The notes under the pieces were generated by a model. The model was not told where the DNA came from. It saw nothing but the letters and a program-made list of their open reading frames with translations, and did no database searches. A program made the position numbers and the translations under genes. Shown one piece after another: positions 1-64,000 of a stretch of 64,000 nucleotides of DNA. The stretch lies in assembly GCA_964106915.2 (NCBI GenBank), contig OZ066919.1; one strand, written 5' to 3'. Each line of letters opens with the position of its first letter. Position 1 is the stretch's first letter. This DNA is from Podarcis gaigeae (taxonomy: Eukaryota).

Positions 1-797
1 TTTCAAGTCTGCAATCACCGCAATGCAAAGCTCATTTGGGAAACGATTCTGTGGGTTCAGAGAGGAAAAAAACACATTATCCTTCCCTGTCACTCCCCTG
101 GCGATCGATCCATCCCTATTGAATATGACTGCATTTCCAGGTGTAAGTCAACCTGATCTTGAGCTGGAACTGGCCGATATAGCCGACAAAGATATATGGG
201 TGTCCAAGTTCAAATGCTTGACCGCTACTCTTGAGGATGTTGCCCGTCAGAAGGCCATTCTGGCTCAGAATCATAAATGGAGTGATATTGAAAACCTTCC
301 CAAACAGGACAAACTTGTATTCGAAACATGGAATGCCATCCCCAACACTTATATAAACATGAAAAAGTATGCATTTGGAGTCCTGTCGATCTTCGGTTCC
401 ACATATGTATGTGAGCAGGTCTTCTCCAACATGAACTATATTAAAAACAAACACCGATCACGCCTCACAGATGACAGCTTGCAAGCCTGTGTGAAAATGA
501 AGGTGACGTCTTACAGCCCTGATGTGCAGACACTGAGCACTGAGGTTCAGGAGCAAAAGTCCCATTAACCTGGTTACCTGGTTGTAAATTAAATATTTTA
601 ATTAGCTATTTGTCCTTTTTTCTTGAGATTGACAGCTGACTGCACGATCCTGTATATACAGCATTAAGGCAAGAAACAACATATACAGTGTTATATTTGT
701 TTTAAATGTTGCAATGTTTTTGCGGCTCCCAGTTGTTGTTGTTTTTTTGGAAACGGGTCCAAGTGGCTCTTTTTGTCTTAAAGGTTGCAGACCCCTG
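1..797 (+). mobile_element. 3' end of a hAT DNA transposon (Buster/Charlie/SPIN-like), truncated by the window edge
   Basis: Transposase C-terminus followed by a right TIR ...AAAGGTTGCAGACCCCTG ending at 797 (reverse complement CAGGGGTCTGCAACCTTT, Charlie-type). The next 8 bp (ATTTAGCA) resemble the Buster/Charlie target preference. Confidence 0.85.
2..568 (+). CDS. hAT transposase C-terminal part with the hATC dimerisation domain (GTF2IRD2/EPM2AIP1-like family); partial
   Basis: The frame is open from base 2 (FKSAITAMQSSF...) to TAA at 568. It contains the motif LSIFGSTYVCEQVFSNMNYIKNKHRSRLTDDSLQACVK, typical of Buster-group hAT transposases. Confidence 0.85.
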   Translation, partial: FKSAITAMQSSFGKRFCGFREEKNTLSFPVTPLAIDPSLLNMTAFPGVSQPDLELELADIADKDIWVSKFKCLTATLEDVARQKAILAQNHKWSDIENLPKQDKLVFETWNAIPNTYINMKKYAFGVLSIFGSTYVCEQVFSNMNYIKNKHRSRLTDDSLQACVKMKVTSYSPDVQTLSTEVQEQKSH

Positions 798-967
798 ATT
801 TAGCATATGATTTGCTAATGCTGCAGATATGGTCCAAAATGTACCTTTCGATTCCAGAAGAATCCAATATGCAGCAGGGGGCTGTTGCTGTGGACCAAGT
901 GTTCCTATTTAAAAAAGAAGAAACATTTTTATCACTTTCTTTTTTTTTACTTACTTACATATGTGTA

Positions 968-1187
968 TAGTGGTACCTCAGGTTAAGTACTTAATTAATT
1001 CCGGAGGTCCGTTCTTAACCTGAAACTGTTCTTAACCTGAAGCACCACTTTAGCTAATGGGGCCTCCTGCTGTGCTGTAGGAGCAAGATTTCTGTTCTTA
1101 TCCTGAAGCAAAGTTCTTAACCTGAAGTATTATTTCTGGGTTAGTGGAGTTTGTAACCTGAAGCGTATGTAACCCGATGTACCACTG
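968..1187 (+). mobile_element. Tc1/mariner (Tigger/pogo-like) MITE, family A
   Basis: TIRs (C/T)AGTGGTACCTC.GGTTA ... TAACCCGATGTACCACTG with TA flanks and internal TTCTTAACCTGA repeats. Homologous copies at 30428, 38568 and 55728. Confidence 0.85.
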
Positions 1188-2010
1188 TATTATACAAAAT
1201 TGAAAAGGGTGAAAACAGGAAGCTGTTGAACAAGGCACTTTAAGATCGGGGGTGGGGGGGACGGTTAGCCACCAGCTGGAGGACTGCCACTACTGCCACT
1301 GGGAGAAGCCCTCCCTGAAAATCACCAGCATAGTCCCACTTTTGCTGCCAACAAATAGCAAAAATGCTTTGAATGTTCCATAAAAATATGGAGTATACAA
1401 ACACAGTGACATGGCTGGAATTGCACTAGCCTGTCCCCGTAAGTTCAAGTGAGCTCTATGCAGCACAGGAGAACTAGCATCCCAGACTGGGCTTTGTAAA
1501 ACCTTATTTTTCAATAATTTAAAAGCTGCTGTGGTTATCCATTTAGGAAAGGGACAACATGATGAAAAGCAGGCTTTCACTGCAAAGAAAATGAGCTGGC
1601 ATAGATCGCAGCCACAGTAACTTAAGTTATCACTGACCTTCCCTCCCCATCCCGCAGCAGATGAAGTAATTTCTACCTTTTACATTTTCGAGAATGAGAA
1701 ATCTGGAGATAATCCTGTGAAAAATGATCCAAACACCAAAATAAATTTGTGTTTAAAATCACCTGTTTGCTGGGATAGAAAGCCCTGTATTGATTCTTTT
1801 AACAGAACATAGCTGAGACGGCAGATGCTTGGAAATTAAGCAAAAAGATGTCTAAAGCAGAAAAGTCTTCCTCACAAAATTGAATGCATTCATCTTTAAA
1901 ATGCCAAAGGGTCTTTTGCATTTTTACTGAAATAGATATCCTTCAAATATTCCCAGGTGTGTTTTTTCCCCTGGAAGGGGCTGTAACTCCCTGCCGCCTC
2001 CTCCTCCTTA

Positions 2011-2150
2011 ATCATAGAATCATAGAATTGTACAGTTGAAAGGGAGCATGAGGATTATCTAGCCCCTGCAATACAGGAAACCTTTGCCCAACATGGGGCT
2101 CAAATCCAAGACCCCAAAATCAAGAGTACCATGCTTTACCAACTGAGCTA
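2011..2150 (-). mobile_element. tRNA-Lys-derived SINE with CR1-type 3' tail
   Basis: Minus strand reads TAGCTCAGTTGGTAAAGCATGGTACTCTTGATTTTGGGGTCTTGGATTTGAGCCCCATGTTGGGC, then a CR1-like tail ending (ATTCTATG)n. Related to the 22531-22706 copy. Confidence 0.7.
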
Positions 2151-3149
2151 TTGGGAGAGCCTGATGTTCAACACAGTGCCAAAGAGAACAGTCCATCAAT
2201 GCAAAGATTTCTCCTTGTGTGCTGGAAAGCCCTCCCTCCTTCTCTCCTCCCCCCCCCCCCCCGGGGCTATTCTGAGAGTTCCCCCAAACCTCCAAAGCAG
2301 ATGCTGGGGGCTGTGTGGGTGCATATAGGGGGAGGAAAGGGGCGGAAGTTGAGTTACGCTAGTGCTAATCCTTGCATATGTGTCTACCACTTTCGCTGAA
2401 AATAGAGTGTGCTGAAGGCTTTGGCTAAATGGTCCTCGTTGCAGTTTGTTGTGTTGTAGCCCAATGAAAGTTCTTGCACATGCCAATCTGCAGAGTATCA
2501 GGAAGAAAAGAGTTGTTTCACATTGCCTGCTACTACCTGGTCCTCTTAACTGCTGATGACAGGGACTGAGACTGAGTCCGCCGCCTTCTATGTGCAATGC
2601 ATTTGATCTCACTCTGAACTATTTCTCCTTGCTTACGTTGGATTTCTTAGCCTAGCAATTTCCTACTCACCCAGAAGGCAGATGAGTGCAGTCCTCATGG
2701 TCTTGTTGGCACTGGGGTAATGAATGCTTGAGACTTAAAGCTTATAGGAACTAGGAAATGCTGACAGCAGATGTTTTGAATGAGTCGTCACGTTACTCTA
2801 CACTTTACATAATGAATATTCAAGTTTGTCGACAGACCATAAACATCAAATATACTGTAAGAGGATCAAGATAAGTGGGGTAGGGGGGAACAAAACACCT
2901 GCCCCCGCACACAAATTGTGCCCTTTTTGCAAGAACATTATAAAATCCAGAAACAGGTAAAAATTTGGACTAATTTCCCCTTCAATAATTGTGATCTAGT
3001 TTTGATGGCCACAGCAAAGAAATTGGTTGTGCGCTCTGTGATCTTACAATTGGAATCTGCCATTGAAATCAAAACATAAAATTCATCGGTGTTCCCCAAG
3101 TGTAGAGAAAGTACATGAGGCCGTGTGATGTGGCTGTGGAATCAAGCCA

Positions 3150-3600
3150 AAGGCAGAACTAGTCCAGCATCCTGTCTTGCAGTGGCCAACCAGATGCCCA
3201 TGCGAATCCCACAAGCAGAATGGGAGTGCATTATCCACATTTATGATTCCCAGTAAGTGCTATCCAGAGGCATTCCTCCTCCAACATTGATGGTAGAACA
3301 TAGCCATCGTGGTTGTCCACCATTGATACCCTTGTCCTCAATGAATTTGTTCAATCCTCTTTTAAAGCCGTTTGAGGAGGTGGCCACCACCATCTCTTGT
3401 AGGAACAAATTCCTATACGCTGTGAGAAGAGCTTTCTTTTGTCTGTACTGAATCTTCCAACACTCAACTTCACTGGATAGCCCCAAGTTCTAGTACTATG
3501 AGAGAGAGAGAAATACTTTTTCAGGTGAGGTGGCCAGAACTTTATTCCAGATGCAGTCACATTGTATATTTACACAACAACATTATCATATTGGCAGTTG
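3150..3600 (-). mobile_element. Old CR1-like LINE 3' fragment
   Basis: Contains TAGTCCAGCATCCTG...GTGGCCAACCAGATGCC. The minus-strand translation includes GRFSTDKRK / VVATSSNGFKRGLNKF, which resembles CR1 ORF2 C-termini. Boundaries are approximate. Confidence 0.6.
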
Positions 3601-3979
3601 AGTGCATGTTATATTTAAACCAACAGATAAGGCTCTTATTACCTAGGATATGAAGGGCTACATTTTGGAGGCCTTTAGACAGCTGGGCAATATGAAATAT
3701 TATTAATCTTATGCTAGTAATCCCACTGCATGATCAAAAAGGTCACTATAATGTATGAAGCTCTACTTCAGGGTTACATCTCAAAAGCCACTTACAATAT
3801 CCTTATGGAAATAGATGAAATAATATCCCAATTTTATCTGCTTCTTAAAATACATGTATAGTTCCTAGAAGGTGTCGGCATGCCACAGCAGCTGCTGTGA
3901 TTCTCCAGAAGTTTGACTTCTCCCCTGGAGCTGCACTCCATAGTCTCTTGAGATAGATGGATGCTAAGAATCAACTTGA

Positions 3980-4510
3980 CCTTCCCTCGGAAGGTAGCGG
4001 ACTCATTGGAGCTTTTTAAGCAGAGGTTGGGTGGCCATCAGGGACGCAGGTGGCGCTGTGGGTTAAAGCCTCAGCGCCTAGGACTTGCCGATCGAAAGGT
4101 CGGCGGTTCGAATCCCTGCGGCGGGGTGCGCTCCCGCTGCTCGGTCCCAGCGCCTGCCAACCTAGCAGTTTGAAAGCACCTCCGGGTGCAAGTAGATAAA
4201 TAGGGACCGCTTACCAGCGGGAAGGTAAACGGCGTTTCCGTGTGCGGCTCTGGCTCGCCAGAGCAGCGATGTCACGCTGGCCACGTGACCCGGAAGTGTC
4301 TCCGGACAGCGCTGGCCCCTGGCCTCTTGAGTGAGATGGGCGCACAACCCCAAAGTCTGTCAAGACTGGCCCGTACGGGCAGGGGTACCTTTACCTTTAC
4401 CTTTACCTGGGTGGCCATCTGTCATGGTTGCTTTAGCTGAGATTCCTGCATTGCAGGGGGTTGGACTAGATGACCCTTGGGGTGCCTTCCAGCTCTAGGA
4501 TTCCATGACC
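3980..4510 (+). mobile_element. CR1 LINE 3' end interrupted by a Sauria SINE
   Basis: ...TTTTTAAGCAGAGGTTGGGTGGCCATC[SINE]TGTCATGG...GATTCCTGCATTGCAGGGGGTTGGACTAGATGACCCTTGGGGT...CTAGGATTCCATGA. The same tail occurs at about 24850, 29335 and 33010. Confidence 0.7.
4041..4407 (+). mobile_element. Sauria SINE, full length, young
   Basis: tRNA-like head with A box (TGGCGCTGTGGG) and B box (GGTTCGAATCC), and an (ACCTTT)n tail. 12-bp TSD TGGGTGGCCATC at 4028-4039 and 4408-4419. Confidence 0.92.
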
Positions 4511-5889
4511 TTATGCATATGGAGTGTGTGCTCCACAACAAGGCAACCAAGAAAACAGATGAGAGAGGGAGTGGCCAACCCATAGTTCTACACTTAATAA
4601 TGAATTAGCTCCCATAAATGGGGTGTGTAACTGGGATGTCAGATGATGAACAGATGTCTGGATACTTGCTACGTTGTGATATTTTTAGTTCATGTTTGAT
4701 TCCCTCTCCCTAATAAACCAACACCGTCACCAACAATTGCTGTCTTTGTCTCTCAATATTCATAAAGGCTACAGTGGCCTCTAGTGGCCAGGAACCATGA
4801 CTGCAGTCCTGTATAATTGTAAGGATACTTGGGATAAAAAAGGACTTTGATGTCTCTCAACCTTTGGCCTCTGAAAATGAAAGAAAAAAGCCTGACAAAT
4901 GAAAAGGTCTCAAGGACGAAGGTCAAATCAGGGGTATCTATGAAAGCTGTGTAACATGTAGAAGAGAATCAGCTTTCTTTGCACTTGCCAGAGACATCTC
5001 CATAATGTATACTTTCCATAAGCTCACAGCTTCGGGGGCACATTGTTAAGAAACCTGCACATCAGATTTTGACACATCTGGGGAGGGGAGGGGTCATTAG
5101 CTTGACTCCAAATGGGTCTAGGAAAACTGAAAGTTAATGGTAGCAATTTAAGAGTTAAAGGTGGGGTGGAGAATCCCAAGCCCAGTAGCCAAATGCACCC
5201 TTCTAGCCCTCTCTCTCTCTGGCCCTTGGGAGTCTCCTCAGGCCACACCCCCACCAGCCCTGGAAGTACAGCTGATAAGATGCTATGGAGAGAACCTTGA
5301 GACACTTCTGGCCAGCCACACTTTCTTGGCAGCAAAACAATGCAATGCCTTGGGAGCAAAACAATGCAATTGTTGTGGAGTTGATCCCAAGGCTTTCCAG
5401 GAAGTGCAGCCAGCAGGAAGCTGCAGATGGAGCCTTGTGCTGATGTGAGCATTGGGAACTGATTGGGAACTGATTCATCTGACAATTTTGCCCAGAAGTG
5501 CAAATAATGACAGTGAAAAAATGCTTACCTTGCTTATCTAGAGAGGTGGTTCAGTGTTCATTTTGTTGATGCACTGTTTATTTTAAGTTTTCTTTTAAAA
5601 CTTAAAATATTATATATATAAAGAAAACATGGAAAATCCTGGCCACCTCTAAGGTCAAGTCAGTTGGATGGCTAACCCTTCCTGGAAATTTCAGAGAAAT
5701 TCCTTTCCCACCTCCCCATCATGTTGTTTTTTTAGGAGGGTTTTGCTTTAGCCCCTACTCAAGGAATAGCTGGAAAGAAAAATTCAAAATGTTCATCCCA
5801 CTCCTACATCCTCCCCACTCCCTGTGAAAATCCTTTTCCTGACAAAAAAGCTGTATCAGTCTAACCATCTCTGTCCCAGCATAATAATA

Positions 5890-6161
5890 TAATAATAATA
5901 ATTATGTATACCCCGCCCATCTGGCTGGGTTTCCCCAGCCACTCTGGGCAGCTTCCAGCAAAATATTAAAATACAATAATTCATCAAATATTTAAAGCTT
6001 CCCTAAACAGGGCTGCCTTCGGATGTCTTCTAAATGTCAGATAGTTGTTTATTTCTTTGACATCTGGTGGGAGGGCATTCCACAGGGCGGGCACTACTAC
6101 CGAGAAGGCCCTCTGCCTGGTTCCTTGTAACTTCGCTTCTCGCAGTGAGGGAACCGCCAGA
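5890..6161 (-). mobile_element. L2 LINE 3' end with (TAA)n-like tail
   Basis: Minus strand encodes ...LQGTRQRAFSVVVPALWNALPPDVKEINNYLTFRRH... (L2 ORF2 C-terminus). Probable TSD CATAATAATA. Sister copies at 18812, 37160, 55565 and 57205. Confidence 0.8.
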
Positions 6162-7092
6162 CATAATAATACGAATAAGAATAAACTAGTCCAAGTTAGA
6201 CTTGCCAGCCAGACTGTGCAAAGGATGACTAATGTATGGATTTTTGTTTCACTTCATTAAAGAGTTCAAGACGAGACATGTTTCTATACAATTTAAACCA
6301 CAGGCTGTGCTATTTTTAGCAAAGTGGTGAAATGAGGGGGGTTTTTTGTTTCTTATTCAACCAGATTGTTCTTCATTGAAAAACACTTTGCTCTTAAGCC
6401 AAGCAGAGATTTTCCCAACAGTGTGCACTACTGGTAAGGGGTAAGGAAGCCCAACTGTGCTAGTGCAAATCTTTCATGGGCTTCTGCTGGTGGGACCAGT
6501 TAGCTGAATCTGTCCCAAGCCATAGTCAGCTTCATTCAGCAGAATGAGGCAAAAGAATGCTGAGATAGTTGAATGGATGGCACTACTTCAGACTTGTAGG
6601 TAAAGAGTCGTATTCCCAAAATTTCCCATTTTATTCTGCTGCGCATAGTGGCTCAGCCTATCCAAGCTAACTAAGGGACTTTTCAGGTGAGATATTTCTG
6701 TAGTTTATGTCTTTTAAAGGATGTGACGTTCAATGTCATTGTGCCACTGGGTTTGGTTTTGTTTCACACAAAGCTGGTGGGGTCTACCCTCAAGACAAGC
6801 CAAGGTAGAGAGCTTAAATCTTTGCCCCTGTCTTGCTCTTATCAAAGTGGGAGGAATTTTTTTGACTTTGCTCCTTCTTTATAGATACAGATAATTTAAT
6901 CTTATTTATTGCATGAAAATCATAGCAATAACTCCAAAGCCAGGGGACAATGGTGCCACACAGTGACTCCAAATTACGAGGGGAATGCATGGCAGGGATT
7001 CTCCAGAATCTGTTCCTGGGCAAAAAGGCAATACTCCAAAATGTATGGCTAAAGAGCTCCTCCAAGGCATTTGCAGAATATTTATACCTCAC

Positions 7093-7255
7093 CAGTGGCG
7101 TAGCGTGGGGGGTGCAGGGGGGGCCGGCCGCACTGGGCACAACATCTGGGGGTTAGGGGGCTCAAATCCACAGGTTAGGGGGCGCAAATCCACGCCTTAG
7201 GGGGCGCAAATTACTTGCCTTGCCCCGGGTGCTGACAACCCACGCTACGCCACTG
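7093..7255 (+). mobile_element. GC-rich hAT MITE (CAGTGGCGTAGC TIR family)
   Basis: Perfect 17-bp TIRs CAGTGGCGTAGCGTGGG / CCCACGCTACGCCACTG. 8-bp TSD TACCTCAC at 7085-7092 and 7256-7263. Confidence 0.92.
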
Positions 7256-7952
7256 TACCTCACCATGAGCAACTGCAGCCTGTATCAACGTGTGTCACTA
7301 AGGAGGACGAATTCCAAGGCAGCAAATCCAAGGAAAGCACCAGGGGTGGGGTAGCATCCCTGCCACACCAGAGATCAGGTTTAAGATGGGGAAATGGCCC
7401 TAGCAGGACCACCAATGGTAACAGTAAAGGACAAAGGGCTCTGAGAGCTTATTGCATCATTTCTGTACTTCATCATATCAATATCTCGTACCTGATTGTA
7501 TTATCATGCTTTCATCACAGGATTGTTTCAGTCAAGGATCAAAGTCAACCTTTATCTGGTCCAGAGGCCTGCTGGATTTCTGAGGTGAGGCCCAAGGGGC
7601 AGCCAGCAGCTGGATCCAGTGAGAAGTCCTCTTCCCCTTCAAAAAAAAGCAAAACCGAAAAACAAGACAACCATTCCTGTTTGAGGGAGAAAGTGTGGTG
7701 ACGGTAACTTGGTGAGCAGTGCTGAACAACCTGATCTGAGACCATTTCCACTCCCCCACTTGTTTTCAAACTCTCCCTCCAGAATGAGGCTGAGGCCACC
7801 ATAACTATTGCCAGCTGGAAAATATGTCAACAAACCCCGGACTGAAAGAGTGGTGTGGGACCCTTGCTTATTTTCCTCCCTCCTCTAGATCACTGTTGAC
7901 TTTCCACTCCAGTTGCCCTACTATGTTTGCTTCATTCATTATTGTTAATATA

Positions 7953-8463
7953 CCGTATTGGCCCAAATATAAGCCACACTTTTTTTTCCAAATTCCGACC
8001 ATGAAAAGTCAAAGTGTAGCTTAAATTCGCGACCTTACAAAAACTGGCTTTTATGATATCGCTGCTGAAACAGACATATGGTAAAACGGAACAAAAAATG
8101 TTTTATTGCTGATTTGCAAGCTTGAGACTGTTGTGCAATTAATTCTAATGCCATTCATCGCTTTCCCCGTATTTTACAGTGCAATATTGGTTTTTTTTAT
8201 TTGTATTTACAGTGCTATGAACAGGTGTTTAACCCACTTGCAGGTCCTCTCTAGTACCCATAGGATTTTATTCTACATTTGCCATTTACAGGTGTGAGTG
8301 CCTATGGATTTGTAGCAATTGAATAGTGATTCACAATTTTAGAGATTGTACAGCACCTTTTGCAGGCGGCTTATATTCAGGTATTGTCTTTTTTTCTTTT
8401 TCCCCTTTGAATTTTAAAGGTGCGGCTTATTTGCAGGTGCGGCTTATATTTGGGCCAATATGG
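7953..8463. mobile_element. Tc1/mariner-superfamily (Tc2/pogo-like) non-autonomous element
   Basis: TIRs CCGTATTGGCCCAAATATAAGCCACAC / GTGCGGCTTATATTTGGGCCAATATGG with TA on both sides and subterminal GCGGCTTAT repeats. Confidence 0.85.
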
Positions 8464-9730
8464 TATTATTACCAGTAATTTTAGGTTTGCAACATTCAGA
8501 TTAATTCTACTTCTCGGTTCTGTGTGGACTGTGACATTATCATAGACACAGGTAGTCAAAGGGTCAAATAGCTGACAACTGCCAGATCTTACTGCCTCAC
8601 CTTCTTACCTCTTGGTGATGAGTTTGTGAGTAAGCACCCTGATGATGATGATGATGATGATAGCAGCAGCAGCAGCAATTACTACTACTATTACTATTAA
8701 TACCGCCCACTGGCCTTTTTGAATTTGGGAGTGGGGTGGCAAGGCTGCTGTTGCTAATGATACCATTTAGGGCATTAGAAATAAATTTCTTTGGATTAAT
8801 TAATACAACGAGCTAGACTGCAGTCCTTGTGTGTATACAGCGCAAGTGCACAGTATCCTTATGGCCTGTGGTGGGATTTGATCAAGCCTTGTCCACTCGT
8901 ATAATTCTGTAATCAGCAGCTTAAATTCAAGATCCCAAAATAGTAAGCAGGGCATCGCATTTCCCAACCTTACTTTTACAGATATTCATTCAGCTTTCCG
9001 TGTTAGCCTGACCTTTGTGGATTTGCTTTCCATAGAAAGTTGGCGCGCAGTCAGGAGTGAGGGTTTTTTAAACTTAAAAAAAAAATGGGTTGCACATTTT
9101 GTAATTTAGGAAAGGGTACAACATGCCTGAGCGTAAGTGTAAACCACTTGTGTCGTTTGAAGGAAGTTGAATTACAGAAGGCTATTATGTTTTTGCAACT
9201 GAGGGTAATCAGTTACTACGACAGCAAAGTTGTTAAAAATTGAGGAAAAGCTGTCTATCAAGCCAGGCTGTTAACCATCTGACATCTAATCCCTACATGC
9301 ACATCCGTTATCTAATTGACCTTCTCATGGTTGCCATAGCAACTGAGAGAAAAAGAAGGGATTTCCAGTAAACTGGAGGAAAAAGGGTATCACATGGAGG
9401 GGAGAGGTTTTGAGGTTGAAATCAGCAATGAACAGGGGTACGGAAGAGGCAAGCCACAGCCTACGCCCCCAATTCAGACCTCCATAGGAGGCAGACTGAG
9501 AGCCACAACCAGCCATATGTGGTTTTTCTTTTCTTTTTAAATAACAGCCTGGGGCATGTTAGTGCTCTGCAGCCTCCAGCTTCCAGGCTCCTATTTCAGA
9601 AACCAGAAACAGAGGTATGCTCACTTCTTTAAAGAGGACTTCATATTCATGCTACCTCCATTTTAACTCCTCTCCCCGGATCAAGTCACATTTGGCAAAT
9701 AGTGACCACTGAAAAGCTGTCACCTACTGG

Positions 9731-10151
9731 TAGGGATGGAGGAGGAACTTGACTGCGTTTGCATTTAAAGGTGAACCTACCAAATCTGTACTATCTGAAA
9801 CTATACATGAATCAAAACATAGCCATCCTTCAAAAGTCCCTGAATTTTGCAATTCTCCTTTTAGGCCAAGTAATGCATAAGAAACTGCATATACTGGTGT
9901 AATGTGTGTATAAAGATGCACATATTGGTGAATATAGCATACAAAATGCATTATTTCAGGGGAAATTGCTCTGCAAAAACATGTATATTACACAGATTTG
10001 CATACAAAAGTGTATATTAGGAGAAATTCACTGGTGAATTTTCATGAGGACTTAAACAAAATTCACAAACTGATGTAGAAATGCAAAGAATCTAATTTTT
10101 AATGGGGGAAAGACTGAGAGAACCTGAAACTGAGAGATTTGCGTATCCCTG
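9731..10151 (+). mobile_element. Older hAT-type MITE (TAGGGATG ends)
   Basis: Ends TAGGGATG ... TATCCCTG, TSD CCTACTGG/CCTACTGC (7/8). Diverged relatives at 16692-17091, about 31570-31880, about 44680-44950 and about 45880-46090. Confidence 0.7.
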
Positions 10152-10391
10152 CCTACTGCCTTGGCTGCTTCTAGCCATCTGATTATTTGCAGCCACCATC
10201 CTGTGTCAGATTTTACTGCAGGAGTCAGGTTTGCGGTTTTGTTCTTTAAAAAGCATTTGCAGCGGTTTGCAATAGTTCAGCTCCATGCATGAGCCACAGT
10301 TGCACACAGTCAGCTACCAGGTATCCAATGGTTATATGAATTGGATCTAAGTAAGGATAGATAGCATTGAAACAAAGGTGTGTGTGTGTGT

Positions 10392-10718
10392 GGTGCCAAA
10401 TTTATGTATAAGCTAAACAGCTATAGCTTAGGGCCCCACTCTCTTGGGGGCCCCAAAAAAATTTAAAGGAAAAATATGGATGTACATTTCCAAAATCTAA
10501 GATAAGATCTAAAGGAGGGGGGACTGGATGTACATTTCCAAAATCTAAGATAAAAAACAAATAAAATTAAACCTACATACAGCAACAGTGTTTTGTGTTG
10601 CGTAGGCTCCTATGATGTAAGTGATGGGTCTTGCCAGCTAGCCTGCTCCCTAAAATATCACCTATTAAAATATGTTACCTTCAGTAGCTTAGGGCCTCAT
10701 CAAACCTAAATCCGCCCT
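10392..10718. mobile_element. hAT-like MITE inserted in a (TG)n tract
   Basis: Right end ...AGCTTAGGGCCTCATCAAACCTAAATCCGCCCTG, with (TG)n on both sides. Internal duplication of TGGATGTACATTTCCAAAATCTAAGATAA. Confidence 0.55.
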
Positions 10719-12741
10719 GTGTGTGTGCTAATCTGAATTAAAAGTTTGTGTGAAAAAGGCCAAGGAGAGGAGTTAAAACAAGGAGATAACAGGAATGTGG
10801 AAATTCAAAAAATCCTGAAGTGCTTTTTCCTCAAAGTTTTTTTGTCAGATGAGGGCATTATCCACCTTTTTTGAGAGTGCTTCTGTCCATCACAGAAACC
10901 TCACTAGATAATAGAAGAAGTTAGAATTCTGTGATGTGCTCATTCAACTTCATCCATTTGACCTAAGAAATATTTGATGCTCATTGTAAAGAAGGAGGTA
11001 TGTACTTCTCTACATCATGTGAATGGTTCGGAAAGCGGGTACCCACACTTGAAAAATCATCCACGGTTGCACAAAAGCTTGTGTTTATTTTGTGTGGTTA
11101 TTTGGGCAAAAACACTCCATGCCCGCAATTCTGAGAAGAAAAGACGCATGTTTATGGAAGATACAAGAAGATTATTACAAAGATAAGGTGAGGAAAGAGA
11201 ATGAAATGAAAAGCGACAAGCATTGAGCAACATACCCTGGTCGAGAGGCGGGCTGCCAGTGATTGAGAGTGCAACCCTACACATATCTGCTCAGAAACAA
11301 GTCCTACTGAGTGCAAAAGGACTGGTGTACAGGGTTGCCACCTGAGAAAGCTGTAGCAGGCACTCACCTTTACACTCGGAGCTGAACCAGGTGGAAAGGG
11401 ATAGGGATGAAAGAAGGGCAAACAGAGGAAATGGGTCTAGAAACAGGTGCACTTTATGGTAAATTGCAGACAGGAGCATGCCTAGAAATATTGGAGGGGC
11501 TCAGAAAGGAGCAGCAGAAAGAAGAATCCTGAGTGAAATACAAAAGATGCTACCTGAGAACTGGATCTTTCAAGTTCTCTCATACTTAATAGTTGTAGCG
11601 TTGTTGCTAAATAAACAAGACAATCTAGAGGTGGTGTGTGGGTGTGTTTAATTACATACATAGTCAGATGCTCAGCCGGTAAAAATTGCTATATTTAATA
11701 TCTGTTTGAAACCAGTGCTGTGGATTTTGCCCTGTTACTCTGACCCAGGGCAATCCTATGCACCAGAAAGATTGCAGTCATTGTCTAGTTTTATGCAGGT
11801 TCCCTCTTTCTGCTTCTGTAGCTTTTTTTATCTTATACGCAACTTCTATTCAACAAACAGCTTTTGGTAGAAGCTGTGAGAACAGGGGAGCAATCTCAGA
11901 TTTCATTGGTAAGGACAGGGAGGAGAGTTTTCAGCAGTGCTGGTGGGAAATGCATAACAAGGTTCAAAAATATATGCTCAGATATATTCTAAATAAATGC
12001 AAAAAAGAGGTTTATTTTAATAGCACGTCTTGTGATCAAAAATGGCTCATAATAACCAGAGATCCTGCCAAACAATTGCATATGGGTCAAATTGAGTGAG
12101 AAATCCATTGAGGAAGACCATAAAACTGCATTAATTTATCACAGCAATTAATATGGCCTAATATCATGTATATAGTATGAAAACTTGAATAGATGCCATT
12201 AATACCTTTCTAACTGTAATTTGATACATGTCTACTCGCAAGAAATGGGCTTATTTTCAAAGTTAGTGGCTATTAGATTGCAGTGAAAATTTGCATTTTT
12301 AAAAACCTACCTTAGCAATATAGTACTACAGACACTGGTTAATATTAGGAATGCTGATGTAATTGTTAATGTCTTAAAGCAAAAATAAAACCAAGTGTTC
12401 ACGGTCAATGAACTGCCAATTATAGAGCTGAACAAAACATTTTTTGCAGCCGGATGTCTTCTCCGACGCTTCTACATGATTACCAAGTGATTCATCATGC
12501 ATCATGGGATATTTATGCAAAGTTATTATACAGAAATAGTTCCTTTTATCTCCCTTTCTATTTTAAAGTTTCACTTCTTCTTTCCATCCACAGTCAAAAT
12601 ATTAGCATTAATCATTCTTAATGACTGACTTGAAAAAAATCTTCTTTTGGGGAAGTGGTCAGTTTTTGCCAAAGGAAACTGCATGGCATATTCATGATAG
12701 CTTCCCTGAGCAGGTATAGTTTAGCAGCAGGATTCAGTTCT

Positions 12742-12907
12742 GAAAGCTGCAATGAAATACATAATATTTCTGAGCATATGCAGAGTGCCTTCCCTTACTA
12801 CCAAGGATACCTCCAAATGTTGCAGAAAACTGTAATGAAATGGAGAATATTTCTGAGCATATACACAGTGCCTTCCCTTACTACCAAGAAAACCTCCAAA
12901 TTTTGCT
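12742..12907. repeat. Two-unit tandem duplication, 83-bp period, downstream of KCNA10
   Basis: AATATTTCTGAGCATAT.CA.AGTGCCTTCCCTTACTACCAAG.A.ACCTCCAAAT.TTGC begins at 12763 and again at 12846. Confidence 0.85.
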
Positions 12908-13309
12908 GAGATCAGCAATTGTGACAGGCTGACAGAAAGGGCAGCGGGAAACTTTCCTGTTGCAAGGAGTTGCAGCAACTGCATTTTGGCACAATAGTCA
13001 AATTCCTGCTACTTCATCTAGACTAATAGCAATTAAAATAAAGATCAGTTTAATTTTTTCTTGTTGTTAATTTTCATCAACAATAACCCCATTTGTGTAG
13101 AGGAGGCACCCAGAGTATCTATGGCCAACCTAGAATTAAGGGTAAGAGCTTGTTTATAAAACAAAGCAAAACAAAAAAAACATTGATAATAAATTCTCAC
13201 ATTAGGGAACAAGTATTGACCTCAAAGCAAAGAAACAAATGTGAGACAGCCTAGCACTTGGTTATAAAAAGAGACAGAGGATCAAGGAAGAGAGATAAGA
13301 AATACTCTG

Positions 13310-13315
13310 TTTATT
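13310..13315 (-). promoter_or_regulatory. Candidate proximal polyadenylation signal of KCNA10
   Basis: AATAAA on the minus strand about 170 nt after the stop, followed by a pyrimidine/U-rich stretch. More distal AATAAA sites exist (about 12011 and 11085). Confidence 0.4.
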
Positions 13316-13483
13316 CGAAAAGTCACAAGAAGTCAGATAGCAAAAATGAAAGACTGAAAAACCCAAACCAAGTTGTTGTTGCTGTTTTTAAAAAAAGAGA
13401 TTGAGTTACACAGTAGACATGGTTTGTCAATCGGTCAGTCAGAGACCCTGAGACCTTTCAAGGCTTTTATCTTCTGTGACTGC

Positions 13484-15037
13484 TCAATATTTTTTTGTCT
13501 TGTCTTGAGAACAATTTTCATTTGTGTTGTTCAGGGAGTCCATACTCCCATTCCCTGTAACCACACCGGTGAGTATTTTTTCTACCTCCCTAGGTAATAC
13601 TTGTCTCTCTTCATTCTCTGTCTCCCTGTGGTAGAAATAGTTAAAGTTGGAGACAATGACTGGCACAGGAAGTGCAATGGTGAGCACCCCTGCAATAGCA
13701 CATAAAGTCCCCACTATCTTTCCCCCCAGGGTGATAGGACACATGTCTCCATAGCCAACAGTCGTCATGGTGACCACAGCCCACCAGAAGCCATCAGGTA
13801 TGCTGGAGAAATGTGACTGTGGTTCGTCCACCTCTGCAAAGTAGATGGCACTAGAAAACAGGATGACCCCAATGAAAAGGAAGAAGATGAGCAAGCCCAG
13901 TTCCCTCATGCTGGCTTTGAGGGTCTGTCCTAAGATTTGTAGCCCCTTGGAGTGCCGGGAAAGCTTGAAGATACGGAAGACCCTCACCAGGCGAATAATC
14001 CTGAGAATGGCCAGGGACATGTTCTGTTGGCCGTTTAGCTCAGTCTGTTGAATCAGCTCCGTGGTGAGGGTCACAAAGTAAGGAATGATGGACACAATGT
14101 CTATGATGTTCATAATATTCTTGAAGAACTCAGCCTTGCTGGGACAAACAATGAATCTGACAAACAACTCAAAGGAGAACCAGACGATGCAGGCAGTTTC
14201 TATCACAAAGAAGGGGTCTGTGAAGGTATTAGGGACCGCAATGGCTTTGGTTAGATTGTTAGCTTCAGCCTTGAGGTCCTTGATCTCCCTCTCATCTCTG
14301 AACTCAGGTAAGGTCTCTACACAGAAAATGATAATAGAGATGACAATAACCAGGACCGAGACCAAAGCCACCCCTCTGGCTGCACTAGAGCTTTCAGGGT
14401 ACTCAAACAGCAGCCAAAACTGCCTATGAAAGTCATTGGTTGGCAGAAGAGTGACAGGGTCCTTGATGAAGCCTTCATCCTCTCTGAATTGGTCCATGGC
14501 ATCTTCGCCCAGCTCATAGAAAATGATCTCGTCAGCAAAGACATCTATAGGGACGTTGGCTGGGCGCCGGATTTTTCCTCCTGATTGATAGTAGTAGAGT
14601 ATCCCATCAAAGCTAGGCCTGTTTCTGTCGAAAAAGTACTCGTTCCTCATGGAATCAAAGTAGTGTATCCTCTTCTCAGGATCTCCAAGAAGGGTTTCTG
14701 GAAACTGATCCAGAGTCTTGAGCTGTGTCTCAAACCTCAGCCCAGCAATGTTTATGATGACTCTCTGGTCGCCCTCATCCATGCCCACATTCTCCAAGCC
14801 CAGGTGGTCACTGAACTCAGTAGACAATTTGGAGAATATGGTCTCATTGTTTGTGTTCTCACTGTTGATGAGAATTCTCCAGTTGGACAGGAGGCTGGTA
14901 CAGCTGGGATGCCCTTTGTGCGATTGGCCAGCAGCCCTGAGGTCATTTGAAAAACAAGGCTCTTCCGCTACCTCGTCGGTGTTGTCAAAACTAACCAGTG
15001 CCACCTCCATTTCCTTCCAAGTGGACACGTCCATCAT
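13484..15037 (-). CDS. KCNA10: Potassium voltage-gated channel subfamily A member 10 (Kv1.8), uninterrupted coding region, 517 aa
   Basis: KCNA10-specific N-terminus [19 protein letters not shown]1 domain ([15 protein letters not shown]...[21 protein letters not shown]), S4 [19 protein letters not shown], pore [13 protein letters not shown]6 PVP hinge, and a C-terminus without a PDZ xTDV motif. Confidence 0.97.
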
Positions 15038-15114
15038 ATGGGGGTAATCAGATTAGCGGCATAAATCCCGAGGTTAGATACCGGCAGCTTGCGTCTTTCC
15101 CACGCTATGATGAT

Positions 15115-15146
15115 CTGCAAGTGAACAGACAGAGAGACCGAGAGGA
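15115..15146 (-). promoter_or_regulatory. Candidate splice acceptor for a 5'-UTR intron of KCNA10
   Basis: Minus strand TCCTCTCGGTCTCTCTGTCTGTTCACTTGCAG|ATCATC: polypyrimidine tract plus CAG, 77 nt upstream of the ATG. Confidence 0.6.
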
Positions 15147-16691
15147 TTTTATGTCTATGTGTCGCTTGCTCGCAAAGAATGAAATCAAACTGAGTCCAGG
15201 GTAACTCATCTTCAAACAAATAGAATTAATTACTTTTAATGCTATTAACTTAGTACTGCTGCTGTTATCCCTTCAAGGGAGGATTCGAGTAGGTGTTTCG
15301 CATGCACTCGTTATTTGTGCAACACCTCCCAGCACAGTGCTGAAGGTTATAGGGTTTTACAGGGGCAATGTCTTGGATGGTTTCCAGAAATCCAGCGCCT
15401 CTGCTCTTTTCCCAGGCACTGCAGGTTATCCCTATAAGAGTTTCAAAGCAAAGATCCTTGGGGCAGGAAAAGAGGACCTTAATATTTAATTTATTAGCAT
15501 CTTTTTAGGACCTGTTTTCCCCCCTTTCCTTGTTTGGGGTAGAGCAGAGTTGGGCAAGCAACAGAACCCTCAGTGGCCAGTTTGGATGAGTTCAGTCTTA
15601 ACCCGCTTACCGCAGCTCCCCCCTCCCTCCCCCCCCCCCCCGTCATGGTTTCTGCTCCCAAACATATGGGAAATGCATTGCTCTGGCTTCTTCAAAACAA
15701 GCAGAAGCTGCAAATTTTGCATGCTTCCATGTGACAAAATGCTAAGAGGACAATATGCAGATGTTCAGCTTCTTCTGGTAACAATGCCCGTTTCCCATAT
15801 GTCTGGGAGCAGAAACCCATGGGAGGGTTATTCCCCATGGGCTCAGAGCAATCATCAAACCCACAAGAAGAAGAAAATCAGTTGCCACTAGTAAAGGCCA
15901 TTGTGAGCACTGGACTGGATGCACAATGCATTTTTCCCCTACTACTACTACTACTACAAAGCAATTTTATAGCAGGACCAACACATCTAGGGCAAAATCA
16001 CACAAACTTGGATTTAAACTCATGGCACCCCAGAGATGCCAGTATCTGAGTGGTCCAAAAATAATCTGGAAAAGGGTTTATAGCATTACAATGAAGTATG
16101 GACACTTTTGAGAAAGGAATTTGTGCTACTACAATTATTGAAAAGTATGGCACTCCTCTATAAAAAAGAGCAGCAAAAGTGCTGAAACAAATTTGGGAGG
16201 GGGTTGATTTTTGTACTAGAAATGTTTTGCTCAGCTTTTCAAATTCTCTGTTGGCTTGTAGACACCCAAAGTTCTGACAATCTGACTTTGGAATCTGATT
16301 TTTAGTTCTGTGTGGTGCTTGTTTGAGAGAAGCCAAACCATTCCCTCCCATGTCTGCACCGTTTTGTGACTATTTCCCCAGCACAGACAGCACCATTGTA
16401 AATGTACTTACACAAAGTCCCATGGAGTTCAATCAGACCCACATCCAGATAAATGAATATAGGATTGTAGCCTGAACATCTTACATTTACTCTTGTGATT
16501 TTCCCTGTAGAACACAAATTATGTCATGATTGTGCTGGAGAGATATGGCTGAACTTCAGAGATAAACGTCTTAAGTATAAAATGGGATGTAGCACACCCT
16601 TGATCATTGAGGTTAATTCCTGATATTCCCAAGTGACATAGAACAAAGCTACCCTGCTCAGCATGCTATCTCTAGCTGCTGCAATCCCAAA

Positions 16692-17091
16692 TAGGAATGG
16701 ACAAATGTGTCAATTTCAGTTATCTACCTTTCCCATTTTTCCCATTTTAAAATTCAGTTCTTCACACTTCTGTGCGGGGGGGGATCCTCGCAAAAAATTG
16801 TATGCATTTTAATGCAAATGTCCTTCAATGAACACATTTTGATGTGTCTAATATACACATTTCTGCAACCAATTTTCTATAATCGAATGTGTTTAAGATG
16901 TTATTTCCATGAATACATGCATTTTTTGCACATTTCTCCCCAATATATGTATTGTCTCGTTGGAGAACTGTATTGTAAAATTCAGAATTCAGTGCAAATT
17001 GCTGTTTAAATTCATATATTGGCTGGAGAAGTGGGAATTAGGTAGTTTCTCATTAAAATGTGAACAAAATCAAATTTCCCCTCTGCCCCTA
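16692..17091 (-). mobile_element. Older hAT-type MITE, same family as 9731-10151, inverted
   Basis: TAGGAATG ... GCCCCTA ends. The internal sequence is a diverged reverse complement of the 9.7-10.1 kb element. Confidence 0.6.
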
Positions 17092-18229
17092 GCCCCAGAG
17101 GAGGGGTGGGGAGTAGTCAAGATCTAGCAATTGTATTTGCTCTGCATCCTTTTTATTTTGGTCTAGTCAAAAATATCTGGTACACTGAGAAGGAGCACTG
17201 GAGTGGTTCTACTGGGGCTCCTGTGAAGCCCCTAACCTCACTGCCTCTTTGTTACACCTCTACACTGTTCCAGAAAATGGCAGTAACACTGATGTTAGGA
17301 GGGCAGCTCTGGTCCATCTCTGTGACCACTCCTGAATGAGCCCAATCCCTCCTCTACAGGAGTACATAGAAACAGATATGAAGAATGTACACTATTCAGA
17401 GTTGTGTGACCATAGTTCCCGCCACCCACCATATTTGGGAGCTAAATAAGAATTAAAACTTTGTGCAGTTCTTGTGGCTAAGATACTGGCTTTTTTTGCA
17501 CTGGGTGTATGGTCATGCATGTAGATGCGTGTGCATATATTTGTATATGGCTGTCTTTAATGCAAGGATGGGGATCCAGAACTGAATATCCCTCCACAAG
17601 CCACTTTGACAGGTAGTGGGGTCACCCATCTGCCAGTCATCTGATGCCATAGGACATCAGGTGGTTCCAATTAAAACCTGTGACTACAAAGAAAGTATTA
17701 GGAGTGCTCCTGATTTTTCCTTTAAAGCTACGGCTTAAGTAAAAAAATGAAGTCACAACCCATGCCTTCAAAGGAAGAATGGCACATAGTCTCTCTAAGC
17801 AGGCTCCCAATTCTTCCTTACCAGCTTGGAAAATTCAGTGCTTTTTTAATTTGTTGCATTTTCTGTCACAATTCAAAACTTTCGGAACTCAAGTAGCAAA
17901 CTCCTAGTTTTCTTTTCTTTTAATTTTGCACCACATCATCTTCTGTCATACATACACCTGGCATCACAGAGCATCAGGTGGGCATAGCCTGGGCCAAATC
18001 AGAGCATGGGCAAAATGCAGGAGGTGCTGCTGGACATTGTTAGGCCCATAGAACAGAAGTTCTTGATTGCTGCTTTGATGGAATCCAAAATCTGCTGCAT
18101 TACTCTGCCTTGGCAACACCAGCAACACAAAGGGGAAAGCTATTGTTACTGAAAGCAGTCACTTTGCATCCATCTGCAGATGCCACAGAGCTCTGTTACC
18201 TTCTCCCTCTTACTACGTGAAAGCAATAC

Positions 18230-18231
<2 letters not shown>

Positions 18232-18263
<32 letters not shown>
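18232..18263. repeat. (GAT)n microsatellite
   Basis: About 10 perfect TGA/GAT units. Confidence 0.9.
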
Positions 18264-18811
18264 TTTCACAGCACACCAAATTAGCCACAGCTCTCCCCTT
18301 AATGGAGGAAAGCAGAGCTTGTTCAGCCTGTGTATGTACAAATGACTGATGAGTCTTATCTGTGTGTATTGGTTACAGTTTGCCGTCGCCACTATTGCTG
18401 CACTCTCTCAAGATAGTAATACAATACACCATTGTCTGAGAATGGCGAGTGGAAGGTGAAGTTCTAGAACCACCAGACAACCAGACTCATGTGCCAATGA
18501 AACTGCTGATATGAAACTGTTTCCAACTTGAGTAATTGCAGCTGTGTCCATTATGTGAAATGACACTTACAAACATCTCCCCACTCATTTTCCCCATGTA
18601 TGGTCATCAGATCACCCTTTCTATACACCTGAGCAAAACGGCCTTCACATGCTATCATCTTAAAAGGGAATATTTAGGGGGGTTCTGGGGTCCAAGGACG
18701 CAGTAGATGTGGTCTTCCTTTTGCTCATCATTCACAAGGAATGTGGCCTCCCTGGTGCACTGCTTCACTGCAAAACTGCTTATGTTTTGCACATTGTAGA
18801 CTATGGGCACA

Positions 18812-18819
18812 ATATAATA

Positions 18820-18867
<48 letters not shown>

Positions 18868-19053
18868 TTATTTATACCCCACCCACCTGGCTGGGCTTCC
18901 CTAGCCACTCTGGGCAGCTTCCAACAAAATATGAAAATACAGTAATGCATCAAACATTAAAAGCTTCCCTAAACAGGGCTGCATTCAGATGTCTTCTAAA
19001 AGTCTGGTAGTTGTTGTTCTCTTTGACATCTGGTGGGAGGGTGTTCCACAGGG
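18812..19053 (-). mobile_element. L2 LINE 3' end with long (TAA)n tail
   Basis: (AAT)n at about 18812-18867, followed by the same L2 3' sequence. Minus-strand translation LWNTLPPDVKENNNYQTFRRHLNAALFREAF. Confidence 0.85.
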
Positions 19054-22010
19054 CTAGAGAAGTCTCTTGCCCAAGTCCCATTGGAATGAATGGGAGCAAT
19101 ATGGAGACCACAGTCATAGATTGCACTGCATGAGCCCTTTTCTCTGGAATTGCCATCCTTTGCACACTCATATTTTATGAAGAATCAAGACGCTGAGGCC
19201 CAGCCTTTGCATTCTAGTTACACACACACAGTTTTTAATCTATATTTCTCAGGCCAGTTGTTGTTGCTCTTTTGGGGTGAGCAAAGGTGAATCTAGGAGA
19301 GCGCAACTGGTTTGGTCGCACTGGGTGCGCAACTTCTGGGGTGCTGTGGCAGGCGCCACAATTATTGACATTCAATGGAAGGTAAGAGGTAGGAGGTGGT
19401 GCCAGATTTTGGCACCACACAGGGCAGCACTGAAATTTGAGGTGTCAAGGACCACCACTGGGGGCGGGGGGAATAAAACATAGTTTCTGTGCTAGCTTCT
19501 CTGTGTGCACATGCAAAGTTCTTTTGATGCAATTGAGGAATATTGTACCTTTTAATTAAAAGCTTCCTATTTGCAGCTTCTGCTCTTTTGCTATCTCTTC
19601 CTGTTCAGTGCAACATAGTTTTTTACCTTTTTACCTGCTTGGAGGGATTTAAGTACTGGTTTCCTTCCACTATTTTACTTCTTTTAAATTCCATAGCAAA
19701 ATAGCAATATTTCAGATAATGCAAGGAAATCAATATTCATACTTACACCCAGGCACGAACTTATATAGCTGGAACAGAAGCTGAGCAACTAACAGGCATC
19801 ACATACCCCCCGCTGCATCAAAGAGGAAGCAAGAAAATGGGAAGATGCTGCAGAGAAGAAACTTTTAATTAAGCTCCACTAAGCAGGATTAATTTCTTTA
19901 GGATGCATTATGGAAACATTATTGACCATGTGGATTGCCGTGGCTCAATAATACAGCATAGGAGAACATCCTAACTGTTCCATTTGCACCTGCTGTGCAG
20001 ATTATCGTAGGATCAACATTGATTCAGTACCATACTCTGCTCTGCTATAAATGAATGCATCAAAGGCAAACACGGGAACACCAGTAGTCATGTGGACATC
20101 TTTCTATTTTCCACTGTATTTTTCTTGTTGCTAATGTATGGAAATGCACACTTTAGCTGTAAAGCTAATTGCAAAACTTACTCATAGCTGACTGCAAAAA
20201 AAAAACTAACAAAGGAAACCAGGGGCTGCTAGCCCTATTCATGGACTATTTAAGGGTATTAGTTGGCGTCCTTTTCAGAAAATAAAAGTACAATGTATTT
20301 GCAAAGCCGCAAGGAAACATGCAATATATAACTTAGTTTTCAGCATTGATTTCAAAATGGAAAGTTGTCTCATTTACTCCTCTCTGTAAATCATCCAACA
20401 GCTGCTTCCCAGAATCTGATTAACTAATACTCTTTATCTTAAATCCTCTGCTGGAAAAAAATAAAGGTCATTTTAGGAGGTAGAGTGTTTCTCCCATCAC
20501 ATTCTCTTTGTAAATTAGTATGTTTATGCTGTGCTTTCTCTTCCTTCCCACCCCCCACCCCCCACCAACAAGCTCTTGCCCTTGTCCCATCCCAAAATGC
20601 AGTTACATAAAATTGGTCTCGCTTCCGAGAAGAAGGAGCTCTTGGGTTTCTTCGGTGACTAAAACTCACTGTAAATGGGGGGAAAGCAGCAAAATAGATG
20701 CAGCAATGCATCCTTTTGTCCCCACCTCACCCCAGCCCGATTGCTTAGTCAAGATGACCAGTGAGTTTTTAAAAGCAAGTAACCCTCTGTAATATACTTA
20801 GCCTCAGGACTTACCGGTACAAGGCTGAGACCCACCAAAGCTCAATGCATCTGTCACATGAAACAATTTTACAATAATATTTCAAATTTTTTTAAAAAAA
20901 ACTTAGAGGAGGGAAAAAAGATAATTCACATCTGCCTTTGCTAAGTTCTTCCGAATAGGATAAAAGCAGCAGGCAGGCAATGTAACTGACACTGCTCTCT
21001 TCTATTTTATTAACTTTACATCCGGATAGCTGGTACCTAAGAGGCTGCAGTAGCATATGGTGCTGTAGCCTAAAACTTTACCCCCCTGTTTTTTTCATGG
21101 GAGGAAGAAGAAAAGAAAAGAAAAAGAAGACTTTCATCTTATTGTCCGGCTGGCTTCGGGAAGAGGAGCTGAGAAGTACAGTTAATGCTTGAGACGCAGC
21201 AAAGTCGCCTTTGAAAGATGTTGATGAAGTAGCCGGGCTTGGTGGAAATGGCAGGTAAGATCAAATAACCTCCGGGACAATCTCATCTCTTATCCCATTC
21301 CACTCCTTCAATATGATCACCCTAAACTGCTTATAGAATCATCCCGCCTGCAATATTTGATATCCTTGTAGTCTAGACAGGAATACATTTACTCCAGCGA
21401 GCTCCCATGTGCACCACGGGAGGAAAAGCTGGAGCATTTCCCTGTCCCTCGCGAGGAGCATAATGTACTCTGCCAGGTTTCAAAACAGAAAACGTGCATG
21501 GTTTTCCCAGACCCTCTCATAATGTGCCCTGTTACAACAAACAGGTTTGAGGAAGTTGCACATCAGTGTTGAAAGGATGTTTTGCGTTGCTTCAGTATGT
21601 GGTGTTTTGTTTTGAATATGACTTCATTCCTTTCCTGTTGTTATTTACAGCCAATCCTTATCCGGAAACTATATCTTTTAAAGGTTCTGAGCTAGACTAG
21701 CAGCCCACTGCACCCCCTGCCCCATTCCACAGCTGTTCATGTCATCCACCCTTCTGTTCCATGTGCTGTAACCAGCAGGACTCCAGACTCACGGCATGGG
21801 GGAGAGGACCAGGGCACACATGGAGAAATTATTTTATTATAATCAGTTATTTATGTAATGGTTATTAGCATAAAGGGCATTTCAAGTACATGTGTGGCTC
21901 TCAGTCATCAGGAATTCATAAGTAAGCAGTGAATGCAAGGTTTGGTGGCATATATATATATATATCCCGCAACCACCCTGCAAGGTAGGTCAGTTATATT
22001 ATTTTCATTC

Positions 22011-22250
22011 AAACATGGGAAGCTGCCTTGCCCCAAATCAGGCTATTGGTCCACCTACCTCAGTATTGCTGGATAAGTGTTTAATAGTTATTGTATTTTT
22101 AAAAAACCAATAAAAATCTGTTAAAAAACAAAAAACACAGACTGGTAGTAGCTCTCAGACAGGGGTCTTTCTTGGGCCTACCTGAAGATGCCAGGGATCA
22201 AACCTGGGAGCTTTTGCATGCAAAGGGTTGTATTCTGCCATTACACTATC
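22011..22250 (-). mobile_element. tRNA-Ala-like-headed SINE, diverged and interrupted
   Basis: Reverse complement of the 55061 element: ...GCATGCAAAAGCTCCCAGGTTTGATCCCTGGCATCTTCAGGTAGG ... AGGCAGCTTCCCATGTT. Confidence 0.6.
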
Positions 22251-22530
22251 CCCAAATGGCAGGTGAGGGGAGAGGTTAGGAGAAGCAGTAGCTTGCCTAT
22301 GGCTGGGGCAAGATTAGAACCAGGGACATCCAAGTTGATTGTTCACACTCTTCTTAGTTATGATGCTACACGAGCTCTTACATAGCATCATCAGTGTGCA
22401 AGGCACTTCCAAGAAGCAAACGAGAGAGATCCCTGCCCTAAGGCGCTTGCAATCTAAATTTCAAAGGTGAACACAACAAGTGAAGAGGAGGAAACAGGAA
22501 GCAGAACAAATGTGAGCTGCACATACTTAC

Positions 22531-22566
22531 TATAGAATTGTAGAGTTGGAAGGGAACATGGAGGTA

Positions 22567-22599
<33 letters not shown>

Positions 22600-22706
22600 C
22601 CCGACTAGTCCAACGACCTGTAATGTAGGAATAATTTGGCCATTGTGGGACTTGAACCCACGAACCTGAGATTAAGAGTCTCATGATCTGCCAACTGAGC
22701 TATCCC
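22531..22706 (-). mobile_element. tRNA-Lys(CTT)-derived SINE with CR1-type tail
   Basis: Minus strand GGGATAGCTCAGTTGGCAGATCATGAGACTCTTAATCTCAGGTTCGTGGGTTCAAGTCCCAC, then TTGGACTAG...CCCTTCCAACTCTACAATTCTATA. An (AAT)n expansion lies inside. Confidence 0.8.
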
Positions 22707-23925
22707 AGGTTACGCTTTGGTTCATGGCAGTGAGGTGAGGAATGGTGTGGGAGACCCAGTGGCTGCATCCTGCAGTCTTGGTGCTTCAGAGTTTTAAAGG
22801 GGACATGGCAACCCTATGCACAATAACAGTGGGGAAGAGGCATAGTCAGGAACAACAGTCAATCCCCACTTTCCTTGGCAGATGTATCTGCATATTACAA
22901 GTGGCTGAATCACCTGTCCCTCGTGTGCATGTACTACTTGCTCAGGTGCGCATGTAAAACGTTCAGCCGTTACACCCAAACACCTTAACGTGGGAAGCAG
23001 CCTTCAGAATGATCCCAGGCCCCTCTGAGGCCTTTTGCTCAGATCTTGCAGCTAATCCCTGATGCTACTCAGTATTTCTCAATGGAGAGGGTACCAGGCA
23101 GAGAGCTTGCTCACAGACTTTCCATTTCTAAAGGACCCTCTAATATCTCAGCCCAGAGACTTGATCTCAACACGAAGAACAAAAGCAAAGATTAATAAAC
23201 ACTCAGTTAGGTGTGCCTACCTCTCGCCTGAGACCATGAGGACAGTAGGCTCCTTTAGCTAGGGTGCGCTCACACTCACTTTGAGGCAGCCGTAGCCACT
23301 CTGAATCCCACAAGCAGCTCATTTTAGTCCAGGTTCCTGCCACAGTTCGTGGTCAGTGCCTTTCAGACAGCTGTTATGACTCAAGCCATAACGCCGTGAG
23401 CGTTTATATCCTTTGCAAATAAATAAATAAAGGAAATGACTTCTATAATGAAGCTGTGGATTAAGCTCACTATTTATACACTCAGCTAATATTTGCCCTC
23501 CCTTAATCCTGTTAACTTCTTTGCCTCGGTATCATACTGTTGCAATGAGTTCCACAAGTTAGATACGTCTCTTGGATTTATTTATTTTTTAAGTATAGGG
23601 TTCCTATATATAAAGCTCAGTAGTTATTAGAATTCAGCAGAATAAATTAATTGTGTAATACAGAGTTACATATTTCACATGCATGGAATATGATAGCTGG
23701 TTACTAAAATCGTCTGTCTTACCAAAATTTATGAAACATAGCAAATGATAATTCAAAGAAAGTAATGGGCATTTTAATAAGTACTGCTTCACTAAATGCT
23801 GACTTTCATGTGCTTATATCAATCAGCATTTTCACAGCCAGAACAATTTATATGGCTTTTAAAGCCCTACGTATTTTCACCTACATATCTGCTGTTGTTA
23901 TTATAGGGCTGCATATTTATTTCTG

Positions 23926-24027
23926 ACCAAACTGCAGGAGGCAGTGGAAGACAGGAGTGCCTGGCGTGCTCTGGTCCATGGGGTCACAAAGAGACGGACA
24001 CAACTAAATGACGAAACAACAACAATA
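23926..24027 (+). mobile_element. Bov-B (RTE) LINE extreme 3' fragment
   Basis: Matches the 3' end of the 48.7-49.1 kb Bov-B, with a (CAA)n tail. 13-bp TSD ATATTTATTTCTG at 23913-23925 and 24028-24040. Confidence 0.85.
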
Positions 24028-25859
24028 ATATTTATTTCTGTTGTTTAATGCTGCTGTTTAGTTTTTATCAGTTTTTGTTGCTGTGATTCAATCGTTGTAT
24101 CTGATTTGATGTTGTCAAACCTCTGGAGTCTGTCTGAAGAAGAGTACAATAGGGGTTGGGGGGTTTCCCCTTAAAGCAACAAATAATGTGTTCCCTAGGA
24201 GATGGTGGTCTTACCCCTGAGCAGGTAGTCATCATTAATGGAGTTGTGAAGGTTGGTGGGATCAGTGCATTATTCCTTATTTGTTAACAGTTCTTTGCTT
24301 CTGGAATTATTGTAGCCTAACAAAAACTGGATCCTAGTTCAGTTGGCTGCTGTTGCTGCTGCTCAGAATATAGCAGAAGAACCTTGCGGGTAGCCTGCTA
24401 TGTAGGCAGCATGCTGCAGATGTAAGGAACCTTTTAAAGTATGCATGACGTGGAGCTAGGCTGGCCATGTACCCTACCTTACAGTGGTCAGACCCTTAAC
24501 TGAAGGTCTGTCTGTTCCAAGTCTAGTTCAAAGAAGGAAGAACAGGGGCTTTGAAAATGCCCATCCATGGGGAGCAGCTGGATAGCAGATAGCGCAGGCT
24601 CCCTGTCAGTCTCCCCCATGATGGTGTGATATACTGTATTTCTATGGAAATTACAGTAACTCTCTCTAACTTTGCATCTATAGTTCTAGGCCATCTAGGC
24701 TCTCGCCCCCTCTTTTTGGCCCTGTATAAGCAGCCACCCTTCGTGGAAAAGTTTGGGTAAGAGCCCCTTTCTGGTCAAATGTTTGTATCCAACTCAACGG
24801 TCATAAAAGTATCATAATGCTAAATAAAAAATATATAATGACATAAATTAAGGATCCCTGCTTCGTGGGGGTTGGACTAAATGATGCTTTGAGGCCCTTC
24901 CAACTCTACAATTCTATGATTCTAATTATTATTATTATTGCCTTAAAAGGCCTTGTCTGTGAAGTTTCTCGTTTAAGAAATGCATTGGCTATTGGTCCTC
25001 ATTTGAAGCATTTAGTGGTGAGTTTTAACTGCTGATGACACCTCCCCCCCAAAAAAATGTGCTAATGAAGCAGATTATACTGGGGAGAGTTGGAGCAAGT
25101 GAGGTTTGCATCTTTTCCAGGTGATTTGTGGATGGTTCTTCTGCTTATCCACACACACTTCAAATAAGAATTGTCAACAATATTTAAATATTGCCAAGGG
25201 TTGTTGTGTAACTATATGTACTTCTTGTAATGTGATTACAAGCATTGAGAATGTGAGATGTTTTTAAAATCTGATTTGATCTTAATCAAAAGTAATCAAC
25301 ATACGACATACTCATTATTATAGTCATATACTTGTAACACAGTACAAGTATTACCTGCAAGCATGAAAACTGGTTTCTCTAATTCAATATTCTGCCCAAA
25401 CTCACCCTTACTGAAATCAGTAAGTCCAAAAAGGACTCAACCTTGGGTGATCATGCCAAATTATAACAATTTGTTACAACTGATTTCAAGTTCTATTTCT
25501 AGCTGCAGTTTAATTTGATTATACTTTTTTCTGTTTCAGGGCGGAGGCAACAGAGATGTTTCATGGGAAGCTATGTATGTTATTCTGTCATTGAAAGAAT
25601 TTCTGGCACATGAAGAAGCAAAATGGACTACGCCTCATTTCTCAAAAGGACAATGAGCATCTGCCAATAAACCTATAGAGGACAGCACCAAACATGTCAA
25701 TGGTTTAAAGACTATGGCTTTGTAGTTGGTTAGTTCATTTTTCTCTACATCAACAACACTACTGTGTAGTGTTTGCTTGGACAGCACAGAGGAAATACTG
25801 GATGTCTTTACAGCCACAACAAATAATCAGAACAGAGAAGCCCAGCTGCATTCCTGCTG

Positions 25860-26155
25860 CCAAGAAATTGGCTGGTAGTGAGTTCAAGACACACAAAAGG
25901 AAGCACTTCATGCAATTCATAATTAACTTATGCAATTATTGCAAGCTGTGGTGACGGGCACTAGTTCAGATAACTTTGAAGAAGCATCAGGCAACATTTA
26001 TAAAGAATAGGCCCATCAACATCCATTAGCCATGATAGCTAAACATGGAACCTCTATACACAGACCAAGCTTCCCAGAGGCATCTAGCTAACCAAGAAGA
26101 CATAATGTTCTGCTAGATGGAATTATTAATCTGATCCAACAGAGCATCTCTTACT
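25860..26155 (+). mobile_element. Old CR1-like 3' fragment
   Basis: Translation GSEFKTHKRKHF and similarity to the reverse complement of the 3150-3600 fragment. Boundaries are approximate. Confidence 0.5.
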
Positions 26156-28708
26156 ATTTTCAAGATGTATCTCCACTAAAGGAATAAGTGAACCTAGACC
26201 AATGTGATATGTGATTCCTAGCTTAATGACCTTCTTCCCAGCGATATGCAATTGACCCTATCAGTGCTGGTCTTCAAAGAGGTTTGGAAGACTCACCTCT
26301 TCCAGCTAGCTTTTTAATTAAAATGACCTCATTAAAGTAGCTTCAATAACTTTAAAAGGTTCCTGCAGTTTTTCTGGTCATATTTCCATGATGTTATGTG
26401 CTGTTCATTATTTGTAAAATAAAACATTACCTTAAAAAGGGGGGGAAAGAATATTTTATTAAGGTTGTTGGGATTATAAGAGTATTAGTCTGTTGGCTTA
26501 TGTCCTGTGAGATGACCTTAAAACCACAGTGTTCTGTGGATTTTGTTTTTGCTTATTAAAATTATGAGAACTGCAAAGAATGTCTGGTCTTTCCTATTGT
26601 GTGATTGATTCTAGAAGTTCTTTAAGTTAGTTTAATGGAGTCACCTTAATGATGTGAAAGAATGATGTACCTGCAGGTACATCAGAGCAGTGGAGAAAGT
26701 GGAGATGGAAAATGCAATGGCTTTGCCCTCTTTCACTATCTGAAACCCTTTAAAACTGGGGCAGGATCTCTGAGGATCCCTCAGTTTCATCATTCCTCCC
26801 ACAGCCCATGAAAGTAGCCCCTGTGAATGGGTTGGTTTCGCCCTCTAAGGTCAGAGTCACTCAGGTAGGAAGGTAAAAGGAGGGAGTTGAAGCTGACGCT
26901 TCTTTTGCTGGTGATAAGAGTTCAGAAAGTTTTAACAGACCAGAAATATTTCTTCAGCTCCGCAGCAGAAGTTTGCCTTATGTCTGTATTGGTGTTGCTT
27001 TCTGAAAATTTATAAAGATGAACATGCTCACAGAGGAGTGAGGGGGGTACATAGATATAAGAATCTATATATATGTTTTGGTGTCAGGGCAGGGATGGAT
27101 GTTTAGGACACAGTAATGACAAAGACAGCGCCTGAAGCCAGATAATTTGCAGCTGCGCCAATACCACCACACCACTTGGTGTGATTTTTCACCTACACTG
27201 TAAGTGTGATGCATCCAGACACAGAGAAGTAAATGTAGACTCAAACCAGACTCAAGAGTTCCCCTTGGAGGCCCATGCTTAGAGTCCTGTCCTGAAGTTC
27301 TATATAAACTTGCTTAATAAACTATTGCCAACTCTTGTGGGGAGCTGATATTAATAGTCAAGTTTCAGCACAAGAGAACATAATGGGAGCACATTTCCTG
27401 ACTCACCATCAGTATTGACCTGTGTATCTGCTGTAAGACAGGAATACTTCATATGAGCAGTACAACATCAGAAGAGGGAGCTTGAGCAAGATTGCAGCTC
27501 GTCCATGATTTGAAACATTTGACCTTTTAAGAACGGATGTACCGGCTCTTAGTCTGCTCGCACTGCCAGAATGGCATAGAAGAACTTTGCTCTGCGAATC
27601 AGATTCTCGCCCAGTACTGGTGACGCCTGCCAAAACTGCTTCAACTTGAAACCTCAGGCGCAGAGGCTTGTCTTCTTGTGTGAACAGTGACAGCCAGACT
27701 TGTTTAATCCCCTCCTCCAGTTTGCACATTTTATTCAGATTTTTGCTTTATAAATAAAAATCAGATTAACAAAGAACCTGGTACACCCAGTACACGCCAT
27801 GAGACAGAGGAAATCTTTCTGATACCCAGACATTCAGCGCATATTAATCAACCGTGGATTAACCGGGTCAGCCTGTAATTTAATAACGAGAGAGATCAGA
27901 GATCAAAGCTAAAAGGCAGACTTTCCACATATAAAAAGCAGCTAAAAACCATCAGCCATTAGAGCCCGCTATCGGTTAAGTGAAACTACATGTGCTTTCA
28001 CAATGACATATGGGCTTGCCCTAGAAAAACAAGAACTCTGTTTGACAGCAAGTATTTTAGTATGCTCCTCAAAGATCTTTCTCAGTAATATTACAAGATG
28101 CAGAACTGTGAGCAGCCTGGTACCTGATAGGACTTTTGATGCCCTCTCTGAAGATTTGAGATTCTCAGTCACACAGGAACCACTTTATATATTCTCCACC
28201 AATGAGGAGGGAGCACCAAGTTGGTTCTGCAGAGACTACAGCTTCTACAAAGGTATCATCTAGGTGTCAGAGTTGGTTAAGGCCTCTCCAGCTGTGGGGG
28301 GTCACAGCCCTTCCCCACTCTTCCGCTTTATGCACAGGCAGTGGTTTTGGTGAAGATGACCAGATTTTGTGGGATGTCTCCCTGAATAGATGACAATGAA
28401 GGTCTGGCCAGAAACTGCTCTAGATCTGAGGGTGTCTCGTTCAAAGTGAACCCTGGATGGGCTCCCTCCTGTGTAAACAGTCCAACTGGGGCTTACCTGG
28501 TGGAAACAGGCGGCAGCACTCTGAGCAATACAACAAGCAGTATTGAGTGATTGAGATTGGCCACCAATTTAATTTCCCATAATGTCCCAGAGTGGTACTA
28601 CACCAAGGGAATTGTGGGACATTAATATGGCAGCTGGACGCAGCTGGGCAGGACTGACCCTGCCATGCCCTGCCTTGTAGCAGGGTAAATCAACCTGCTA
28701 AGACAGTA

Positions 28709-28929
28709 CAGACATACCTCATGTTACGTCCGCTTCATGTTACGGAAAGGGTTACTTCCGGGTTTTGCTGCTCGCGCATGCGCAGAAGCGCAAAATGATG
28801 TCACGCGCATGCGCAGAAGCAGCAAATCGCAACCCGCGCGTGCGCAGATGCGCCACTGTGGTTTGCACTCTTTTCATGTTGCAAATGGGCCTCCAGAACG
28901 GATCCTGTTCACAACCAGAGGTACCATTG
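28709..28929. mobile_element. Tigger/pogo-like MITE with CpG-rich interior
   Basis: TA-flanked, imperfect TIRs CAGACATACCTC ... GAGGTACCATTG. The interior has repeated GCGCATGCGCAGA units. Confidence 0.75.
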
Positions 28930-30427
28930 TACTCTAAAGGCAAAATGGAGACAAGAACTGGTGTCTGATTGGTGCCTTTTTAAAGACTTTTTAAAGTGCT
29001 GGCCCTAGCAAATGCATTTAATTTCCAGTTTAGGTAAGAAAATGTTTTGGGCTGGCAGTATGGGTAGGGAGGACCCATTAGATCTCCTTGAACCCATGAG
29101 AAATCTAGTAAGCCTTGGGGGCAGGACAAGATCTTCTGAAAGATTGCTGTTGAATCAAATCAATATTACTGCTCTCTGACCTCTGCTTCTTGGGCATTTT
29201 TAGCATGGCAGAAATTTTCTGGCAAAGCAGCACCATAACAATACATTGCTGTAAGGAAATGTTTCACTTCAGATCAGTCAATGTATGCTTGCAGTCAGAA
29301 AACATTTAAGTGGCCATTTGTCATTTATGATCTTGCTGAGATTCCTGCATTGCAGGGGGTTGGACTAGATGATCCTTGGGGTGACCCTTCCAATTCTACA
29401 ATGCTATGATTCTGTGAAGTGCCAATGGTTCTGAATATTCTATTGTTGCTCTCAAGTTATGCTCTAGAGGGGAAGTCAAGGGAGCCACCTAGTGGCACCT
29501 GAAAGCATTACAGTAAAGCAAGAACAAAACTTTAAATTAATTGCAACTGATGCTTGCAGAGCAACTTTTCGGAATGGGGGAGTGCTAGGTTCTAAGCTAG
29601 AGGCCTGCCCCTTTGAGGCCTTCCAAGAGGCAGAGCTTGGAATGGGTGAAATGACCCTGGGAGCAAATTCTTCACTAGGAGATCTTTTTGGGAAAGTTGC
29701 TTTGCTGCATCACATCCCACATGGGAGCCTTGTTAGGACTAGGACTGGCAAGACTCCCATTTTTAAAGCTGGTGGTCAATCAACACCACATATCATGTGG
29801 CAGCAAATTCACTATGGTGAAGAGATGCGCTTTCCCTTCTCTGCCAGAATCTTCTGCTATAATCTCATGTTGACTTGCATCTACAAGAGTAGCTTCTAGA
29901 GGCAAGAGGCCTGCTCACTGGCTCTACATTTCTAGTGGCTATTGGCAAAGACATTTACTTTGGTGTGGGATAAATGACATGCCTACACATGCCTTTCAGT
30001 TTTATTTTTACTTTTTACAATGTGTTTATACCATTGCAATTTTTTAACCTGGAGACAATTCTTTAGCAATTTGTGGGGGTAGAGTTGAAAGCAACAGGTA
30101 ATTTATTAGAAATAGGAGGGAGGTGACAGCTCTTACTTTAAACAAGGTACCCGGGGTTATTTCTTTCAAATACATATACATCCTGAAAATTTATAAGAAA
30201 CTTGCCTACCCCCTCAGAAACAGCACTCTCCCCCCGCTTTCTTTCTCTCTCACACATCGCAACACACTGCTTTTTCACTGTTTGGGGATCAGGGTTTTTA
30301 TGGAGTGACATAAGCCTGAGTTGCCACTGCGGCATATCACAATTTCTTGCTTCGTTTTTTAAAGTAACTTGCCTGATTTAATATACAAAGCACATAAGAG
30401 ACAGTTCTTCATCACTTTTCTCAAATA

Positions 30428-30669
30428 CAGTGGTACGTTGGGTTTCAAACACCTCGGGTTACAAACACTTCAGGTTACAGACTCTGCTAACCCAGAAGTA
30501 GTACCTCAGGTTAAGAACTTTGCCTCAGGATGAGAACAGAAATCGTGTGCCGGCGGCGCAGCAGCATCAGGAGGCCCCATTTGCTAAAGTGGTGCTTCAG
30601 GTTAAGAACGGTTTCAGGTTAAGAACAGACCTCCGGAATGAATTAAGTTCTTAACCAGAGGTACCACTG
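30428..30669 (-). mobile_element. Tc1/mariner MITE family A
   Basis: TA|CAGTGGTAC ... GTACCACTG|TA. Reverse-complement homologue of 968-1187. Confidence 0.85.
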
Positions 30670-33417
30670 TACTTGAGATTGTGTTTTGATGGCTGCAATT
30701 TTGGCTATTAGTCAGAAAGTATATGAATCATCTGGCACTGGTTGTTTTTCAAATCCCTTGAAATAGCAATTAACAGTGTTACAGTAACATACAAAATTTC
30801 AGGTCATTCAGCTCCCCTTTTCTTTTTCCCAGTTCAGGTACAAAATATAACAGTGACTCAGAGAGCAGTAAGGAAAAGGGGCAACAACCTCCACTTGCCT
30901 TGCCTCTCCTTCTAAATGGTGCAGATTGATCCCACAAGCAAATGGGAAGTAGTGATGAAGACAAAGTGGTGTTACTCCGTTAGGAAGACTCTTGAAGTTG
31001 GGTTGCTCAAGCCCTACCTCAGGGGTGGGGAACAAGATCTGGCCCATGAACCAGATTGGTCAGCCCTCAACCCTCTACAGGCCAGCTTTGACCAGTGGGC
31101 AGGACCACCCACCAGACAATCCCCTGAGATTGTCTGGTGGGTGGTCAGGTGATTGAAACTGGGATCGCTGCAAGCACTGATTGGCAAGCACTGAAAGGTG
31201 GTGTGGTTACAGCGACCACCTTTCAAGGCACACTCCCAGAGGCTTGCTCCATTAGCACAAAGCAGTTTGCATCAAAAGGGCTCGCTAAGATGTAGGGAAC
31301 AAGCCCACCTCATCCCCCCTCCACAAAAACCCGGAGATGACATTGCTTTAAAAAGCTTATCACATGGTACCTCTAATTATGTCCAGAAGCACTTGTAACA
31401 TGGTTAAGTCTACAGGGGAGGAAACACCCCCATAGCCACTCCATTCACTTGTAGCCACTGTGCCATAAGCTTTTAAACAGCTACCCCTAGAGAAGCAGGA
31501 GTACCTCAATTGCTCTGCATGTTTAGGTGACCTGACCTGGACTAATACATCAATTGCATTAGTCATTTAGATTTTGCACTTCTCCAAATTTTACAATATA
31601 GTTCTTGTCTCAAATCACATACCCCAATGTGTAAAAAGCTTGTCCCAATAGTATTTTAGAGCAGAAAAAAAATATGTTTAGAAATGCATACGTTAAGGTA
31701 AAAAAAAGTCATATTTTGTGGTAAAATAGTATTTTAAATACTTTTTAAAATTAAAAAATCTGTTTCTTTTTAAAAAAACAAACAAACCCAGATCAGTGCA
31801 AAAATGAGACTTAATGTACTTCTGAATGAATGCATGTGAAATTACCATGGACTGAAATTAAACTGAAGTTCACCCTTAGGGACCGTATTGCTGCCAGTCT
31901 TGAATCACCCATACCACAGAAAACATCAAGGGGGACCACTGTCAATACTTTCCCTTATGAGGTTCAGTTCTGAGAAAGATAGAAATGGGATTGGGGTGAC
32001 ACACCTGGGGCTGGGGAGCCAACCTCCCACCCACCAGCCAGGGTGCTACGTGGACCCAGATGCCCGGCTGCAATGCCGCTCTTTCTGAGAAAGAGAGAAA
32101 GGGGGAAATGCTAGATCAAGAGGCCGCGGTCACAATGCTATCCCTCATTTTTAGCTGTAAATATCCTCACTTGCACACAAAGCCTGATCCAAGTCCAGTG
32201 ATATCAGTTAAAGCTCTTTGGCGCTAGCGTGGTTTGCATGAACACTTCTAAGTCAACAGAACATCCCCTGCACAAGAAAAGCCTCACAGTGGATTAGCTG
32301 ATTAATGTTAATGCATCCCGAGTATACTTCTAAGGTAGCACACTCTGAGCTTTTGTCATTTTCTGTTCTATGACATTTGATAGTCTAATTACTGTTCTAA
32401 TTGCTGTACCACAGGACATCAGATCTAGCCAACAGAGGTGTTTTCATTTCCTCTGGAGAAACACCGGCGTTGCCACTCTGCATATTTAGCACATCTTGTA
32501 TATTCCACACATTCACTTTTGAATATGGAAACATGCTGTTCTTAAACACACACCACTTTATATTACAAGAATTCATCAACAAAAGGTTTCTTAAGCAGGC
32601 ACTTACTTAGAAACAATATTCTGATATTCTGATTTAGGTGACTACCTGCAACAGGGTTAGTGATGTCACGGAACTCATATTTCAAGGGTCGCAAGTACAA
32701 GTTTCAGGAGACTCATCACAGCTCAACGGCAAGTGAATATTGTAACCCCTGAATTCCCCTTCCACCTCTTCCAGCCGACCTCAAATCTGCTCCCTCCCAC
32801 CCAAGCAGCCCACTTTCAATGCATCCTGATTCCCCAAGCCTCTTGTAGGAACATAAGAAGCTGCCTGGACCACTGATCCACCTTGTACAATATTGTCTAC
32901 TCTACACCACCTGGAAGCAGTCCCCCGGGGTGTCAGGAAGGAGTTTCTTGTGGCTCTACCTGGGTTTGAACCTGGGACAGAAGATACCGTGCACTTAAAC
33001 TAGGGACTGCATGTTGAGATTCTTACGTTGCATGGGGTTGGGCTCTCGGAACCCCTTCCTACTCTGCAATTCTTTGATTCCTCTTCCATTCTCTTCAATG
33101 CCACTAAGCTCCAATGGGTGGTAGAAAGATAAAGAGAGGGAGGGAGGGAAGGAGGATTCCTATCTCTCCCCATTTAGCACACCAGGCTACAAGACTGGGA
33201 AATGTAATTTCCCCAAGGCAACTGACATTACAGGAGCTCTTGGGAAAATTACATCTCCCAGGGGCTACTTCAGCCTGGCTTTCAACACTTCTATGCAGTA
33301 CGCACAGCTGATTTTGGAGGAGAGAGGAGAAAGTAAGCTCCTTCCCCTCCTTCCCTCTTTCTGTGGCTTGTCGTAGTTTGCTGCTGGTGCTTAGGAACCT
33401 GACCTCCAATGCAGCTT

Positions 33418-33604
33418 GGGTCACATTCACACCATATATTGCAGGCACTCACAACACTTTAACAGTCATGGCTTTCCCCCCCAAATCCTGGGAAGTGTCG
33501 TTTTTTTAAAAGGCGCTGAAGATCCAGGCACCCTTAACAAGCTACAGTTCCCAGTACTCACCATGACTGTTAAGTGGTTTGAATATATGTTGTGGGGGTG
33601 ACCC
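33418..33604. mobile_element. Palindromic MITE (PIF/Harbinger-like ends)
   Basis: GGGTCACATTCACACCATATATT ... AATATATGTTGTGGGGGTGACCC, with internal inverted TTAACAGTCATGG / CCATGACTGTTAA. Confidence 0.6.
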
Positions 33605-34005
33605 CAGTCAGTGAGATGAGAGGGATGGGTCCGTGGGTTTGATGGATTGTAGGGACTGTTTCAGTGGAAAAGAAGGGAGGGGTTTCACATTGACTGACAA
33701 TGATTTAAAATTGACATAGTTTGGTCCATTGAGTAGTAATGGCTTTGCGTAGCTTGTTTTCCCCTTTTGCCAATAGCTAAGCACAGGGACACCACACTAG
33801 ATTGGAACCACAGTGTGACGGTAGAGGGGCTTTTGGCCATTTTGTCTCTAGTTGCAGTCCTGTTCCTGACTGGATCCTTACAATATGCAACCACAGAGGA
33901 CTGGGCACAATCTCAGTTCATAGCATATGATGGTGAGGCCTTGAATATGTTCCAAAACCTCTCCAGAGGTCCTGATGAAATGCCCTGGGATCTTTCAGGA
34001 TAGAG

Positions 34006-34018
34006 TCATAGAATCGTA

Positions 34019-34060
<42 letters not shown>

Positions 34061-34334
34061 TTTTTATTTATACCCTGCCCTCCCCAGCCAAGGCCGGGCT
34101 CAGGGTGGCTAACAACCAATAATAAAAACAAGTTGAATGAATACAACTTAAAAACAAGATTAAAAGACAACATTAAAACATTAAAATGCAGCCTCGTGGA
34201 ATTGTAGAGTTGGAAGGAACGCTGAGGATCTCCTAGTGCAACCCCCTGCAAAGCAGGAAGATGCAGCTGTCCCATATGGCGATCAAACCTGCAACCTTGG
34301 TGTTATCAGCACCATGTTCTAATCAACTGAGCTA
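34006..34334 (-). mobile_element. tRNA-Ile-derived SINE with CR1-type tail, interrupted by an L2-like 3' end (about 34020-34193)
   Basis: Minus-strand head TAGCTCAGTTGATTAGAACATGGTGCTGATAACACCAAGGTTGCAGGTTTGATC, followed by the CR1 tail ...CCTTCCAACTCTACAATTC. An (AAT)n-tailed insert splits the terminal repeats. Confidence 0.7.
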
Positions 34335-37159
34335 AATGTTCATTGCAGGTAAGGATCTTGAAAGACACCAAAAGAGCACAACACTTTTCTTTCTTTCATA
34401 GTTGCACTGAAGGTGCAGCTATTTTCACCCCCGCATACCACACACAAGATCACACAACTAGATGTACAATGAAATTCTGAACAACTTTTAAGAATTCCTT
34501 CCTCCTTTGCTGGAGGTCACTCCATTGTGGAATAGTCTAGCCCACTGGAAAGTGGGAAAGAATTCCACTACATTGAATGAAAGGTATCACAGATATCTGA
34601 GCAAATTGACATCAAAATCTCATGCAGCATAGTAGTTTAATTTCATTAAACCACATACCAAAATCAGTCATTCATACACCTTCCATTGTCTGGAGCAAGA
34701 AGGACTTCAGAGGGCTAGTCAGCTTGCAGGTGAGATCTGGGCCTTACTGATTACCAACTTTTAATTAAAGTGTGGCCAAAACAATGGCTTTGATCCCAGA
34801 AGTCCCTTCTTCAAATGAAAGGGCTCCTTCCATTTGTAGAAGCCCTTTCAAGCCAGTGGAGGAGACCAATGGTAGGAACCAGGTGATCTTCACCACTTCT
34901 ACCTCCCACTATAATACCACCACACCATCCTATCCTGCACATTGTTCTGGAAGGTTCTCCAACTCAACTAAAGAAACGAAATTTCCAAAAGCTATGTGAG
35001 ATGCTGCTGCTGCTCCTCCTCCTCTCTCTGTTGAATGCAACAATCCAGGCACAACCTTAAATTTGATAGACCCCAATTTTCTTATAGAGCCTGATCCATA
35101 AGAGAGGCAGAATATACGTACAGTAAAATCACCACCACTGGTCCATAAAGCAGGCAGATAACAACACATTGTGGACATTGACATCCCTAGTCTTGAAGAA
35201 CATGCTGTGATATGAGGATAGGACTGCATAATATTGGATAATTTAATGAATTCAACTTAGGGCCACTGTGAAGAGTGTTCACCCAGTTTTGTTTCTTCAC
35301 TTGAACAAGAACTAGTCACCATTCCGACCATTTTTTAAATACAATGCAAATTATTCAAAGCCTTGTAGAGCAAAGTCATCAATAAACATGAACAGTAGGA
35401 ATATTTATATCAACACAAGGAAAACAAAAGCTATTGGAAGTTCTGATTCACATGGATTTTCCTAAATTGAGGTTATTGTCTTGAGGTCCACAAATGGAGG
35501 CATTGTAAGATACTTCATTTAGAATTGTTAAGTAAACAGCTTTTGTTCCATTTTAAATAACTGAGTTGCTGCAAAAGAGATTGTTTTACTACACCCATTG
35601 TACCCTGCCTGATTGTATCTTTTTATGTTTCTATCACATCATTCCCCCTGCCCACCAAATGGGTTCTTCTTTTAAAAAACAATGCAATATAAATATTCAG
35701 CAGCTCACCTCAGATCCAATTCAGCTGGTCTTTTGAGGGGCAGGAACTTGCATGGGAAAGGCTGAGATATCTCCAATTGTCCCAGATGTGACTGGTGTCT
35801 GCTTGTTATCTCCGATACAAAGATAAGCATTAGAAAGAGTTTGCCTTGGCTAAGACTCAGATTCAGAAACACTATATGCTGGTGAAATCTTATCTCCTTG
35901 TTGTCATAGGCTTTAAAAGGAATTGTTCTCAAAAACGGGAGCAGCATCAAACAGAGACTGGGTGTTCTTGTGCGCTTAAGTGACACAGGCAATGTGATCC
36001 ACAAATTACTTAAGCAAGTATAATTGCACTCAAGCCAGGTTAATCTCGCTGAAGTCACTGAGACTAAACCACTTTGGAAACAATAAAATCAATTACTTAT
36101 GGATTCAGACAAGGTTAGGAAATAAATTGTCCGCATGGATAAGACTTCCATCAACTAAGATATTGCTTGATCTTTATGTATACAAAGAACTCTTCACTCC
36201 AGATTTGTGCATGGATCAGAAATTGGCAATCCCTAAGTACCCATTCATATATTCTTATATTTCCTATTGATTTCCAATAAGCTCTACAGTTAGATCATAA
36301 GCACATTTCCTTGAAAGTAAATTCCACTGAATTCAGCTAGGATTTCCTCCCAGGAAAGTGGGCACCAGTTTCAGTCTTACTTCCTAGTATGTATGTCACA
36401 ATTGCAGCCTTAAAAGTAAGAGAAGTCATCTCCATTTTATTTAATTTTTTGTTACATTGATACACTGCCCATATAACTGAGTTCTCTTAGTGGGTTAGAT
36501 GCAGAGAGAGATGGTTAAGTGCCACTGATTTCACTGAATCCACTTATTTCAATCCTATATATACTGACAGCAAACTTCTTCCCCGAAGGCCGGTAGCAAA
36601 AACAACACCATCCATGCATGAAAGGGAAATACCAAAACAATCTTCAGCCAAAAAAATCTCTAAGCGGAGGATCCCAAAAACAGTCTAATGGGGACTGAGC
36701 ATACTCAGTGACTAAGGAATGCCGATGGACTGATGGACTGGAATCTTTTAGGAAAGGGCATGACTGGCAGTGTGGAAATCTAGACAGGTGCACTGCACAC
36801 TTCACCATTTTGATGCAACTTCCTCTTATTTTTTCGTAATTCTACTCAAAGTCTGCATTTACTCCATTCACTCCATTCTGACTTCCTTCTAAGTAGCATG
36901 TTTAAGCTGAAAGTGTATAGTGCAGGAAACAAAAACAATTGGATCTTTCTGTTACACATCAGTAGCCGCAGTCCAACAAATGTTTAAGTGCACTTAAAAC
37001 CATTGATGTCAACTCTTCTCTGACTTATATGGCTAACGGTTATAATCTAAGAATATGCGTGCTTAGGTGGCCCTAATAGCTAACTGGCCCATTACTGTTT
37101 TTGTACCTCTAGGGCAGATCCAGTCCTTAACTATGCTGCAGTATGACTGAGCTCAGGCA

Positions 37160-37360
37160 CTCAGGGAACCAGGCAGAGGGCCTTCTCGGTAGTGGCACCC
37201 TTCCTGTGGAACATCCTCCCACCAGATGTCAAAGAGAAGAATAACTACCAGACTTTTAGAAGACATCTGAAGGCAGCCCTGTTTAGGGAAGCTTTTAATG
37301 TTTAACAGACCACTGTATTTTAATACTCTGCTGGAAGCAGCCCAGAGTGGCTGGGGAATA
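37160..37360 (+). mobile_element. L2 LINE 3' fragment
   Basis: CAGGGAACCAGGCAGAGGGCCTTCTCGGTAGTGGCACCC...GTTTAGGGAAGCTTTTAATGTTT. Same family as 5890-6161. Confidence 0.85.
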
Positions 37361-38567
37361 AATAATATGTTGTTGTTGTTTTTATACCAAGTATCAGTCA
37401 ATGATACCTGAAATGTCTGTGAACTTCCTTTCCTAGAGTTAGGTCTGCCCCCACCATTCTGTTCAAAACATCTCTAGGGGAGCCTACAAAACCAATAAGC
37501 GGTTACTTCCATTTCTCTTTTCCTTCTGGAAGTTTTGCTCACTGCCTTCAGTATTTTTCATCCTCGTGTTTTAAGTTTTGTTTCCTCATTACCAACAGCA
37601 AAACCACCATTAATGGAATCCAGATGGAATCCTGGTTGCGGTTGTTAACTTACAAAAGGCCACACTTACCCCAATGCCTTCTTGTGACTTTTGCCATGGG
37701 GTGATTTTAGCTGATCAACATATCAGTCATGATGAGAATTGGTTTCATCTCTTTTTGCCAGAATAATGAGGCATTGCTTTGAATCCAAACAGGGCAAAGG
37801 AGGTGAGGTGTTCATTTCTGGCAATTATAAGAAGGAAAGGACCAGAATGGAGTTGAAATAATGTATATTATGTGTGAAGAAACACATGACAGCTTAGGTG
37901 ATGATAAGTCATTTGCCACCCAAGGTCCCTTGGGGTTTGCTAGCTGGTTTCCAGTGAGGAGATGGCCCCAGAATATCACATCACTACTCAGCATCAGGAA
38001 GGAGGGGGGAATCCCCCTGAAAAGCAAGGAGCTTGAAAGCAGAGCCCTTGGATGGAAACAAAAGCTCCCTAGGATAATGTTCTTTCTACTTACTGGCTGT
38101 GACCATGTCCTGCCTGCCATCTGGCAAAGAGCAGTCTGCAGATGCTGGTAAGAGATGGTTGCCAACAGCCTTGCATTGTGTTTCTCAGCCAGGCAGGTAG
38201 CTGCCCTCAAAGGTCACGTTAGTCAATTTGAAGGTGCTCACTGACTGCTATGTTGGGTCACGAATAGGGGAGAGTAGTGTTGCCATTTTCTCTACTGACC
38301 TAGTTCCAGGGGACCTGCCTCCTTCTCCCTATCTCTCAAACACACACTCAGTGAAACTTCCTTCATTCCTTTATTGCCAGTCCACTTCCTTCCTTTTTGC
38401 ATGAGTAGGACCAAAAAACACTGATGTCCCCAAGCGCAAGCTGCTTGCTCCTCTTAGCACCTTCAGATTCCGTACAAGCCCAGTAGTTCTGTACAAAGTG
38501 AAAGCCGTTTCTGAGTTTCAAATTTAGCTTTGTTTTCTCGCCAAGGAAAGGCGAATTGAACTAATTA

Positions 38568-38809
38568 CAGTGGTATCTCTGGTTAAGAACTTAATTCGTT
38601 CTGGAGATCCATCCTTAACTTGAAACTGTTCTTAACCTGAGGTAGCACTTCAGCTAATGGGGCCTCCCACTGCCGCTGTGCCGCTGCCACACAATTTCTG
38701 TTCTCATCCTGAGGTAAAGTTCTTAACCCGAGGTACTACTTCCGGGTTAGCGGAGTCTGTAACTTGAAGTGTTTGTAACCCGAAGCATTTGTAACCTGAG
38801 GTACCACTG
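38568..38809 (+). mobile_element. Tc1/mariner MITE family A
   Basis: TA|CAGTGGTATCTCTGGTTAAG ... AACCTGAGGTACCACTG|TA. Confidence 0.85.
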
Positions 38810-40000
38810 TATTACAGTAAATATTGGATTTAACCAAACCTTGAAAAACAGATGGGATTTTCTTCTTCTTCCATGCATACTGAAGTTCATGGGCATTTTT
38901 ATTTCCTTGCCTAGATTTCTTCTCCCTACATCATTCATCAGTGGAAGGAAAATGGGATATGTTCATTGTCTTCATTGAAATATATGCATACAAAAAAGAA
39001 AATGGCCACCAGGGGAAGCATTGCTCTGGAAGAACAGCTTGCCATTTTAATGCTTGGCATGTAGAGGCTGTGAAGGGCCTGACCTGCAGTGACGGGCTGC
39101 AATGGCAAGTCAGGCTAGCAGTGTTCCTCCTTCCCTCACCAGCACCACCCCATATTATGCCTGCCAGTGTCATGATATTGGTGATAGAAACTAAAATCTG
39201 TCACTTGACCATGGACTGGGGTCAGCAATGCAAACTGATCACAGTGTAAGAATGGTCAGGGTAGGTCAGCCCCCTCTTCTGATGGAGGGATAGACTTTCA
39301 ATGTTCATTTAGCTAATGGTTTCATCTTCCATGGAACAATTGCCAGGGCTTAATCTGAGCTAAGCCTCAGCTTGGTTTGTAATGCTAAGGTTCAAACCTT
39401 TGAACAGCTGGAATGATGAAGAAAAGAAAAAATTCCTTGACCACTACATCTTCAGCACCAAAGTCTTGTGGCACCATATAGACTAATGCATGTATTGTGG
39501 CAGAAGTGTTCATGAACCACAGTCTGCTTCTTCAGGTGCATGAAATATCCCAAGACATGGGACTATGGCTGGGGGTAAACAGGGGTCACACCCTGGTGCT
39601 GCTGTGAACTGCAGGATGATGAGAGGCACTGGACTGAGGCCCAGGAGAGTCACAGAGGGACAGACAGCAGGAAGAGCAAAGGAGAAGCACTTGGGAGGAT
39701 CACAAAGTCCTTTCACTTCCGATATTGGTGGTGTAAAGGAGGAGAAATGCAGAGCTCTTTCCCGCTCTCCCACTTCCAACCTTTGATGTTGCAAGTTGAA
39801 AAAGTTGATGTGGAGAATGAAGGCTGTTGCTGTCTCTACTAAGCTCATGAACCCACAAGGGATTTTGACAGGTGGTACAACCCAGCTGACAACCATGAGA
39901 CATCATAATGACTTCATTTGATTGACAGGTGGGCTGCCCCATCCACCCATCAAAGTAGGTCCAAAGTATGTGTGTGTATCTGTAACTCAGGAGAACACTT

Positions 40001-40031
40001 TATGCATCTGTGGCCATACAAGTTGATGATG

Positions 40032-40077
<46 letters not shown>

Positions 40078-40148
40078 TTTAAAAGTGCCACAGGACTCTT
40101 TATTGTTTTGGTTGCAGCAGCCTAACACAGTTAATTTCTTCTGGAAAT
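40001..40148 (+). mobile_element. Degenerate Penelope-like terminal-repeat remnant containing a (TA)n tract
   Basis: CTTTAAAAGTGCCACAGGACTCTTTATTGTTTTGGTTGCAGCAGCCTAACACAG aligns by eye with 60063-60118. (TA)n at about 40035-40077. Confidence 0.5.
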
Positions 40149-40733
40149 AGTTACTTAGACTGTATGTCTTTTCAGGACAGAAAATGTGGCATGCATGCAT
40201 GAGATCCGGCTCTTTGTAATTTGGAGATTCTTCCATAGGTTCAGTTTGATTGTTTACATTGTTTACACTCATTGTTCACACATAAGACACATCTGCACAT
40301 AATGCGGAAACAAACTATGGATTTGCACGACTGCACAAACATGTGAGCACCTGGGGAGGAGATCACAACCTCTTTGTTCCTCCTTGGTCCTTCAGTGCAT
40401 CATGGCAGCTAAGCCATTGTTCGGCTTAATGTCATCCTCTGTGTCCTTGAAGCATGATCAGCCACAGGTGGAGTCACTTGGCCTTCTCCCCCTTCAGGCA
40501 GATGAAGCTGACTCCTGGTCCATGTAAACTTTTTTTAAAATCAAAGGAAAACCAGAACACCCAAAAATCAAGTCTGCATAATCAAGGCTAAATTTACAGG
40601 CCTCTCTTTCATATCCAAAGATGTAAACTCTTCCAGTCAGAGAAATGCATTCTTAATTTCAATGCAATTTACTAATAACACATATGAATTAAAGAGAAAT
40701 AAAACTGCATATTTGGATGTGCTGATGTGCTTA

Positions 40734-41085
40734 AAAGGTAAAGGTAAAGGACCCCTGACCATTAGGTAGTCATGGCCGACTCTGGGGTTGCGGCGCTCAT
40801 CTCTCTTTATTGGCCGAGGGAGCCAGCGTACAGCTTCCAGGTCATGTGGCCAGCATGACTAAGCTGCTTCTGACGAACCAGAGCAGTGCACAGAAACGCC
40901 GTTTACCTTCCCACCAGAGCGATACCTATTTATCTACTTGCACTTTGACATGCTTTTGAACTGCTAGGTTGGCAGGAGCAGGGACCGAGCAACAGGAGCT
41001 TACCCCATCACGGGGATTTGAACTGCCGACCTTCTGATCGGCAAGTCCCAGGCTCTGTGGTTTAACCCACAGCGCCACCTGCATC
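40734..41085 (-). mobile_element. Sauria SINE (more diverged subfamily)
   Basis: (AAAGGT)n tail on the left and head on the right. 14-bp TSD TGCTGATGTGCTTA at 40720-40733 and 41086-41099. Confidence 0.9.
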
Positions 41086-42147
41086 TGCTGATGTGCTTAG
41101 GAAGTATTCAATAAGACATCCCCAATTATGCATAAATCTATTCTGGTTCTGTCTTTCTTTCCTTCCCATTTAATATGTTAATTATGTCAGCAAAGTGTAA
41201 TCCCATAACGTATCAATCCAATCCTTTGTCAAAGGTAATGTACATGACCTCCAATTTTTTGCACAGAGAATTCTAGCTATCTGTGATCATGTAAACAGCT
41301 ATGTCTGTTCATGTCTAAAGTTACATTGGTTTTAAAGGCTCTGGGTCATACCCAATATGTAATACAGCCGCTTCATGTAATGAAACAATGTTGTTATTTT
41401 TTTCTATTAATCAGGGAGGTGAATTATTTTACAGTATGGTCAGAATCAGAACCTTCATGCCTAGGCTTTGCTCTTTACATTAGGAGTAGGGAACTGGATC
41501 TAGTTGGTGGACTGGATCATTTTCTCCCCCTGGCCTGTGGATCAAGTTTGACCCTACCCAGCTGTCAATCACCTAGTGTCACTATGATTTCAGGTGAGCA
41601 CTGTGCATAGCATTTCTCAAGCCAGCAGATCATCAGGTCTTACAGAGTGCTGTGCATGGAGCTTTGCACTTTGAGAGATCTGACCATCACCTTACATGTT
41701 CCCATGTTCCCATGGTGATATGTAGCTCTTCCCCCACCCCCTCCAGCTCATGTTGCCTTTGTCCTTATTGGCCTTCATCTGAGTAGTGACAGCCAATCCC
41801 CCTGAAGGTTCGTTTCAGTTTGTAATTCTCACTGCAAAATATCTGTTATGTTATCCTTCCAGCTTGGTGTCACCAGGGAAACAAAACCTTCTCTCGTCTT
41901 CTCCATCCCCTGATTCATTTCAAAATATAGTAATTAATACTGGACCCAGCTGTGACCCCGAAGTGAAGCTATCTCTCCCCCTTCTCTTCCCAAACTGGTA
42001 CATTGACATTAATAATTACAGTGATCTTACTGAAGCTGTACCTCCTTTGTGTAATTTTTTTGAGATCTGACTATATCCTGTGCTTTTTGTCTGGAGTAGT
42101 GGCACCTCTTCTTTTTGCTGCCCATGGCAGCCAATATGTGCTGGCGC

Positions 42148-42337
42148 CAGGGCTGGCCCACCTATGGGGCAAGATGAGGTGACTGCCTCAGGCAGCAGGA
42201 TCCATAGGGGCAGCAGATTCAAATGTAGATCTTTAGTCCTCCCTCCCCCCTTGTTCCTGAGACAGATTTTCACTCACTCCTTTATCCTGGTAGGGAAAGA
42301 GGCACCATTTCACCGTTCATCTCAGAAGCCAGCCCTG
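42148..42337. mobile_element. hAT MITE
   Basis: TIRs CAGGGCTGGC / GCCAGCCCTG. TSD GCTGGCGC / GCTGGCAC (7/8). Confidence 0.75.
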
Positions 42338-42577
42338 GCTGGCACCCACGACACGTTTGTTATGATATGAATACTGCAAGCTACCTGGTGCCATCAGAGA
42401 AAGGTTCTTGTTCTGGAGATAGGATGAAGATTAAGATTTCCAAATGATGTTATATGCTAAAAGAACCATTGTATCTGATTGTATCTTTACATATAGTAAA
42501 GCAAAATATAGGTGACAGCCAGAACTGTGGCAAGTGGGGAGCAAGTTGCAAGAGGGCAACAGGCAGAGAACTTAGTT

Positions 42578-42898
42578 CAGTGTTTCCCAAAGTGAGGGGT
42601 ATCACTCCGGCGGGGGGGGGTGATATTGCCTATGGAGGTGGCAGAGGTGTAAATGACCATCAGACTTGAAAACATGGTACCCCTGGATCTAGTTTATCAA
42701 TTTTGTTGAATTAATTAAGCTAAATAGTTTTGATTGGATTTGGAATAAATGTGCAATTAAATGTTGCTGTTTTGAACTTTAATCTTCCTTAGTGGGTCAT
42801 GCAAAGTGCTGTTCTGAATAATGCATTTTATAAGGTAGGGGGATGAGTTTAGGAAACCAAAGGGGCATTTTCCCACCACCACCAACTGGGGAAAACTG
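42578..42898. mobile_element. Charlie-like hAT MITE
   Basis: CAGTGTTTCCCAAA ... TGGGGAAAACTG ends with an AT-rich interior. Confidence 0.55.
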
Positions 42899-42905
42899 AC
42901 GTAGC

Positions 42906-43051
42906 CAGTGGCGTAGCGTGGGTTGTCAGCACCCGGGGCAAGGCAAGTAATTTGCGCCCCTAACCCGTGGATTTGCGCCCCCTAACCCTAACCCCCAGAT
43001 GTTGCGGCCGGTGCGGCCGGCCCCCCCTGCACCCCCCACGCCACGCCACTG
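42906..43051 (-). mobile_element. GC-rich hAT MITE, inverted copy of 7093-7255
   Basis: TIRs CAGTGGCGTAGCGTGGG / CCCACGCCACGCCACTG. 8-bp TSD GACGTAGC at 42898-42905 and 43052-43059. Confidence 0.92.
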
Positions 43052-43786
43052 GACGTAGCCTAACTTCCCAGCTGCAGGATCCCAACTTGCACAAGCACAA
43101 CTGGGCCACAGGATTGTGTGTTACTCTGTTTTGTTAGGCCATTCACCCACAGGTTAGGGTGCTGGATTTAGAGTGATGGATGCATTCTGAATGCTTCTGG
43201 AGCAGGCAGATTATGCTCAAAATTATTTTAGCATTGTGTTTAAAGCATCCCACATGCCTGCTGAATTAGATGGGTGTGTTGTGACCCCTAGTGGCATATT
43301 TGTGGATGTGGAGAGGAATATCTGGTCTCACACTTTTTTACTACATGCAGTTTTAAGAGAGCCATTTCGTTCATTTTAAAACCAGCCCTGCATACATTGT
43401 CCCATGTAAATCTCTGCCACTGGATACATTTCAATTAAACGAAGCCAACAAGGTGGACAAGGAAACAATGAATTAGCACAAGCAGATGGAGGTGGACCAC
43501 CCAGTGTGCCCCAGGCCAGGAGACCATCGGAAGGGCCCAAGGGGGCAGGGTGTGAGATTTGGAGACGTGAGCCTTGTTACTTTTAAAAGACAAATTCATG
43601 GAGGAGACAGCTATTAATGGCTACTAGCCATGGTGGCTATACTGTTGCCTCCACAGTTGGAGACAGCAATATTTCTGAATACCAGTTGCTGGAAACCACA
43701 GGAGAAAGGGTGCTTTTGTGATCAAATCCTGCTTGTGGGTTTCCTACAGGCATCTGGTCACCCACTGGGAGAACAGGATACTGGAC

Positions 43787-44634
43787 TAGGGTTACCAGAC
43801 ATCCCCGGTTTCCAGGGACAGTCCCCGGATTTGCAAATCTGTCCCCAGACAAATTCTGTCCCCGGAATGTCCCCAGATTTGCAAATCTGTTCCCAGGAAA
43901 TGTGGCAGCAGCAGCCTCAGCAGCCCGGAGCCAGCCTGGTAGCGCAGTTGGCTCTGACTGGCTTCGCTGGTAGCGCAGTTGGCTCTGACTGCTCACTGCC
44001 GTGACGCCCGCCATTTTCCCTCGCTGGAAGTACCCATATGATGTGTCTTGTGTGCAACACATCGTATGGGGACTTTTGGACTACCAACTGCACTACCAGG
44101 CTGGCTCTGGGCTGCTGACTGCCGCTGCTGCCGCCACTGCCGAAGGGGAACTGGGGATGTCTGGTGGTACAGATCTCCTTCCCCCTTCCCCCTTTGTTTT
44201 GACTGATTGGGGGAGGCTTGGGAGTCGCAGGTGGGTTGGCGCACCATTGCCCAGGAGGGGCGCAAGGTGCACGGTTTCTCTGCCGGGCAAGGTGCAAAGG
44301 CCTTCTTTCGCACCCTGTGAAACATAAATGTGCAGAGTTCTTTTTAAAGAAATTGTGCAACGGCACACTGTCATAACAAAGGGGGGAGGGGGCAGGAGAT
44401 TTGGGAAGGCTTGGGAGTCACGGGTGGGCAGCGCGCCATTGCCCAGTTTTTAAGAAAATGCAATTATGTTTCACAGGGTGTAAAAGAAGAGCATTGCACC
44501 TTTATACAATGTGCATGCGTGCTTGGGCCCAGGGTCTTTTGCCTCACCATGCCCACTACTGACTCCCTGTTGCTACTCAGCTTCAAAAAAAAAAAGTGTC
44601 CCTGAATTCATTGAAAAAAAAACTGGTAACCATA
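43787..44634. mobile_element. Non-autonomous hAT (Blackjack-like TIR) inserted in a CR1 3' end
   Basis: TIRs TAGGGTTACCAG / CTGGTAACCATA, 8-bp TSD TACTGGAC at 43779-43786 and 44635-44642, and subterminal GTCCCCGGA repeats. The flanks rejoin as CAGGATACTGGACTAGATGG (CR1-like). Confidence 0.88.
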
Positions 44635-47037
44635 TACTGGACTAGATGGGACATTGGCCAGATCCAGAAGGTTCTTATTATGTACTTAAAATGTGCATAA
44701 TATGCATATATTAGTGAAAATAACATAGAAAGATGTTGAGAAAATTCTTTGTCAAAAATGTGTATAGTAGGCAAAACTGCATGCAAAAAATGTGTGTATT
44801 AGGAAAAATTCACACTGAAATGCTGGTCAATCTTCATGAAAATCTTATTTAGAAAAGTTCACAAACTGATTGGGAAATGTGGAGAACTGAATTTGAGACT
44901 GAAAAAATGAGAAACTGGGAGAAATTGAAAACGGAGAGAGTCCATTAGATCTCTAGGTTGTGACTGGCCTCACTTCAAGCACATCATTGTCATGCTCAGA
45001 TGGGAATGACTGCATAGGAATCCAACCTAATTTCTCTCATCAGTTATGTCACCATCATGAATAAACAGCATACTCTTGGGTTGCTGTCATTTCAGGCAAT
45101 CCCCAAGAGGTGAGATTTAAAAGAATTGTGTTAAATTAATGTATCTTCCCCAACTTCAGTGCTCAAAATAAAACCAAATCTCCTGTGAATTCTCCTACTC
45201 TGGTGAATCATTGTTATGACCCATCACATCCTGATCTGTCTGATGTTCTAGTTTGTTACAAAGCTGCATGACTAATGGTGACAATTGAGAACAATGGGAC
45301 CTCAGCCTAGGATGCAAGGCGGCATTTTTGTTTCATTTCATCTGTTTGGTTTCATTCTCCCACCCTGAACTATAACTGGGAGGGCCACAAATCTATAATA
45401 AATAGGTGTTAGTTGATATTGTTTATTATTATTATTATTATTATTATTAGCCTGATCTGCCTTTGGTTTCAGTTGGTATGAACAAGGGCTGCTTCAGAGT
45501 TGGCTTTAGAGAAGTGGAATGACACCCCCATTTCTTCATCTTGGTATAATCCAAAGGCTCACATATGCAGGACGAGAGCAAGCCAGCATTAAAGCATTGG
45601 CCTAGATGAGGTAGTGATCATAAGAGCATAAGAAGAACCTGATGGTTCTGGCCAACAGCCCATCTAGTCCAGCATCCTGTTCTCACAGTGGCCAGCCAGA
45701 TGCCTCTGGCAAACCAGCAAGTACACATTTTGTACTCAGTCTTCCCATAAAACAATGTTCTTTAGACTTAGGTCGGCAGATGTTGTTAGACTACATCCTA
45801 TCATCTCCAGTTAGCTTAGTCAGTGGTCATGGATGATAGGGGTTGTAGTCCACCACCATCTGGGCAGCCAAAAGTAGAAAAACATTGATGTAAAATATGC
45901 CTTCTTCCATGCATTTATAGACTTTCCAGTGCATTTCCCCCAAAATACACATTTTGTACACCTTTTAAAATGTAAAAATAAGTAATTTTTTGTGTACACT
46001 TTCAAGGACCTAATCTGCAATGAAAAATCCAGAAAAATGTGTAACTCAACAGATAGTTGCATTCTGATCCGCAAGCAAGTTTGAGAACACTGAATTGGAT
46101 TGGTTCACTGTGAAAAGTGATTTTAAAATATGGATGTTGATTTTGGAGAGGCGAATGCACAGATGTACTGAGCATTTGTGTCTGTTGCATTTCTTTCCAG
46201 ATTTTGCAAAGGAAGGATGTAGTCATAGTTTGACAGAGAAAAATATGTGTCACTGGATTCCAGCACTTCTGAGACATGAAGTAGTAATCATTTGACATAA
46301 GTAACAGATGCATGTGGATCTTGCAAATAAGAAAGTGATTTTGTCTAACACCAGAATATTGAGATAATTCCATCAACAGATTAATGTTTGCTCATTGTTC
46401 CTGTTGTGCTGCTATTGATTTTAACCAGCCAGCGAAAGAAACTGCAGTAAAAAAGACTTATTGTTTCATATTATCTCTTAAATGGAGTAGAGGACAGGTA
46501 TGTACACAAACACCCCACAGCCTCAACTTTTCCTTTCATTGTAGTCACTCACAATTTAGCTGTCTGAACAGGGGCAAGAACGGCAGATGCCTCAAAAAGG
46601 GTGACTCTGCCCAAATGATATTTATGGTCAGAATCCTAGATGAACTTTGGTCAAACCAAAGTCTCAGTGAAGGTTCTTGAGAACTGTCATTTTAGCAGCA
46701 CTCTCTCGTCTTGCTCTTCCTCTCTTCTCTCACCAAAAGAATAGCAAAGGCAAAACAAAAGCGAATCATGAATGAAGTTGACATTTACATCATTGCAACT
46801 AGGACCTACAACAAGAAGTTGCAATGGAGGGTGCTCCTGTCTAGGATATTGCATTCCATTCCCCCACCCCATTCCTACACCTCACTGGGCTGCATTGAGC
46901 TCTGCCATCTCTTTAGGGGTTCCCCCTCCCTCCACAAATATTTGTTATAGTTCTGTTAACCTTGGAGGTTCTCCAAAGCCCGCTAAATCCTCCCTTGTTT
47001 GTGTGGATGCTGCTGCCGATTAAGATTGTCATGAGTT

Positions 47038-47257
47038 CAGTGGAACCTTGGTTCTCAAACTTAGTCTGTTTGACTCCTGAAACATTCAAAAACCAAGGTG
47101 CAGCTTCTGATTGGCACAGGCACCCCAAAAACAATAGCCGACAGCTGCATTGGACATTCAGCTTCCAAAAAACGTTTGAAAACCAGAACACTTGCTTTCA
47201 GCGTTTGGGGGCCGATTTGTTTGTCAACTAAGCCGTTCGAGAACCAAGGTTCCACTG
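47038..47257. mobile_element. Tigger/pogo-like MITE family B
   Basis: Perfect 19-bp TIRs CAGTGGAACCTTGGTTCTC / GAGAACCAAGGTTCCACTG, with TA on the right. Confidence 0.85.
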
Positions 47258-47518
47258 TATAGTGTTACAAATGTTGCTCACCACCCCCAATCTCTGCCAA
47301 ACAGTAAGCAAGATTCCAGGAGGTTCCAGGCACTTAACCAGGGTATATTTCCATTGGGAATCCAGGCATGTAAGAGACTGTAGTGTTTTAAGATACATGG
47401 TTGATTTTACACCTATATACACCTGGGTCTAATCAGATAAAGTGAGTTCACAGCATCGCATCTCGAGAGGGGATTGTTCCTCACAACAGTGCAGCACTGA
47501 AATCCAAGGCATCCTGCC

Positions 47519-47782
47519 TGTTAAGTTGTGGGTGAAAATATCAGACGACACAGTGATTCTTCAAACAGCTCTTGTTTATTCACAGGCCAGAACAGAACTG
47601 AACTGAAGGGTTCAGCCAGCCTGCTTATATAGAGCTCCACTACAACACAACAGTAACAACTTTCTGTAACTATCCAATCACTGAACGTCACTTTCAATTC
47701 CTTATTTGCATATGTGGACCTGAGTGAATACTATCTACAGTATCCCCCTGCTGGCCCAGGGTGAGAACTTTAGTACATAACA
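47519..47782 (-). mobile_element. Solo LTR (264 bp)
   Basis: TGTTA...TAACA termini and 5-bp TSD CTGCC (47514-47518, 47783-47787). On the minus strand a TATA box (CTATATAAG) precedes AATAAA. CCAAT and octamer ATTTGCAT (47704-47711) lie upstream of the TATA box. Confidence 0.85.
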
Positions 47783-48655
47783 CTGCCCACTATTCTCCTG
47801 CCTCTGTCCCAGCCTACCAATATGGTTCTGTTCCACATGGCCTCTGCCTAGCTACTACCTGCTTCATGTTCCCAGAACACCTTGCCAAAGGGCAACAACC
47901 CCCCACCCCTTAGGTCTGCTTGCCCCCCTTCTCCTGGTTATTCCACACCTAGCTTTTAAAGGTGACCATTTTTCCTGTAACCTACATTATCGCTCCGTGT
48001 TACCTTGGCAACCTCCATTGGCCCAGACCCATCAACATCTTTTGTCAGGCTTAAAGGCTTCCATCCCAGGTGAGGCCTTGGCCTGAAAAAGGAGCTTAGT
48101 CTGTATTTTTCCACTGGCCTGCATCTTCCCTTCAATACTCTTCAAATTTGTAAAATTCAACCATTTTACTAATTTCTAACATTCACTAACTCTAGCAGTT
48201 ATGTGTGCCCTTGCACCCCAAAACTATGTTACCCCAAATCTGTATTAATATTTACAACTAGGACCCTGCAATGAAATGTTGAAGTATAGAGTGCTTCTTT
48301 TTAACTTCCCAGATGCTCTGTTCCAGTTCACCACTGCCCCACTGGTTTTCTCCCCTACTTCACCCCCAGTATTCTGTGCCTACTGAGCAAACTCAGTCCT
48401 CCTCACATTGAAAACACTGCTGCCTGATCCCAGCTACATTAAAATCTCAGATTTTCCCCATTGATTTCTATGGGCATCCCTCACTTTCATCCTTGGAGTT
48501 ATCTAAAAATACTTGTGAACTGCCCTGAGACCTTCAAATGAAGGGTAGTATCCGAATAAATAAATAAAAATGGTGTCTCCCTTTAAATCATGAAATGTCC
48601 TATCAGGGCAATTAGAGGTTTGTTTGGTTGGTTTTGTTTGGTTTTTTGCTAAACT

Positions 48656-49084
48656 AGTGATGCATGGAAGTGAGAGCTGGACCACAAAGAAGGCTGATCA
48701 CCTGAGAATTGATGCTTCTGAATTATGGTGCTGGAGGAGACTCTTGAGAGTCCCATGGACTGCAAAAAGATCAAACTTCTCCACTCTGAAGGAAATCAGC
48801 CCTGAGTGCTCACTGGAAGGACAGATCCTGAAGCTGAGGCTCCAATACTTTGGCCACCTCATGGGAAGAGAAGACTCTCTGGAAAAAACTCTGATGTTGG
48901 GTAAGATTGAGGGCACAAGGAGAAGGAGATGACAGAGGACGAGATGGTTGGACAGTGTTATAGAAGCGACCAACATGAATTTGACGAATCTCCGGGAGGC
49001 AGTGGAAGACAGGTGTGCCTGGCGTGCTCTGGTCCATGGGGTCACAAAGAGTTGGACATGACTAATCGACTAAACAACAACAAC
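48656..49084 (+). mobile_element. Bov-B (RTE clade) LINE, 5'-truncated
   Basis: Translation GSESWTTKKADHLRIDASELWCWRRLLRVPWTAKRSN...LKLRLQYFGHLMGREDSLEKTLMLGKIEG. 3' end GGTCACAAAGAGTTGGACATGAC with (CAA)n. Confidence 0.93.
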
Positions 49085-51569
49085 CCTACTTTTCTAGCAT
49101 CTCCATTCCATTCCCCCTCCTACCAGGTTGTCAGGTATTTTCTGCTCAGCATTCAGTCAACATTCCATGACCCCTGAGCATGCTCAGTTCTTATTAGGAT
49201 GTTTTGGGGGATTCCCCCCATTTAGGCCCACTCCTTAAAAGATTTTTTGTACTTCTGCAAACCTCCCAGCTATCTTCAGTCTGCTGATACCTCCCACTTC
49301 TGTGGTGGAGATGCAGTTTTGGTCATGCAAACAACTGCACACAAAGTACTGAGCAGGAATTAAAATACAGTATGCGTAATTAACAGGAATCCATTATTTC
49401 TAGAATCCCCAAATAGGGCTGTGGAAGATGCTAAATGAGAGGGGGGTGTATGTACATGACTGGCTTACACTCTATTGTGGTAGAAGTCTCCTTCCTCTCC
49501 ATTCACTTACAGATTCTGTATCCGTGCCTTAGCACAGAACTATTAAAATATTTACAGCCGGGCTGGATAAAAAAGACCGAGGCTTGAATTATTCATGCTG
49601 TTCCTTTTATCTTGGCAATGGCAACTTTATTTAGTGTGGAGGATTCCTACACTAGAATCCTGGGTAATCTCCCTCAACCAGAATCACTAGATAAACTCTC
49701 CGGTGTGATTAGCACCAATTAGAAAAGGAGGTGGGGGATCAAATTGTAACTTCTCGCTGGAGACAAGAAGGTTGTCGCTTTGATGAGCTGCAAGAAGGAT
49801 ATATAGTCATACGTCTGGTGTCTTGCAGCACAAGGAGAACAGTTGTAGGAAGAAGGGATCTCCCAAGCTTACTTCCAAGAAGCAACTGGGCACATTGCCT
49901 AACATCAGGCTGGGCTTCTGGAGGATGTGAAACAGGCATTGCATCTCAGTCATGCTAATGATAAGGAAGCCAAAGGGTCCTAAGTTGTGGTTTAAAGAGC
50001 CCAAACCAAAGCATCCCCTAGAGGAAAAGAGCCATAAAGGAAACATGAACTTGACCTAGAATGAGAGAAAGAAAAGTTGAACTTTAGCTTCACATCACAC
50101 TTATTGCTATTCATGGCTATGAAAGTGGTATCATAACATTTTGTGGTGCAGATGTGACCAAGGTCTCTTCTTCTTTGGACTGCAGCTTCTTCCTTGGTGT
50201 CCAGTTACCGTATTTTTAGCAATTTCATCATTCTCATTAACAAAACATATGTGGCTCCAATTTCTTCTACACACCTAAGTTGCACTCCGAACCAGCTTTG
50301 TCCAATAGCTTTGGCTCCACACGCCCCAAAATGTTGGCCTGTGTATAAGCCTCAAGGCCCAATTATAAAGAGACTGAGGTCCAGAAGTCTGTTCATACAT
50401 TGTTGCCCACTCTAAATTAGGCGGGAAGAAGTTGCATTGGTCCAACTTGGCACTGGAAAGCCCCATGATCATATATTTTTCGTACATGGAAGAAGCCAGG
50501 AGAAGAAAAGCTGTGAGGTAGTGCTGGAAAGCCGGATGGGTTCCAAAGAATTTGACTCATAATTGGCAGGAGGTCTGTTCTAGCAACAGGGAGCATCAAT
50601 ATAAAGCTGGCTTTCACACCACGCCAACAACAAGGAGGAAACATCCCAGACAAGATTCTCAGAAATCAATGAAAAATCGACAACACTGACACCCAGCATC
50701 AGGTGTTAATGTCTTTGAAGTTTTCATCCCTTCCTTATAAATGATGTTGGTCTCAAGAGCAGGCTCAGAGAGTCCATGCCAAAAGGAACTGAGTGCAAAA
50801 CTGTTCCTTGTGTAAAAGTCCTGATATTCTTTGCAGACTCTTCAACAGGATGTGGTTGAGATGGTGATGGTTAATGACTGGACTGGTGTCTCCAAGGGTT
50901 TGAGGAATGGAATAAACTTTGCAAAACTACTGCAAAATCTGCACAACTGCTTAAAATGTGAGCTCAAGGCAAGTGGGGGGGGGTTTCTATTCCATCTCCT
51001 TGCCCTTCTCACCATTTGTATGTTCAAAGACAATGAAGGCAAGGAGGAGAAAGAACAGGGCAGCCCTATATAAGGATGTGGGCCTCAGCAAGTGCCCTAC
51101 GCCAGTCCTGTAGGAAGGAGGTGAAATGCCATCACTGCCTATGTTCCCTTGCTCCCTCTTGAATAAAGTGGTCTTTGGATGTGTTGTATATGTTTAGTAG
51201 GGGAAAGGTAAACTAAGGATCCTGCTTTGGTAAAGAAAGAAAACTAGAAGGCCTCATGAGATATCACCCCCTGAAACCCAATAATTCTATCATTTGTTCA
51301 AGATTATTCATATATTGTATACCATGGGCTCAGGTCAGATTATTATTAGACAACTCCCATCATCCCTGCCCAGTGGTTCTGCTGGCTGGAGGTTGAAGGG
51401 AGTTGGAGTTCAAGAGCAGCTGGCGGGCTGCACATACCCCATCCCTGCCTTAATGCTATGATTTCCCCTCCCATTTAAATTGAATAATTTCAGGGAAGGT
51501 TCTTTACTGTCCCAGCTGCCAAAATGATGCACTCTTTTAATTTTCTGTTCGTATATATGTTTGCATTCA

Positions 51570-52211
51570 AAAGTCAAGTGCTTCAACGCATTAGGGACAT
51601 AGAGTTGCAATGTCATATGGCCAAAATGGATAAACATGCCACAATTAGAGACTTTGGGAGAGGGTTTTCACCCGCAAATTATCTGGCTGATTTACAAATA
51701 CCTAAGTACAGACACTCCTTTACCCTGGCCAGATTCAACGTTCTGCCCTCTGCCCTGCTGCTAGGCAGATATGAGGGCAAACCATATGAGTCACGTGTTT
51801 GCCCATGTGGCTCATCGGAAGTGGAAACAAGTCTGCATGTATTGCTGCACTGTAGTTACTATGAGGATCTACGCCTGACCTTTATTGCCCCAGTTCTACA
51901 AAAGCTTAAAAATGAACCAGAACTCCAACGTATGAGAGCCTTGGTAGAAGATAAGGTTCCTGAAATTACGATCAATGTTGCCAAATTCTGTGTAGCCGCT
52001 ATTAGGCGTAGGAAACAAGAGCTTTCCAATGTCAATATGCAGGCGAAGGCAAATACTTAATTTTATTTATGCTGTCTAATTTTAAACTGCTGTTATGGCC
52101 TAATCTGTATTGAAATTGTCCTTTGTTTTTTTCCAGTGTTATGCTTTGCTGACTAGCTGTACGAGTTAACCTGGTCTGTGACCGTTTAATAAAATTTGAT
52201 TTGATTTGATG
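51570..52211 (+). mobile_element. 5'-truncated non-LTR retrotransposon (RTE-X/Tx1-like ORF2 C-terminal zinc knuckle)
   Basis: Open frame ending at 52060 with FTLARFNVLPS...GRY...RVCPC...E...HVLLHC..Y..LR, then AATAAA and an (ATTTG)n tail. 13-bp TSD ATGTTTGCATTCA at 51557-51569 and 52212-52224. Confidence 0.85.
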
Positions 52212-52937
52212 ATGTTTGCATTCATGAAATGGGTAACATTTGAAATAATAATAAAATATAAATTCAAGGGCAAACAGTCTTTTATCAGTGAATTACTCTT
52301 TATGTGTCCAGTTTTACAGTATATTTAAGGAGTCAGCATCAGCATCATAAAATCACCTACAAACATTAGGGATGCCTAGTCCGGAAGTTCACAGAGATTA
52401 TCAGGATTTCAAAGGTGGAATTAGAGCTTCTTTGAGGTTTGTTTTTAAAAAGCTCAACAATTTTGGGTTCTTCCTACAAAAAGCTCAACAAGTTTACTTT
52501 TTGAAATATAGCAGCCCTAACTAACACAGGGGAAAGAAGGATGAATTAAGCCCATTATCTTGAGCAGCTCCTCAAAGCACTTAAGGCTGTTCTGGAATTC
52601 TGTTTCATTTTATTGTTACATTAGGCATTCTTCTAGATTAGAAGTAGTCTCTTATATCAAGACAGCCTCAAAACGAAAGCAAAAATAAACAGGAAGGAAG
52701 AAAACTTACGATCAATTATCTGAAGGCAGCCTTTCTAAAACTGGATGCTTATCACTGCACTATATTCCCACTCATAGATGGATATTGATATGGGATACCC
52801 GGGGAAAGGAATTAAGGCCCAACCATTTTCAACCAGGAAGAGGTACGGCCAATTCACTGACACTCTCACAAAGAGGTACATCAGCTAATCCACTTCCCAG
52901 GGTCCCCTCACATCATTAATGATGAGTCTGTTGTAGA

Positions 52938-52942
<5 letters not shown>

Positions 52943-52993
<51 letters not shown>
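52943..52993. repeat. (TA)n microsatellite (second tract at about 53201-53227)
   Basis: Direct reading; the two tracts flank the palindrome. Confidence 0.95.
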
Positions 52994-52996
<3 letters not shown>

Positions 52997-53196
52997 CTTT
53001 CGTAGATTTTCACGGGTACAGGAATGCAGGTTTTGGTGTCCTCGGGTGTCTTCCCGTGTAAAAGTTGGGGTGTCTAGGCGACGTTTCGACGAGGTCTCAC
53101 TCGTCATCTTCAAGAAGATGACGAGTGAGACCTCGTCGAAACGTCGCCTAGACACCCCAACTTTTACACGGGAAGACACCCGAGGACACCAAAACC

Positions 53197-53201
<5 letters not shown>
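52993..53201. mobile_element. Penelope-like element terminal-repeat fragment forming a perfect inverted repeat, inside (TA)n
   Basis: Arms 53024-53111 and 53114-53201 are exact reverse complements (88 bp, 2-nt spacer). Each carries GAAGA-T-GACGAG-tgagac-CTCGTC-GAAACGTCG, the hammerhead-like signature of PLE pLTRs. Confidence 0.85.
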
Positions 53202-53234
<33 letters not shown>

Positions 53235-53965
53235 CATATACATATACATATATATGTGCACCCACATGCTATATAGCTTTTACACTCAATGCAGGAGCTA
53301 CTTTGGCTTAGGCTAATGTCACAAAAGGCCAAATACCAACTTGGGTGAGTTTGACCCCAAACCCAGCTCAACTATTACAGTCTGGGCCAGGGTTTTATCC
53401 CATTTTTGTAATCTGTCTCTTCAGAGTTATGTTCAGCTGTTGCAGTAATGTTTTCCAAGTCTTTACCTGGCTCCTCCCAACATCTCTGCACTTGAGGGGC
53501 TTAGTGTTACCGCAGAAATTAAGGCTGAATTTGAAGAGAGGAAGGAGTCTAGGAGCCCCTTTTTCTTACCTAGAGATCTGTGGGGCATATCCCAACTAGA
53601 GCTCAGGTAGGGTGAAAAAATCTCAAGAAAGGAGGGAGCTCTGTGTTAAGGTATCATCTTCCACAGATGAAATCTCTACCCCCATGCCTTATCCTTAACT
53701 GTGAGAAAGTCTAAATGCTTAGTGTGATTGCACTGGCACATAGTCATCCCCATATATCTTTGTTTTAGTCTTCTCCCCATCCCATCATATAATCCTCATT
53801 GCTTCCCTTCTCCAGTCTCAATATAGTCTGTGTGTCTGCTGCCAAGAAAACATGTCTCTCCTCCCCATCCCATGCCTGCATTTAAACTGTAAGGTCTCTG
53901 GGGCAGAGATGTTCATCTTTTGCTTCTGTTGCTCTTTTGCTCTCGAAAGCACTGTGTTAGCTGAT

Positions 53966-54334
53966 AAAGGTAAAGGTAAAGGTACCCCCGCCCATACGGG
54001 CCAGTCATGTCCGACTCTAGGGTTGTGCGCCCATCTCACTTAAGAGGCCGGGGGCCAGCGCTGTCCAGAGACACTTCCGGGTCACGTGGCCAGCGTGACG
54101 AAGCTGCTCTGGCGAGTCAGCACCAGCGCAGCACATGGAAACGCCGTTTACCTTCCCGCTATAAAGTGGTACCTATTTATCTACTTGCACTTAGGGGTGC
54201 TTTTGAACTGCTAGGTGGGCAGGAGCTGGGACTGAAAGATGGGAGCTCACCCCGCCGCGGGGATTCGAACCGCCGACCTTACGATCAGCAAGTCCTAGGC
54301 GCTGAGGTTTTACCCACAGTGCCACCCACGTCCC
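53966..54334 (-). mobile_element. Sauria SINE
   Basis: (AAAGGT)n tail and B box GGATTCGAACC on the plus strand. TSD GTGTTAGCTGATA / GTGTTGGCTGATA. Confidence 0.9.
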
Positions 54335-55060
54335 TGCCGTGTTGGCTGATAGCATGATATAAAACCTTGTTGCTTCTTCCTCCAGCTGCCCTGCTTCCCA
54401 GCCCAAAATGTATCCTGTGTGTGTGTGCATGTGTATGTGTGCCCGCACGCTACCACAAAATTTTCCAGTGAAACCCCTCTGGGTCTGAGAAAAGCAGGGG
54501 AGAAGCTGCAGCTGTGCCTTTTCCTTTCAACAACAGTTCTCATGGCAGCATCTTGACCCTGGGCTGAGTCCCAGCTGTCAGCGATTACTCCTTCCTTGGA
54601 GGAAGCTGCTGCCTTGTCCCTCCATTATTACGTTCCCTTCTCATCTCTTTCTGCAGGCTCACACGGCAAGTCGTGACACACTCACAGTCAAGGGAGGGCA
54701 GCCAGCCTTTGTCCTCCTTCCCCCATGTGATAGGAGGCTCTCGGCTGCTATTTGCACTCTCTGTGCCCTAAACAAAGGCTTCCCGTCTTTGATGCTGCCT
54801 TTCGGATAGGATGCGTTGACGCTGGTCATGAATCTACAGTCAGTTATATTTTCAGAAATAGGACAGCTCTTATTTAAGTAGCCCTCCGGAGAAACTTCCA
54901 GCTCAAAAAACAAAATGCAGTGTGCTTGTGAACACACCCTCTCCTGTATTTTGGTAGATGAAGATGGCACCATGTTTTTAGACTGTGAGGTGCTCCCCCT
55001 TCCCAAGCAAGCAGAGACATCCTTGAAGAAGCAATTTCCTATAGAGGAGATGTAGGGAGA

Positions 55061-55252
55061 GGACTGTAGCTCAGTGGTAGAGCATTTGCCTTGCATGCAG
55101 AAGGTCGCAGGTTCAATCCCTGGCATTTCCAGGTAGGGTTTGGAAAGACTTCCTGTATGAAAGCCTGAAGAGGCACCGCCAGTCAATGTGGGCAAGACTG
55201 AGCTAGAGGGATCAATGGTCTCATTCTGTATTAGGCAGCTTCCTATGTTCCC
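55061..55252 (+). mobile_element. tRNA-Ala-like-headed SINE
   Basis: GTAGCTCAGTGGTAGAGCATTTGCCTTGCATGCAGAAGGTCGCAGGTTCAATCCCTGGCATTTCCA, continuing into a body ending AGGCAGCTTCCTATGTTCC. Relatives at about 22011 and 32846. Confidence 0.8.
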
Positions 55253-55561
55253 ATAACTTTCTAGTCAAGAATTTATTTACAAATCTGCTGATTGTGTAGG
55301 CAGCTGCATTATGGAGAAACTAGCGGGGGGCGAGGGGTGGTAATGCCAGCTCCAAAGCAAGATCACTCCAGGATGCTGAAAGACCAACCCAACTACTCAG
55401 GACAAAAGGACAAAATGGCACCCTCAATGCCATTCCATGTACAAAAGCCACCCAACTTAGCTGTTGAATTTTACTTCAGAAGAGGACTATGTTGTCCACC
55501 ACATACCTGAAGGCTGCAGGATAGCTCAGAGAGCTTAGGACAGGTTTGTGAGAAGTGAGGT

Positions 55562-56011
55562 TACAGGGAACCAGGCAGAGGGCCGAATCAGTTGTGGCGC
55601 CCGCCCTGTGGAATGCCCTCCCACCAGATGTCAAGGAAATAAACAACTACCTGACTTCTAGGAGACATCTGAGGGCAGCACTGTTTAGGGAAGTGTTTAA
55701 TGTTTAATGTTTTATTTATTTATATTACAGTGGTACCTTGGGTTAAGAACTTAATTCGTTCTGGAGGTCGGTTCTTAACCTGAAACTGTTCTTAACCTGA
55801 GGTACCACTTTAGCTTTAGCACTGCCGCCACACGATTTCTGTTCTCATCCTGAAGCAAAGTTCTTATCCTGAGGTACTATTTCCTGGTTGGCGGATTCTG
55901 TAACCTGAAGTGTCTATAACCTGAGGTTATTGTTATTGTTATTGTTATTATTCTGTTGGGAGCCACCCAGAGTGGCTGGGGAAACCAAGCCAGATCAGCG
56001 GGGTATAAATA

Positions 56012-56052
<41 letters not shown>
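55562..56052 (+). mobile_element. L2 3' end with (TTA)n tail, interrupted by a family A Tc1/mariner MITE (55728 to about 55926)
   Basis: L2 sequence at 55562-55725 and 55950-56052 flanks TA|CAGTGGTACCTTGGGTTAAG...; the right TIR of the MITE is eroded. Confidence 0.8.
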
Positions 56053-56054
<2 letters not shown>

Positions 56055-57204
56055 CTTCTTATTTAAAAGAAAGCCCACACCACTGAGCGAATGCTACATG
56101 TCATGCAACATCTACTCTGAGTCTTCCTTTCCTATATAATGAGTGCTTCAAGTTGCCACTGGCAATCTCAATCATATATCAACCTCTGTTCTTATAGTTT
56201 ATCTCAGGATTGATTACAGGCAATTTCTTCCTTTCATTCCAATGCGTGACCTCTTGATTGGTTGCTTTATTGCTCAGGACTGTGCGCTGGCATAGAGACA
56301 TTTCTTGCTGAAGCCTATATTTGTTGCAACTGTTTTGGTTTTTGTTTGTTTGTGTAACATTATTTTTGGCCCTAAACTGAACAGAAGTAGCGGGAGTGTG
56401 GGGGAGAGAATGACAGCAATAGCTTTTGGATGATGATGCACTTCAAAAATTATTTGTGCTCTCTTGGATCAATGAGAAAAGGGCTCTGGAGGGCAATAAT
56501 ATCTCCTATGGTGCATCAGAACCTTTCCTCCTTTGTGTATCCACGCATTATGTATACAAAAGAGAAGTTTGCCATAAACCAAATGATTTGCTCTGTCATC
56601 GGTGATTCCAGTGGAGATGTGATGGCAGAATGACTGGAGCGCAGGAGAGTGCTTAGCTTGAAAACCCAGTGAAATGCACTCAGTTCTGCAGACTGCTCTT
56701 CAATTGCTTCCATACATTTTGCAAATATTTGGCCCATATGCTTTTTGGAGCTGTCAATACTGGTGAAAGATTGGAATCAAAAAGTACCTGAAGTATATTA
56801 GTCCATTTGTTGCCAGACCAGTTTAACAAAGAATCGCTATATGACAACATCTGGAAACCCTGGTGTTGCTGGAAAATGAATGTTTAAGTTAGATTTGCAT
56901 AGTCTTATCTTCTAAAATGTGACTGTCTCTGAGCTGCACTCCAAACTAAAGAGACACCACAGCTATTCTGCTATTGAAGGGTGGCAGATATTGTTGGACT
57001 AAGGCTCCATCCATTCCTGGCCATGCTGGCTGGGGCTGATGGAAGTTGGAGTCCAGCTATCTCTGGAGGGCCACCTCTGACCTATTGAGGCTGTTCAACA
57101 TCACCCAGAGCCCTATGTTAACTGAAAAAGTACATGGAGTGATCTGGTCTAGTCCAATCCAAATGAGATCTTATGTCTGAAGGAAACCCTTGTTCCTTAC
57201 CGCC

Positions 57205-57322
57205 AATAATAATAATAATAGTAGTAGTAGTAGTAATTTATTTATACCCTGCCCATCTGGCTGGGTTTCCACAGCCACTCTGGGCGGCTTGCATTAAAAC
57301 ACTAAACACTAAAACACTAAAT
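57205..57322 (-). mobile_element. Short L2 3' end
   Basis: (AAT)n(AGT)n followed by TTTATACCCTGCCCATCTGGCTGGGTTTCCACAGCCACTCTGGGCGGCTT. Confidence 0.75.
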
Positions 57323-57699
57323 GGTCGTTGCATATTTGCTGTGCGGGTTGTATGAGGCAAAGAAGGTTCTGATTCAGGTGGGCAGAAGAGAAAGATCTTG
57401 CCCCATCCCTCCACTGCCCCTGCCAGAGTGGCACAGCCCTCATATGGCAGCACAGTTGTGCAATGTGCAGTAATGTTAATAATAATAATAACATTTGTAT
57501 CCCATGTAGCACTAACAGTCCCATCAGTGCAAGGATTTCCAGGCATGCAACAGCACTCCTCCATCTCATCCCCCTGCATGCACCCCCATGTGCTCCCCAA
57601 ATGTGCTCCAAAGGATTGCGGGAAACCCCATAACAGATTTAGGGGCACTCGGGGGGAGGAGGGGGGAGTCCCATTACACAAGCAAATATACTTGCATGG

Positions 57700-57903
57700 A
57701 TGGAATGGTTACTTAGTGCTACGGAGTTTCCGGGCTCTCTGGCACTCGTCACAGTGTCCCGTTGTGCCAGAAGTGCTTTAGTCATGCTGGCCAGATGACC
57801 CAGAAATCTGTCTGTGGACAAACACCAGCTCCCTCGGCTTGAAGCGAGATGAGCGCCACACCCCATAGTCAAGATTGACTGGACTTAACCAACCTTTACC
57901 TTT
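57700..57903 (+). mobile_element. Degenerate Sauria-SINE-like 3' part
   Basis: CATGCTGGCCAGATGACCCAGAA...GAGATGAGCGCCACACCCCATAGTC...ACCTTTACCTTT. Confidence 0.6.
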
Positions 57904-58439
57904 TTCATATTGAATATAATCCTATGCGTCCATATTACACCTTATGAGTGTTCAAAGTGCTTGGCATTGTCCTCATAATAATTCTTACAACAAACCTGCA
58001 AGGCAGGCCCGTGTTATTACAGAGAGGAATAGATGGACTAAGACACAGAGAGGTGGGATTTTAGGAACTAAACTATTGAAGCTGCACACTTACTAGGGAG
58101 TAAGGTCACTTCCAGGTCACCTATTTATTGAGCATTCATCCTGATTTGTTTGCAGAAATGTTAGACACCAATGCATCAAGCAAGTGTTGTCCCACACTTT
58201 CCAGTCCATTTTCCTATCACTTTCCTTACTGCAAAAATTCTGATCTGTAGTGAAACCAGGTTTGTTGCACAATAGCTCCCAATCGACTTTAATTCAGCAA
58301 CCTGAATTTGCCGGTATAGCACCCAAAATTAGTGTCAATCTGGAAGTGCCCTAAGTTCCATTGAAGGAAGTGGAACTTGCATCCAAGTAAAACTGCATAG
58401 GATTTTGCCACACATGGGTCTCTGCATTTAATGTGCACT

Positions 58440-58486
58440 TTATATATATATATATATATATGCTTTCGTAGATAGATATATATATA
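58440..58486. repeat. (TA)n microsatellite with a 13-nt insert
   Basis: (TA)n TGCTTTCGTAGAT AG(AT)n. Confidence 0.9.
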
Positions 58487-59770
58487 GTAGCCACTGGGAG
58501 GCTGACCTGGATGAAAATTGCTCCCCTGGAGCTGCTCAGCAAAGTTCCCACTGACAACTGTTTTAGAATATGAGATCTTTTATTCTGCACAGTTATAATT
58601 CAATTTTTTTAAAAAAACTGAATAGCAGAAAGGGAAACAGACTGAGCCAGATGGTGGCTCAGGTAGTGGCTGAGCCAGGGTTTGATTTACTGGTCTCAAT
58701 GTCATTTCAGTTGCCAGTCCAGGAGGAAGCTAATATTGCTCTGCAGTTGGTTAATGCACTTGGAATCTTTTTAAAAATATTATGATATCCACCCAAAGTG
58801 GTTAAAAATGGTTATGTGAAGCAGCCACATTCAAGCTGCAGAAAAAAGAGGCGAATAACAAGAATATTTGAATTGTAAATGTCAGCCAGTGTCCTATTGC
58901 ATCAGTCCAGAACCCACTTCTTAAACATTCAGATGGCATGAACTAGCTATCGTGATTATATCATTACACAACAAATAATGGCTTCTTCTGGCTAAAAGGA
59001 AGCCTTTGCCACTATGCATGTGGGGAGAAATCGAGCTGACTGTTCTGTGTATTTATTCCTCTTCTTCTGAACTTGTTGTTATTCCTGTATTTGATACTCC
59101 ACAGCAGAGTCTGAAAGCTGCATTGCAGACAATCAGATCCGCCTTGCCTGTTTTAGCAGGTATCAAGCTCAGAGCCACACTATTGCTTGGATTACGTCTA
59201 TATCTGCTTGCTGCAGCTCGGATTCCCTTAGGACTTAATTATTTCTCCACAATGTGTTTTTTTTAGAGGCAGGACAACTTTACCCCATCGGTTTCATGGC
59301 ATCACCCATACCACATAAGCCACACTGCATTATCCACACAGCAAAAAAGAAAATTGCCATTAGGACACAGTATTGCACATAAACAGGATGCTGGCAGGAT
59401 GCCTTAGTTAAAAGATTATTGAATATCTTTGTGCATCCAGGGAGACTTTGATAAGACCTTTATCACAAGGACTTGCATCCTCAAATCTTTATTTTAACAA
59501 TGTTATAATCATGCGAATGGGAAAGTCCTAATGAATTAGCAGCTTGTTGCATGGACAAAAAATGATCATGTGTACCCCATTGTGGATATGCACTGTGTGC
59601 CACTGTCTATGGGGTTTCCCAGTGTCTTTAGAGCAGCCTCCCCAAACCTAGTGCACTCCAGATGTTGCTACACTACAACTCCCATCATTCACTGCCATTG
59701 AACATACTTGCTAGAGCTTATGGGGTATGGAGTCCAACAATAACTAGAGGGCAACTAGTTCCGGGAAGGC

Positions 59771-59813
<43 letters not shown>

Positions 59814-59999
59814 CTGCCCTCCACCAGCAGGTCCCAGATGTGTCAGATCTGGAACTTTGGAGTGGCTCTGAACTGAACTGCGATGATCCATATAGAGCGA
59901 TTTAGAGCCCTGATGACCAGATAGAAAGATTTAGCTCTCAGGCCTGAGGTTCCCCAGCCCTGGTGTATATACATGTCTCAACTGAGGACAGCACATCAT

Positions 60000-60130
60000 G
60001 TGCGTCTGATGTAAGTGGGACACTAATCCACAAAAGCTTGTGCCATTAAAAAATGCATGAGTCTTCTAAGGTGCTACAAGGCTCCTTGGTGTCTTTGCTG
60101 CAGCAGGCAAACACAGCTGTTTCTCTAGAT
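60000..60130 (+). mobile_element. Degenerate Penelope-like pLTR remnant with a decayed hammerhead motif
   Basis: CTGATGT-AA-GTGG...CCAC-AAAAGCTT followed by AGTCTTCTAAGGTGCTACAAGGCTCC...GCTGCAGCAGGCAAACACAGCT. Confidence 0.55.
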
Positions 60131-60910
60131 GCTGCACTTTTAGGAACTGCATGAAGAGGAAACTTCCATCAAATGTGGCTTTTTACATTTCAGCAATGCA
60201 CATTACATTCCAGTGCTGGGAAAAGCCAGGTATGCTGGATGTCTCCCATCTGTGCCACTCTTAAAGGTACAGGATCTGGTCACCTCCAGGGCACTTCTAC
60301 ATCCAAGCTTCCAGATCTCCTTGTTTTAAGGACGAGTCTTAAGGCTTAAGCACTGACACCTCTCTTATTAAAAACTGATCACTTGCCCTTTCTAAGTTTG
60401 CCTAAGATTAGCCAAGCAGGATTTGCATAGCACAAGCAGGATTTAGGAATATGATCTCCCCCTGTGCCAGAGGGAGGTTCATGTGACTGCAGAGAATTCG
60501 CCTCTGCAGGATGCAACATCTGTGTGCCCTTGCGACTGGCCTCTGCAGGGATGCAAACACCACACCCTGTGCCGGCCACCACTCTGGTCGGTGCAATACG
60601 TACTGGAACACTGCCTTGCAAATTCTTGTGGATGTTCTCTTTTGGGATTTGTGCCTTTACCACACACATTAAATGTTGGCACATTGCTTCTGGGCTTCCC
60701 ACATTCCCAGTCATCTGTTAAAATGGCATTGTGCCCAGTCTCACTTTCAAAAGTTGCAATGGAAACTCACCAAGCATACACAGTCAAGGCAACCCGGAAA
60801 ACACAGAAGGTTCAGTGTCTTGGAGGATTAGAAGCCTAGCATATGGAGAGCAGAAGAGCTCTTGCAACTAGAGGCAGGAAATGTTTTGTGTCAGAGCATA
60901 TGATGCAGAA

Positions 60911-61272
60911 GGGACGCAGGTGGCGCTGTGGGTTAAAGCCTCAGCGCCTAGGACTTGCCGATCGAAAGGTCGGCGGTTCGAATCCCTGCGGCGGGGTGCG
61001 CTCCCGCTGCTCGGTCCCAGCGCCTGCCAACCTAGCAGTTCGAAAGCACCTCCGGGTGCAAGTAGATAAATAGGGACCGCTTACCAGCAGGAAGGTAAAC
61101 GGCGTTTCCGTGTGTGGCTCTGGCTCGCCAGAGCAGCGATGTCACGCTGGCCACGTGACCCGGAAGTGTCTCCGGACAGCGCTGGCCCCTGGCCTCTTGA
61201 GTGAGATGGGCGCACAACCCCAGAGTCTGACAAGACTGGCCCGTACGGGCAGGGGTACCTTTACCTTTACCT
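60911..61272 (+). mobile_element. Sauria SINE, full length, young
   Basis: Near-identical to 4041-4407 (about 5 substitutions by eye). 13-bp TSD ATATGATGCAGAA at 60898-60910 and 61273-61285. Confidence 0.93.
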
Positions 61273-64000
61273 ATATGATGCAGAAAGCAAGAAATGCAAG
61301 TCACCTATAGCAGTTCCAGAACCGTGTGCGAGAATAACCATTCCATCTGATGCTATTTTCAGTATCATTTCCAGTCCTTTCTTAAGAATCCCTAATATTC
61401 TGTTTGCCTTTTAATTTGACATTTTGCACAGGTGTTTTTCAGAAAGTGGTCCCTAATTATTCCCATTCGGACATTCAGGAGCTGAAGAGGATCCCTCTCT
61501 TTCACAGGCCTCTGCCATTTCAGCTTTTACATGGAGGGTTCTTTGTTTGAAGGCAGGTGCCTTACACCAGTGTTTTTCAATGCTGGGCCCACAGCAGCTG
61601 TTGGATGACAACTCCCATCACCACAGGTAACTTAGCTAATAGGCAGGGATGATGGGACTTGTAGTCCTGGTTACTGAAGCTTGAAGGACGCTGCCTTACA
61701 TGACTTCCACACCTTATGTCAGAATTTACCAGCTCACCTGAGAGAGAGCCTGAGAGCTAACCCAAATCCACAGTCAAACAGGCTATAAATAAAAAGGAGC
61801 TCTCTCTCTCTCTTTTCTGTGTCCATCCCACCTCCCAGAAAAACAGAATCTTTCTGCCAGTTTTCAGAAGTCTCCTTCAGACTGACTCACAGTGATTTTG
61901 GGAGAAGTTGACCTTTTGAATTTATGTATGAAATGACCCGATCTGCTCTTCTTGGACTAAAATGTAGCTTTCATGCTTCTCCAAATGTTGCTATACTGCT
62001 GTGAACATTTTAAACCCTGAAGAAAATCTGTACCTGCTGCTTTGCGGCACATCTTTGGGAGGCTAAGGAGTAAACCCTACACAAAGCCAGAGTGGAGTGC
62101 CTAAGACCGTTGAATGGCATCTTGTACACCTCCTTCTGGCAACTCCTGCAGCCAAGCTGGTGCCAAACATATTGCTCTGCTTTCCTTTGAACCACATCAG
62201 CGAGGATGAAAGTGAGGGTGGGGGAGTCTTGTTGTTTGGGCACCCCAGGACCTATATACGCAATGCCCAAAGGTCACTTCACTGCTGCTAACACAGAAAA
62301 AAAAACACAGGAGGCAGCAGTTATGAGTTACCAGTCTCTGCAGCTACAGCAGTTGCTGTGACTTCACCTCCAGAGGTGCACTCCATTGTTTCTTGAGACA
62401 GATGGATGCCAATGGTACTGAATTTTAAAATGATGTGAACTGCTCTGGGACCTGCTCCAAAGTTCCAGATCTGACACATGCGCAGCCCTAGAAGAAGCAA
62501 TGGTAACTGTATGAAGGTAATGTTTACATTAGTTGCCCCACCCACTTTTACCTCTGGCCCCACCCACCACTGGCATGTGGAGTCCTGGTAGATTGTCCAG
62601 AAGGGAATGGAGCCCTTGGGTTGCAAAGGGTTCCCTGCCCCGGGGGGACACACTGGTGTGGACAAGGGGGAGGGCTTTGACAACAGAGGGCTCAGAATAG
62701 CAAATGCATCAGTCAGTATAGCATGTGAGAATTCACGCAGAGCTTGTTAAATGTACACAAAATAAGCGCCGTGATCATTCACAACAGCAGGAATGGGAGG
62801 AATTCTTCCTCTCTGAATTAGGTCCTTTGTTAGACATGACCCAACAAACAAGGATTGACCAAAAAGGAAAGCACCACCAATAGCTAATGGTGTAAACCAT
62901 CTTGCCCAGGTTACCTCACCCCCGTTGCATCACATCGTCTTATTCAATGCACTTCTCTCTCTCTCTCTCTCTCTCTCTTAAAATGGGGAGAGAGTGTCTA
63001 ATTTTCAAGCTGTGACTTTGCATTTTGTGCAGAGGAGGTGGCAGTATTGGTATTGATGAGAGCAAAGGGAGGAGGATTCCTGAACATCGCTGACTGCAGT
63101 GGCAGCTGCACTGCAGAGCAACACACTTAACTCCTTCAGAAAATAACAAAGGTACATGCAAACCAGGAACATTGAAACAGCAGCTGTCTGGAGCATTCAC
63201 AGCTCTCCCAAATGGATTCAGAAGGTCTTGGTGTGATTTATAGTTCAAAATTACTGTGTGTGTACAGTATGTGGACAAGGGAAAGAGAGGTGCAATGAGA
63301 GGATGCAAGAAATGCAGAAGAAAGGATGCATACATGTCCTCTTTTTTATATATGGCTCAAGAGCCGGGTTTGATCCAGACCTGCTACAATCTGTTCACAG
63401 CTTTAGAAACTTTAACAAGCAGATTCCCTGGAGGTGATTAGGCATCTAAATAAAGTATCTTTAATAGTGGTTAACATCACACAATTCTAGTCTGGTTTAA
63501 AAAAATAAATCCTGCAGTTAAAGAGATGTATGCATATCCCAAGTCATACCCCTTGCAGTCAGAACAAATTTTTGGTGCATTCATTTCAATAGTTCTACTC
63601 TGAGTAGAACTTAGATGGATTCCCAATAACCTTGTGTTTCATTTTATGAACCAGTAAAATTGCCTTCTTACCCTCGTGGTATCTCTAAAATATAGGGTGC
63701 CCACTGAAATGTAGGTTTTCTGTATGCTCACTGGTGACATGATATGTGTGACCTGTACAGATGGCACAGTGGAGGCTCAGCCCCTGTTTGTCCCAAGTGT
63801 GCATGGAATCCCCTGCCATAGGGAAATAAACAGATGTTGCTTTCAGCAATAGCAGATCAGACTCTCTCTATGTCTTCAGTATGTTCCATAGTCTTCAAGA
63901 TTCCAGTCACCACATGGGGTGGGAGAAATCTGGATTTAATGTTCCTCCTGTCCACCACAAAGAGAAACAATGGCCCAAGGAAGGTGGTGATTGGCAGGAG

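Follow-up and report, generated by a model that had tools for sequence, protein, structure and literature searches.

Head-to-head palindromes of a young Penelope-like element in Podarcis gaigeae: probable twin priming on both target strands, and junctions as a possible record of RNA 5' ends

A perfect palindrome lying inside a run of (TA)n in the genome of Podarcis gaigeae raises the question of how two facing copies of one mobile element came to be joined head to head, and whether a ribozyme set the point at which they turn. The window is a 64,000-nt stretch of a 1.5-Gb assembly (contig C15:48856001-48920000); element positions are numbered with the A of the ATG as +1. An inverted-repeat scan returns two exact arms of 88 bp each (53024-53111 and 53114-53201) around the spacer AA, 178 bp in total, and confirms what a preliminary description, made from the sequence alone, had said of the arms, the 2-nt spacer, the flanking TA tracts, the arm motif and the readings across the junction (TTGAAGA on the minus strand, AAGAAGA on the plus strand). 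Among non-simple perfect inverted repeats of at least 16 bp with gaps below 30, the window has one other, at 31103-31146, with arms of 19 bp and a loop of 6 nt. RNA folding of the palindrome gives -185.8 kcal/mol (z = -26), and none of 200 shuffles is equally stable. Its parts are as follows.

52939 to 52993, no strand: left (TA)n tract, the likely target site; any target duplication is masked within it
52990 to 53112, minus strand: long arm, element -5 to +118, with +1 at 53107; identical to the intact copy L095
52990 to 53023, minus strand: one-sided tail, +85 to +118, between two putative reverse-transcription starts (on a basis that includes PMC11167929)
53080 to 53112, minus strand: minimal-hammerhead remnant, U4 to the GUC triplet, predicted cut 53080/53079 (features according to PMC4209133)
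53113, no strand: single junction base A, which fits neither arm's native continuation and is likely untemplated
53114 to 53201, plus strand: short arm, element -4 to +84, with the ATG at 53118; identical to L095
53114 to 53145, plus strand: minimal-hammerhead remnant, G5 to GUC, with a 6-bp stem II at 53120-53137; predicted cut 53145/53146
53200 to 53255, no strand: right (AT)n tract, decaying into (AC/AT)n

The extension of ~30 nt on the left is element sequence (+85 to +118), not spacer, and the outermost few bases of the long arm are common to it and the left TA tract. Compared with L095 the arms are equal letter for letter, and the 88-bp arm has its 7 CpGs intact. The palindrome is a pair of 5'-truncated copies, placed head to head within (TA)n, of the beginning of the ORF of a young Poseidon-type Penelope element. 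Any target duplication at this locus is hidden by the TA sequence; sister loci show duplications of 12-14 bp. Elsewhere in the window, a 522-aa open frame at 13484-15052 (minus strand) with BTB_2 and Ion_trans domains (Pfam) is a voltage-gated potassium channel gene, which we take to be KCNA10-like; a 190-aa open frame at 51488-52060 (plus strand) resembles, by eye, the C-terminal end of a non-LTR retrotransposon ORF and has no Pfam hit; and the repeat at ~53975-54340 is presumably Sauria-SINE-like.

The intact full-length element, at L095:3345-6616 (contig C1, near 12.60 Mb), consists of a pLTR of ~195 nt, a 991-aa ORF and a second pLTR, with a unit length of 2,965 bp and the partial tandem that forms the pLTRs. 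Its stop codon falls 9-11 nt after the ATG of the next unit, within hammerhead stem II, so that ORFs in tandem overlap. The ORF product (P0001) matches RVT_1 (E 6.9e-16, Pfam) and, at residues 705-758, GIY-YIG (E 7.2e-4; 20.2 bits, below the Pfam cut-off of 22.6). Aligned by eye to the Anolis carolinensis protein P0021, to which it is 45% identical over 773 aa, it has a CCHH motif with two Cys inside the GIY-YIG motif and two His after it. By eye, the N-terminus of P0021 in turn agrees with the RNA shown in Fig. S1B of PMC11167929. Inspected in the same way, P0001 lacks the additional Zn-finger linker that separates RT and EN in Neptune and Nematis (PMC8557442). The best named protein relative, from Podarcis muralis, is 94% identical, and a PDB search returns four distant RTs and nothing closer. 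The parent element would thus belong to the Penelope/Poseidon clade, a placement by pairwise identity and domains. Since the palindrome arms are identical to the start of this ORF, the initial attribution to a Penelope-like element is borne out.

Exact matches to a 43-mer taken from the arm number 7,288 across the genome (3,640 forward and 3,648 reverse; the reversed control has 0), a figure that counts arms and not insertions. The first 100 of these on contig C1 (the C1 sample) differ from L095 at 60 of 65,071 bases (0.09%, in a total that includes L095 itself), so that the whole family is very young. In six places (L005, L011, L046, L071, L096, L101) at least two inverted pairs are chained via fresh (TA)n tracts, which suggests repeated insertion into TA runs left beside earlier copies. 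A complex insertion of the family at L022:1541-2730 is followed immediately downstream by a long open frame resembling, by eye, a nicotinic acetylcholine receptor exon.

Could the palindrome be an artefact of assembly or of a chimeric read at this single site? Perfect inverted repeats within TA tracts are difficult to assemble, and public DNA contigs from four runs neither span the locus nor show an empty site. The arms, however, are of unequal length, only one of them having the tail; the flanks differ from each other, and each is carried by single contigs in all four runs; the same class of short palindromes has 171 members like it, with varied junctions and family-specific ends; and sister loci carry target duplications. 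An artefact is accordingly very improbable. The palindrome is confirmed in the assembled sequence, for which no spanning read or contig was found. The locus is also ordinary, being of known layout and one of 171 similar short palindromes, and adds little when taken singly.

The native element has what a minimal hammerhead needs in its core: full CUGANGA with C3 at -6, an extra U before stem II, a G10.1-C11.1 pair, a 6-bp stem II (+3 to +20), GAAA, a palindromic ACGU (15.2-16.2) and a GUC triplet. Stem II folds. Helix I is absent from the folds; by eye it has 2 clean pairs, or 3 with a bulge, fewer than the 4-5 bp of a minimal hammerhead. None of the 42 matches that an Rfam scan gives at E up to 10 is to a hammerhead model (what it does return are miRNA-type models on TA or hairpin sequence, all below gathering scores, and these were rejected), so that the covariance-model scan suggested beforehand does not recover the motif, which is discerned by sequence. 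By the NUH rule a hammerhead cut is placed after the triplet. The predicted cut here follows GUC, at +28/+29 (window 53145/53146 and 53080/53079). The palindrome turns at -5/-4, upstream of the cut by 33 nt. The turn is therefore not at the ribozyme end, and the proposal that this inversion was made at or next to a ribozyme-defined RNA end does not hold for the locus. Both arms start at -5/-4 and thus lack C3 (-6) and the 5' strand of helix I; the plus-strand arm also lacks U4. Minimal-hammerhead motifs are present in the arms, as first described, but neither is a whole ribozyme, and with these parts missing and the rest locked up in an 88-bp hairpin no ribozyme activity is expected at the locus.

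In its core, the extra base before stem II, its long stem II and the palindromic ACGU replacing helix III, the native motif is like the metazoan minimal hammerheads of PMC4209133. It differs in having only 2 clean pairs in helix I (as does the D. virilis variant, for which a 2-bp helix I is reported in PMC4209133), and the motifs at the locus are cut inside the core. Pairs of minimal-hammerhead motifs on opposite strands, 100-700 bp apart, have already been reported (PMC4209133). Much else about the locus is likewise familiar. Endonuclease-bearing Penelope-like elements (PLEs) are known to leave an inverted, 5'-truncated copy with a one-sided tail of 30-40 bp and a target duplication, with a bias to (TA)n or simple AT-rich targets (PMC8557442, PMC3846280), and the palindrome resembles these insertions in its head-to-head arrangement, its tail at one end and its (TA)n target. 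It differs from typical inverted copies in lying at the short end of the size range, without a full pLTR. Already known, then, are truncated copies in inverted arrangement, a tail at one end only and a bias to TA; the parent element is a new and very young family member.

The closest biochemical comparison is with the Poseidon enzyme of Anolis carolinensis (PAc), which nicks and extends both strands, prefers AT-rich targets and is predicted to be a dimer (PMC11167929). Two start sites bound its tail, the main one lying 111-118 nt into the ORF, and its hammerhead cut is predicted 26-28 nt into the ORF (PMC11167929 itself puts it 26 nt past the start codon); that study saw no reads with an end at the hammerhead site, and no difference between strands in start site in vitro. 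The Podarcis element is like PAc in the organization of its ORF (RT and C-terminal GIY-YIG, with the ORF starting at hammerhead stem II), in its AT-rich targets and in two ends bounding a tail of ~30 nt, and its long-tail end at +113/118 coincides with the PAc start at +111-118 (PMC11167929). It belongs to a different family, whose 991-aa protein is extended at the C-terminus by a long stretch of low complexity and whose stop codon overlaps the next ATG. The account of PAc in the available sections of PMC11167929 also differs in that the Podarcis copies have coupled starts within one insertion and spikes among their inner ends, neither of which is reported for PLEs in the accessible parts of the literature searched.

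The coupling is evident from the outer ends. When outward-facing matches within 3.3 kb are taken as pairs, 80 of the 100 matches in the C1 sample form 40 pairs. In 37 of them one end lies near +84 and the other near +113/118 (expected fraction 0.50, p ~1e-8); two are long-long and one is short-short. The one-sided tail of 30-40 bp, found at the palindrome on the left arm only, recurs in these 37 pairs. The same is seen in 150 pairs from three junction-selected sets (one set shares four loci with the C1 sample): 136 are heterotypic, three are long-long, and in 11 an end fits neither class. Targets are pure TA for 12 nt on both flanks in 124 of 161 simple pairs, and 12-14-bp target duplications are found in several pairs whose target is not pure TA (e.g. 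L134, L178, L253). Both outer ends, at +84 and at +113/118, coincide with AT microhomology to the target, and the +84 end sits at ATT.

Head-to-head palindromes have been ascribed to fold-back self-priming, in which a nucleic acid folds near the ribozyme and copies itself (PMC3846280), the tail coming from nuclease trimming of one end (PMC8557442); the palindrome had also been presented at first as a snapshot of fold-back priming. The inner lengths of paired arms are correlated, as that explanation would have it (Spearman 0.65, n = 40, with 0 of 10,000 shuffles as close), inverted microhomology is found at 38 of 60 junctions that lack a -5 end, and the ATT at the +84 end is the preferred cut motif of the Anolis enzyme (PMC11167929). 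However, a fold-back copy must lie inside its template arm, and the arm reaching further 5' is the short-tail arm in 17 of the 37 pairs and the long-tail arm in 16, with four ties. In 17 of the 37, then, neither arm contains the other, simple fold-back cannot yield them, and half of the pairs would need an extra trimming step. The palindrome junction, moreover, is without microhomology, its turn is 33 nt away from the predicted cut, and in vitro it is RT starts that bound the tail (PMC11167929). Fold-back self-priming is on these grounds improbable, and the snapshot it was thought to provide is not borne out. The Podarcis counts instead favor twin priming, at variance with the self-priming and nuclease resolution of PMC8557442 and PMC3846280, as far as the available text of these sources goes.

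That both nicked target strands prime reverse transcription on element RNA, that the resulting cDNAs are end-joined, and that spikes among the inner ends mark RNA 5' ends is, taken as a whole, the explanation that we consider probable. Its last part depends on where the arms end internally. Short palindromes were sorted by the gap between two fixed motifs (68 with gaps of 6-35, 171 with 36-65, 90 with 66-95 and 149 with 108-137, classes that leave out gaps of 96-107), and a second motif gave 65 more. Junctions were analysed for the first 50 members of each of three sets (those of 171, 149 and 65) and the first 15 of each of the other two (68 and 90), against a simple null model of uniform breakpoints weighted by microhomology. 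This tally of breakpoints, of a kind proposed at the start, bears out the expectation that they would be non-random around the hammerhead core: inner ends form spikes at -42, -5 and +29.

The spike at -42 holds 45 of 100 ends (null 0.5-0.9%) and involves 31 of 50 junctions (null 0.8-1.8%), among them 14 on a 2-nt GC overlap; only one of the 100 arms of the C1 sample ends there. A TATA-driven start is expected ~30 nt after its TATA box, and -42 lies 30 nt after a TATA-like box at -72. Coinciding as it does with the position at which such a start would be expected, the spike serves as a plausibility check on the reading of inner ends as RNA ends.

At +29, the predicted hammerhead product, are 17 of 100 ends (null 2.2-3.6%) and 14 of 50 junctions (null 3.8-6.9%), an enrichment with a junction-level p of 5e-6 or less. 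The neighboring position +31 is equally frequent (17 of 100; null 3.6-6.5%), mostly on 4-nt microhomology, and nine of the 14 junctions with a +29 end have 1-2-nt microhomology. In the 13 junctions that lack microhomology, ends fall most often at +29 (6 of 26). The idea of a ribozyme-defined end thus holds for a minority class of copies that turn at +29, to which the palindrome locus does not belong.

The palindrome locus belongs to the class ending at -5, with 26 of 100 ends (null 1.7-1.8%) and 20 of 50 junctions (null 3.3-3.6%). Position -5 accounts for the ends of 5 of the 100 arms in the C1 sample, as against 12 ends for the whole of -60 to -6 (55 positions). Across the genome, the base at -6 is non-native in 200 arms and that at +28 in 58; SNPs were rejected as the source of these counts since, among arms checked, 30 of 30 (-5) and 28 of 30 (+29) are true ends. 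Microhomology was rejected as the cause of the -5 spike: the null stays at 1.7-1.8% at any weight, and the junctions are mostly without overlap. Blunt or base-inserted junctions make up 18 of 20 with a -5 end and 22 of 60 others (Fisher p 5e-5). By eye, 12 of 30 -5 ends have partners that end between -15 and +1, and seven of 30 reflect a jump onto a new template, joined head to tail. At L186, L191, L198, L200, L204, L206 and L208 the join is head to tail, with the -5 end coming after a piece that stops at +109 to +176, an arrangement expected of template jumping. The base before -5 is not the cap-derived G looked for (A 16, T 10 and G 4 of 30, C being excluded by design), and no splice acceptor is found there, no AG preceding -5 in the element sequence.

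The main rival for -5 keeps the twin priming and makes this position a stop of the RT: stem II, or its mirror in the cDNA, would refold 7 nt behind the enzyme and release it in the manner of a terminator hairpin. The 6-bp stem II begins exactly 7 nt downstream of -5; telomerase-type RTs hold a short RNA-DNA hybrid; and there is neither a TATA-like box ~30 nt upstream of -5 in the element sequence nor an AG acceptor before it. Independent stops at ~2.7% per pass (200 of ~7,300) should seldom coincide, however, and yet 12 of 30 partners end between -15 and +1 (by eye). Untemplated bases and template jumps, both found at -5, are typical of run-off from a template end, as with R2 and group II intron RTs. 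A stop behind stem II is in consequence unlikely, and a run-off at an RNA end remains the preferred reading of -5.

Transcripts were sought in RNA reads of a related species. Raw reads over the 3' end of the element (L095:5600-6640) indicate transcription from both strands; no pile-up of starts at -42, -5 or +29 is listed for them (3/4 places shown; fragmented libraries), and none of the RNA sets listed contains the palindrome locus. A>G and T>C lead among the read differences in these runs (X23, X24, X21 and X15, with 41 and 53 places, respectively, in X24). In reads with several mismatches T>C is strand-biased, and most T is read as C in a loose-end consensus over the hammerhead arm. The excess, seen in RNA reads of another species, looks like A-to-I hyper-editing of hairpin transcripts of inverted pairs.

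The following sequence of events would account for these insertions. The GIY-YIG nuclease would make staggered nicks in AT-rich DNA. An RT that is likely dimeric would then begin two cDNAs, probably on a single RNA, the first close to +84 and the second close to +113/118, and both cDNAs would run off the 5' end of the shared template, at -5 in the case of the palindrome locus. An untemplated base would be added, and end-joining would connect the two cDNA 3' ends. On this scheme -42 would correspond to the predicted start of transcription, +29 to the predicted product of the hammerhead and -5, as a best guess, to an RNA end trimmed or processed 7 nt ahead of stem II. The palindrome, having no working ribozyme, would then be an inert by-product. 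(Several things weigh against the explanation: no read starts are listed as piling up at the spikes in the related species; PMC11167929 saw no reads with an end at its hammerhead site; microhomology accompanies part of the ends at -42 and +29, most at +31, and both outer ends; the null model is simple; helix I is short and the GIY-YIG match is below its cut-off; and inner lengths differ by hundreds of bases in many pairs of the C1 sample, large differences that one shared RNA end leaves unexplained without later trimming.) A fuller and more tentative version, to which we would assign somewhat less than an even chance as a whole, is that the junctions are a fossil map of RNA 5' ends, that a dimeric RT copies one RNA twice from starts ~30 nt apart, one for each target strand, that the +29 spike is in vivo evidence of minimal-hammerhead cutting with the cut RNA used as template, and that -5 is an undescribed processing or stop site inside the core.

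The origin of tandem and inverted PLE insertions, and whether minimal hammerheads cut in cells, are left open by PMC8557442, PMC4209133 and PMC11167929. It is the family-level pattern, more than the single palindrome, that is worth pursuing, and the spikes at +29 and -5 are its testable part: because this genome has arms by the thousand, almost identical to one another, and one or more intact ORFs, twin priming can be tested here against fold-back, and so can the role of the ribozyme.
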